Assembly (NCBI GenBank): GCA_000708835.1
Contig: DF236985.1
Span: 62,001-126,000 of the forward strand
Reading direction: 5' to 3'
DNA: 64,000 bases
Source of the DNA: Klebsormidium nitens
Taxonomy: Eukaryota > Plantae > Klebsormidiophyceae
The position numbers and the translations under genes were made by a program. The notes under the pieces were generated by a model. That model was given only the letters and a program-made list of their open reading frames with translations, was not told the origin of the DNA and ran no database searches. Below are positions 1-64,000 of the stretch, one piece after another. Position 1 is the stretch's first letter; each line of letters opens with the position of its first letter.

Positions 1-40
1 AAGGAGGTCACACGACTGGCGGCCTCAGTGGATGTTCATG

Positions 41-525
41 CTACTCCCGTTCTCGGCAGAATGGCTTGTGCTCTGGCCAGGCGTTGACTTGACATTCCTT
101 CGAGCAATCTGCAAACGAAAGGTCTGATAAGTAGCCCATTCAACGTACAAGTCGCGGGGGCGTGCCATTAAGAGGGCCATCAACTTGATCAACCCAACTC
201 GTATATTATGCCTCTACGTATCAAGTGAAGCAGCACGTGGTACTGCTCTAGGCCTCGAAAGCAAATCTCTCGCGACCCTTTTAGTCCACCTCAGCTTTCC
301 AAGCAGGCCAAGCCATGGATCGCTTTGAAAAGACGGAAGGCTCTGCAGAACACACACTTCTTTCAACAGACTAGCTGAGAAGCCAAGCCAAGATCAACTC
401 AAAGCGGAGCTCCGCCGCCGTACTCACAGCGCATCTCGCGACACCGTCCGCAGGTCCGGAACTTCAGCCCCGGCCCCTCCTTCTTGTCGCAGGCGCGCGC
501 GCTCTCCAGGCCGCGGTTGCACAGA
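41..525 (-). other. C-terminal MYND-type zinc finger
   Basis: C-x9-C..CGRC-x4-YCSKECQ-x3-W-x2-HK-x2-C, completed across a phase-1 intron (427-109). Confidence 0.88.
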
Positions 526-3500
526 GCCTCGACCCTCTTCGGGAGCTCTCCGATCGCCCCAGCCGCCGCGAGCGTGGCCGCCGTCCGTTTGTGGCCGTAC
601 TGCTTCGCGACGTCCAGGGGCGTCAGGCCGTTGACAGGTGGCGGCGTCGGGTTGGCCCCCTTCGCGAGCAGCATAGCCACGGCCTGCAGATATTGAGACG
701 AGATTTGAGCGAGAACTAGTGTCGGGAATTGCCGAGGACGTGTATTTTGGCATAGTGTGCGACTGGTTTGAGGCAAGCGACTGGAAGGGAAGGAAAAGCA
801 AGGTTTCTCTACTTCCTGTACGAAAGGTCCCTTTTTGGAAGCTTCAGGTCGAGCTGGCACATCCATTTCGCGATCGAAAAAGGCCAGGTTTTTGACAGGG
901 CTGTGTCACTATCTCGACGAAATCTCGGCCAGGATTCCCCATCTTGAGCTTAATATAACGGTGACTTCAAACAGGTAATAAGGATGACGGCTATCGAGAT
1001 TGTGTTTGAGCAGATATTTGGCCCTAAACTATGCGCTGAGGAAGCCAACGTGGGGCCGCAAAATGCCCAGACTCCAAAGAACCTTCGGCTCCGAACTAGC
1101 CCCGGCTCACCTCCACTTGGCCCAGCTCCGCAGCCTTGAACAGCGCGGTGGCGCCGTCCCGGTGCTGGCTCTCGTCCGCGCGCGCACCGCTCTCGATCAG
1201 CTGGTCGACGACAGCGGCCCACCCGTACTGGGCTGCGATCGTCAGCGGGCTGCGGCCGCGGTTGTCCGGCTTGTTGACCGCCTTCGCGAGGCCCTGCTGA
1301 CCGCCGCTCTCCCGAATGCGCGCGAGCGCGAGCGCGCACAGCTCCGAGCTGCCGACTTGCGCGATGCTGAGAGAAGGAGAGACATGGACAATTAGAATTG
1401 GCTTCTCCTTTCTGAAAACCAGATGGGTCGTGTATTGGACAGAGGAACAGGTTAGGCAGTCAGACCGTTTCGAAAAGGAGACAGGTCAAAAACTGAAGCT
1501 GTTTTACGTGGCTTTGAGCTGGGCCCTACAACCGAACACGAACTCGCCATTAAGTAGAAGCAATACATTTATAGAGCAGTCTGCGGAGATGTCTCGACAA
1601 CGGCTTCCAAAATCTTTCAAGTCAATAATTCATATTTGTTGTTGCGTCCATGAAGGGGTTCAGACGATACTCACACATGGAGAGCATTCAGCCCGTCTTT
1701 CGTCGGGTAGTCCGCGCGCGCACCGCTCTGGAGCAAAAAGCTGGCCAACTGCAGCCTGCCTTGCAGGAGGGCGTGCATCAGGGCGGTGCAGCCGTCAGCG
1801 TCCCTGTAATGAAAAGAGAGCTTATCAAGAGGAACATCTTTTTTCGTACAACTTCCACTGCGAGTATCCTCTTCAGCCTCCAGATTAGTTCCTGGCGTCT
1901 ACTGGCTGACAAAGCTTCTGGAAAGTCGCTCGTATTACAAACAAACAGGCCACCCTGATCCAGACTTCGGAACGATTCTTTCTCCCGCCATCTTACAGCG
2001 ATTGGTAGAGCCCGATCTGATATCTTTTTCTGAGTTGAACAATAGTGGGGGAGTCGAAGCTGTTTCTTACCGAGCGTCAACCCCTTTCGCAGGCAGGCGC
2101 CCGATCAGGCCCTTCGCTAGCTCGGCCAGCGCTTCTTCCCGCTCCTCCTTCGGTACGTCGCCCAACCGTTCGTCTTCCGCCTGCGCACCGCCCAAGAAGA
2201 GCTCGTCCCACTCCTCCTGCGCCCCATTTCCGCTCGATTCCGCCGTCTGTTCCGGCACCACCGGAACGGACTTCTCTTCCGGCTCAGTCGGCTGCCGCGG
2301 CCCCTCTTCGTCGCTGGACGATTCGCTTGCGGCCGGCGACTCGACTTCTAGCAGCGCAAACCCGCCCGTCTTCTTTTCGTCACCGTTGCCTGCGGCTGCA
2401 TTCCGCTTTCCGCTCGTCTCATCCTTCCGCGTTCCGTCCGTCTCAGCCCCCTTCTGCTTTCCGTGCGCTTTCTCGGCGTTCCCCCTGCTCGCTTCCGCTG
2501 CCGGCCACCATTTCAGCGGAGTGTCGACCCGAATGCGCCCGGTCTGGGCCACCCTCCTGTTTGCTTCGTCCTTGGGCTGGGGTGCCTTTGGAGGAACAGG
2601 TCTTGGGGCTATCCCTTTGGTCTCTCTGACACGTGTCAGCACCCGGATTGCTGCGGTTTCAGCGTGCGGGTCCGCGGGCGCCGGGGTTCCGGGATCCGGG
2701 AGTTGCGGCTCCGTTTCGGTCGGGAGATGTTCCGGCGTCGGGACGGCCAGTGTATCCCAGTCAACGAAGTTGGTAGGCTCTGCTGACGCGGTTTGGGGGA
2801 TTGGTTCTTCTGGCGCCGGCAGAGGGGGCGGCGGGGCAGCCTTGATGGCCTCGGCCTTGAAGACCTGGAGCATCTCGAGCCCTTGCTCAAATGGCACCTG
2901 GCAAGGACAGCAAAACGGAGCGGTCAATTTTTGGAACACTTGGGTACCATTTCAATTGAAGCTGTCGACTTCATTGAAGGGCGTCACCTGCATCCACCAG
3001 CCTGTTTGGAAGTACTGGATTTGAGAGTCCCCGGGGCCCTACTCGTAAATGCATGCATAAACGATAAAAATGCATGCAAGCACAATGTCTAACTTGCTTC
3101 CAGTATTCCGGTTCACGGACATTGACGGAAAGATCAACCTAAGGATTGAAATGTTGTGAAACTTGACTTGCTGCACGACACGATCGATCTAAAGCTAGAA
3201 GGAGCTTACGAAGCAAGGACATAGCGGCCTTTATTGCGGCAGCAAACACGTACTTCAAAAGCAGCTCAAAATTCAACTGAATACTGTTAGTTCCTACCTC
3301 CTGCATGTCCCGGCTGACGGTTACCGGCTTCCGGTCGTTGTTTGTCAGCAGAATGTGCTCCAGAAGTGTGCCCGGGACGTCTACCACCAGGTGCCACTTG
3401 ACGGGGAAGTGCCCGCCCCAGGGACTCTCCTGCCAGATGTCGAGCGCCTCGTCTTTCACACGACCCGTCTGCAGACAGCAGAAAAAGCTCAATTCAATGA

Positions 3501-6500
3501 AACTTTATTGCTTCGAAATCATTGAAAAATTCGTTTGCCAATCGAACACTCGCACCCAGAAAATAGCCCCAGAATCTGCTGAGTAGATGCAGCGCGCAGG
3601 TATGTTCAGCGTCCAAGAAAGCGAGACATTTGTGATAGCTTCAAGGCCAATAAGTGACGCTGATCTATGACAGGATAGCGAAAGTGGTTCAGCTGTCAGC
3701 TAAGCCTTTTAGATTGGCAGATACGATGTAACTTTTGCAGCGGTCTTCACCATCTCTGCCACTCCGCAGAAGACCCCGCTGGCGTTCACCGTCAGGAACA
3801 GGTACAGCGGTCCCGCGCCCTCCCCCTCCTGCAGCCTCCGGTACGCCATGTCCATCTTCTTGTTCCCCGTTCTAGTTACGCTCGTCCACGCCGAATGCTC
3901 CAGGCTGTTCTCCAAATCCTCCCTGCTGTTCCCGATCGCGACGAAGAACCGGGCGAACGGCGGGCTGTCGGCGAAATCTACCGGGTTTGTTTCCCCCCGC
4001 CTCGGAGCCGGCTTCTCCCCGACCTTCTTGCCGGCCTTCGCGCGGCCGCGCCGCGCGGCAGCCTCCGCGCGCTCCGCCTCCGCGCGCTGCTGGCGGACTC
4101 GCTCCTCCCAGTCCCGGAACTTGACGTGGTCCGCCAGGATCTGGCGCTCCTTCTCGAGCCTGCGCGCGCGCGCGCGCGCCTCCTCGTCGGGCGGCGGCCC
4201 CGCGGGTCTGACCGGCAGCTGACCCTTCTTGGCGGGGGCATCTACCTGGGCGCTGGTCGGGGGAAGTTCCCAGAACTGGGGTTCTTCAGCTTCGCTAAAA
4301 CCGTCTTCCGACCCATTCATCCTGCCCTGTTGAGACCCCGGCATCCGGTTGGACGCCCGTGCTTCTGCCGCTTCTTGGACCCGGTGCGTCCTGCCCGGCG
4401 GGCCCTTCTCGGTTGGTAGGGAAGTTTTGACGGCTTTGGGCGGGGGAGCAGCAAACTGACCGGGGCCCGGAACCCAGCCCCGGGCTTCGTACACCGCCGG
4501 GGTCCTGGGCCTGAGGAGCATGTTCCTGGATAGGCATGTGATTGCGTCAGATGGGCAGCATTTTGACGAAGAATCGAGCTCCTCCTTCGTTGTCTAAATA
4601 AGACTTTCTGCTTAGAATACAATTTAACAAGTCGGCAATTGAAACCCTGAGCAAGGATCAAAAATGCTGATTCCAGGGCGCCTGAAGTATGAAACAAACA
4701 GATAAGATGAAAGGACACGAAATGTACGATAAAAAGAAAGAGTAACCCTGTGAATGCAAAGTGTACCTTCAAAACTCGCTATGAACTTTTAAACGGTGGG
4801 GAACGTTTCAAGCTGTCATGTGGAAGAGGAATTCAGCAAAAGGTAGCTCGACTATCTTTTGTGAAGAGTTTTCAACTGGCCCCTGCATGCGAACTGCACT
4901 GGAAACAAGATTTACTGAAACGCACCTGAACGGGGCTCTGTCCTTCTTAAATAGCAGCAGTGCGTCCATGGCCGCGTCCTCGTCCTTCAGGCACATGAAC
5001 GCCGCCCCCTCGATTCGAACGCCGTCTCTAGTTGTGAGGGTGCGCGAGTTGATCAGCCGGATGGACATAACCTTGAGCCCTAGGTTTCTGAAATGCTCCC
5101 ACAGCTTCTTCTCGGTAAAGAGCTTCTCTGGAATGTTTCCCACCCAGATAGTCCTCCGCTGGAGTTCTTCCTCGCTCAGCGGTCCGGTCTTCTCTTCTCT
5201 TTTCCCCACCGGTACTGCAGCCGCGTTGCCCTCTTCACCCTTTTCCCCTTCTGCCCACCCCTTATCTTCGATCGGCTCCTCGATTCCCTCCTCCTTTCCT
5301 GCCCCACCTTGCTCTTTCTCATCCGGTTTCTCCGCAGCAGTCCATCCGGTATCGGTTCCCCCCTCTCTCGCTTCCTCCTCTCCGTTCCCTGTAGCTATCT
5401 GGCGAACGGCCGCTCTCACAGCCGCAACAAAGCCGCCTTCTTCTTCACATGGTGCGCTCTCAGTTCCCTCCACGCGCGCTTCGGCTTCTTCTTGCTGCTC
5501 CCCGGTAGAGACTTCTCCCCCCCCTCTACCAGGCAACGCCCGTCCCGCCATTGGAGCAGCCGCCTGACTGGAGGGCCCTTCCGACTGGTCCTCGGTGGAC
5601 CACTTGTCGTCGTTGTTGTCGAAAACCGAGCTAGTCGCCGACTCGTAGCCTTCCTCGTCTGAGAGACTCTCCCGGGGGCTCTTTACGCTCAGGGAGCTCT
5701 TCACCGACTCGATGGGCGAGGCCTCGGTGCTCAGGCTAACCGGCGACGCGCGTGAATGCGCGCGCTGGCCGCTGGGCGTACTGGGCAGGGTTTCGGGCGT
5801 TGGGGTCCGGCTGGAGGTCGCACTCTGGTCTTCACCCACCGGGCGCCATTCTTGACTCTGCGGGGGAGTCGAATTGCGCCTGCCCAGACCCCCCGGTTCG
5901 TGCAGAACTGCGCGCTCGCGCGCGGTGCCTGGCCTAGGAGAGCTAACTCGATCCGCTTCCTCAAACTGCCCCGGTCCCACAAACCTCTCCCCTACCCTTC
6001 CGGAACTTCCTCTTTTCAGTCCCTTAGATTGAGTTGCAGGGCCGGGCTTCTGGTTGAAGTTTCGTTGACCGAGAGCTTGCGGAGGGCCCCGGTTCTGGCT
6101 GGCTATCCCCTGCTCAGCTTCGACCCACGTCCGGTCGTAGTATCCGCCGCCGCTCTCTAAGTCGGTGATGAATTGCTTCTGAGAATAGCGCTTGCCCTTG
6201 CGGGTTGCCCTCCCCACCTCCTCGACGTCAGAGGCCTCCTCGTCTTCGATCTCGTGCGGGGCGGTTATCCTGACTGCTTTGGGTTTGCTTTCTACCGGTT
6301 GCGCCGGCTGCGGAGCCGGTCTTTCAACCACCGGCCTGCCCTGCCGCTGGTTCGCCCCGGGCTTCCTGAGCTTCCTCAACCGGGCGAACTCCTCGGCTTC
6401 GCTGTCATCTTCCTCAAGATCATCTGGCGCCACAATCCCCCCAGCGTTCCCCGCTCCTGGCCACCGGGACGGCCCACTCTGGACGTGCTCGTGCGCCGAG

Positions 6501-9500
6501 CCCCCGGTTGTCGGCCGGTTCACATTCCAACCGGAAGGTTCGCTCTGGGTGCTCCCGTGGGCGGAATCTCCGGTCGGGGGACGATCACCGTGCGCCCCAC
6601 CCAGCGCCAAGCGCGCGGCCGCCCTGCTCCGCTCGGCAAGGCCCGCGAACATCGTCGCGGACGCGCCCATCGCGGCCGCGCGAAAGGCGGTCCTCTCGCC
6701 GTCGGCCCGCGTCGCAACCTCCGCCTCCACAGCCTTGTTCTGGGGCACGTGCCCCGTCTGGATCACTCTCCCGGTCGCGTGCTCGGTTCCCTCCGTTTCT
6801 GGAGGCTGGGGACTGCTATCTTGTAGCTCTTCGGCTTCTTTCAGCACGTCCGGAAGGCTCGGGAGATCGTCTTCACTCTGCTCGACCATCTCGCTCCACT
6901 GTCCACTTTTGGGCGTCTTCGGACTCTTGAGTGGCTCCACCGGTGCTTCTTGCCGCCGCCCGTTTGATTTCGCGAGGGGAGCAAAGACTTGCGCGCCCTT
7001 GTCTCCATCGTCGAGCAACAGCCTGCCGGGTTTACCTTGGCGCCTTTCGGGACTACTTGGGTTACTTTCAGAGCCCCGCCTCTCTTTCGAGCTTTGCCTC
7101 TTCAGCTGCACGAGAGCGCCCTCGAAAATTATTGACCCCCTCTCTCTGGCACTCCCTGTTCCCGCTTCTTCCCATTCCTTAGGGGGCAATGAACCGCTCA
7201 GCTTGCTTCGCAACACCGCCCTATCCAGCTCCCCCGGTCCCTCCTCTCCTTCCGACTGATGAGAGATTCCCCACCGTCCCGTCAACCGCTCTTCCGCTTC
7301 TTTCCTCCTTTTCTCCCAGACGTTTTCTCTCTGTAAGTCCTCCGCCCGCCTGGTACCGTCTCTTCCCCTCGGGGCTTCCGACTGGTCGGGGGACTCCTCC
7401 GGGGCGAAAACCTCCGGCTTCGACCAGGCCTTTATCTTCACCTTCTCCAGCTCCGCCTTCTTCGCCTTGAAAGCCTCCTGTATCACCGCGCGCGCGAGCC
7501 GCTCCCCCGGTTTCTCGCCTTTTCCGAACTCCATCTGAGGGCCCACCTTCACTTTCCAGTCATCTTCCGACGGTGGGAGTTGCTGCCGCCCGGTCTTCAT
7601 CTTCTGGGGGATCCCTCCAACAAACTTCCCGTCCGCCTCGAGCTCCTCCCAGGTCTTTTCCGAGTCGGGCTTTAGAAGAGGCTCTCCCCGTGCAGCCTTG
7701 GCCTGCATCTCATCGAAAAGCTCCTCCCAGGTCTTTTCGCGGGCCTCCTTTGCCTCTCTCCCCGCCGGAGCTTCTCCACCGTCTTCCGCCTTCCGGTCCG
7801 GTTCCGCGGAGCCGCTTTCCTCCCCGTTAGCCGTCGCCAAGCCTAGCATCTCCTTCCAGAAGTCTGGACCTACTACCGACGCTTCAGAGACCTCAGAATG
7901 TTCCAAAGACTGCCCCGGTTGCGCTTCAATTTTAGCTGCGACTTCCAGCTTCCCGGCTTTAGACAGACTCTGCCGTTCCGCTCCTCCGCTCTGACCCTCG
8001 TCCGTTCCGCCAGAGCCGCCACCAATGAGAACTTTTAGCAGGTCGTCTATCTCACCCTCTCCTCCGCCCATCTCCCGGCTTCGACTGGAAGAGCCGTTCT
8101 CCGTCTTTCGGTGCATCTCGAATCCTGGCGGAGGCCCCAGCTTTGGAGTGAACCGCGTCGGCGGCCGCGACGCTTCTTTGCTGACTTCATCGCCCCTGGG
8201 TTCACCGAAGGACAGCTTCACACCCTCAGGTTTTCCGAAGTGGGGAAGAAGCATCGACAGGACCGACGAGGGGATGCCTCCGCTGGATGTTCTCTCCGCC
8301 TCCGGTTGCGTGTCTGCGGTCTTTTGCGTTTCACGGCTGGCCACTTCCGCTGTTACTTCGCTTCCCCGCTCCGGATTGCTGACGTCCGCGTCAGCGTCAG
8401 CATCAACGCTGCGAGTCTCCTCAGCAGCTTCTCCGCCCGCGAAGTCCTTTGATGGCAGCTCCGGCTTGTTGGTCACGTCGGTAGGCTCAAGTTGTGAAGC
8501 TTCTGACGAACCGTTTCGGCTCTCCTCTTCGGACTTTGACGTCATTTCAGCTTCTGGCTGCAGCCCAAAGTCGCTGGCTGCTTCGACGCCTCCTTCGCTA
8601 AGTTCTCTCAGACTGGATGCGACCGGACTCTCGATTTCAGTCTCTTCTGCAGCTTCTGCGGTTTGCCCTTCCGAAGGAACCACATCCGCTTTAGCAGCCG
8701 CCCCCGGTTCTGCCTGAGCGCTGGAAGGCTTCTCGTCCTCCTTTTCGATGCTGGGCCCCTCTGCGACTTCGCTTCCGGAACCGCTCCCTTCCAAACGATC
8801 CTCACCCTGCTCCTCCTCTTTGCGCGGTTGCTTTCTAACTTCCAGCTCCTCCTCCCCTTTTTCTTGTGCCGAACCCGCTTCTTCAGTTTCCCGTCCGTCC
8901 GCATCTGCTTCCCCATCCGCTTCAGTCTGTTCCTTAATTTCTTCTGAACCTTCTTGCGACTCCAAAACGACCTCCGCCTCCACCTGCTGGTTCGAGCTGC
9001 AATCTCCCGACGGCTTTGACCGAGCGTCTGACTCTTCTGAGCTTCCCGAACATTCCGCCCGCTCCGCCCCAACCTCAGGCGCTGCCTCTGCTCCCCCTTC
9101 CCGAACAGCTGCCCTTTCTTCTTCTAGGCTGTTTTCACTCTCCGGTGGACTTTCTTTGGCTTCTTCGACCTGGGCGCTTCTTTGCTCCTCCTTCGAAGAC
9201 GCTTCCACAATCTTGACGTCTTCCTTTGTACCCTCTTCCGGCAGGTCTGGCGCGCCCTCTACCCGGGCTTCAACCGAACCTTCGGAGCTCTCAATTGCTG
9301 CGTCCTCTTTGCCCTCGATCTCACCTGTCACACTCTCCTTTCCGACACATTGGTTCGCAGACGCCTCTGAGTTCTCTACGGATGCTTTCTCCGCCGGGAG
9401 AATGTCCGTTTCCCCCATCGCCGTAACTTCGACGACTGCTTGGGCAGACTCCGAAGCTGCATCGCCCCCCCGGTCAGATTCCGTTCTGTCACTTTCCGTT

Positions 9501-12051
9501 TCTCTCTCCTGCTGTTCCGTAGCCATTTTCTCCGCTCCATCCAGCAACGTTTCTTCCCCAGCGGCAACTTCAGAAGCGGTCGCGTCCTCAGCGTCACCAT
9601 CAGACGCCCCTTGAGGTTCTTGACTTGTTTCCGCTTTCTGGCTATCTGTTACCGAATCAGCCGGCTTCTCCCTCTCCAGAACCTCTTCGTCCTCTTCAGG
9701 CTCGCTCTTGGCCTCAGACTTCCCCCCTGGAGACTCAGCAGCTTCCGTCGGCGCGCCATTGTCCTTCCCCTCTGCATCCGGTTCCGGCGCTCCGTTCACA
9801 GCCTCAGTTGATTCCTCTCCGTCTGCGCTGGCGAAAGCGACCAGATCTGTAGCGCTTGGTTCCTTCGTGACACTCCTCCCACTCCAGCCAGTGCTGTCGC
9901 TGTCAGCTTCTGCTTCTTCTGATCTGGCTTGGCCTTCTTCGACCTCGCTGCCCTCTTCGCTCAGCGCCTCCAGGGTAGGACGCCTCTGCCACGTTTCACG
10001 CCTGGCAGAGTCTGTGGGGACCTCTGGGGTTACGGCTGCTCGGGACTTGGGCAACTCCGTCTGGAAAAAAATGTGGGTAAGTTTCACTCTTTGTATCCAG
10101 CCTCTCAGACTCTCAAGTTCCAATAAAGCACATTTCCTTCTGACAAGAATCTCTGAGGGTCGTTTCCTCTTCACACGCTTCAGGGCACGCAAGTTGAGCT
10201 CAACTTTACTCGGTTTGAGATTACTTTTCGGGTCGAAATGCAAACATTAGCGCTTCTCGCATACAATCTTGAATCTTTCACCTGCACGCACGTCCTTTCA
10301 GCCGAATCTCTTTTGATCGCTTCAAAGCTTCTCTGCGCCCCGCGAAACTGATCTTCGTTGTAAAGTGGTCCGCATATTCCAAGAAAGAACGGTGTACTTT
10401 CAAAAGATACGAGCTACAGATCTTTGATCAGATTGAGAACGATAAAGTGGTACCAGTAAGCTGACCCTTCTCACCTGCATGTTCGACTGCAGTTCACGAG
10501 ACATGATCCGCAGCTTCGTAGAGTCGACCTTCGGGAGAGCTCTCTGGACCGGCGCTGGCCTTGGCGGAGGCTGCTGGGGTCTTTGAAACCACATGTTCTG
10601 CGGTCTAGGAGTGAAGTACTGGGGTCCACGAGGTGCCAGAGGAGGCCGCTGATCAGTTCCTGGCATCCTGCCACGTGGAAACTGCTGATTTGCCACAAAC
10701 GGAGGTGCAGCAGGGGAAAGATGCGGCCTGGGAGGCCTCTGGAACTGTCCGTACGGACCGAACTGAGGCGCTTGGAAAGGAGCGTTGAACTGGGGTGCTT
10801 GCGCGGGGGTGTTGAACTGGGGTGCTTCAGAGGGGGGCCATTGTGGTGCCAAAGGCGGCCGCTGCCCTCGAGCAGGAGGCGGCTGTTGAGGGTGACGTTG
10901 CCAGTCAGGGGGGTAGGCTTCGCCAGCCATCTGGGGGGGGTGGTTGAACTGCGGCTGCGGCTGTTGCTGCGGCCGCGGTGGAATCTGGGACGGAGGAGAC
11001 CAGCTGGCTGCCGAAGGGTTTAAGCCGGGGTTTGGGGGCTGGTTTGGGGGCTGGGTGGCTGTAGACTTTGGCTGCTGCTCAGGCTGCGCCTCTGGAGGGT
11101 TTTGGGCCGGGCTGGAGGGCTCCGAAGCTTGCGTTGACGACGACGGAGAAGCCGGCTGGATCGGTAGTTGCATGAACGGGTTGAAGAAAGGGGAGGCCCC
11201 TGGCCAGCCGATGGGGATTCCCATGCCCGGCTGAAGTCCAGGGGTTGGGAAGAAGGGGGTTGGGAAGAAGGGGTACTGGTATCCGGACATGAACATCTGG
11301 AGAAAAGGAAGATTATCATTCAGCAGACCGAAGTTTACGAACTCTGGAAGACACCTGATCGTCATTGAAATCTGTCCAGCTGCTAGAGCAGAAGCGAAAG
11401 GTTCCGTGGTCTGCCAAGTGAGACTCGGAAAGCAAACCTCTTGTTGAAGCGTCTTTATCGCATCGATCGTGCTGCATCGAGATAATCCAGATTCTCATCC
11501 TAGAGAAGCAAAGGTTGTAGAGTAAAAGCCGAAAGGAACGTTATTCGCACGCAAACCCTTCTGCTTACCTGCGCCGGAAGTCCTGGCACAAGCCCTGGAT
11601 ACAAGCCAACCGGTGTCGATCTGCCGCTACCACCCTCCTCGTTCGCGGACGATGCTTCGCTGGATGCTTCACTCAAGTTGTAAGACGCGCCTCCAACGTT
11701 GTCATCTGCCACTTCAACGATTTCCCTGGAATACGCAGCCCGGCCATCTTCTGTGACAAATCCATTAGCCTCAGCAGCAGCAATTTCTCCAGGGCGCAGC
11801 TCTCCTTCGTAGGATCTGTCACCATTCTCCACTACCCCTCGATATTCCTCGACAGGACGGAGATGGTTGTCATAGACTGAGTTTGAGTACATCCTCCAGG
11901 ATCCCGCTTGCTGCCTGCTAGTTTCTTCGCTCGAAAAGACCCCGTTGGAAAAGTCCTCTGCAGAAGGCCGGACTCTTGATGGAAGTAGGTCTGGGTCAGC
12001 TTCGCTGCTCTGCTCGGCTTCTTCGTCATCAGCACCTTCTCTTGTAGCCAT
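41..12051 (-). CDS. Large multidomain RNA-binding protein: Pro/Gln-rich and acidic disordered region + RRM + YTH + ankyrin repeats + MYND zinc finger (10 exons, 2973 aa as modelled; 5' end uncertain)
   Basis: Hand-spliced exons (minus): 12051-11569, 11296-10475, 10060-4926, 4525-3751, 3468-3298, 2897-2071, 1803-1675, 1366-1111, 683-428, 108-41. All introns are GT-AG and phase-compatible; the total of 8922 nt is divisible by 3. Junctions rebuild motifs: APFR|NMLLRP (RRM end), GVAEM|TGRV..DIWQESPW and SRDMQE|VPFEQGLEMLQVFK (YTH), GVDAR|DADGCTALMHA and LH V|IAQ (ankyrin), CGRCREMR|YCSKECQVNAWPEHKPFC (MYND). Confidence 0.85.
520..2110 (-). other. Ankyrin repeats (about 5)
   Basis: DADGCTALMHA..LLQSGARAD; DGLNALHV; DNRGRSPLTIAAQYG..LIESGARAD; DGATALFKAAELG..LLAKGANP; NGLTPLDVAKQYGH. 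Confidence 0.9.
2850..3965 (-). other. YTH domain (YTHDF/ECT-like), spread over three exons
   Basis: FVAIGNSREDLENSLEHSAWTS..GNKKMDMAYRR..LYLFLTVNASGVFCGVAEM / DIWQESPWGGHFPVKWHLVVDVP..LEHILLTNNDRKPVTVSRDMQE / VPFEQGLEMLQVFK follows the YTHDF consensus (NGNKKLDAAY, SVNASGQFCGVAEM, FPVKW, NKPVTNSRDTQE). Confidence 0.93.
4926..5160 (-). other. RRM domain at the 3' end of the giant exon
   Basis: RRTIWVGNIP (RNP2-like) ... IEGAAFMCLKDEDAAMDAL (RNP1-like plus helix 2); the last strand continues into the next exon. Confidence 0.8.
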
Positions 12052-12299
12052 ATTGCTCTGCTTCGGATGCAACAGCTGACTGTGAAGAACTTTGAATATT
12101 GGGCCCTTCTTGAGCAGCTTCTTCCCCTGCAAATCCTCCACGAGAGCTCTCTGACCTTGCTTCAGCGAATTTCAGCGGACTCTGTTCGGCCCTAATCACA
12201 TTCCCTGACAAGTCCTCTAGACTTAGGGTTCCGCTGGGAAACGCAGCAACCAAACCTCTGCAACTGAAACGGAATCAGGTCACCTTCAAGTCATCTCGA

Positions 12300-14310
12300 A
12301 GCGAGGATCCTTGATCTTCTGGATCATGCTCCCAACCGTATGCGGTTCTTAGCGTCTCTGGATCCACTTTAACTGCAGAGCTGCTCCAGGCTCTTAAGTT
12401 TCTTCCATGCTCCAGGAGAAGCACTCAAACCAGGTTCTCCACGAGATGGAGCTTCCTGAAAAGGAAAAGAAAAATGGTTTGTCCAGGGAACTACTGCAGG
12501 ATACCTATTCCTGATGCAGTCATCTGTTTAAGGCGAGTTCACCTGTTCGTAGCAGCATGCTTAGGACCTGCTGAAAAGAACCGCTGTATGTTTGCCTTGC
12601 CTATTCTGCTAGAGCACAATCTTTGATCCAGACTTGTGTGGTTTATCAGCAGTTTGGATTTCTGCACAAGACCTAGTAACAGACCCTTGCAATCTTCGAG
12701 GTCAACGTTCCTCTCAATAACGGATGTCATAATTGACACCTTTTATCGGATGCAGCATGTTCACCAGCAGGGAAGGGTCTCCTTACTTTGATGCTTTCTC
12801 CAACTTTTGCACTTCCGGTGGCTGGCTTTGATTCCTTTAGGCACCCAAACTACGATATAGGTTCTGAAAAATTCGTGATCGAAGCAGGTAAATCCTTACA
12901 TTCTCATCAATCCGGACACCATGATCAGTTTCAAGCTTCCTGCCCTCTACAATCCGAAAACATAAATCCTCTTTTCCAACAACCTTTGCAACTCAATCCT
13001 TCTTGCATAGCAAAGCTTGGCACCTGGAGCCAACTTTTCCTTGTTAAACCCCAGGGCCTTCATGAGTTTGTCTAGTCTCTAGCTGAATCTCGTCTTGATT
13101 TGTTATCAAGGACCACATGGTAACCATCATGTAGTTGTGCCTGATTGGGAGCAGAGTCAGGTCTGAAGGCTGAAGGTTCAGCTGTCTTGCAAACTCGCCA
13201 ATCCACAAGAAGGATGTCCAGAATATCATAACCAACTTCAGAGGCTCCCAGATGTAAATAGCAGAAAATGACTTCGCAGGAATTGTAAGGCTTGCTCAGA
13301 GTTTCCTTGGTTGAAGAGTTTCTCATAGAGAAAAATCTCTGGGACGAAGCACTTCTAGTTTTCAAGACCAGCGCTTCGAGAAGAATCTTCGCGCATGGTC
13401 ACATGACTGCTCACCTTCTAATCAAGAGCTGTGTTTTGCGGCACTCTTCTGTCCAGGGGCGTTTTCTTCGTGGATCAGCGTATACGTGTTTCTGCACGCC
13501 ATCTCAGGTTCTCGACATCTGGTTGCGCCAACCCAGAAGTCTGCGCAGGTTCTCTCATATACCTTCAAACATGACCGCCCATGGCTCAGATGCGCCTCCT
13601 CTTACAGCTGCGCTTTCAAAGACCTGGAAAAGTCTGATCATGAAGAGACGGCGCTATGCTTCGTTGCTGTTGGAGCCGAACTGGTCTAAAACAAAGAGGA
13701 AGCCAGCTCACACTGCACCGTAGTCGGCTTCAAGAAAGACTTGGAACTTCGAAGCCGAAGGGCCCAGTCGTGACGAAAAAGTTACGTCGACTTTTTTTCG
13801 CCCTTCCCGCCTTGCTCGACTTTGTCGTTGTGACAATGCATGATCGTCTGAGCTACGTATGTATAGGACTTGATTCGAAGCAAACCTGAGCATCCGAGAC
13901 ACGGTCGCTGCGGACTCCCGCATGTGGTCACGACCACTGGGCGACCGACAAGAGGCGTTGGGAGCTTCGGAGTCGCCAAGCCGGCGTACTGGAGCCCCGC
14001 CCAGTCCCGCCCGACGGTTGCCAAAAGTAGTTAGTAGTAATCCTGCTTGACAGGGCTGCACCTGCCAGCAGCACAGAGAAGTTTTTCTGCAGTCCTTGCT
14101 TCCTTTCCAACTGCAGCTTGAAAGCTGGCCGATCCGACCGTTTGCTTGCCTCAACATCGTCCCAATGTAGGGCGGAGCCAGGCGGAGCGGCATATCATCA
14201 CACGCGTAGAAAAGTTTGACTATAGAAAAGGTGCTCCAGCTAGTGGCACAGGCTGTGCAGACATGATCCTTTAGCTTCCTTTTCCAACACGCCGCAGTCA
14301 CATGTATCAT
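12300..14310 (-). pseudogene. Probable decayed coding sequence of unknown family
   Basis: Protein-like frames bounded by plausible AG/GT sites but broken by stops, e.g. SLKAQL*EEAHLSHGRSCLKVYERTCADFW..KHSS*LE (~13625-13413) and LDKLMKALGFNKEKLAPGAKLCYARRIELQRLLEKRIYVFGL*. No family was recognised. Confidence 0.3.
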
Positions 14311-17300
14311 TGGCTAAGTGATCATGGCATACTATACAGTATCTTCTAGATGAGTCTGTTACTTTGGAAGGGATCGTTGCTCAAAAATGATGTACAAGGT
14401 TCCCTTTTACTTGGAGAGGTCATGATGTTGCAGTGTCGGCAGTTGGGCACGTTTTGTGAAGCTTTAGCTTTTTTTTTCTTTTTCTTTTGAAATTAATCTT
14501 CTAGCGCTATGCCTTCTAGCGTGTGTGCAAGTCCGAGATGTAAGTGATTAGACACACTTCAACTGCAATGTACAGACGAAGACAATGGATGATACTTGCA
14601 GTTTATGATGCAATATATAAAAATACAAGATCGTGAAATGTTTCTAGCAGACAGACCTAGCTACTGGGAACGATCAAATCGAGAAATTGGAAACAGCTTG
14701 TTTGTGTCGATCAGAATGAAGGTAGCGATTGTGAATTGATAATCAATATCTAACATGAGATTGTATCAGTAGGCACTCGAATGCGAAATACATGTTTTGA
14801 TGCATTTAAAGCCCATGTATTGATAGAAACAAACTTCACTATTAAGGTTGAAGAGCAACAGTGCATTTTGGCGATTGCTGAGGTTTTGCACACGAATCTC
14901 ATATACTTCCAGAGCTGAAGTAAGTATGGAATTACATAAATACCTGCCGATGATGCGAACAAGAATTGAGCATTAACTGACACGTACGACTTGTCTCCCT
15001 CATGTGTATCTTTCAAAACGTACAACCTGAGAAAAAAGAAAACAATCGAGTATTCACTGAAGGCTTCGACAGATTGTGTAGAGACTATCAACAAAGGCGT
15101 TATATATAAGACGTTTCTGTAGTCCAGTTAACTTTAAGCTGCCAAATCCATCAGTCCTTCTACTTAATTCCGTGCGCGCGCGCGAGCCTTCTAAGCTTTT
15201 TGTCCGAAAGGCTAAGAATGCTTTCAATCCTTCTCGTCTTCATTTTGTACTTAATCATCTATTCGACAGAAAATCAGCCCGATAAACACATCCAACTCCT
15301 AAGTTTGTCCTGATGACATCGTCCTATTCTGCTGGTCCGGAATCCTGCAATCAGCAATGTGAGCTGTCAGACTTTGTGCAACAAATGTCAAACAGAGGTG
15401 CAACCAAAACCATGAATGTAGTGGCAGTTGGCGAAGCACTGTAACCTTTTCTCGTCGAATCAAAGTCTATACAAGGAATGAACAGATCCGTCTCCCAGAG
15501 CATTTGGTCAAGGAATATCACCAAAGTGCAGAAACAAAGAACTAGAACACACCTTAAGGAGATTAAATAACGGCTGTGCCCCGTCGTCCCATTCGCCGTC
15601 TGCCTGTGCAGCATCTGCAGCATAGGATGTCACCAATGCAGTCGATGATGCCCATGATCAGTGCGCCGATGCCATTCCAGATGGATCTGCAAGAGGATAA
15701 AACAAACATCAATCACTTGGTGGCACCGATTGGAGAAGTGCATTGTTTATGGGGCCTGACAAGCTGCTGTCAGCCAACGTGAAAGCTTTGTTGCTGCCTT
15801 CACATGCACTTCTTGCCTTTGCTACAGTTCTTCTGTTCATTGCTTCCCAAAGACTTCCCAAGGTTTCAACTAGTACTATGCTCATCAAATATATTCCACT
15901 TACCAAGAAGCGTGGAATCAATAACCGTGTCTTGTTACAATTTTCCAACTGACAATTGGTTGACAAAAGGCTGAAGGAACTCTTTTACCCAGATTTGAGT
16001 TCTCAGTAAGGCTATAACATGGTCACACCAAGACTTTTACGCGAAGTCAAAGCAATGTGATTTGTTTTAGAGGTACTCCTAGGAGTACTCCTGTGAATCT
16101 TTGCAAACAGGGGCCAAACATAGTTGGTAAAAATGATGCACTACCATTTACCCCCAGTTGCAGAGACCATGCACCCTCTTGACCATCTTTCAGGTTTCTT
16201 TAACTGGAACATTCTAATACTGGACAGATATCACCACCAGCCTTTTCAATAGAGGTAACAACCTTAAAGGAAGCTCAACCTTTATCAAGCTCGTAGATCC
16301 TTTGGCAGAGAGGTCAGAGAAGGAGAGTGAAACATAAGAATAGGCGGCTCCCCATAGGTTGAAGGTAAAGAATGAGGGACAAGAGGACAGGCCTGGGGTC
16401 CACTTACGAGCAGCAGTTGCCAATGCCATACCAGATGTCAGCGATGCACTTGGCGAAACCAGACCAGCAAGCGCCCATGATGCCTGAGAGTATGCGAGCC
16501 CTCTAGCGAAGCTTGACGAATCAGGTGCGGTGTCCTTGATACTTATAGCTCCCCTGCTTGCACAATAACTCTCCTGTTGGGCGGCCTGCAAACTGCACAA
16601 GTTGCTTGACGGGTGTAAGGGAGCGTATTTGTGAAACCGACTTTGCTGGAATGACGAGGTCAGCAAGCAGGACTTTTATAACAAAGAAGCAAAGTTTCTG
16701 AGGCAGCTCAATGCGCCAAGTCCGGCTTCGACGAGTCCTGAAGCAACTTTCTCCCAACTCCTGCAGCGCGCTGCTGCTGCAGACACCGAGAAAGAGAGAA
16801 AGGAGGAGGCCCGGGACCCCTTTGATGACTAGTTGCCAGTTGGCAATGTCGCAAGGTTGACACCTGGCACTGAAGTCGCATATGACAGGTTACAGATAGG
16901 CTTGGGTGCCCAGCTGTCATGTTTTGAAAGCTGCCACCTGGCAGCAGGACGGAGCGACGTATGCATCAAAAGTACACTGCGTACCGTTGCTCGCTGGCGT
17001 TGTCCGCGCGCGTGGCCGCCGGTCACACTGCGAGTCCTCGGACTCGACGGTTGGCATCGGACTCCTCTCAGTGCGCGCAACTGCGCGCAGCGCGACCCTT
17101 GCGATTGGCCAACGGTGTCACATGGGCAGGGTTCTGTGCACCGATTGAGCTCTCTAAAATCCAAAGCTTATTCAGAAACAGGTTCACAATGCCCACAATC
17201 GTCGTGCAAAATAGAGTTCTGGTTCTACACTCTACCTCTAGATTAAGCTGTTGACCAGATTCCACGGCGCACAAATCACGTGGCTATCTTCTGCCAATAG

Positions 17301-18752
17301 TACGTACCGTCATGGCGCCAGAATCCATGAGCATGCGTCAAATTCAATCTTGAATGTTCGTTGTTTTATGCAGCGTTTTGAAGATTTGGGAAGGGAGGCC
17401 TTAATAATACAGCATTTTCGGGGCAAGCTGTAAAAGGCTAAAGCTGACCAAGCTTCCAAAGTTGCAAAGTTTTCATTAGCATATTCTCCGACGCAGCTGC
17501 AAGGTGGCGCATAAGTACGTCTCGTTGTTTGGAGAACAATTGGAAATAAGATCTGTAGAAGGTAGATATGCTGATTCAGTTTTTTGAGGGGCGCGTGTAA
17601 CCATGAACTGCCATGCTGTAGTGCCCCATTTGAGCGCGCCAGCATTGGTTGAATCTAGGATTGCAGGCGGACCTAGTACTACAGGTCTATGTAGCACCAG
17701 CCAACCTGCGGGAGACAGATCTTCATTCTTCCAACCTCCAGCTGTCAGTCGCAAGCAGCGTGTGAAACAGCCAAAAGCTGTCCCGTACGTTGGCGACCAT
17801 GACACTAATCAGTCTCCTTCCATCTCAGGGAGAACCGAGACTCAGAGGTACAGATCTCAGACTGAACCAAATGTTTTGGGAGCAAGGAAGACGAAGCAAC
17901 ACAGAGCGAGAAACGGCGCTCGGCGAGCTACTGCTGTAGATGTGGCAACGGAGGAGCCAACGGAGGAAGATCGAACTCCACAGAGGCGGCGGTAAGAATC
18001 CTCATACAGCTATCTGACGTTTCCTTGGACTTGTATCTGTTGACAAGGATCAGAAGCTGCGAGCTGAGAAGCTGCAAGCCAAATCATTGATCTTCTCAGA
18101 TCGCGGTATCAGACATACAGCATTGCTTGAAAAGATGGTACATGAAGATCCGGCAAGCAGAATCCTTCAGCTGTCAACAGAACGGCACACTGTCTTGCTG
18201 AGCCAAAGTTGACCGCTAGTACGATTGTTTACGTCCGAAGCATCTTGTTCCAGGGCTTCAGCCAAAATCAATTGTCGCATCCTTTTTTCAACAAGGGCCT
18301 TGAGAGGTCTGTGTCCAGATCGTTCCGATCGGTGATTTTGCTCCATTTTTTACAAGGATCTACATGCAATAGCCTCAAAAATCACTCTAGAGTGGTGAAT
18401 TTGGGGAGTTTGTACAAGCGATACACATTTGTGATTATTGGATAACGCGCTAGTGAAGAATGTCCTGTGGGCATGCATGATTGCCACTGTGATTGATGCT
18501 GGTTGTTGACCACCTTAATGATCAGTTTTGTAAGATCCCTTCAGCCTCAAGAAACCTTTGCGCGCTTAGTGGTACGAAGTGTGCTTCGCCATCAAACGGT
18601 TCTACCGTCAGCGCTTCACTTGTGCTGCAGCAAGTGCAGGGCTTTGCAACCAGGTCAAATACTTTTATCCGGCCTGATTGAGAAGCCTCCAGTGGGAATG
18701 GCTGCAATGATTGTGCACTCCTCTTCCATATTTCTCTCTGATCTCCCCTGTA

Positions 18753-21700
18753 GCAGGAGTGCCGCACATTGATCCCCTACCGGAGAGGTGTTTCCGCTTG
18801 CCCTCGAGCAAGACTCCTTGATCTCGCGGGTATTGTATAATTGCGCAAATCGTTTGCCAGGTACAATCTGATGGACGATGTGGGACCGAATCCGCTGGTG
18901 CTCGAGGCGCAGGGCAAAGTGTGCACAGGGCCAACCCAGACGCGGCCGTTAGATGAGGAGCAGTGTCGGGCCGTGCTTGATGCAATCATTAGATCAGGTG
19001 GGTGCATTCAAATCAGTCAATGGTACGGTGATGATCAGAGCTGCCACGTGAGGTTCCGTTGTTCCTATTGTGGGGCGTTGAGTTGAACTCGCAGCTTCAT
19101 CCATGCCTCCACTTCATTTGGTAGCTGCGCAGATTGGTTTGCAATTGTCATCAGGCATACATTTTCGACGTTTTTCCAAGCTCCCAGAACTGGAAATTGG
19201 AAGTCTGCAAGAAGACAAATAGAACATGTACACCAGATAGGTCGGAAGAGATTAGGCTTGCGAATTCTGCCCCTTTCTTTCCATTCAGCAAAGGGCGAGC
19301 TCCCACTTGAAGAGCGCGTATCGCTCGCCCAAATGGGCGCCTTCTTCGGGGCCATGACGCTGCGCGCTGAGACGTTCCCTCCACCAACGCAATGGTCCGA
19401 GGGCGAGAAGCGCGCGATGGCGGAAAAGTGGCCTGAGCTCCAAAAAGTCCTGCCCCCAGAAGTCCAGTTCTTAGCGGATCCTGAGGGAACGCTGCTGGAA
19501 GGCTTGAGCCCTGTGGGGCCTGGTTACACTGGGCACTCGGGCAGGGCGGAGGAGCGGCTGGTGGGCGATCTGAGGGAGGTGAGAATAAGCCCTGTTCTTG
19601 AGGAGACTACTCTACTGGACAAGTGTTGGAGGGTGTATTCACCCTTGATGTTCACAATTCGCCTGGATGACTGAAGCGTTTGCAGGTGCTTACGACAGGT
19701 GAACACATATTCAGCATCGAAGAACCTAACTTAGCGTGTTCGGGTGCATCATAAGGTTGTTTTGCTGCAAGATTGCCATTCAAAGCTGCGGCAGGTGCGT
19801 GTACACTTGAATCGTAGGGCTTTCCGTTAAGGGGGTCGGGAGCACATCCATACGAGTTGGTTGCCCGCGAGGTATTTTTGAAAAGATTACTCCGATTGGT
19901 TCGCTCATCAGCACTAACATCCAACTTCGTTGGGTGATGTTCAAAAACTTCCGCATATCTTCTTAAGACTTTCACTTCAGAGTTCCTGAAGGTACTCGAC
20001 TGACCAGACCAGCCTGCCTTCGACTGTCCTCTCGTTCAAGTCCCCCAAGAATACAAGGAGTCGAGTGCGTTACAACTTCTGACTGACGCACAGTTGATCT
20101 CCTCTGAACTTCGTATCTCTGAAGGTCAAGTACTTAACCAGAACCTTCTTTTGAACCCCCAGATCCTATCGGGCGAGCACCTGGGGTACGAGGAACTCTG
20201 TGGGCTGTTGCGGGAGATTCTGCCGCTCGATCACGGGCATGCTGGTTTTGAAGGTTCCGGCCGGGAGGGCTTTGGGGAGGAGGGGTCTGTCAGCGACGCA
20301 CTGGTGGCCGCGTTTCTGATCTGCCAACGGATGAACAAGGAGACGGCGCGGGAGTTGAAGGCGTATAATTTGGCACTGGATGACGATGTTGGTAAGCTTT
20401 CGTGCCTTTTGAGGTTCTGATGTTGTGCCGGCAGAGTAGGTTTGCGGAGGAGACCTGAGGCCGCGTGTCTGATTCGCCAAGTGGACGAAGAAGAAGACCG
20501 AGTGATAGGAAGGCGTATGATCGGCTGTGGATGTCAAGGTTGGTAAGGAATCGTGTTCTTCTGCTCGGGGTTACAGTGATACGAGGGGTTGGGTGGAGAA
20601 TCTTTTGAGTCAGTCAGCACGCTCTGCCGGTTGCAATTAAGATCTGCCAGCCAACCATTAAGGAAACAACTGCAGGCGTAAAATGGCCCTACTGGAAGAC
20701 AAGTAGTGACTGGTTTCTTGACCTGGAGATGTCAGGGAGATGAGTCTGCGGTTAATCTCATTTGAAAACCCCGTACAGCGGTGCGATACGCGGTTGCAAT
20801 TATCTCTCCGCCCACACTCTTGGCTTGGGCCCTGTTCGTCACCGTTAGTAGCGCACTAAATGTTCAAATTTCTTACTCTGGTTCAGACATTCGTTGTCTG
20901 TTCTAAGCAGGCTAAGCCGCTTCGTAACAGCATTGAGTACATTGAAACTGGATCTAACATCCGGTTGGTCTTACCACTTCGTTTGAACATGTCCGCAGGC
21001 CAGCCCCCCGTCGCGGACGTCCGGTCGCTGACGCACTACGGGGAGCCGTACGACGGGAACACGCGGTTCATGCGGAGCACGCTGTTCGTCATGGCCGTCC
21101 GCGCCAGCTACGGCGAGGCGGGGCTACTGCACGGGATTGATTACATGCCGCCGAAGGTGCGCTTGCATTTGAATTCTCGACTCTGTGAAAGGCGTCTTGA
21201 AGGCGAGATTTTCCAGTCTGGTGCGGACGCGCCAGCTACGGCGAGGCGGGGCTACTGCACGGGATTGATTACATGCCGCCCAAGGTGCGCTTGCATTTGA
21301 ATTCTCGACTCTGTCAAAGGCGTCTTGAAGGCAAGATTTTCCAGTCTGGTGCGGACGCGCCAGCTACGGCGAGGCGGGGCTACTGCACGGGATTGATTAC
21401 ATGCCGCCGAAGGTGCGCCGCTTCTGATTTCTTGACTCTTTGGAAGGCTCTTTGAGGGCGGAATAGCGAAGTTTCGTGCGTGCGCGCCCACAATGGCGAG
21501 CCGGGCTACGGCACGGAGTCCATTACACCCCGCCTAAGGTATGCCGGTGTTGGATCTTGAAGATTGGACTGTGGAAGTCGAATTTTGGTACTGCGAGGAG
21601 GGTAGGACCACATAAAACGAGGAACAGGAGTCCGGCAGAAGTCGTCTTTCTTCTGGCACAAGGGTTGGACTTCCTGACTTGAGCATGTTTTGATACGTGG

Positions 21701-24700
21701 CCGTCCGTTGGCTGCGGTGACCGAAAATTTATGATTGTGATTTCGTATGGTCAACTGGCCGACATGAATTACGTGCCTGTTGCTTCAGGCACGCACATTT
21801 TGCATCCCGAGTCTGCGGTCCTTTTATCTTGTTGTTATCTTATTCTGATTTGGAACACGAAGAGCACTTTCAGATGGCGTGGCACCTTAACGCAAATCCA
21901 GGTGTCGCTTAGGTACGGTAACTGGTCCAGACCGCAACCCCCGGAAAGCCTGTCCGGGCTTCCTCTCTTTGAAAAAATAGAAGTTATGCATGCCCTCCGT
22001 AGTCTCTAATCAAGAGTCGATCAGCCCAACTCTGGTTTAAGATATGAAGATGCAGTGCTTAAAGTTGACCCGTGTCTAACCAGATGGGCGTCACCGAGGA
22101 GCGCATGCTGCGGCATCTAGGCGCGGCAACCACGCTGCGCGCGCCCGCGGCGGTGACGCTTCTGGAAGACGAGCGGGTGGCCTTTGCTTACCTCAGCCAG
22201 CGGGAGGTGCAGCCGTCAGCCTACTCGCTCAACGACATGCGGTTGCACATTAAGAAGCGGCCGCCGTTTGCGACCACGGAGAAGGTGCAACGCTTTGTAC
22301 AGGTGAGGAGATCTCTTTCTGGCCGGCTCTTCTCGTACAGAGGATTTTACAAATTTGGGTGGGCTGTGGAACGAAGTAGTCTGATTCTTGAGGGGCTGCT
22401 CTTTGCGTTTGGTCAGAGATGTGACGGCAAGGGCAGCTTCGGAAGGGTTCTGGTGGCTCTTCGAACGAAAAAGAGAATCTCCCAGATCTTGATACGCGGA
22501 GAAGGCAAGCGGTTCGTGCAGGTCGAGAAGTTTTTGGGGGCCCCGCTTCTCGAGCCGAGGTAATTTTACTGGGTTTGGCTGGCTCGTCCTACGTAGTTTA
22601 TCCATTGAGATCAGAATGCTCTGAGTGGCTCTCGTATCAATGGGCTTTTGAGCTGGGGCTTTGGGTCTTGCAGTGGATGCTGGACTCTAGGCTAGGGAAG
22701 GTTTATAGTTTTCTGTACAGGGAACGAATCATCGCTTTTTACCAAAGCATACTTGATGAACATCCTGTTATTCTCAAGGGACGACTCGGGGACGAGAGCC
22801 AGCGGTGCGGATGGAATAAGATACAGATGCCCTTCCCGTACGCTCAAAATAATGCAAAGAAAAGGGCCTGAAGCCTCTGATTTTAGTGCTCTTTGTTCCA
22901 AGTGACATTAGGCACTCCGGACGTTTGTGCACTTTGGCGGCATACGTTCAGGGTGACTCTGGTCGACCTCGCGTTCTCTGCATTTTTTGGGAAGCATATG
23001 TTATGCGAGTCGGATATGCGGTCGCACCTTTCGTTTCTAAGTTCACTTTGGCCGAAGCGCCATCCCAGGTGTCGTAAGTTCAAATTCGACGATCTTGAGA
23101 TAGCTCCAGGTTTGGCCTAAAGACTTGGAAGTTGTTTTCTCTCTCAGGCCAAAGGCGCATACAACATCCGGAGGCGGAATAGAGGTCGAGCGGCAAATTT
23201 TGAAGCGTGAGAATGCCGATCGAGGCGTTCAAAATTGCATGCTTTTCAAGCAGAGGTTGTGATCAGCGGTTCTCTACGCTTTTGCAGGCCACTGGACGAG
23301 AGGCGATGGTGGCTGGGTACTACCACGAGGGTTACGAGGAGCCGCTGCTAATGCTCATACGCAGGAGGGGAGTCGACGCAGGGATGGTGGTCAAGGTACA
23401 CCCGCAGTCTTGGTATCCGTCAGAAAGCACCATCACTCATAGGCTGGACTGGTTTTGAGCCACCAGATGATTATCGCTGTTTTGGGAAACAGGCGCGCGG
23501 GAGTCAGCTACTGAATGTCGGCCCTCGCTCTATCGATGGTTGACTTGACTTCCACCAGATTTGAATGCATTGACGTTCAGCAACCCTGAAGCTGCTTTAG
23601 GTTCTTCCGACTGCCCCTGCCGTAACGGCGTTGATTGTATTTTTACTTTTGCGAGCCCCTCAAGTTCCAGAGGCATGTCTCGGTTATATAAAGAAATCTT
23701 GACATCTCTGCGCTGAACTGTAGTGCAACTGGCGGGATAGGCACGGTGTCCCCGTACAGAGAGGGCACTTCTATTTCAATTATCAAGCTCACAATGAAAA
23801 CGGCGAGCTCTTATTGTGCTTTTCGATTCCGCAGGGCGAAGAGGGCGCGGTTTCGTTAACGACCAAGTCACGCTCCCCCGACTCGGGTGGAGGCCCCGGG
23901 GAACGCAAGCTGCAAGCCGTGAACCACGTGTCAGGATTCCGCCCGGTTGATGACGTTCCGGGGGAGCTTTTGCACCGGGAGCCTTTCACACTGGATGTGG
24001 AAGCGGAGCGGTTTGGATTCAAGTCGACGGCGACCCCGCGAACGGACAGATCGGTGAGCATGTCGCCGAGCTTTCGACAGGGTGTGCATCTGCCAGGAAA
24101 CGCGATTGCGGGTGTCAGCTTCCGAATTTTCGAATTCAAGCGGACGTGATGTTTGTGAGGAAACAGATTGTGTGGGTGTACTCACTGAGCGGAGATAGGA
24201 ATACCATTCTTTCCGATTTGGGGGCGGCTTAATGAGGGTCGGCTTTAGAAGGACGGCGCGGACGCGAACTGGAGGTTCGGATACTGCTCCCATCATGCAT
24301 ACGTTTTTTGGTCTCAGAAGCTTTGGATCCTTGAAGTGGGCGATAGCGACTTTGAGAGGACATGTTCCTGCCGCTCGGATGTGCAGAAAGGTAGCGTTTT
24401 ACTCCTCCCAAAAGCCACGAAGTCAACAGGGATAGTTTGAGGTCTTCAGTGTCGACGAGCCGACACGCGCAGAAGGAGGTCGGAGAAGGTGAGAAGCCAA
24501 GAAAGAAGATGCCAAGGACAAGCGAGAATCCAAGTCAGCATCCTGAAGCAGAAACGGAGAGTGAGGAGTTGCTTGAAGTCTAAAGATATTCTGAGTAACA
24601 CCCTGCGTCCCCTTCTTCAGGCGGCCAAGAACGTGGAACTAGGTATGGCGGCTCTGCGAGGCGAGAAAGGCCCTGCGTACGACCGGATCGTCTTCAACGC

Positions 24701-24842
24701 CGCTATGCAGGACCACCTCCTGGGCTGCAACGGGGCCTCCGATCCGATGGTCGCGATTGAAAGGGCAAAGGATGCAATTGACAGCGGGGCCGCGCTCCAA
24801 AGACTGGAAAACTATGTCCGCCTTAGCCACAAGTTACTGTAA
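18753..24842 (+). CDS. Anthranilate phosphoribosyltransferase-like (glycosyltransferase family 3, TrpD/YbiB-like) protein; N-terminal exon(s) not resolved
   Basis: In-frame exons: GPNPLVLEAQGKVCTGPTQTRPL..RS|AKGELP..LAQMGAFFGAMTLRA..QWSEGEKRAM; ILSGEHLG..AAFLICQRMNKET; HYGEPYDGNTRFMRSTLFV..HGIDYMPPK (ends 21156); MGVTEERML..KKRPPFATTEKVQ (from 22085); GYYHEGYEEPLL; GEEGAVSLTTK; AYDRIVFNAAMQDHLLGC..ENYVRLSHKLL* (stop 24840-24842). Resembles the plant non-canonical AnPRT-like family (recalled, not searched). Confidence 0.85.
21101..21545 (+). repeat. 128-bp tandem duplication of an exon 3' end plus donor site: three near-identical donor-bearing copies and one diverged copy
   Basis: GCGCCAGCTACGGCGAGG.. 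starts at 21101, 21229 and 21357. AAG|GT donors lie at 21157, 21285, 21413 and (diverged) 21539. Confidence 0.95.
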
Positions 24843-26232
24843 CTGTTCCCATATTCAGTGGAGTGAATAACGTCACCTTGTGTGCTCTTGTAAATCGGCC
24901 GCGTATATTCTTTTGGACCACAGCTTGCCTCCTCAGATTCTATCCGGCATTAATTGATTGGTAGCAAAAGCTGGGTTCTTAATTCGTAGTCACAATCACC
25001 TGGTCCCGGATATTACTTAAGAAAGTCGCTCTTGAACCTGACGGTCAAGGTGTTCAGAGTGCCACGCATGAGCCTATGTACATTCTTGCGCGTCTTCAAG
25101 TCTGCGCTGGCTTGCTCGAGTAAGCAGGCCAAGCGCACGGATCTAATTCAAAAGAATTGTAATTTGTCGCAGGCACGTAGTATGGGTCTGCGTGCAATAC
25201 ATGATCGATGATGATGCCCTTTCACGGTGAACCATGCAAGTGCCTTGCAAATCGATCGTGAGGCCCATGCCGTCGGTTCATGCGACACGCAACATGCATA
25301 CACCAATCGAAGTCGGAGCCTCATTTCTTCAGATGAAGCATCCGGGGGAATCACAATTAATTGGTTTCGCGTGCAAGCATTTACAATTCGCCGAGAACGT
25401 CCATAATTTTATATAACCGCGCATGCTGCGCACTTCCTTGTACCCTTTTGAGCGAATTCACCGACTTGAGACTGCGTTCGACATCATGCAGGAGATTCAT
25501 GCAAAAGAAGCTCCACGAGTCTGTGCAGGCAAGCGGCAAGCTTTTTGAAGTAGTTGTCACGCGGTATACATCAGAGTTATGCAGAACCTCTTGCTGAGGG
25601 CGAAGAAAACGTTACCGTGCCTTTAATCCTGCTCATCAATATAGAAACGTTGAAAAGGTTGGAGACTGAGATCCAGCGTTGCACTGCAGTCAAGCTCATT
25701 TCGTCCAAGCATGCCCGCGGGAAGGTGCCCGGTACTACTTGGCACCTTCGTCGACAAATCTTGTGCACTTCTGATGATAATGCGTCAGATATACCGGTGT
25801 GAGTACTGTCCTTCTGATGCAGGGGGTTCAGACCCAGACAACAGTATGTGAAGCATTCTCAATTTGCGTTTACAATGAATACCATAACAAGATGTTATAT
25901 GATTGAAATTCCAGAACTCTTCCTCGCTAGCTTCTCAATGCTCGCTGCTCCTTCTCAAAACTGGCTAGACGCCTACGGGCTTGTGTTTTATTCTCAAGAG
26001 ACCAGAAACCACTCTGCAACGGATAACACGTCAAAAACGTGGTACTTAACCCTCGTTGCTGATTATTCTTTAATGAATGATGGAAGATGAGACGACGGAA
26101 GAATTGGAGGCACTTTCTAACGCCAGAGCGAATCATCGCGGCTCTTCGATGGCTGAAATGAACCTCGCTGCCATGTCAAAATACTCTCAAACTGGTTTGC
26201 AATGGATTACCAGCAAAACCCGGGAACTAAAC

Positions 26233-29200
26233 CTAGCAAGACGCGTTGGGGCCGGGGGCGCTGGGGCACTGGCCCGCGCAGCAGACGTAGAAGTCGCCGT
26301 TGGAATTGAAGCACTGCAAGGAGCACGATCAGAACCGTGGTTAGTCATTTGCGGTTAAGCGGCAACCAAGCGACTAAAGACTCATAGTCACTAGATTTCT
26401 TAGCGTAGGTTGATGTTAAGACCGTAACATACCTAGACAAGAAGGTTTTTGTAGACGTAGGGTTACGAGAATGTTTGAGTTCCTCAAAATCTCTGAGCTA
26501 TAGCATGCTCGACATTCAACGTTGATACAGCGATGCGAAGGCAGTTCAAGAAGTTTGGAAATGGTTCGGCCAAAACTTCCTGAGACAGGAAAGCGCCCTC
26601 GTGAATCCGAGTGAGCCCATTCCGTAACCCACCTGGTTGGGGAGCGACGAGTAGGGGTCGCACGTAGTGCCCCGGGGGATCCCCCTGGCGTCGGTAGTAG
26701 GCGCCGGGGTCGGAGAAGAAGTTGTTCCGGTCGGGGCGGAGGTGGTTCCGGTCGGGGCGGAGGTGGTTCCGGTCGGAGCAGAGGTGGTTCCGGTCGGGGC
26801 AGATGTGCTTCCGGTCGGGGCAGATGTGGTTCCGGTGGGCGCAGAAGTGGTTCCGGTGGGGGCGGAGGTGGTTCCGGTGGGGGTAGTAGCGCCCGGGGCA
26901 GGGGCCGGAACGCCAGCGGTAGGAGCCGGGGTGGAGGGAACCGGGCCCGGGGATGAGGTGGTGATAACCTGCAAACCAATCAGGTTTCACTTTCTCTTCA
27001 AAAACTGTACACCATCTCAAAGAGATGTCTCGTTTCGTTTCAATCAGACGGTCACACCCTTACCAACCCCACCCGTCCTTGGGCCGGTCTTGCAATTAGT
27101 GAAAGTCCTTGGAAGTAGTAGTCCCCATGACCTTTTGATCGGCTCACTTTGCCACGACAATAGCACGTTCACACAAAGAAAAAGACGGTTAGACACTAAC
27201 CCGGGCGTACTGCTTCCCGAGGATGAGGTCCTGTCCGGGGATAGGCTCCGGGTTGCCGCCACAGTACGGAACCGGCCCAGGCATGGCGGGGCAACCGGTG
27301 GAGCAGCACGCCTGGGAGTCGCCGAAAGCGTTGAAGCACTGCGAAGAAGGGCGGACGACCAATTCGCCGGTGAACTTGTGTTTAAAGCACATGGCGAGGG
27401 GATTGTGCGCTGTGCAAAACTTGAAAAAGGATGAAGGAATCCGAACATTGAGGACCTGAAAAGGCTCCGGTTCAATTTTATGATGTTGGTGAAAATAAGG
27501 CGTTATGAGGCGGGACTACGACTTCACCCGCCCCATCGTTGCGACTCTTCCGAACGGCTGAAGGTAAAGAACACAAGGATGCCGAAATGCTAGCAGGGTC
27601 TCTTTGCAGGAACGAAATGAAGTCGAGAAAATTTGAGGTTCAATTTTGACGTTTCCTTTAAGGTCTCGTCTTTTTAGCAGCTTCCGGATGTAAATGAAAT
27701 CGTTTTCCACAAAACGCATCGCATCAAGCCGTGAATCTTGGAGGGGTTCACAGTTCAAGTGCGAGTTGTAGAAACATAAAGCAGGTCTGTTCTCTACCAG
27801 GACTCAAGCGCCTTTTCGACTTTGTAATCATGGGCCCATTCTGCACAAGAATAGAAAGGATAAAGGCACTCACGGGGTTGGGGAAGGCGGGGTCGGAGCA
27901 GGGGGAGCCGGGGCGCTGGGCTGTACGGCGAAACGGACCCCAACTTAATACTTCCGGACAGCTCTGACGAACTCGTTGTATGTAATGCCCACCGTTAAGT
28001 TGCTTTGTAGACCCTCACAATCGGCATGGTCAGGATTGTAAAGCGGTCCCTCGTCAGATATCGACGTCTAAACGGCAAGATGACCACGGAGGGGGCAACC
28101 AATATGTGAACACAGATTCGGAGAAACCTGCCGTGCTACCGACACTTGAGCTACCCAAGCAGTGCACCCTCTTCAGATGGCGTCTCTATGCCGCCTTTAC
28201 TTTACCTGCCGCTTCTAAACAAGCAAAGCATGTCTGAGATCTGTTTTGAGCAAACGCATGGCGGCTGAACGCGTCGAATCCGCAAACGGTTGTACAAGAG
28301 GTAGACGGATCGGTGCGCAGTTTCTACTCACCGCGGTTGGGGCACTGGGCGCTGTTCAGCCTCTTATAAGTGTAACTGTCGGTGACGACAGCTTCGTCAT
28401 CCTGCAACGAGAGACACGTGTCCGTTTCTTGTCAAGTGTCCAATTCCGATTGCCACTACTCGCAGTCGCTAAACTCTGACTCCTCAATTCTTAAGGACGT
28501 CGCAGGTACAAAGAAGCTCGGAACATTCTACAGCGCGTGCCAAGTTTGAGAAAGAATATGCTGGTTACAGTGCAGGTTAGCGCAGGGGTTACAAGCGGGT
28601 TAGATGCTGACCTGGTTCCTGTGCCACTGCCAGACGGCGGTGTTTGCGTCAAGCATGTCGAGCGTGGCGTGTCCGAACGAAGGCTCGCGGTACGCGGACC
28701 ATGGGGGCTGCAGGAAGCACGGACATGGGTTAACGTAACCCACATAATCTTTTCCTCCGCGAAGGGTCTACCTCGCCCGCTCAGACACGGATACGTTCAG
28801 ATTTTTGTGAGAATAAGAAGGTTTCTTTGCTTGAATCTACCCGCTTCAGACGAACAAGTGATCACAGGCCACAAGTTGAAGACGAAGCTGCAAATACAAT
28901 CACTTGGCTAGCTTGAAATCATCAGTTCAGCTGAAAAGACGTTTTTCCCTCTTTGCTGCTTGGGCGGCCGCCCATGGCTGCGTTCGACAACATGCTTGCA
29001 AACGGACGGTGCATGAACGGAGCATGAGCCTTCGAGATGACTTCGACTTCCAGTGGCTTTGCGATTCCGCAACGGCCGACCTAAATTGGTGCAGTAACAG
29101 AAGCGAACCGGCGAGGAAGGAAGTGAGGGAGATCTGGAGTGGATTTAGAAAATCCGGAGCAAGAGAAGGAACATAAGAAAGCTCTTAGAGAGGCGACACG

Positions 29201-32200
29201 TGCCCCGAAACGAGCAAAGCTAAAGGAAAGCCAAAAAGAGATACAAGGTCCCCACCTGACTGTCGTAGCAGTAGGAGCCGTTTTGGAACGAAGGGCAGTT
29301 GGCGGTGGGTCTGGGGCAGTTGGCTGGAAAACAGAACAAAATATTCTTAAGCCCACAGCACTATTTGCGACCTCAAACAGGTGCTTCGATTGGTATGGTG
29401 TTCTCTCTTGCGGCGGGAGACTCTACCAGAAGGAAAAGAGGTTGCCAAAGTCTCCCTCTCCCTCGCAGAACATTTCCCTCACAGAACTGCCAACAAAGTC
29501 GATTGAACGCTCTGATCCGAAACAGTCGCCGCCAGCAAGCAGGTAATAGAGTAGCGTGACGTCAGCAGGGCGCGCACACTCACGGGGCACGTCAGCGAAG
29601 GTGGTGTAGAGCTTCTCCCTGTTGCCGCCATCGCCAATGATGAGCTGCGGACAGAGGAGAGGCGGAACTTTAGATGACGACAGACGACAGAAAAGCTGTC
29701 GAAAGTACCCAGGTTTACGACCGCGCCTTTGGAAAGCTAGGTTCGCTCTACAAACCTAGCGAAGTTGACATAAAGTTTGTTAAGAGCTGCAAAAGATATG
29801 GATAAAGCACATGAAAGTCGCAACCGAAGCGAGGCCCGATGCGGGAACTGTCACTCCATCAAGGTTGCTCCGAAGAAGGGACAGATGCTTTCTCAACCAA
29901 TCTTCAGAGCCGCCTTACCCAATGGACGGACGGTTGAACTCCCCCGCAACACTTTAGCTGGCACAACGAACGTATGAATGCTAATCGACCGAACCTGAAC
30001 CACAAACGCTCCCAGCGACGCCACACGTTTTAACACCTAATACAGTCTTGCTGCGGACGTTACGGTTACGCGTGAACTGCGGACGTCATATCGTGACGAG
30101 CAGGCGATCGCTGATCGCTTATGGGACGCTCGCGCGCTTACGTAGCTGGGCGCGCAGGCGTCCAGGTTGTAGTTGTACACCCGCTGGATGCGCTCGTACG
30201 CATGGATGTGCCCTGCGGACGTCCGGAAAAAGTCCTCAGTAGCTTACGACTGGGCTTGCGTGGATTGTGGACGACGGAAGTCCGAACAGATTTTGCGAGA
30301 CATGAAACATTCAGAACATGATTCCTGTGTGTTCTGGGCTACGACGTCCGTGCAGACTCCGTGGGACAGAAGAATAATATTTCTGTGTACTGCGGTACTA
30401 CGGACGATACTATCCGTGAAGTTAGGAGGGTAATTTCTGGGTGGCTTGATTCACAGGAAATTCACAGGCTGCTAACCAGGTTGATTACCAGACTTAGGTC
30501 TTAGGATATTAGACAACTAATCGTTGCTTTAACCTTGTTCGAGGGCTGGTTACCGCCCAAGTTGATTAATGGACATGTGACCAGCCTAAAATCAGCCCAT
30601 AATTGTCCACGGTTACAAGCCAAAAACTCCTGTGATTGAACCCATGCACGGACGTCCGGCAAGGGGCATATTGGAGCGTCTCCCTACGGGCTTGCAGGAT
30701 ACTTGAGGAAACGCTTATATCGGACGCCATACACTACTCTCACCGAAGCTGTCGCCCGAAGCCTCGTCGAACTCGTAAGGATATGCTCGTGAGGACGGCT
30801 TGATTGAACTCAAGTGGTTCGCAGTTACAAGAGGGTTCAGGGTTTTAGGATTTCGAGGTTTTGAAAGAGGCGGAGAAAATAAGTAGTCCCGACACTTTAG
30901 TGGTTTCCAGCCCATCAGGACTAACGAGTCTCAGGTAAGTTGAGAGCAAAGGTGAATTTCGGAGTAGGGCGCGCAGTAAGAGATCGTACCATGCATGATG
31001 ATGTCGACACCGTTGGCGTAGAAGATATCCTCGTACACGGCACGGAGGCACTCCCACTCCTTGTAATGAGTCTGCAGCGCGGCGGGGAGGTGACGTCAGG
31101 CCGGGGAAACAGTTCAATCAATTTGGCATCAGCACGAGACCGTGATTCAAGCAGGAGAATATAACTCGATCTTCAAAGCTCCTGACTTGGCCGGACGAAC
31201 GGGGCTTTTCTCAGCTCAAGATGAAATGCAGAAGAATGAGCTGAGGTGGATCCTCTCAGGAAGCAAAGATACAACCCGACGAGGACGAGAACCCGCTTCA
31301 AAGGCTATCAGATTGGTTTTAAAGTTTAATCGTGGCCGACGTTCGTCAGAAAGAGAACCCGCTTCAAAGGCTATCAGATTGGTTTTAAAGTTTAATCGTG
31401 GCCGACGTTCGTCAGAAAATGGCAGCTGACGCTATTGCGGCGCTACCGTTTCAGGGTCTGAAGTCAGGAGGGAAGCTACCCGGTAGAAAGCGTATCAAGT
31501 AAGAAACTTTAGAATAGCAGTACTGACACCCAGGCGATTTGCAAAATCAAAGTTGTCGTGCTCAAAAACGAATCCAGAATGAGAGAGCTCACCATATAAG
31601 ACACATACCACGGGGAGTGGAACAGGACAAAAAGCCAGGGGGTCCTGCGAGGCGGGGACGAAAAACGTCAGCAGAAGCAACTGCACGTGGCAGGGCTTTA
31701 CAACAAGGGGGCTGTGAGTCAGAAAGTAGAACTCGGGCCATCACAAGCAGACTGAACACTCCTCAAAGCAAGGCAAGCTTTCAAAGGCGCCAGCAGTTCA
31801 TATTAGTCCGTGTCTACAAAGAGACTGCCCATTCATCCGGAAAACTCCCTGGCGGGTCTCAGAATGCGTCGAACTCAGCAAAAATACCCTCAGAACCTCA
31901 CGAGAAAAGTAGTAGGTTCTAAAACTTGTAAGAACACTGGAAAACAGAAGGCGAAACCATAGATTCAAAATGACAACGTCGGTCCCAAAACGGCGCTAGT
32001 GCAGGTTCCAAAAACCTGAAAACCTGAAACCCTTCTCAAGGCCTCGACTTCTAATAAGCTCATAAAAACCCGTCAAAGACGATAAGTCGTAGAACCTCGC
32101 AGTTCAGAAAGACCTGAGGCGGCTGGGTTTATTGTTGGGTTATCATGAGAATCAAATAACCACTCACACGCTGCGGTCCACCTTGGCGAGCTCTGCCACG

Positions 32201-35200
32201 ACGAAGTTGTACTGGTCGGTACCAGCTGTGTACGGTAGGTACCTGCAAACGCGCTTTTATTACTCTTCAGCCACGTGTTCGTATCCCTAGAAAATGCATC
32301 TTTTCCTCGCGCGAGAACGTAGGCAGAACATAGCGGTCATAGGTAAGAGCAACTGCCACGGCTTTCTAGGTTCTAGACTACCGTTCTCAAGTAGACAGAA
32401 CGAAGCTGGAACGTCGAAGAAACATATTCGCTGTCTTTGCGATTGCAGAGAGCATCTGCGGAGCCTGGGTGTCTTAATAGCATCTTAACCAGCGATTGGT
32501 GTTGATGAAGACGAAGTTTTGAACCCCGTAGAGAGCGTTAATCTACGCCCTGCCAGTCGATTCCGCTTTCCCAATGGGTTTTTGCCAAAATCCTGAATCA
32601 AACGAGCAAGGGCTCGTAGGTACTGACGCCCGGCCCATAAGAGGGCGGTGATTATCACTGACGTTGGAAACAATCAAAGCAACCAAAAACGGGGTTTTGT
32701 AAGGAGCCACACTTACTGGTTCATGAAGATCATGCGCACGCCGGGGGCGCTGATGGCATACCAGTCCTGTAACCAGGTTAATGAAAAGGGGTTAAGGGCA
32801 CTATTTGAGACCCTACGTGGGGAGCTTAGGCAGCGGAAGATTGCTGTACATGCGGGTTCAGTATGGATATGCAAGGAGAATGGGCGATCGAATCCATAAG
32901 AGTGTTCTTACGAGGATCTGAGATGAGCCACAACGATATTCGTAACGTGGACGAATGCGAACGCAGAACAGCGTGAATTTTGGGAACCATTTCTGAGGAT
33001 CCAGACGAAATGAGTTTTTCGAGCGACTAAAAGGAGCGTCCCTCGAGGTCAGTTCTTTGAGTGTCAGGGAGGGGTCAGGAGAACAGGGCCGTAGAGGGAA
33101 CTTCGGTCTCGAAGCGGCGAAAGGAAAGAAGAAAAAGTGGTGACTTCTGTTTTCAGCAATTTTCGGGCCTTTCACGTGCGGAAGACGTCAATAGGGCAGG
33201 CCGAAACACTCTCGTCGGGTTTTGAGATTGACATGAATTCAAAGTCGGGACCGCTCAGGAACAGCATCTGGGCGGTCCAATAATCGTAGGCATTTACAGA
33301 TATGACTTGAGGAGTTTTCTACTGTTTTCAAACCATTAGGGATTTTGTGCACCTGGGCGCCCTGGTGGCTCTTGGCGAAGTTGCTGCGCGCGTTCCAGGA
33401 GACGAAGGTCCGCCCGTCCGACTGGGTCTCAATCTCGTGGTTGCCGGCAATGCCCGCGAAAGGGACCTTGGACCACAGTTTCTGCACAGCAACAAACCGA
33501 TATATTCTCAAATATTCAATGTCTAATCGGTTATTGGTTCTTTAGCAGATTCGAAGGCCAGGGCGCAAAGCGGGTCGAGTATCACTATGTACTGCGAATG
33601 GTGGGAAGCTTTGGCAAACTAGCGAAAGGGACCTTGGACCACAATTTCTGCACACAACAAGATCTATATGTTCTCAGACAATAATGGTGCAGGACCTTTT
33701 ACCGGATTCGAAGGCCAGGGCGCAGAGTTGGTCAAGTTTACTTTGTAAATCAAAAGCCGGGAAACTCTGGCCACCTATTTAAGGACTTCCTACTGAACGA
33801 ATTTGACCGACGATTGCGCGTCCGAAGCAACTTCGAACTTTGTGAACGTCCATGCTTCTAGACTGGATGGCGCGGCGAGGAAATACTGGAGTCAGCGAAT
33901 CCGTTGACGTCAGCACGGGAGGGTTGCTGACGTCACTCACCTGGAAGAGGCGGAAGGTGGAGTCCCACCGGGGCTGGAAGGTCTGGCGGCAGTTGAAAGT
34001 ACCGTCGCTGCAGTCTGCAAAAGGAGATGAGAACGGACGAGGGTTCAGACCGGAAAGCAGACGAGAATGTGACAGGAGCTGGAACCAGAAAGAGTCGACG
34101 AGCTTGATCTAGAAAGAAGACAAGGAAGTAACAGGAGTTCGAACCAGAAAGCAGATGAAGGAGTGACAGGAGTTCGACCCAGAAGGAAGATGGATAATGG
34201 ACAGAATTTTGAACCAGATACAATGGTGTATGGGGAAGCGGAGCTAGGTCCGGTGATGGGGAAGAGGCAACCGTCAAAAGGTTTCAAAGGAAAGAATGAA
34301 TGAGTCCAAGACTTGAAGAGCATTAACTTGGTTAATGAGAATACTTTTGTTTGTCATGGTTATGACACTCTGGATGGATGGTGCATGAGGCCGAGGACTG
34401 GGGCCGAAACTGTCTGCCGTTAAGAATACAAAGACAGGTAATCTGCGCTCGAATCACGCGCTGAGGCGCCAGCTTCGTACTGAGACTTCCTTTCAGATGC
34501 AAAGCCCCCTGGATTGCGGGTGTTGTTTACATGCAATTTTGTTTTCTAAGATTGCCTGACTGCGACTTCCGATGGACGAAGTCCGTCAAAGAGCGACTTC
34601 CGATAGAAAAGTCCGTCAAAGAAAACAACGGAACGTGCTTACAGTTGTCAGCATAGACGTAATCTCCGATGTGAATGTGCAGATCAGAGTTGCTCTGCTG
34701 GATGTGATCGACGGTCACCGTCGTGTTGGCGGTTTCGCCGGGGTCGGCGTACACACTGCGGGGGGGCAAGAACGGCCGTCAATCCTTACCCCCGGAAGCA
34801 GGGCGCTGTCTGCGTTTTCCTTGATCTAACCGGCTGCGAAGTTGTTTTTCACCGCATGATCGAAAACTGTACCACTGCACAGGTCTCACCGCCTTTACAA
34901 CTCATCGGTCACAAACAAAATAGACAGATCACCCCAAAACGCAGTTAAACTCTCGTCAACTGGTATCGAACCAGGATCCGTACGTCAGATCATAAAGGAC
35001 GTATTCCTATCGAACCAAATGCGTACGTCAGGAATCGCGCGTCTAGGAATGCACAGTGTGAAAGGATACTCACGCGATACGGTAGGGCCTGAAGGTGGGC
35101 CCGACGGCTTGGAGCGTTTTGAAGGACAGCTGCGGGCTGTTTCTGGTGGCGCCGTCACCAACGGTGTAGAAGTAGGTTGTGTCGGGGGACAGGTCTGCAA

Positions 35201-38200
35201 GGGGCACGAATTTCTGGTCAGGTTGACCGACCTCTAGAGAAGTAGCCTTTTTGACAAGCAGCCTTACCAGGAGCCATGTATTTCAAGGAACGGAGACAGG
35301 TTACAAGCAAACTGGTTGCAAAACAAGAGCAATAGGACTTTTCCGGAGACGAAGGCCTGGAGAGGATCACAGTCTGTTCTACTGCGCCGGAGAACGCGAA
35401 CAGGAAAAGAAGGATGAACCAAATGCATGGGCGCTGGCAGACCGACTAACTGCAACCCCGTATGAGACTGTCACGCACACAAAAGAGAAGCACCACGATG
35501 AGGGTCGCCATCCGCACACTTGGTAGTCGCGACATCATCGATTGATTGTTGCCAATCACAAAATTTCCCCCCCGACAAACTGGCGCCTCAAAGGCGCCAA
35601 TTCGGTTTGCTCCAGATAGCCAACCAAGATTACAACACTCTGACACCTTGAAGGCACCAAATATGCTTCGAGGGACTAAGTGACGCCTGATTGCCGCGCG
35701 CCTTTTGGACGTCAAATATTCTTCAGGTCCAATCTGGTGCTCTTGGTGACGCTTTGGGGACTGTTGGGCGGATAACATTACATTAGTTTGGTACGGGCAT
35801 GGAAGGTGCCTTTTAGGCGCCAATCTGCCGGGGGGGGGACTTTGGGATGCTGTTTGGTTCTTAGGTTGTCGAGGAGTTGTTGTAAGAACATGTCCCTGCG
35901 AACAGCATACCCGCACTCCGCCCCATGCCTTTGATACGCACGGGCTTTAACAGAAGTGTCCGTTGGATTTTCACGTCGGGCGAGGAGCCGTGACGTCAGC
36001 AATGTCGGGCACTCACTGGAGACGGTGACCTTGTGGATATACCCGCTGACGTACTGCACCGCGATGGGCCCCGTGTAAAACTGGGAGTAGCTCGTGGCGG
36101 CGCCGCTTGCGGAGCTCGTGAGAAGACCCGCTTGCTGGCCGAACTTGACGATCGAGGGGGGGGCAAGGGCGGGGTCAAGCTCGGGGAGCTTGTCCTGCTG
36201 GGCGGCGCGGGTGTAGTTGCCTGAATTCGGGGTTGTTAAAGTATGTGTCAGTCCACGTTTTAGTTGGACTATTTGGGTTAGGGAAAATGAAACTCTGAGT
36301 TCGGTCTTTAAGCTTCGACACCTAGCTACCTTCCTATGGGGAGGGATCGGCAGGACCAGTGCGGGGAAGTGGGGGTCAAAGGGGGGTCCAGCTCTGGGGA
36401 GGCGGGTCTGCTGGACTGCGCGGGTGTACTTGTCTGGGGTTGGGGGGAAGAGCAATGTGGAACATACTTGTTTCTGGGCAGTACGATCGTTTTTCGAGCA
36501 ATAGGGAGTTTGAGGAGTGATGTCTTAGCGGGTATGCGATTTTTTGGATGGCAATAAGACGAGGAGCGTGCTATAGTGTAAAGCTTGGGGAGTTGCCAGC
36601 CTTGGAAGAAGGTTCTTAAGTCTCTGCTCGAAACTGGTTCCCCATGCCACAGAGCTTTTTAAGATCATGAGTTGGTCTGCTTCAGAAAACAATATTGAAG
36701 GAATGGTAAGAGGATGAGGTTTACAAGACAGTAAGAAGAGTATTTTCTCTCAATCATGCAGACCCACAAGCCTTTTTCGAAGGTTACAAGGCTATTATGC
36801 TCTATTCAGCTGTTAATTGTTGTCTATGAGGGAGCCTCAAGCTCAATGCTCTCCCCTGCTTCAGTGCTCCTCTGGAATCTGAGTAGCAAAGAGTTAGCAA
36901 GAGTTAGCAAAAGTTAGCATGAAATAGCAAGAGTTAGCAAGAGTTAGCAAGAGTTAGCAAGAGTTAGCAAGAGTAGCAAAGTAGCATACCAGTGACCCAG
37001 TTGAAGGAGATGGTGGTGGGGGACTGGTAGTTGAGGTTGATCTGGTCGGGGAAGGAGAGGTCGGGATTGAGGGGCTGCAGACGGGGGTCGTCCAAGGAGA
37101 GATCCTCAGACCCTCCTGGGAGGCCCACCTCGGCAAAGCTGCGGCCCCTGGGGGTCTGCATAACAGGGGAGAAAGGGAGGGGGACGACGTGAGAAAATGG
37201 GGGTGAATTGGAAACAGGCCAAGACAAACGAGCAAGTGAGGAGCAGCGCAAGACAAGGGAACGTCTCTTAGGAGGGGAAGAAAGAGAGGGTTGCGAATAC
37301 CCGCTCATGATAGAAGCTAGTGAAGGTAGATAGGAAGGCAGATTAATCTTTCTAAAGTAGGCATGGAGGAGACACTGAGAGCTCTGGGGAAGAGGAGACC
37401 AGTTTAGAACGCCGAGGGGCAAATGACTCGAGGAGAGAGTGAGAGAGGGAACATATAAAATGAGGAAGCTGCAAGAAAACTATGATGACTAGGATGGCTA
37501 TGTAGTGCTGCTGCTTGTAAGAGGTAGAGCAGACTTGGACAGAAACCGAGCAACTTATTGATCCGTTCTCCGGGAGAAAGGCTGCATGTTATTGAAAGTG
37601 AGATACTCCTAGCCAACCAGTAGCTATTGAAAGTGAAGGTGCAGAATGATGGAAGTTGTGAATGTATAATCTTGGCCATTAACAGAGCTCAAACTGCCCT
37701 GCTTTTCTAAAACTTTGTCAAGTAGTCCCAATCTGCACAGGTCTTAAATGCATGTCGTTCGCGGGACTACTTGTCAAAGTGGATGAGAACAGGCAATCTC
37801 AGTAGAGGCGTTCTTTGTGCTGACTCCATACACCAAGTCCATCAGTGCATGGGCATGCATGCCTCTCCCTGCTGTAGATAGCTCCTTGAACTTTTAGTGG
37901 AGTATGTTGCATATTCCTTCCTTGTTGGAGAAGGGGACCTCCAAGACCAAGGAAAGTCATGTCCTTCCAGGCCTGACCCTTCCTGCCAAAGCTAGCCAAA
38001 AAGTAGCAGCTAGTGCAACCAAGTAGCCAGCTTTAACATACAACAGGAGGAGCTTCTGACGGTTCTATAGGTACGTCCTGCAAGCTGGGTGCATGCTTTT
38101 TGGCAGCTCACCTCCGCAGAGTAGAACGGCGCATCACCAGGCACGTGCACAACCTGCTGGGAAGACTGTGCCGACGCAAGGGCCAGGGAAGCGAAGAGCA

Positions 38201-38225
38201 GAACAGCGATCATCTTGGCAGCCAT
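26233..38225 (-). CDS. Secreted purple acid phosphatase (FN3 + metallophosphoesterase + C-terminal domain) with a Cys-rich/Thr-Pro-Ser-rich C-terminal extension
   Basis: Signal peptide MAAKMIAVLLFASLALASA (38225). GGSEDLSLDDPRL..PDQINL..WVTG (37155-36990). All five PAP ligand blocks: DPG and GDYVY (34755-34643), GNHE (33481-33353), VLFH (~31600), GHIH (~30200). Then GDGGNRE, SAYREPSFGH and WHRNQD. The tail exons splice in frame to a stop at 26235-26233. Confidence 0.92.
26708..26875 (-). repeat. Coding 21-bp minisatellite, 8 copies, encoding (GTTSAPT)n linker
   Basis: GGAACCACCTCCGCCCCGACC-type units read directly; translation GTTSAPT x6, GSTSAPT, GTTSSPT. Confidence 0.95.
31287..31418. repeat. 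Perfect 66-bp direct tandem duplication in a PAP intron
   Basis: GAGAACCCGCTTCAAAGGCTATCAGATTGG...GTCAGAAA occurs at 31287 and 31353. Confidence 0.95.
33455..33760 (-). repeat. Diverged ~160-bp duplication containing the acceptor and first ~25 nt of the PAP GNHE exon
   Basis: GCGAAAGGGACCTTGGACCACA.TTTCTGCAC at ~33456 and ~33622; GATTCGAAGGCCAGGGCGCA at 33548 and 33705. Confidence 0.85.
34562..34621. repeat. 30-bp tandem duplication just inside a PAP intron
   Basis: GCGACTTCCGAT..AAGTCCGTCAAAG occurs twice with period 30. Confidence 0.85.
36881..36986 (-). repeat. 10-bp minisatellite (TTGCTAACTC)n, about 10 copies, directly after a PAP donor site
   Basis: GAGTTAGCAA units on the plus strand at 36891-36970, with degenerate flanking units; the donor GT is at 36989. 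Confidence 0.93.
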
Positions 38226-38699
38226 CTCTAGTTATCTGCGGAACACCACTCCAAAAGTCAGTCATTCTAGGAGGTAACTTTGTCAGGTGAAAGTACTTGG
38301 CAGTGTTGCGTCTTGGTTATGTAATGTCGGGCAAATCTAACTTATCTCATAGGTTCAGTACGTTGCTGGCTGAGCTTTGGCCAGTCATTGAGGACGACTC
38401 TGGGGCAGTGAATGAGATTGAAGATAAAAGAGAGCTGCACTAATCTGTTGTACACAACTATTTGAAGATGAGCATCTCAAGACCTTTAGCGGTGGCAGCA
38501 GCTCAAAGTCGAACCTTTCATGCAGCGAATGAAGTGGAGCTTCTAGAGCAACAGATTAGCAATCCAGTACTTTCAATCAAATTTCAGAAGGAAAAGCTCT
38601 CAAAGGAATGCAACCGGCTGATTCGTTACACAAGCAAAGACAAACACAATCCAAAACAGCATTCACTCCGCTCTCAGGAAGTTCTTTCTGCTTGAAGGC

Positions 38700-40950
38700 G
38701 CGTCTATGCTTTCAACAAACACACCCTCTCCCTTCTTATGACTGAGCTTGCCTGAAGAGATCACAAGCTTGGGGATGCTTGCAATTGCAGCTCATGCGGT
38801 GTGGCATGCAAACCCTGTTCCATTCCAGCTGCAAGGGCGACCTAGAACTCATAGAACTCACCGTGAATGTGCAGATCGCCAGCCCACTGCTGGCAGTGAT
38901 TTGACGAGTCCAACGGAATGCCAACAGATTCCGATGAGATCGAGCTCTTGACTGTCAACAAGCTGCCTCGCAGCTGATCAAGAGCCAATTCAAACCGACT
39001 GCGAGTTGGTGCAAGTTTCTAGGTCATTCGGGGGGTTTTGATCTACCTAGAAACCTGACTGCAGATCAAGGAGTCATAGCTTGAAGGACGTCGTAGGTAC
39101 TCGTTCAACGTCGTCGATCAGGAGTCAGTCAGAGTCAGGAAACAATCTGCTGGGGCACCCGTACCTGCCTCGGTATCTTCCGCTGACAGCCATATGCACA
39201 GGCGCTTTCAAGTCTGTGTGACTGCTATGTCAAAGATTGCTGTGGCCGGAACTCACGTGGGTAAGTCCCTAAGGCATCTGTGCTTGCAATCAGTGCCGAA
39301 GATGCGAGATTCTGCAAATGTCTTGTCGTCTAGCGCCTGAATGTCATCAATGCAGATGATTTCAGGCCAATCCTTGTATAGTGTGTTGACAGTCCGTACC
39401 GCTTGGCACAAGATCCCGAGATGCGAGCGCAGCCACTCAGAACGCTCCACCCGAATAGGTATACAAGATCCGCTGGCGGCATTTAGTGTAAGCCATTCTG
39501 TATAAATCCAGCTGGAAGAACAATAAGATCAGGTTAACATGGGAATGAAGCTAACCCGACGATCTGCTACCTAGCTAGCTGACTAGCTACCTGCTCATCA
39601 AGGCCTGTGCCAAAACTAAACCCTCTAGTTGCTAACCCCAGGTCCGTGCAAGCCCATATTAAGATGCCACAGCGGAGTCCAAGCGATAAAGCAATCACGA
39701 TTCCGTGGCCAAGAGAGTCCCAATCAAAGCTGGCAGTAAATTCCGTCAAGCGAGATGGAATCTGCACTCACTGCCGAAAGGCATAACTCGCTTTAGCTGA
39801 GAGCAGACTGATGTAAGCAAAGGGATCCCGCATAATTTCAGTGATTCGCGGCTTCGACGTTCGATGCCCCAGGAGTCAGTTAGATCATAGATGGTGTGGT
39901 CAACGCTACCGGTACCTAAGTAGCTAGTGTGCTTTGCTAGCTGGAAGCCTGGAACCCTCATCTCAGAAATGAATACAGCTTTCGACTGGCCTCGCGTCGA
40001 AAATTGCTCTGATTGCACGCTGAAAAGAATATTCCAGAGCCTAGCCTACTGGGCAGTGGTCGACGGGCGTGCAAGCAGCAAGATACCAATCGACAACATG
40101 TTGGCATTCACGGCAGTCCACCAGTGCGGAGTTGACACTTGGCAGACAGTGCTGGGAATATTGAACTGCCCCGGTTGTAACCGACCGGCCCTGGCGACCC
40201 GCGGGAAACAACAGTGTACACCTCCCGGTGAAGCTCGGCAGATGTTGGGTTTGGCCCCGGGTGGTCGCGCCGGCAGTATCACCAGCCCAAAGCCGTACGA
40301 TAAACACAAAATGCAGTCATCCAACGGCTGCCACTGCCAGCCGTTCAATTACAGCGGCATCGAGCTGCAAAAGTAGAACGCTTCGTGATTATTGATCGTC
40401 ATAGAAATCACCGACCCAGCTGTATACATGCCAGTGCAGTCACCGTGGCGCCATGGTAGGTACAGTCACGGTGGGAGAGCCGGCGGCGGCCAGATGCGAT
40501 GAGCTAGGCTCATCCTACAAGGCTAGAAGATTTCAAACACACCATTAGAGTAAGCGCTCCTTCTTCATATGGTAATAGAAGCATCTGTATCCAATAGACA
40601 TGGGTCGTCGAATAGATAGCCAAGATTGCACTACAACGAGCAACCGAGGTGCAAGCGACTTCGACCTCGCATCGCCGGGAAATGATCGATGAAAGGAAAC
40701 TTTGCCGCATGGAATGTATTACCGAAGGAGCGCAAATCTACAATTAGTAGCTCGACTCTGACCTGCTCCACTAGTCCCGCTGCTCCTCTCCCTTGCTCGA
40801 GCCCAGCGTACGAAGTCACTGCAATCAACTAGGCGGCCCCCGGCGGTTCCGAAAAGCATATTTTCTACCGTTGATGATGGAAACTTGAAATCATGCATGT
40901 CGAATATCACATCCCCGATCCTCACTAGGATTGGCCATGGCCAAAGCACG
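38700..40950 (-). pseudogene. Possible decayed or orphan gene of unknown family
   Basis: Exon-like frames after pyrimidine-AG acceptors (WIYTEWLTLN..WPEIICIDDIQALDDKTF; LLIDDVERVPTTSFKL*; ILVRIGDVIFDMHDFKFP). No continuous model could be built and stops are frequent. Confidence 0.25.
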
Positions 40951-41876
40951 ACGCTTTCAGCAGATCAGTTCGAACAGGAGAATCGGAGCAGTTTGACGAT
41001 TGCATGCTAAACATAAGGCATCAAAAAAACATCAAGGCTAACATCACTAGGCTGCATCAACGCGCGCGCCCATTGAAACCACCGAGATAGCTGCCGGGTC
41101 TCAGGAGGCGGCGACTCCTGATGCAGCAATAGACTTACGGCTCAACTTCGTCAGCTATCAGCGATGGTGCTGGGCTGCCAATGATAAGTGGAGTAACGTC
41201 GACACGCCAGTGCCTCAGCAATCGGTCAGAAATTCCCCGACGCCTTAGAGACTGGGTTTTGATGCTGCCTGCCAGTGGACCTGCTTTGCGATGTTGCGAG
41301 CGATTCGCCGTCTTATGTCACGATGCACCCGTGACGAAGCAAACAGGAATTTACATCGATCATTGTCGTCGTGTGCATTGTGATCAGCTGCTTTTAGCCA
41401 AGACATGACATTTGCATACACAGCTGGCAGGTTGTAAAACGGTCGACGGAATTCTTACGAGCGACGACTCCGAAAGCGGCCGCGGAAATTCCGTGCGTCT
41501 CACAGGTCAACCGCGCAATACGATTGGCAGACCTCTCCACTTTCGACAAATGCTCTCCTGAGCAGCTCAAATCTCGCATGTTGGGGGTACGGAAAATAAA
41601 CACGTGCGCCAGATCGTGAGCGACACTGGAGCAGAAGCGCGCAGGTTGTCTCATCTCCGCTTGCTTGAAGCCGAATGTGCTGTGATCCTCGAGCAGAATA
41701 ATGAGCGCACGTTCAATGGTTAGGAATAGTTTGAAAGCAAAACAAAGCGCTTGCCCTCGCCGATGAGGAGTCCAACAAGCGTCTGGACTCTGCTTCACCA
41801 GAAAGAAGCACCAAGAAGGAGCAAATCCGAACGGGAAGCAGGAAGGGTTTACCAACAGGTTTTAGCGCGAGCTTTG

Positions 41877-44800
41877 ATGGACGCCGCCACCGCGCCGCGC
41901 GCCGCCCCGCGCGAGCGCCCCTTCCCGCTGCTCGTCTTAACGGGACTCTGCATCCTCAGCTTGTTGTCGGTCGTCGCAGGGTGGTTCTGCCTGCAGGACC
42001 NNNNNNNNNNNNNNNNNNNNNNNNNNNNNNNNNNNNNNNNNNNNNNNNNNNNNNNNNNNNNNNNNNNNNNNNNNNNNNNNNNNNNNNNNNNNNNNNNNNN
42101 NNNNNNNNNNNNNNNNNNNNNNNNNNNNNNNNNNNNNNNNNNNNNNNNNNNNNNNNNNNNNNNNNNNNNNNNNNNNNNNNNNNNNNNNNNNNNNNNNNNN
42201 NNNNNNNNNNNNNNNNNNNNNNNNNNNNNNNNNNNNNNNNNNNNNNNNNNNNNNNNNNNNNNNNNNNNNNNNNNNNNNNNNNNNNNNNNNNCCGGGCCGG
42301 CAAATCTTCTGGGTCAGGCAAAAACCAAACCCGAATCGCTAATCGAGCCAGAGGGCGCTGGGCTGTTTCGAGGGCGCAGCTGGCTAGCGGATCGGGTTAG
42401 GGGTCCGGTTAAGACTTCAGCTTCTTGTGGGCGCTCAGTGGCTGGAGACGAATTCACCAATGCTCAACCTCTCAAAGACGCGCAAGCAGGCGGCTGTCCG
42501 AATATCGAGGACCCAACCACGTTGCGCCACGTGTCCTTCGAGCTGGCCAGCTCAATAAGCACGTGGCCCTCCCGGCAGGAGCTCGTGAAGCTGTGGTGGA
42601 GGCCGGGGCAAACGAGGGGACACGTGTGGATCGATAAGAAGGTACCCCAAGCTGGGGAAGAAGCTTCGATCTCAAACGTGCGTGGTCGTCAAAACCGCGA
42701 GGGAAAGGGCAATATGGATTTCCCGTCCTATTTGCATTTTGTTCGAGGACATTTTCCGAGAAGGTTTTTGACGCCCTCTCTCTCCGTCCGGATTGCACGT
42801 TCGAGGATGCCTCGATATTACAGTTCGGGCTGGTTGCTCTCCGTTTGTGTATTGAGGCGTGCTTCTGGTCCCTTTTGCTCGATTCGCTTAGCTCCAATTG
42901 TCGCTTCCAGCCGATCAGACTCATGATTCTGGCACCAAACAAAGCAGGATTACTTTCTTGCACAGGAGGTCAAAGCAAAACGGCACGGCATCAAACAGCA
43001 GCGTCTGTCCGGTAGCATCGGAGAGCACCCGGAGATCAAGGTGGGCACTTTAGGCAGCGTCCTGTTCGAACTTGTTATCATTTTAGATCTCTTGGGGCCC
43101 AAAGTGAGCTCAGTAGCTACAACCGTCCGCTGGAATTCTGCTTGAGCTGTCCCTTTGGAAACGGCGGTCTTGTAGCTTACTCTGTCTTAAAGGAGAGGAT
43201 ATACCTGCCGCTTGGTGAGTGTTCAATTCATGTGTGCGAACTCGCATTCTCCAGAAATCGAAGCAACCGTTTCAGTTGCATCTCAAATTTGATAGCCCCT
43301 TTCATGTGGTCGCGGCGGATTGTCCACTGAATCTCCGTCCGCAAGTGTGCGCGAATAGTGTGCTGATATTTCAGGAGGCCGGCAGGGTCCTTCTTCATTT
43401 TCAGTGTCCTTCAATTAGAAGCGTTGCCAGTGACGTCGTGCATCCGGTGCGTGCCTAGAGACTTCCCTAGCTTGTCAAAAAAATCTGCAAAGAGGCGTGT
43501 TTCTCTGGTGAGAAAGCACAACGCTTTCAACTCAGCTACGTCAGAATTCTCTTGCAACATACTTGGATTGCAGAAAGACAGCCTTTTCCTGCCTAAACTT
43601 TCAAACGCTCCTGATCACCGACGGTAGCTTTAGCGGACAACTCCTAGCCTTCGCACACTTTCTTCGAAGCTGACAAAGTCCCCGGTTGCAAGTCTCCGAG
43701 GACGTTTCCCAGTTCCTTTCCGAAGTCGCGCGCGCAACGCCGTCCTTCTTCCTTCTGCAGATCTCAAACGCTCCTTGAATCCTGAACGGGAATCCCTCCC
43801 CGATGCCTTCAAAGCCTTGCCCTATTGCAGGTCTCCGAAGACGTGTCCCGTTTCGCCTCCTTTCCGAAAGCGCGCGCACACGCTGTCCGCATCGCGCGCG
43901 TAGTCGTGGAGGCCGCCCGGTTGGACCTCCCGGGCGTCCGCTGGTTCGTCATGGGCGATGACGACACCATCTTCTGCCTCGAGAACGTGGTGGACTTGCT
44001 CAGCAGGTGAGCTGGGCGCTGACGTCATTAGAAATATGTTTGTGACTTTCGCCGGCCAAGTGGCATAGTCAGGCATTCCGTGAGCCCAATGGATCTGACG
44101 TCCGTAATCAGGATTCTGCCGATTGGGTGGACTTGCCATGCATTCCTTTCGTGGCCTCATCTTGTTTAGTCTCTTGTGAAAGCCCTTTCGATTGCAGGGT
44201 CACCAGCGGGTCTGAGTTCCAATTGCAGGTGTTGCCCGCTTGAGGGACGGGGTTGTCAAAGACTCGGCCGTAAGACATGAGTCTTGCAAATTCTCAAAGG
44301 GAGCCAATAACTTTTTACGAGCACGGAGCGGTCTCGAGCCTTCAAGCTTCGTCGTATGCAGATTTAGCTCCTTTAGCCGGCCGCCATGAGCAGCAAACTC
44401 CCTCATGTCGTCAAGATCAGCCTTCCCCATGCGAAACACGAATGAAAGAGAATCTTATAGAACATGTTTCATTCCTAATCCTCTTCAACATTCCCATACC
44501 TCCCCCTCCATCAGGTACGACCACCGTGCGCAGCTTTATATCGGCTCCCAGTCCGAGTCGCAGTACGCCAACCTGAAGCACGGCTACGGCATCGCGTTCG
44601 GCGGCGGCGGCTTCGCGGTGAGCGCGCCGCTCGCGGCCGCCCTGCGCGCGAGCATGGACGCGTGCATCAAGCGCTACCCGGAGCTGGAGACGAGCGACAT
44701 GTGGGTCGGCGCGTGCGCGGCGGAGCTGGGCGTCAGCGTGACGTCAGAGAGGGGCTTCCACCAGGTAGATCCTTATCCCTTCCCCGCGAGAACGGTCCCT

Positions 44801-47400
44801 TTTCTCCTGGTCTTCCTATACGATCTAAAACCGTAAGCTGCTTCTTATGTTGACTTTAAATACTCGGCTGGCCGAGGATCTTGGTCACAAAGTCCCGCCT
44901 CAAATCTGGAGGGAAGCCATCTAGGACGTTGCGCTGTTAAACGTTCGCTTCAAATTAGTGGATTATTACTTTAGGCCTTGAAACGTTAGCTCGACATTGC
45001 TTCTCAAAAGGCCGAGGTGTCCATGCAGCCCATTCATTAGACGGGGTACCCGTCTACGCTCAGGCGACCAGATCGCCTTTCACGGGGTTAGCTGGGTCCC
45101 CGAAAGCAGAGTTGGACACGATGTGTGGGCCGTCGGGTTGACGTTTTCTCAAAGGACAAGTGTGCACGAGTGTCATCGCCCTTCTTTATAGCGCCTCAAG
45201 CTTGAAAAGTACGCGCGCCTCACATTCATTCGTACGCGCGCAGATGGACCTGTACGGTGTAAACGGGTTCTTGGAGGCTCTCCCCACGACTCCGCCACTG
45301 TCGCTGCACCACCTGCCGGCAAACCCGGCGGTGTTTCCGGACATGGACCAAATGGGCGCCATACGCCGCCTGGTCAAGGTGAGGGCCTGTTCACACCGGC
45401 GGCTCTCACATGGACGGTAGTCAGTGTCTCGATGATTGGGAAGCTTTCAGAGCGTGGTTAGACCGGGAGGGAGGATTAGGAACGAGAGACAGTCGCGGCA
45501 ATATGGTTGTACGCGAGCTTATCATCAGGCTTTCTTGGCGGTCCCATATCCTGGTTGGTTGTTGATTTTACATTGTTGTAGAAGATCCTCGTAGATATTC
45601 TATACGCGTTTCCAAGTCCGGGCTATCGGATGGTAAGCACACCTGTGTGGACAATAAACGCTGCGCCTACTAGGCCATAACCGCCAACTAATCTGGTATT
45701 TCCCCCAATCCCCTGGATTCTTTCTCATTTTTCTTCCTCCTGTTTCCCATCTCTTCGCATTTGCCCTCTCTTCTTCGATCTTTGTTACTCTAATTCTACC
45801 CCTGTTGGCTTCATTTCATAATCCTCCTCTCTCCCTCCGGTCCCTTTCCTCTTCTCTCCTTGTCGTTTACTTTCGATGGCGTTTCAGCTGACTTAGCTTC
45901 CGGATTCTGCGCACGCAGGGCATGGCGGCCGCGCCCGCGCTCTTCCTACAGCAGGCGCTGTGCTTCGACCCCACGCGCAACGCGACGCTGTCCGTCGCGT
46001 GGGGCTACTCCGTCAAGGTCTTCGCCGGAATCCGGTGTGTGCGCGACCTCGTGCGGCCAGCGCGGACCTTCGGCATCATGGCGTAAGCGAACTTTTAACG
46101 TTGTACAAACAAGCGACACGAATAAGGGATCTGCCAAAGGCCGTTCTATCCATGTTGAAAGAAGACTTAAGGTCCTCAAGAAGTGACTTCGTAGTGATTA
46201 ATCTCGTTGTTGTCTTACTTTCTTTCTACCCAGATTTAGCGTCGCAAAAGGTCCTCGAAACCTGGGTCCGAATTGTGCTGGTCAAGTAGCGTGAGCCGTT
46301 GATGGACAGTATCGGGTGATGGGCGTCTCACCTCTTTTCGGACAGTACAAACACGATTACCGGTCAGGCGGAAAGTTGACGAAACGGGTACGACGAAGAA
46401 ATCCTATGAGTCGCTGACAGTTGTTCCGCAAAATCCACAGACATTTGCTGCCTTTTGGAGCCGTGTTTGCGCCTTTGGAAAGAGTCCAAGTCTTTGTTCT
46501 GGCGAACGCAAATCTAACGCATAGGTCCGGTAAATTCTCCACGCACGGGTTCAGACGCGGCGCTCGAAAGGACTTGGGCTGCTTGGACCTTCTGGAACTA
46601 ATGCTCGCGAATGGGCCCTATCATTTTAAGCCGCTCGCAAGCGTTTCGAAGCTGATGTTATCTCCAAGGCCCTCTTGCTGATAGCATATTCTGAAGCAGA
46701 ATCCGGCTTCTTATCACTGCAGGCACGGGTTCGGGGACAACCCCGCCAACCTTGCGATGGACACGCGGACGCCCGAGCCGTGGGCCACGTCGCAGGTGAC
46801 GTCACCTTCACACTTCCATACGTGGGCAACTTTAGACGCCACTTCGCAAAATGAAGTACCCACCACTTCGCAAACTGAAAGCGTAAACCGCTCCCTGGAT
46901 ATGTTCGGAAAGACTGCGGAATGAAAAGGTCTAAGCGTGAAAGAGACAGAGCAGCTCAGAAGGAGTGAGAATAGATCGAGCACCGCTGCTCCGAATCTAT
47001 CTTACAGAAAAGCCGTCTAAACATTCTCACAAGGAATTGAATAATTCCTGTCATCTTGCAGTGCGGCCTTCCTTTCGTGCTCCACGTGGACAGCGTCTCC
47101 CAGATCGACGGCCAGTACGTCGAAAGCACGTACAGCCGCCACGTGGCGTCCAATCAGACCGAGTGCGCGGCCGCCATCGCGCGGCTGAATCGGGTTAGGG
47201 TCATCGCGGAGAAGACGTTTAGGCCTAAACCTGGTGGGTTAAGCAGGGGTTCCATGACCAGACGGTTGTGCTGCCATTCGATGGTCTACCAAGAAGGGAC
47301 GGGGGAGATGCAGCTGGAACTGGGTCAGTGCAAACCCGGGCAAACCATTGCGACGCCCGTAACCGATCTGGGAAAGTTGCAAGTCGGCCCTCGCAACTGA
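41877..47400 (+). CDS. DUF604 / fringe-like (GT31-related) type II membrane glycosyltransferase; first exon interrupted by an assembly gap
   Basis: N-terminal TM segment (LLVLTGLCILSLLSVVAGWF); TTLRHVSFELASS..W..R..LVKLWWRPGQTRGHVWID; RWFVMGDDDTIF (DxD); YIGSQSES..AFGGGGFAVSAPLA..SD..ACAAELGV..GFHQ|MDLYG..LSLHHL; VAWGYSV; RRLCC..GQCKPGQ, stop 47398-47400. Confidence 0.9.
42001..42291. other. Assembly gap (291 N)
   Basis: Run of N bases. Confidence 1.
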
Positions 47401-48341
47401 GTGACAAGCGGCTTATACTTTTTTACGACGTCCGATCTGAACGTCAATCCAACCAATCTTTCTTTAGGGCGACGTCTCCTTTTGATCAGGTTGACGTAGC
47501 CTGCCGCCAGCACGCAAGGGGTCAGTGGACGGACGAGAAAAGCTTCGAGACTCGCATCATTGGCTCGGGAAACGTCGCGGCAAAGACCATTACGCGACCT
47601 TTCCGCCAGCTAGATGTTGGTCATGGTCGATTTCTTTGAAGTTGCCAAAGAGTCAAACTTGCCGCCATGCGCGAGCTCCGGCCACATGCTTAGCCAACCT
47701 GGGCGTATTATGTTCGATACGCACTAGCTCTCAGGCCGTCTTCTTAAGCAGCTCGTGAATGGCGGGTGGTCCATTGATCTATATTCGCGAACGGCCTTAT
47801 TCGCAGCTGTGTGAAAAGAGTAATTGACCATGTTGCGCCTTCATGTAGCGAGAAACGCACACATATACCGAGCTAGCAGTATCATACTCCTCGAATCGAA
47901 TTCAGTGCACATGCGAGAATCTTGTTGGACGTCATTGACCAGTGACCACAGGACTAGTTATCCAGCGCGCGCCGGAACTGCATTACGGAAACGTACGCTT
48001 GAAAGTGACAAGGCATGAGTGGCCGCCGACCGTTGGCCCGGTCTATGCTTATGCATGCGCTGATCAAACGATCTTTTCTGAGCAAGAGGTTTGCATGCAA
48101 AAGCGGCATGATCGCTTTTGCAGGATTTTTCGAACCCGCTCGTGCGCACGGCACATGGTTTCCCGATAAAGCGTATCATCTCATTCCATCGGTGATCACC
48201 GTGCAGGCTGTTGCCGTTTCACTCTTGCTAGATCACGTTATGGGTCATGAGAGAACGTGGGTTCCGCAAGAGTCGCGAAAGAACGTGGGGCCGACCAACA
48301 GGGTTGGAACAGCACGTTGCGGTTTGTCCATGATCTCGGGT

Positions 48342-51300
48342 CTACTTATCTCTCCCGAGCACCTTCTGAAAGAACTTCCCGGGCGCCGATACGATCGACT
48401 CCACTTGGTCGAACATCTCGATGATGTCAGCGTTCGGATCCTGCACGGCCGCAGCCACCGTCAGCCGCCACCTTCACGATGACTACCGTACTGCCATGGT
48501 GCTTTCGCACATAGAATCACCGCCTTTTACCCCTGGCGAGCTAATCTGCTTGGTGCGACACATCAACATTCGCAAGGAACCCTGAGGAATTCTGAGGGGC
48601 CAAAAACAGCCCATCTAGCAGGTAAACTAGGGCAAAGAAGACTGTAGATGTATTTGTGCGGAGATGCAAGAACCTTTTTATTCTTCTTACTGCGAGCTTG
48701 GGGTGCGAAAAGGGTTTGGCAGTACGGCAGAGCAGAGCCAGCTTCATGCATCGCATGACACATGTCCGTCGGTGAGTGGCAGACTCTTCAACCAGGGACC
48801 GCTGACCAGAACGCGCACGAAGTCCGTCGAAAGAATCCGAAAAACCTGCCGATGGTTCATTCTGCTGGACTCTCCGTCTGTCCAACTCCGGAATGTAACA
48901 AGCCGCGTGTCAGACAAACCCAATCGCAGCGAGACACGTGTCCTCACCTGCATTCCCCCCGACTTCGTGGGCACTCCCCTAATGGGCGCCAGCCTGTTCC
49001 GAACGGCGGTCATGGTGCTCTGAAGGATCCGCTGCTCGCCGATCCGAAGCTGACACGCCAGTCGGCCCTCGGGGCTAAGATCCTGCGGATCAAACGAACA
49101 ACTAGAGTTGGGCGGCTTCGAAAAACTTGCTCCAAGAATTGAGTCTGTGTTGAGCGAGGGTTGACATAGTGCATTCTTTCTTCCCTACCTTGGAAAGGGC
49201 GTTCTCAAGAGAGAAGCAGCTCGTAATAGTGAATGCCAGGTGCGCAGCTTCAAGGTCGCCCAAAGTGGATCACCATCGACTTAGCACTGTCGGTATCTCA
49301 GTTGCTTTTGCGCACAAACCCATTGCAGCATTCTTCGTTCCTTAAAAAAGCTTGCTTCAAAGCTGAGCAAAGAAGAGAAGGCGGCATCCTTTGCGATCAC
49401 AACACTCGGGTGACTCCTTCCGAATGCCACAGCTCGTCGACTGTAAATAAAGTAAGTCACTCAGTTGCAAACTCGCAAAGTCTCAAAAGCCTCAAACGCT
49501 AGCACCCTAAAACCGTAAAACCCTCGTTTATAACCTGACGCGCCGACGTACCCGCGTGTTGAGCAGGCGCATTTCGTCCTCGGTCTGGTTCTCATAGCTC
49601 TGCAGGCGCTCCCGCATGTCGGCCATGAGCAGCATCAGGATCTCGTACTCGTTCTCCTGCAAGAGGCGGAGTTTCAGGAATTCAAAGTCTGGAAATGTTC
49701 CGGATTTCGCCAACTCACTATCACAAGTGACAAGATATCGAAGTTCCGAGGTGAAAAGAGCGGAACAGAAGAGCAAAAGAAAGCTCGGCGAGATGGCAGC
49801 TTATACGGATGCAAGTCGCAGAAAGCTGCTTGCCCAATTCAAGCGCAAGCGACCTCGGTGTCGCATCAAATGTCTTTAGGATGGTGAAGAGATTGAATGC
49901 TCTGCCAAGTTTGCTGGGTTAGGCTATTCGTTCACAAACCAGAGAGTGTGGCCCTCGCGTCTCAGCAACGCAATCAAACGAGTATACTCATTTGTCTGAT
50001 TTCGGAAGCCACCAATACGCAAAAACAACGTCTGAAGTTTCCCAAGCATCAACTGCTACTGATTGAGCTGATCGAGCTTCTTTCGTCGCTCAGAACAGGA
50101 GGAGGTCTTGATGGTTGAGGAGATGACGTAACCCTCAAGCACCGTAATATTTGTTTCTCACCTGGCTAACCACCATGTCTTTCTCGAAGTTGACCTTGGG
50201 GAACTGCGCCGGGTCTTGTAATCGGGACAACCGCAGGTACACTAGCAACTGCGGAGCGAAACTTCGGCGTTTACATTTCACGCTAAGAGCCCTGATCAAA
50301 ATCGCAATCTCAGCTGTCGTCAAGCGTCGGAGAGAGTGCTAAAGGATACTTGTCAAGGTAGTTTCTCAGGCTCTAATGCTGTGCATTGCCTGCAGACATT
50401 GATGAAGTGGGAGAGGCCTACGAAAGAGAACCCGCTTGTCTGCACAAAAAGATCGGCGGCTGAGACTGTTCTCCACGGCGACGCAGCACCCGCCACTTCA
50501 CCAATAAAATCGCCCTGCCAAGCTTCAGTCACGGCGACACACTGGCGATTGCTTTACTTGAGTGGTCGCCCTGAGAATCAGCTGCCCACCTGGGTGGGGA
50601 AACGGTTGAGGAGCAGCGGAAAGAGCTCCTTCACACCAAAGCCCGCCTGCTCGACGATCTGCTGCTTGAAGCCCATCAGGCGGTCGGTGGGAAGGAGCTC
50701 CGCGGGCTGGAAGAGGCAGTCGTTCGAGTTGTTTGGATCCACGAAACCGTAACTGCGAATGAAAAGTGCTGTAGGGGTTGATTTTGGGCCACCGAGAGGG
50801 TTCAAAAACGTTCTGTTCACTGGGCTAGAGGAAAGAACGGGCAACAAAGTAGGAAAATGACAAGCAAGTAGGAACATCTCACAGGTTGCAAGAGCTCGAC
50901 GGAGGGAGGTGTAGAAGGAAGAGTCGCCGTCAAGGTCGAATAGCGGATTCTCTGCGGTCGGAACAAGAGAAAACGCCACAAGAAAGAGAGAAAGCGACGT
51001 GGCACTGACCTCAACGTCAGCATCACGTCGGCAACATGAGACTACGTCTCAACATTCAAGCAAACCCTGAAAACATGCCAGCTTCACCGGGCTCGCAAAG
51101 AGCAATGGAAACAGCCAACTGATGGCGATACACCTGGAACACATAATACGCTTTAGCTGCTTGATGGGCCCCTCTTCTTTTCGCAGGAAGCTAGGCTTCG
51201 AAGAGTCCTCACTTTATCAGCAGCTCTGAGTTCGGTTTGTCGGCCCCATACGTGACGACGACTTCGTCCCCCGGTTGGTAGTCTCGGTCGGCGGTAAGAA

Positions 51301-54300
51301 CCACCGCGTTCTCATCGGCGGAGAAGTCTAAGGAGGCGGTGGAGTCGCTCGCGTGGTTTATGCAGTCAGCAAAGGGGACCTGCGGAGTGCAGCAAAGTGC
51401 TCTTGAAGCCTCCTCTTCGTTGAATGCGCGAAATCCGCTTTTCGTGTATTTCTTTCTGCCTTTGCTGTCCCGATGAAAATTACAGAACAGTTTTGTTGGG
51501 CACCAAAGCAGAGTGAGTCTGCTTGAAAGTTTCCATTACAAAGGGGTGAGAAGAGGGAAAGGCTTCTTACAGTGTTTAACCAGCCATGCGAGTAAGAAAG
51601 GAGAGCAAATTGAGCCGGTCAAAGGAAGCGGCAAGAGCGCCGGTCGGTCATAAGCGCGTTATTTGAAAACCATAAAGCACTCCGTTGTCTGCTCGACATC
51701 GAGAGGGATTGGCACTCTGCAAACGACTCCTCGGAAAGCGAAGGTCTTTCAGAAATCAACAGAAAACAGAAACTTGCTTGGAGGCGAGAGCGAGAAAAGG
51801 TCCCCAAATAAGACCGAAGATTAGAAGCCTCGTTGAAACCAAAGGAACCTCAATTCCGGTCAGGACGAAGCAGAAATGCAGAAGTCGTCTTAAAGTAGGG
51901 GTCGAATCTCACGTTGAAGCGAACTTCGTCGACTTGCCGTCCGGATATTTGCCGGTCGCCCTTGCTCCGTCGATGACTAAATGTGCCGTCTGTCAACAGC
52001 CAAGTCCTACTTTAGTTTTTTAAAAAGCAAAGGTAACTTTCTCACCAGAGCAAAGCAGTCCGCGGAGGGCAGGAACACAACGCGCGAGAGCACGACGGCG
52101 AACGTCTCCTTGAAGGCTTCGAAGGAGAAGAAGGGCGGCAGGAACAGCTCGGGGTCGCCCGAAAAGAACGTCGACAGCTGCGCGTATTCGGACTCCACCG
52201 CGCGCAGCCGCTCTTGGACGTCCGCTGAAATAAGCAATTTTACAGTTTCAGGCTTTTTGATTGGAGCAGATGAGACGTAGCAGGTCCGAGAAGAATGTCG
52301 ACAGCTGTGCCTACTTGGACCCTACCGCAGGAGCTGCTTCCGGACGTCCGCTGAAGTAACGGGTAACACGCTGCATAATTTGAATTCCAGGACTCAGCAA
52401 TCGAGGAGAAACGATGAAGCAGCTCCGAAATAATGGTCGACAAGGCGCATTGAGCGGACTCCGAGTACAACAACCACTAAGGAAATTAGGTCACAGATTT
52501 CTGAGTTCCGGGATGGAGCACTTGAGGGTAGCTACTACGAACCAGTCGAGGATTTCCCGGTGCAAATTCCAGGAGGCTCATTCACATCACGCCGTACCAG
52601 AGCTTCATAAAGAGTGAGTGTATCCACACTCATCCAGCACAGGGTTTCCTTTCGGCAGCCCGTTCTGCCGTGGGATCGTTGTAGGAAGCTCCCTCAGTCT
52701 ATTTACAGGCGCATTCGAACCGTACCCAAGTAGAGCCGAATGGAGGGCTAGTGTGTTCAAACTCACCCAGGACGGGGGATCCCCTGAGCAGCTCGTTCTG
52801 CTTTTCGGACGTCCAGAGCAGGGGGCTGCGCGTCCGCTGCGGGAACATTCGGACGAACGGCCACCAGCCGGACTGCTCCCCCAGGGACCGCTCGTACATC
52901 ACCCAAAGCGTCAGCCCAATGACGTCACCCCGGCCTGAGGGTGGAAGCTGAACGTGTCAGAATCAGTTGGTTTCAGAAGCTCTTGACATCGAAAATTGAG
53001 AATGTCCTTGCCCTTAAAAGAACAATCGGATTGTGAGCCTGATCAAAAAAAATCGTACGGCTCCTCGTAGCGAGTTTGCAAACGCGTGTTGCAAGCGGCA
53101 AGGTTTAGCAACATTTCTGGGGACCTCCTCTCTCTCAGAAGTTCTCCACATTTCCCTCAAAGGATGGTTACTGGTTCAACCGGGTCATGCTACATCAGTT
53201 CTGCCGCAAAGTAAATCTCCCCGACGAAACTAAACCGATCCAATCATTGCCCTGATGTTGTAAGCTGCTCTGCCCAGTATGCAAAGTAGGGGCGCTTTTC
53301 AAGCCAATGACAATCGCTGTTCCTCTTTTGCCTTCCTTCTAACCTCTGGCTGGATTCAGGGCAGAAAGTCTTCCCAGCTACTCAGCCTAGCAATCTGTCT
53401 TTAGGTGGGCCGGCTCAGAAAACAATTTAAAATCGAGAAGTCGCTTTGACAACCAGAGCAAGACCCTGGAAGTAAGTAGCCCAGACTGACTTTTGCAATC
53501 ACAATCAACAAGAAACTCTCAAGAAGATAGTGCTCTTTGAGTATCTCGCAAAGGGTGAGCAGCCGAGAGTCCCTCGAAAGAACTCTCACCTTCCGCAATG
53601 TTTGCAACAACGGGGTGATTGGCCACGTCGACCCCCGTCACCGTCAAATGCTCGGGGACTTGCAACGCAACCTCGCCCTTCAGGATTACCCGCTTGGCTT
53701 TAACCCCGAGCCCTTTTGGGCCGACGTCCGCAATCTCAACAGGCTGCATAGGACGAATTACTGACGTCAGCATTAGGGGTGATGACAATTGCCGTTTGTC
53801 AAATTTGACAAGAATGATGCTCAAAAAATTCATTTCTTAGGCAGCCGAATGTGAAAAGAACTCCGTCTGATTTGCAAAGCTTTGCGTGTCTGTGAATCTT
53901 CTTCCCGCTCATACCCCAGGAGCCCAGTACTCAACCTGCCCCTCTGAAAAGAATCGACAATCCGTACTTTCCATATTCTCCTACACTCACAATGCAAACG
54001 TTACACCTCAAGGCCTTTCCAGCAGCATTGCAGAAAATTGAAAGTGGGACCTCGTACTAGACGTCAATAAGTCACGTATACTGGAAACAAGATATCAAAG
54101 AAGGTGAGTTCCACGTACTTGTTCTGGCAGCCCGCTCTCCCCTAGCCACGCCTCTAGTTCTGAGCCCCACTCCGCTTTCCGCTCGTCCACAGGCGCTTCC
54201 GTTTTCACCGCTCGCAATCTCCCAAACCTTTCTCTGCTTCTGCTGCTAGGTTCTTTCCAATGGGTTTGCAAACCCGTTCTACTAATGCTAGTCGAGGGGG

Positions 54301-54586
54301 ACAGCACCTTAGGCTGGTTGAGAGACGCAATTGGGTTTGCGCAATGAAAGCGTGAACACTCTCTTTGGCGGTGCGAGCTGCCCGAAGCTCGCCTTCCGTG
54401 CAAATGCTGTTCGGAAGAAGCCTGAGCGCTGCGGTGGGAGTGTTGAAGTAGAGTGCGGGAAGTTGCTGCTTGCACAAAATGTTCTAAGCTGCTTCGAAAT
54501 GATGGCGCACCCGAGCAGGGGCATGAAAGTTTCTCCATTAGCAGACTCGGGTCCGACAAGAACCGACCGAGCTTAGTGGCCGCCAT
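48342..54586 (-). CDS. SET-domain lysine N-methyltransferase, Rubisco LSMT-type, with probable plastid transit peptide
   Basis: Ser/Arg-rich N-terminus from ATG 54586; KGLGVKAKRVILKGEVALQVP; MYERSLGEQSGWWPFVRMFP..PLLW; AFAVVLSR-like segment (TFAVVLSRVV); VPFADCINH..EVVVTYG..NSELLI..YGFV (SET signature); substrate-binding domain ending RIGEQRIL..PIRGVPTKSGGMQ|DPNADIIEMF..GRDK* (TAG 48344-48342). Confidence 0.9.
52150..52360 (-). repeat. Diverged intronic copy of a SET-gene acceptor plus ~70 nt of the exon start
   Basis: Real: TTTCAG|CGGACGTCCAAGAGCGG..CAGCTGTCGACGTTCTT (starts 52224). Copy: CTTCAG|CGGACGTCCGGAAGCAG..CAGCTGTCGACATTCTT (starts 52350). Confidence 0.8.
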
Positions 54587-55360
54587 CTTGTGACCGCTGT
54601 TCCTTGCCCCAGCGGAGAAGCCAGTAGCTTTCTTCTCCCAACCCTGATGACCTAGCGGGCTAGAGCTTGCCCTGCTGACCGGACAGCTGCTTTGCTGGAC
54701 GCAGTACGTGGGATCCTCAGGCTCAAGTGCAAGGACAAGTGTGTGAGAACAAGCAGGCTCGAAATCCTGCGGAAAATGGTGTATGGGAACGGGAATGGAA
54801 ATGGTAATGGTTGTGACCAGATTTCGACCGTCAGTCAAACCTCTATTTGAGAATCGGACCATTGTTCAACCGATGGCTCGAGCCCGTTTCTAAAGCAGGA
54901 CAACCAGAATGATCCACGACGTACTGGAAACCAGCAACATGAGCATTCTGTGCATCGCTCTAGTTCAGGCGTCTGCTGGAAAGCTGTTCATGCAAAAGCA
55001 CATCCCTCCCACATTCTGTTCCCACCAGCTCATGGAGGCGCATTGTGATGTGCAGAAGCACAAAATGAACTCACACGTGAGAAGTAGGTAGGAGGGAACA
55101 CTACCTAGCTGCGAGTTTGAAGCTGGGCGCAAATCTTAAGACGTTCTGCTGGCTCTGCTGGGAGCTGTGCAAGTGTCAAGGCAATATTTTATCCCAGAAG
55201 TGCTCCTTAGTTGCATTCTCTCGGCACACTGCGCAACGTGCTCGCGTTGCGGTCATTGCTAACCCCATTGCAGAATTGCGGCTTCAGGGCGATTAGACGT
55301 CCTCAAAGCAGTCTGCAATTGGAGCTTTCCTCAAGGGCTGATCAGAGAACGGCAGCACGG
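54587..55360. promoter_or_regulatory. Short head-to-head intergenic region, probable bidirectional promoter and 5' UTRs
   Basis: Divergent start codons at 54586 (minus) and 55361 (plus), 774 nt apart. No specific element was identified. Confidence 0.45.
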
Positions 55361-58300
55361 ATGGCGACCATCAGTCCATCGAGTGTTGGGTTAGGAAGCT
55401 TCAATGTGCCGAGTCACTCAATCTTGCATTCAGCAGCGAGGCCAGAAAATCCAGTTCAACCAACCCACACAGTTTCTCAAGCTAGGACAAAAGTTTCTAA
55501 CTCCAGCTTGTTGGCGCCCATAGAACACCACATCGATCACCGGTTTGCTAGTAGCTTCTGTCCAACCATCCGCTGTGTTCAGCAAACGACAAGGTTGTTC
55601 AGAACCAATGGCCCCCGTAAGCTCTTGGTGAGGTGCCTCTCAGTGGCCAGGACTTCAGAGGCGTCCACGGAGGCGGAGGCATCCTATCATGTGCTGCCAG
55701 GTGGCGAGCAGCTGGAGGTCCTCGAGAAGAAGGCCAAAAAGACGGCTGGGGCTCCGATAGTGTTCATACACGGGTCCTACCATGCTGCGTGGTGTTGGGA
55801 GATGCACTGGATGGGCTACTTTGCGGAGCAAGGGCATGACACGTATGCCATCAGCTTGTTGGGGCAAGTGAGAAGAGCCCTTTCTGGTTAGATTTCTATT
55901 TTCTATCTCAAATTTACCAATGAACTGTGTCTTGCAGTGACCATCAATGACTCGAAACAAACTGTATCTTGCAAAGACCATCAATGAATCATATAATGGA
56001 AGCTGGGGACAGAGAAACGGAGGGAAATGGATCGCCACAGGAATGAAGCTTCTTTGTGTAAGCGATCCTGCAGCAAGCTGTTACTCTGTCTCATGTTATG
56101 GGGCTTACAGGAGGGCTGGGAGAAAGGTCTGGGGTCTGGATAAATCATGGCTAAGCAACATACTGGTGGCCTTTCAGGTTCAGTGTGAAAGGACCCAACC
56201 AGGCCCAATGTTCTTCAGTAAAGGCTGGCAGCTGTTCAGACTCTACGACTCGAAACACCTGCTGCAACTCACCACTGAGCATGGTGGAAAAACCTTTCAC
56301 TCGTTCTTGACCAGGGAAACAGCACTGTGGTCGACGGCCCTGTGGGCGGGACCATCTTCTCCCATGCTGAGAACATCGCTGATGTCATCAGGGCCAGAGT
56401 TGGGGAGCGGCCCGTCTTAGTGGGCCACTCGTTCGGAGGCTTGGTCGTCCAAGCATACCTAGCAGGAGCAGCTAGTGCAGGTAGGCCCTGGTTGGGAACA
56501 ATTTCAAGAGGCTATAGATGAGATGGGGCCTTTTTTGAGCTGTCATGCAGTGTAAGACTCTCAAAATCGAGTCCCTGCCACCTGTAGGCTATCCTGCAAA
56601 CTACTCTGACTGCATACCCAACCCTCTGACCCTTTCCTTCCTCCATCCAACATGCTCAATGCCAATCCACCCTAAGACATCAAATCTCCTGTAAGGCCAA
56701 AAGAAAGCATTGGGGCAAGTCGCGCCGCACACAACTACGTCACTCACGAGGTGCCTGCTTGCTTCCAGGTGACGCGGCTCGAGTTTTTCCTCCGTTAGCT
56801 GGAGCCGCACTTCTATGTTCAGTGCCACCAACGGGAAACTCGTAAGCTATCTTGCCAAGCGATTCGACCCTTTCCAATCGCTTGCAAATCTGTCTGTCCG
56901 TTCAGGCCTTCTGGCAAGTCCCGTTTTCCCTCAAAGCGCCTTTTGTTGTCCCGCTCCTAGGAACTGCGTAGTTTTAAGCTTAGAAACAATCTTCTTTCCT
57001 GTTGATAATGTTTCAACGGGCCCCTCGTTGAGAGCGGGATGCCGTTCCTTGATCATATCAAGACAACTCCAGATCGTCATAGCAGCAAAACACGGCGGCT
57101 CTCCTCATTTTTCTCTTATCTCCAATGATCCCCTTTAAATCGGTTAAGGGAAGGCAGCCGCCCCCTCGAGAATTTCTGGGACTTTTATTTGCAAGGCTGA
57201 GTCCTTCCCAGACTTCGGCCAAAGGCGAGAGTGAAGTCCGTAGGAATGAAGGTTTCCGTCTTCAGCACTCGCTTTGGTAACTTTTGGTCGACACTTGGGC
57301 AGATTTCGTCCGTGCTCAGTTTCGACTTCGGCTGATACGTTAACGATTATGCCCGCAACTAGGCTGAGGCGACGCTCTGTTTGCAGGGAAATGGTAAAGC
57401 GCATCACGATGCGGACGCCCATTGCTGCTATGAAGGTGTGTTGACAAACCTCACCTGAGACCTTTGAGGACTCAGTTTCGTGACAGTTGTTCTCATTTGT
57501 TGCGTGCTCGAGCTGTTGCTCAAGTCAAATGCCGTTGTTTTCCGGACGCAAACGAGTGAAACAAGACCAACCGCAGTCAACTAGGAACAGTCAGTGGTTC
57601 TATGTGGGTTCCTCTGTTAGGGCTTCCGTTGTACAGATTTCCACTTTTCAGCACGTTCGAAAGCTTTGATTTGGGCTGCGCGGCCGGTGTAAGGCCTCTC
57701 CTGGAAGTATGAAGCCGTACCAAATCTAGATTGTGACTGCGTATTCAGCGTCATAGAAGTGCCAACGCAAAAGCATCATAGTCACTCCCAACCTGGGTGT
57801 ATGTAATCTTGAAGCCTTCTTTTTCGTGCATACAAGGATGTTGTCAGGATGATGACGTGCAATTCGACCGCTATCGCGAAAGTGCATCCAACCGACCAGT
57901 ACATTGCGACCGGTCATTGACGTCAGCATATGTCTTACTTGGTCGCAGCTGACGTGGAGCCTGGCCGCCAAAGGGTTCTCCAAGAACCTGCCGCTCTGCC
58001 GCGACAGCTTCTTCTCGTCGGACATGCCGGACGCTGACGTCGCCAGGTGAGCGTCCGTATCGATGTCCGAACCTCAGTAAACTTCAATGGGTGACAGACT
58101 TCGATTGGGCCGTATGCGCCGTGTAAGAGCTTTGAACAAGAGCACCGAACAGCCGCTAAATCAAAAGGAGTTGGCCAAACGCGTCTCTTTCTCAGAAACT
58201 TCAATCGGACAATGTTTTCAGAATGTAGCGCTTCCTGATAGCTTGCGGGTGACAAATGTGGCGCAGTCCCAAGAAGCCTCTGTTCGGGAGCCGCTGACTG

Positions 58301-59768
58301 AAAGCGCGCAGCAGTGGGTCAAATCTGCGTCGATTCTGCGTAGAAGTTCCCTTGATCGGTCCCACTCAGTATGCGACATGACATTAAACCCGGCAATTTG
58401 ATTGGGCCGCGTGTCAAAAAGACCACGTGTCGATCATAGACCGGGGTCCGAGTCGCCGGAAATAGAATTTGGTGCAACGTCATTTCTTCGTCACTTCTCG
58501 ACTGTCTGGGGATCGGACGGTCGAAGTGAATCAAACACTGTATCGAACGGCCATCTGGGGGCCGTTCGATAATCCTGATATCGTCTTATAACGCTCAGTA
58601 CTCTCTCTTATATCTCTCCTTTTTCCTCTTTTCTTCTCTCTTTTCTGCTTTTCTCTCTTCGTTTCCCTTGTATCTCTTGGCTGTGAGTGGGGCCACACCT
58701 GTGATATCCGTCACTAGCGGTTTTGCAAACCAACTTCGACGTGCTACATTCGAAGCGTAGCTGCCAAAGATTTGTAGAGCTTCGCTTTTCCTGGCACCCG
58801 TCGAAAGCCCGTGTTAGCTCGAAACTTTCAAACTTTGACGTGCTGTTGCAGGTATCAAAAGCTCCTGGCCGGCAGCAGCAAGCAGCCGCTGATTGACCTG
58901 CGGGCAGTAAGTCGCGACCTCCCCGTGAAGAAACCGCCCGAGGGGGATCCCCCTGTACTCGTCATGGCAGCCGCGGACGATTTTGTGGTGGTAAGGCAGC
59001 GATCACCATTCTGCTTTTTGTTTCGTTCCGCCGCCGTCCGGTGTAAGACGAAGAATAAAGAGGATACTGGGCGGATCTTCTTTTCTGCGTGTCTGTTCGT
59101 CTATTGGTCTTATCCCGAACCTGATTGCGAGTCGTGGGCCAAGGCAACATTGATCGAATCTGTAATGATCGCTTCCGCTTTCATTGAAATTTACTGGAGC
59201 CAATTCACCTTTGTGGCAAATTTGAGGAGGCAGCACATGCATTTTAAGGACAAAGTGGCTAAACCTCGGTAGACGTTCGCCCGATGCATTCGACATTTCA
59301 AGGGGCATTCTCGAATTCAAGGGGTACGCTGTGAGTCATTTGGGCAGTCCTGTGAACAACAACATTTCTCTAGGATGGAAGGATTTCAATCGGTTGATTG
59401 GCCATCACCAAAATGCAGTCTGATCAAGCATATGCTTTTAATCGCGTGGCTGGTGCTTGCTTGCATCATCCCTAATTCGCCTCCCAGATTATCTTCTGTT
59501 CTTTCTTGGCGAACAGTATTGGATAATCTTGGCTTAGCGCCACACCTGCGTTTTGCACGCACCTTGCAAATGGTTCACTTTTCTTTTTGGCTTGACATTC
59601 GGGGGAAACCGATGTATACAGGACAAGGAGGGGGGTGAGGAGACGGCCGCGTTTTATGGGACGGAGGCAATCGTGATACCGAAAATTGCACACGACGTGA
59701 TGCTCGACGTGCGGTGGAAGGATGCAGCAGAATACTTGTTGAATTGGTTAGGCGAGCGCGGGCTATGA
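55361..59768 (+). CDS. Alpha/beta-fold hydrolase (esterase/lipase type) with probable organellar transit peptide
   Basis: PIVFIHGSYHAAWCW..YAISLLGQ|G (oxyanion region); VLVGHSFGG nucleophile elbow; LLCSVPPTGNS; VMAAADDFVV|D (acid); KIAHDVMLD (His); stop 59766-59768. Exons start at 55361, 56315, 56769, ~57391, 57949, ~58852 and ~59621. Confidence 0.9.
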
Positions 59769-60744
59769 CAAGAAGACGTTTGTGTGAATCAGCACGAACT
59801 GCATCAGGCGTAGTAGATATTGACACTTGAGGACTATCATCCATGTTGACTACGAGGACGATGCAAGGCAGGCTGGCAGCATATTGTGTTCCAGACTTGC
59901 CAGATTAACAGCCTCCTTTAAGGAGCTCTATCTGGACAAGTAAAGCCAACAAACCTTCCTTTCTTGTGTTTGTTAAATAGGAGGTCAGAAAGTTTGATCG
60001 CGTTGATGCAACTAGAGAATTGACGGAAGAGGAGTATCCATCCTAGATGCTCGCCAAGCAGCACAGCAACTTCTCAACTTCAATGAGGTTTGGTCCGCCA
60101 CTCGTCCGCTCTTGGATTTAGTGCTTAACATTAAGCAAACGTCCTTCCCAACGGCTGCGCTTGCACCCCTTGCTTGAACCGACCTAGCGGCTAGAGCAAA
60201 AACTGTGGATCTTGGACAGTGCTTGAGATTTCACAACGTGCATGTCGGCCCATGAAAATATCTATATTTTTCTCAAGTGAGTTCTTACACTTTGCTCTAG
60301 ATTTGAAGGGATCCCTTGCTCAATCCGGTACATATGCACCAGTTGCATTTTGCTGCCAATAGGTCGGAACTTGGAAAGCCGTCGATCTCGAAAGCACAAG
60401 CTCGAGCACCGTCGATCAAGGATCTTTGTCGCTGGATCAAATCGTGTGGGCATTGAGTGCGTGGTAGCACATGCATGCAGCGCAGGTTGCAGCGGCCCGC
60501 CGCATTTGCGGCTACCTACATGATCTGCCAGTGCAACTTGAAGCGGCTTTTCCCACCTGGAAAGGGCAAATGTACGCAGAGAGCGCATTCCGAGGCTCAT
60601 GAACGCGCATCAAAGAGCCACATAAAAGCCAGTGGCAGCAGGTATACCGTACGTTAGTCAGCAGAGCTCGAACGAAGAGGCCCTTCCCGCTTCAATCACT
60701 TGTGCACGGAGCTCGCAGCTGCCACAGCGAATCCTCGGGGCACA

Positions 60745-62593
60745 ATGGCGCCCCGCAATGCAGCCCTTGCGTGCCTCGCCTCGCTCCTCTTAACCACTAT
60801 GGTGAGCGCACAGTATGCGCCCAATGTCACCTATCAACAGCTGTACAAGTCCTTCCCCAGCAGTGCTTTCGTGTACAACCCCACTGACTCTCTGGCAGCT
60901 TCCAACAATGTGACTCAGCTCACGAATGCAGGGGGCACTTCAACTAAACGGTCGGTTAGCGAGTTCCCCGCCCTGGCAGGAAATGGGTTAGCGCAAACCG
61001 TGTTCACTTTGGGGCCCTGTGGGCTGCGCCAGCCGCACGAGCATCCCAGGGGGTCGGGCCTCCTCTATGCGATCCAGGGTGAGCAGCATTGCAGTTCTAT
61101 ACTTTTTTGATCGGATTGGAAAAGAATTTAAACTAGAATAACGAGGATGCTTTATAACCAATCTGACAAGTCTGGTCTGCATTCAGCTTGACTCAACTTG
61201 TCCAGATTGAGAAGGGCAGTGCATGCCTCCCAAGGAGTCCTGTCGCAGAGCCCTTCTTCCTTTCGAATTGGTTTCTTTCAGGTGATCTTATCACGGCCTT
61301 GCAGATTGGGACCAGCTTTGAGGTCAGTCTTTAGCTTTGTGCCCATGTAAAGCATAAAGCTTGAAAGATCTCACAGCCAAGAGCTTGTAGTTCCGCTTTG
61401 CAGTACAATGCTGTCAGCGTGCAGGCTCCAAGGTGAGGTGAAACCAAAGCGGAATGTGTCTGACTTCAGGGGTTTCGCATGCAAGCCCCATCTCAAAGCT
61501 GGTCAAACTTTTCACATATTTGGCAGTACACCCAGTCCCGCCACTGAGGACTTGATCAAGGTTAAGAATGCTCCAAAGTGGTTCATGGGCTAATTCAGAT
61601 AAGCCAATTGTTGAAAGGACGGTGTGTATAACCGGCTGGATCTGTCAATCATCCAATTTGTTGGACACAGAGGTGCCTGGCCCTTTCCAAATCTGGGTGC
61701 TTGTCGATGTGCAGTCGAAATAGCAGGCAAACTCTCCAAGCTTGGCGGCCATTAATTTGGCGGAGTCATTCTGTGCATTTACCGTGTCTCCAAAGTAGTC
61801 GGACAAAATCTTCAAAGCCGATGAAGACCTTCTGAAGCATTCTACACTTGCTGTACAGCGACAAACCTCCAGGTCGGTTTTGTCTTGCTGGACGGGACCC
61901 AGGTGATCAACAACATCTCCACTGGGGCGTCAGCCATCTTCCCTCAAGGTGAGCACAAGTCTCGACGAGATTAAGTTTACTCTCATCAGACTCTGCGGTC
62001 TCGGCGCTGATGCTTTGCTCCTGCCTTGCTTGATCCAATCCGCCGCACTTGCGTATCAAGAAAGGGAGTCGAGTCTGTTGATCCTCTATCTAGTGACAAT
62101 CTCTTTTGTCCAGCTCTGACAATATTAACCGCACGTTGATAGCTTCGATTAGGCAATCGAGTCGGATGGAAAGATCTGTCTTGGACAGCTGTCCTTGTCA
62201 ACCTCCCTTCACTTCCAGAAACTGCCTGAACGAGACTCATTATGCAGAGTCCTCAAAGTCGAGAGACTGTGCCATCATAAGATTTTCACACAGAGTCCTT
62301 TCTTCCGGGTTACTACAGGGCTGGTGCACTACCAGCAGAACCTGGATTGCGCCCCCGCCAAGTACATCATCACGTACAACGACGCCGAGGCGCAGACCGT
62401 CAACTCCGTTCCCGCGCTCTTCAACCTCCCTGCCGCTGCTGTGGTGCAAGTTCTGGGTCTGACGGCAGACCAGTACGCTCAGCTGAAGAGCACCTCGGTT
62501 GACGGAAACTTTGTGCCGGGCTCAGACCCCGCGTGTATGGCGCGGTGCGGGCTTTCCCTGCCGGCCGCCCAAAAAGCAACCGGCGGTCGCTGA
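60745..62593 (+). CDS. Secreted germin/spherulin-like cupin (3 exons)
   Basis: Signal peptide MAPRNAALACLASLLLTTMVSA; FPALAGNGLAQTVFTLGPCGLRQPHEHPR; exon 61859-61948 LQVGFV..AIFPQG; GLVHYQQNLDC; C-terminal CMARCG; stop 62591-62593. Confidence 0.9.
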
Positions 62594-64000
62594 ACGGAAA
62601 TATAGCGGAAGAGGGACTTTCCTCGGATTGTTTGAGGCGACACGGCCGCGGTGACATGATGAGATGTTGGTGGGCAGGAGAAGGGGCCAGGCCTGGGGCG
62701 GCGTACAGTCGTATATTGGAAGAGCAGGCCGGCGCTGTAAACAAAGAGATAATTGACAAGCCTCGATCCAGACGCGATACATTGTCGACAAGATTGGTGA
62801 TCCGCGAGTGGGAGACAGTGATCCATACGCTTGCTCTGGCTAGCTTGTCACAGCTTTCGAGCCTGCTCCTAGAAGAACAGTGGAGCCTGCACAGCGCACG
62901 CTACATAATAGGCTGCAGCTGTTCTGGCGCACTTTGGAGAATAGTGGTACGCTTCATTCGGCCATTGTGCTTTTTATTGATTTTCTGGTTCAAGCTGGTC
63001 AAGCTGGCACATCCTGTGAGAAATCGTGTCCAGGGCTAACTATAGACGATAAAGAGGGACCTCAAACCCAAATTAATGGTAAGTGACTATCATTCTTACA
63101 AATAGTTCGTCGACAGGCCATGTTGGTTTGTCTTGACCTGACACCGGCACGCTCTGGCACTGTTCGCGGCCCATGCGCATATATGCAATCAACTGGGTTT
63201 CACGTGCACGGAGCTTGCAATGTGATCCAATGCATCGGACATACACGCTTTGCATCGGGCCGCCGCACTGACACCGTCTGCATGGGCAACATGTAGAGTC
63301 TACATCCCGGCCAGATCATTGCGCATTTGATTGCATGCGGAACCTGCGGAGTTGAGTAGCTCGCCGTATACTGATGGCGCATATGCTTGAGACTGCAGCA
63401 TCATGGCATGGGGGCGCTTTTATAGTTTCTACTGACGAATGATAATACGCGTCCGAACTTGATTGGTCATGTGCATAACATGTCTCACAACGAAACACCA
63501 TCAATGAGAAAATAGTTCATTCATGCTTGACTAAACATTGATGCACATGCTACACGTACGTTGAAAGTTTGAAGGTGTCATATCTGTTTACGAACTAGAT
63601 CGACACTTACCCATGTAGCTCAGCTGCTAACTTCGTATAGGTACTCAAATCCGAAGTGAACACTGTACATGTTCCTCTCTTCCTCACGCCTGATGACGCT
63701 CCGCAATCGAAACTATGAAACTAATAACCCGTCATCTGCAAACCCTCCAATATACTTCTCACCGTCCTGACCATTTTGAATCGTTGTGCAATTCTAAGCC
63801 TTTCGTATGGTATGTACACTAACCAAGTCAGCCAGACCTTCCGACGAGTATCACTGCAAGGAATTTGTCCAAACACCCTCACTCCACTGGCAAAAACACT
63901 TCGTTCGTCTTCAAAAACCACGGAACGAAGGGCGGATTATACCGCGCAAGCGTCGGCGTCCCGGTGACCGTCAAGCCCGCCTCTTCCAACGCTTCTCGAA

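Follow-up and report, generated by a model that had tools for sequence, protein, structure and literature searches.

An expressed YTHDF-type gene of Klebsormidium nitens encoding RRM-like, YTH, ankyrin and MYND domains

Gene structure and transcript support

The window analysed here is a stretch of 64,000 nucleotides from the K. nitens contig DF236985.1, and its positions 12051-41 on the minus strand are one expressed gene (all feature coordinates below are on this strand). The gene has 10 exons, at 12051-11569, 11296-10475, 10060-4926, 4525-3751, 3468-3298, 2897-2071, 1803-1675, 1366-1111, 683-428 and 108-41, and its nine introns all have GT..AG borders. As the preliminary description had proposed, every piece joins in frame: the spliced ORF of the transcript-supported form, read from a predicted start codon, encodes 2973 aa, with the terminal stop as its only stop codon. 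The GC content of the exons is 0.54-0.72 versus 0.42-0.51 for the introns. Several boundaries fall within domains: the YTH domain is divided among exons 4, 5 and 6, and exons 9 and 10 share the MYND finger. The two junctions quoted earlier are exact, reading VDAR|DADGCTAL at 2071/1803 and SRDMQE|VPFEQG at 3298/2897.

The seven 3' junctions, from 4926/4525 down to 428/108, were found in intron-less contigs of the runs X1-X3; these runs carry the label 'RNA?', which is a guess, and the contigs are also compatible with shorter isoforms. Contigs from three runs contain the 4925/4524 joint, which links the RRM-like and YTH portions, with 255 nt on either side. A 3964-nt contig (X1 record 2) contains exons 8, 7, 6, 5 and 4 spliced together with exon 3, which bears the intrinsically disordered region (IDR). 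X2 record 3 reaches exon 9, X1 record 1 links exons 9 and 10, and the 4925-6000 part of exon 3 is covered by transcript contigs. Transcripts across 4926/4525, 3298/2897 and 2071/1803, which had been proposed as a check of the fusion, are thus among those present, and they join the RRM-like region to the YTH domain. Read support covers these seven 3' junctions; intron 1 (11568-11297, between exons 1 and 2) and intron 2 are based on canonical splice sites, the drop in GC and the match with the public model P0001.

The gene corresponds to GenBank KFL_000360080, for which Pfam matches to YTH, Ank and zf-MYND are precomputed. Our translation is 99.5% identical to the public model P0001 (2988 aa), the sole difference being a 15-aa insert in P0001 caused by another exon-8 acceptor. 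The 45 nt at 1367..1411 are coding in the public annotation, where they place the insert within an ankyrin repeat. They are spliced out in the transcript contigs, since 1366 is joined to 1675 in contigs of three runs, versus the annotated acceptor at 1411. The transcript proof of seven junctions and the corrected exon-8 acceptor are new here.

The protein was named Kni DF3 and placed among the DFs by Flores-Tellez et al. 2023 (PMC10617740), a study that also reported additional folded domains in charophyte YTHDFs; its S22 Fig is given as drawing the InterPro domains of Kni DF3. The architecture had been taken as undescribed in the preliminary description. Because the gene is already annotated with YTH, Ank and zf-MYND in databases and listed in the 2023 paper, Kni DF3 is unusual rather than new.

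Disordered regions

The part encoded by exons 1-2 (10475..12051; aa 1-435) opens with acidic sequence and continues as a P/Q-rich IDR (26% P, 15% Q). This region contains seven PxLxP motifs versus 0.57 expected, and 0 of 2000 shuffles reached seven; RPPLAP occurs at two of these sites. The motif is rare in the 150 other YTH-family proteins retrieved. The cluster, whose motif is of the MYND-ligand type, is a new observation. Exon 3 (4926..10060; 5135 nt) encodes an acidic, E/A/S/G-rich IDR of about 1630 aa, with the RRM-like domain at its 3' end. Its reading frame has no in-frame stops, whereas the other two frames have 48 and 76. No Pfam family was found in the IDRs (aa 1-440 and exon 3). A conserved helical spacer, basic and charged, lies between the RRM-like and YTH domains, and an A/E/P-rich linker (2071..2858; aa 2476-2737) connects the YTH domain to the ankyrin repeats.

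YTH domain

The YTH domain (2859..3960; aa 2336-2475) is assembled from the exon pieces 3960-3751, 3468-3298 and 2897-2859. It matches Pfam YTH (PF04146) with 112.2 bits versus a cut-off of 22.1, over profile positions 1-135 of 135; single-domain YTH relatives score 150-180 bits versus 112. Among PDB entries, YTHDF1-3 match with E-values of 1e-32 to 3e-35, YTHDC2 with 4e-12 and YTHDC1 with 5e-8. By sequence, the domain is of the YTHDF type and not of the DC type. In the alignment, HSAW and W-QESP-W supply all three tryptophans of the aromatic cage at the positions of the YTHDF3 cage, and these tryptophans are conserved in the contig L002 of a related alga. The corresponding residues in human YTHDF2 are W432, W486 and W491. 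Also retained are the SRD motif and an Asp at the D422 position. At the positions of K416 and Y418, two RNA/m6A-contact residues of strand β1 in human YTHDF2, Kni DF3 has Ile and Asn. Both β1 and helix α1 of this domain have been described as degenerated (PMC10617740). The domain is internal (aa 2336-2475 of 2973), which departs from the canonical arrangement, where the YTH is C-terminal to an IDR and is the only folded domain.

RRM-like domain

The RRM-like domain (4484..5170; aa about 2066-2160) consists of 5170-4926 and 4525-4484 and spans intron 3. Pfam RRM_1 gives 15.6 bits, below the cut-off of 20.7, and aligns over profile positions 1-34 only. The best PDB sequence match is the Nop12 RRM (E 2.3e-5), 16 of the 18 matches listed are RRM-type, and the Atlas features of the region give 0.90 for RRM_1. 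A single-sequence AF2 model shows β1-α1-β2-β3-α2 with a pLDDT of 67, β4 not being confident. In a Foldseek search of the PDB with this model, at least 49 of the best 50 matches were RRM-type, with TM-scores by target of up to 0.70. The RRM-like identity is supported by these sequence matches, by the fold search and by strong constraint (below) despite the sub-cut-off Pfam score, and the evidence for it is new here. The RRM is the weakest item of the observed architecture. We also considered PF25701 ('RRM_YTH1') as a known RRM-YTH family and rejected it, its 15-bit match being far below the cut-off of 35.

RNP2 (IWVGNI) fits the consensus. RNP1 (EGAAFMCL) is degenerate: an aromatic residue remains at position 5, but K/R is missing at position 1 and an aromatic at position 3. 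With RNP1 degenerate and the K416 and Y418 equivalents of the YTH domain replaced, RNA and m6A binding can therefore only be inferred, and the earlier count of two RNA-binding modules goes beyond the data.

Ankyrin repeats and MYND finger

Exons 7 and 8, together with the first half of exon 9 (546..1803; aa 2738-2912) encode what appear, counted by eye, to be about five ankyrin repeats. The Pfam scores exceed the cut-offs for Ank_4 (PF13637; 35.1 versus 22.7 bits), Ank_2 (PF12796; 35.1 versus 27.3) and Ank (PF00023; 24.9 versus 21.1). The MYND finger follows (44..536; aa about 2916-2970), and intron 9 splits it into 536-428 and 108-44. It matches zf-MYND (PF01753) with 46.6 bits versus a cut-off of 22.7, over profile positions 4-39 of 39. 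Its ligands C-X12-CGRC-X5-C-X3-C-X7-H-X3-C have the canonical spacing. The first Cys pair is C-X10-C, not C-X2-C, and both Cys are conserved in L002. A single-sequence AF2 model of the ANK-MYND portion (P0001:2797-2988) had a pLDDT of 52 and was uninformative.

Conservation in a second alga

The Logan contig L002 carries the same exons in the same order, with all seven splice sites conserved, an open frame and exon lengths that differ by multiples of three. It ends at aa 1841, and the PxLxP cluster (aa 1-435) is outside the comparison. Constraint is strongest in the RRM-like block, which has 95.8% identity and a dN/dS of 0.031. The dN/dS values of the other parts are 0.08 for MYND, 0.118 for YTH, 0.30 for ANK, 0.32 for the exon-3 IDR and 0.42 for the YTH-ANK linker (70% identity). 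The 33 aa after the RRM-YTH exon junction are 100% conserved. Kni DF3 is conserved under purifying selection in this second alga, and the ortholog together with the spliced contigs bears out the earlier reading of the locus as a single-gene fusion.

Search for the architecture in other proteins

A YTH scan without a profile over 1.84 billion representatives gave 1603 matches, the best 150 of which were inspected. The 149 YTH representatives nearest to Kni DF3 (of 1603) all lack an ANK-MYND or RRM resembling its own. Word-indexed searches covering proteins of 360-1144 aa and 1643-5229 aa gave ankyrin proteins or YTH-only proteins, and no other YTH+ANK+MYND protein was listed in them. A search with the RRM region over 941-2994 aa returned Kni DF3 itself as the sole match. 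In a literature search for YTH, MYND and ankyrin together, only gene lists came up. We also considered a link to the neighbouring Helentron and rejected it: no paralogous copy of the MYND, ANK, RRM or YTH was found within 10 kb downstream or elsewhere in the window. The suggestion that the architecture is lineage-specific holds within the searches run, and the absence of YTH+ANK+MYND from the other YTH proteins retrieved is a new observation.

Comparison with known systems

The usual description of a YTHDF reader is an IDR followed by a YTH domain, with the IDR as the seat of the effector function. Like the YTHDF/ECT readers (human YTHDF1-3, Arabidopsis ECT2), Kni DF3 has a DF-type YTH with an intact Trp cage and a long IDR at the N-terminus, part of which is rich in P/Q and aromatic residues. 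Unlike them, it places the YTH internally, behind an IDR of about 2000 aa that is mostly acidic, with the RRM-like domain upstream and ANK-MYND downstream, and its β1/α1 contact residues are replaced. The other YTHDFs sampled have YTH only. A YTH domain inside a multi-domain protein has precedents in the YTHDC2 helicase and in CPSF30-L, which contains CCCH fingers and YTH. YTHDC2 also combines ankyrin repeats with YTH. However, the YTH of YTHDC2 and CPSF30-L is DC-type in helicase or CCCH contexts, whereas that of Kni DF3 is DF-type.

The succession of ankyrin repeats and a C-terminal MYND resembles the ANKMY2-like proteins of animals and fungi. ANKMY2-like clusters are nearest to the ANK-MYND tail by language-model features (0.96-0.97), a resemblance of features only. 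These proteins differ from Kni DF3 in being 170-410 aa long and without an RNA-binding domain, and the C-X10-C spacing of the first MYND Cys pair sets Kni DF3 apart. Apart from the spacing of its first Cys pair, the MYND finger resembles the C4-C2HC type found in BS69/ZMYND11 and DEAF-1, a PXLXP-binding module whose interaction with PXLXP is established for BS69 and DEAF-1 (PMC3555993, PMC4742278). BS69/ZMYND11 and DEAF-1 are chromatin readers, whereas in Kni DF3 the finger stands in an RNA reader context and its ligand is only predicted.

Proposed function and alternatives

Kni DF3 is probably an m6A-reader scaffold, the expressed product of a multi-domain YTHDF-type gene, rather than a plain IDR-plus-YTH reader. 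The domain order is a PxLxP-bearing P/Q-rich IDR, an acidic IDR, the RRM-like domain, the charged spacer, YTH, the linker, ANK and MYND. The YTH domain would bind m6A-marked mRNA, possibly with help from the RRM-like domain, and the ANK-MYND tail may be a docking module for proline-rich (PxLxP-type) partner proteins. It is also conceivable, though we hold it as a tentative idea with a minority chance, that MYND binds the N-terminal PxLxP cluster of its own protein, in cis or between molecules. Kni DF3 would then be a self-associating or autoinhibited YTHDF reader, with the RRM-like domain as a second RNA or partner contact.

The strongest rival, still rather unlikely, is a scaffold independent of m6A, in which YTH has lost methyl-specific or high-affinity RNA binding in the manner of fission-yeast Mmi1, a pseudo-RRM serves for protein contacts, and the protein works mainly through ANK-MYND and the IDR. 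Such a scaffold would fit the replaced K416 and Y418 equivalents, the YTH score of 112 bits versus 150-180 in single-domain relatives, the degenerate RNP1 and the degeneration of β1 and α1 (PMC10617740). However, Kni DF3 and its ortholog (YTH dN/dS 0.12) both keep the SRD motif, an Asp at the D422 position and the full set of three cage tryptophans, and in Kni DF3 RNP2 and the position-5 aromatic of RNP1 are likewise kept.

By analogy with ZMYND11, DEAF-1 and ETO, Kni DF3 could instead be a nuclear, chromatin-linked adaptor whose MYND recruits co-repressor-like partners and couples nascent m6A RNA to transcriptional control, not to the fate of mRNA in the cytoplasm. We consider this improbable: the best-studied MYND fingers do sit in nuclear repressor complexes (PMC3555993, PMC4742278), and the basic spacer before YTH could, by its composition, hold nuclear localisation signals, but the YTH is of the YTHDF (cytoplasmic) type and not DC, and the nearest feature-space neighbours of the tail are ANKMY2-like and not chromatin factors. 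Least probable by far is that the locus holds two genes, IDR+RRM ending at a stop at 4808 and YTH-ANK-MYND beginning at an ATG at 4521, with the fusion an artefact of prediction or read-through. The exon-3 ORF does run 39 codons beyond 4926 before a stop, and an in-frame ATG lies four bases into exon 4. Against this, three runs have contigs with the 4925/4524 joint, L002 has conserved splice sites, and read-through in L002 stops after two codons. The fully conserved 33 aa past the junction and the dN/dS of 0.03 of the junction-spanning RRM-like block point the same way, and the spliced contigs and conservation largely rule out the two-gene model.

Biological meaning

The importance of Kni DF3 is modest because it is one lineage-restricted paralog that is already catalogued and whose function is predicted only. 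In practical terms, the analysis yields a gene model validated by transcripts, in which the exon-8 acceptor is corrected, along with the RRM-like evidence and a specific MYND-PxLxP hypothesis. If MYND does bind the protein's own PxLxP cluster, assembly on m6A-mRNA would proceed through a folded domain and a linear motif, not through IDR stickiness alone, and an early-diverging streptophyte would have an alternative, lineage-specific way to multimerise a reader. The time at which the ECT2-like function of plants originated among streptophyte algae was left open (PMC10617740). In one early-diverging streptophyte lineage, a DF-type reader has gained an RRM-like domain and ANK-MYND, both maintained by purifying selection, and Kni DF3 is a natural test case for the rewiring of reader output by domain accretion.

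Gene model and transcript evidence

Kni DF3 (KFL_000360080), on the minus strand from 12051 to 41, was rebuilt from the sequence as ten exons (12051-11569, 11296-10475, 10060-4926, 4525-3751, 3468-3298, 2897-2071, 1803-1675, 1366-1111, 683-428, and 108-41). As the preliminary description had proposed, nine introns join these exons in frame; all nine have GT..AG ends and measure 267-427 nt each, and the spliced ORF of 2973 aa has a sole, terminal stop. The two junctions quoted in that description (AR/DADGCTAL and SRDMQE/VPFEQG) are exact in the rebuilt model. The GC content is 0.54-0.72 in the exons versus 0.42-0.51 in the introns, and exon 3 (5.1 kb) contains no stop in its own frame versus 48 and 76 in the remaining frames.

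The encoded protein is that of the GenBank entry 'hypothetical protein KFL_000360080 [Klebsormidium nitens]', whose public model P0001 (2988 aa) differs from the rebuilt one solely by a 15-aa insert within an ankyrin repeat. The insert comes from the acceptor chosen in the annotation, which lies 45 nt upstream of position 1366. The stretch 1367-1411 (minus strand), coding in the public annotation, is spliced out in the contigs of three public runs; these contigs use 1366, and therefore the exon-8 junction first proposed is the supported one. The ortholog on L002, a genomic contig of a related alga, likewise has an in-frame AG at the annotated acceptor site, yet the insert sequence is not conserved.

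Splice joints were surveyed in public-run contigs over a 6-kb stretch that holds the seven 3' joints of the gene; introns 1 and 2 lie outside it and rest on the sequence and the public model. Intron-less contigs from three runs of one study contain the joints 108/428, 682/1110, 1366/1675, 1802/2070, 2895/3296, 3468/3751, and 4524/4925, all with CT..AC ends, which correspond to GT..AG on the minus strand. Record 2 of run X1 (3964 nt) joins ankyrin exon 8 to exon 3 by way of exons 7, 6, 5, and 4 and extends past position 6000. Record 3 of run X2 joins exon 9 through to exon 4, and record 1 of X1 joins exons 10 and 9. In one run of a second study, a 10-letter overhang was found at 2070, and its final nine letters agree with the end of exon 7. 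We took the runs to be RNA by guess; intron-less contigs with canonical splice ends strongly favour this and can hardly be anything else.

The region could also be read as two genes, with the exon-3 ORF continuing past 4926 and a second gene starting in exon 4. The ORF can indeed extend beyond 4926 as far as the stop codon at 4808, and an in-frame ATG occurs in exon 4 at 4521, but the contigs of three runs carry the 4524/4925 joint without the intron, and the public runs settle the matter against two genes. The proposed single-gene fusion from RRM to MYND is borne out by spliced contigs joining exons 3-10 via the seven joints; the three junctions singled out previously (4926/4525, 3298/2897, and 2071/1803) are all present in the intron-less contigs of three runs. 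Minor shorter isoforms may exist and would be compatible with the contig data. Loose ends of 255 letters in all four runs were rejected as alternative joints; they are artefacts from 19-nt matches of unrelated contigs, attracted by a short coding (GC)n/Ala-Arg microsatellite in exon 4 (4165-4184).

Domains

Pfam recovers the expected YTH (112 bits, entire profile), ankyrin (Ank_4 and Ank_2, 35.1 bits each, over the cut-off), and MYND (zf-MYND, 46.6 bits, profile positions 4-39) domains. The MYND domain has canonical C4-C2HC spacing for seven of the eight zinc ligands; the distance from Cys 1 to Cys 2 is 10 residues, not 2. The RRM assigned by the preliminary description falls below the Pfam cut-off (RRM_1, 15.6 bits versus 20.7). 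The domain nevertheless looks real from predicted structure and sequence comparison. Its top PDB match by phmmer is the Nop12 RRM (E 2.3e-5), followed by RRMs of Prp24, SF3B4, CstF-64, CBP20, and PABP, and its neighbours by language-model features are RRM_1 clusters. A single-sequence AF2 model (pLDDT 67) shows b1-a1-b2-b3-a2, and RRM-type structures make up at least 49 of its 50 best Foldseek PDB matches. Of the two RNP motifs, RNP2 (IWVGNI) is canonical and RNP1 (EGAAFMCL) degenerate, which leaves RNA binding by this domain putative.

The closest solved structures of the YTH domain are YTHDF3, YTHDF2, and YTHDF1 (E 3e-35 to 2e-32), versus 4e-12 for YTHDC2 and 5e-8 for YTHDC1. The three cage tryptophans, the Asp equivalent to D422, and the SRD motif are retained. 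Ile and Asn occupy the positions aligned to K416 and Y418 of YTHDF2, residues that contact RNA and m6A. These replacements agree with the published description of beta1 and alpha1 of Kni DF3 as degenerated (PMC10617740). An Arg/Glu/Ala-rich charged helix (aa 2255-2335, about 3960-4200, minus strand) adjoins the YTH domain and is 93% identical in the ortholog. Its dN/dS of 0.11 indicates constraint equal to that of the YTH domain, and it may form a coiled coil or extend the YTH domain at its N terminus.

Distribution and selection

The preliminary description knew of no earlier account of the RRM-YTH-ANK-MYND architecture. At the catalogue level its novelty does not hold, because the protein is annotated in GenBank and published as Kni DF3, being exactly the Klebsormidium protein included by Flores-Tellez et al. 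(PLoS Genet 2023; PMC10617740). The supplementary alignments of that paper begin with the identical N-terminus and include the RRM segment. The paper mentions that YTHDFs of charophytes have additional folded domains; its main text nowhere names ankyrin, MYND, or RRM. Our literature search found no further papers tying YTH to ANK-MYND.

A YTH-domain phmmer scan of 1.84 billion representatives, run with no word index, gave 1603 matches, and the best 150 were inspected. The only close ones are Kni DF3 itself and the ortholog fragment P0084. Ten long matches among the 150 have only YTH in Pfam scans, and local phmmer found neither ANK-MYND nor a similar RRM in the others of the 150. Two word-dependent searches with a YTH-to-MYND query, one over the length range 360-1144 aa and the other over 1643-5229 aa, did not list a second YTH+ANK+MYND protein. 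Judged from sequence within the best 150 matches and these word-dependent searches, this domain combination occurs only in Klebsormidium and one close relative, in line with the lineage specificity first suggested. A search of the 10 kb downstream of the gene found no MYND, ANK, RRM, or YTH paralog.

Two further YTH proteins were noted. P0002 (1077 aa), the top non-orthologous match, has two tandem YTH domains (Pfam 301 bits, two stretches). In P0192 (Linum trigynum, 1716 aa), a YTH domain is embedded in a protein of the TIR-NB-LRR immune-receptor type, possibly an integrated-decoy architecture.

The ortholog lies on a 10.6-kb genomic Logan contig of run SRR23617307 (L002), where tblastn finds, in the same order, the exon-3 end with the RRM, both YTH pieces, the linker, three ankyrin exons, and the MYND exon. 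Nucleotide likeness is limited to exons. The seven splice sites all keep GT..AG and fall at homologous positions, exon lengths differ by multiples of three, and the frame stays open after splicing. Nei-Gojobori dN/dS, calculated region by region, is 0.031 for the RRM-like block (95.8% identity), 0.08 for MYND, 0.118 for YTH, 0.30 for ankyrin, 0.32 for the upstream IDR, and 0.42 for the YTH-ANK linker. The RRM-like block is the most constrained part of the fusion. The shared exon order and splice sites, together with low dN/dS, indicate that the fusion is kept by selection in two taxa.

PxLxP cluster and proposed role

The first 435 residues of Kni DF3 contain seven PxLxP motifs versus 0.57 expected from shuffles of the same segment, and none of 2000 shuffles reaches seven; the remainder of the protein shows no enrichment. 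Among 150 other YTH-family proteins the median is 0, and the motif is absent in 129. MYND fingers classically bind PXLXP (PMC3555993, PMC4742278), and the cluster suggests, as a hypothesis only, that the MYND domain could dock on the N-terminal IDR of Kni DF3 itself or that this IDR could be a docking site for other MYND proteins.

Kni DF3 is most likely a reader scaffold of the YTHDF type. In this reading its YTH domain would engage m6A-mRNA, perhaps jointly with the RRM-like domain, the ANK-MYND module would recruit partners with proline motifs or drive self-association, and the long acidic and P/Q-rich IDRs may tune solubility.
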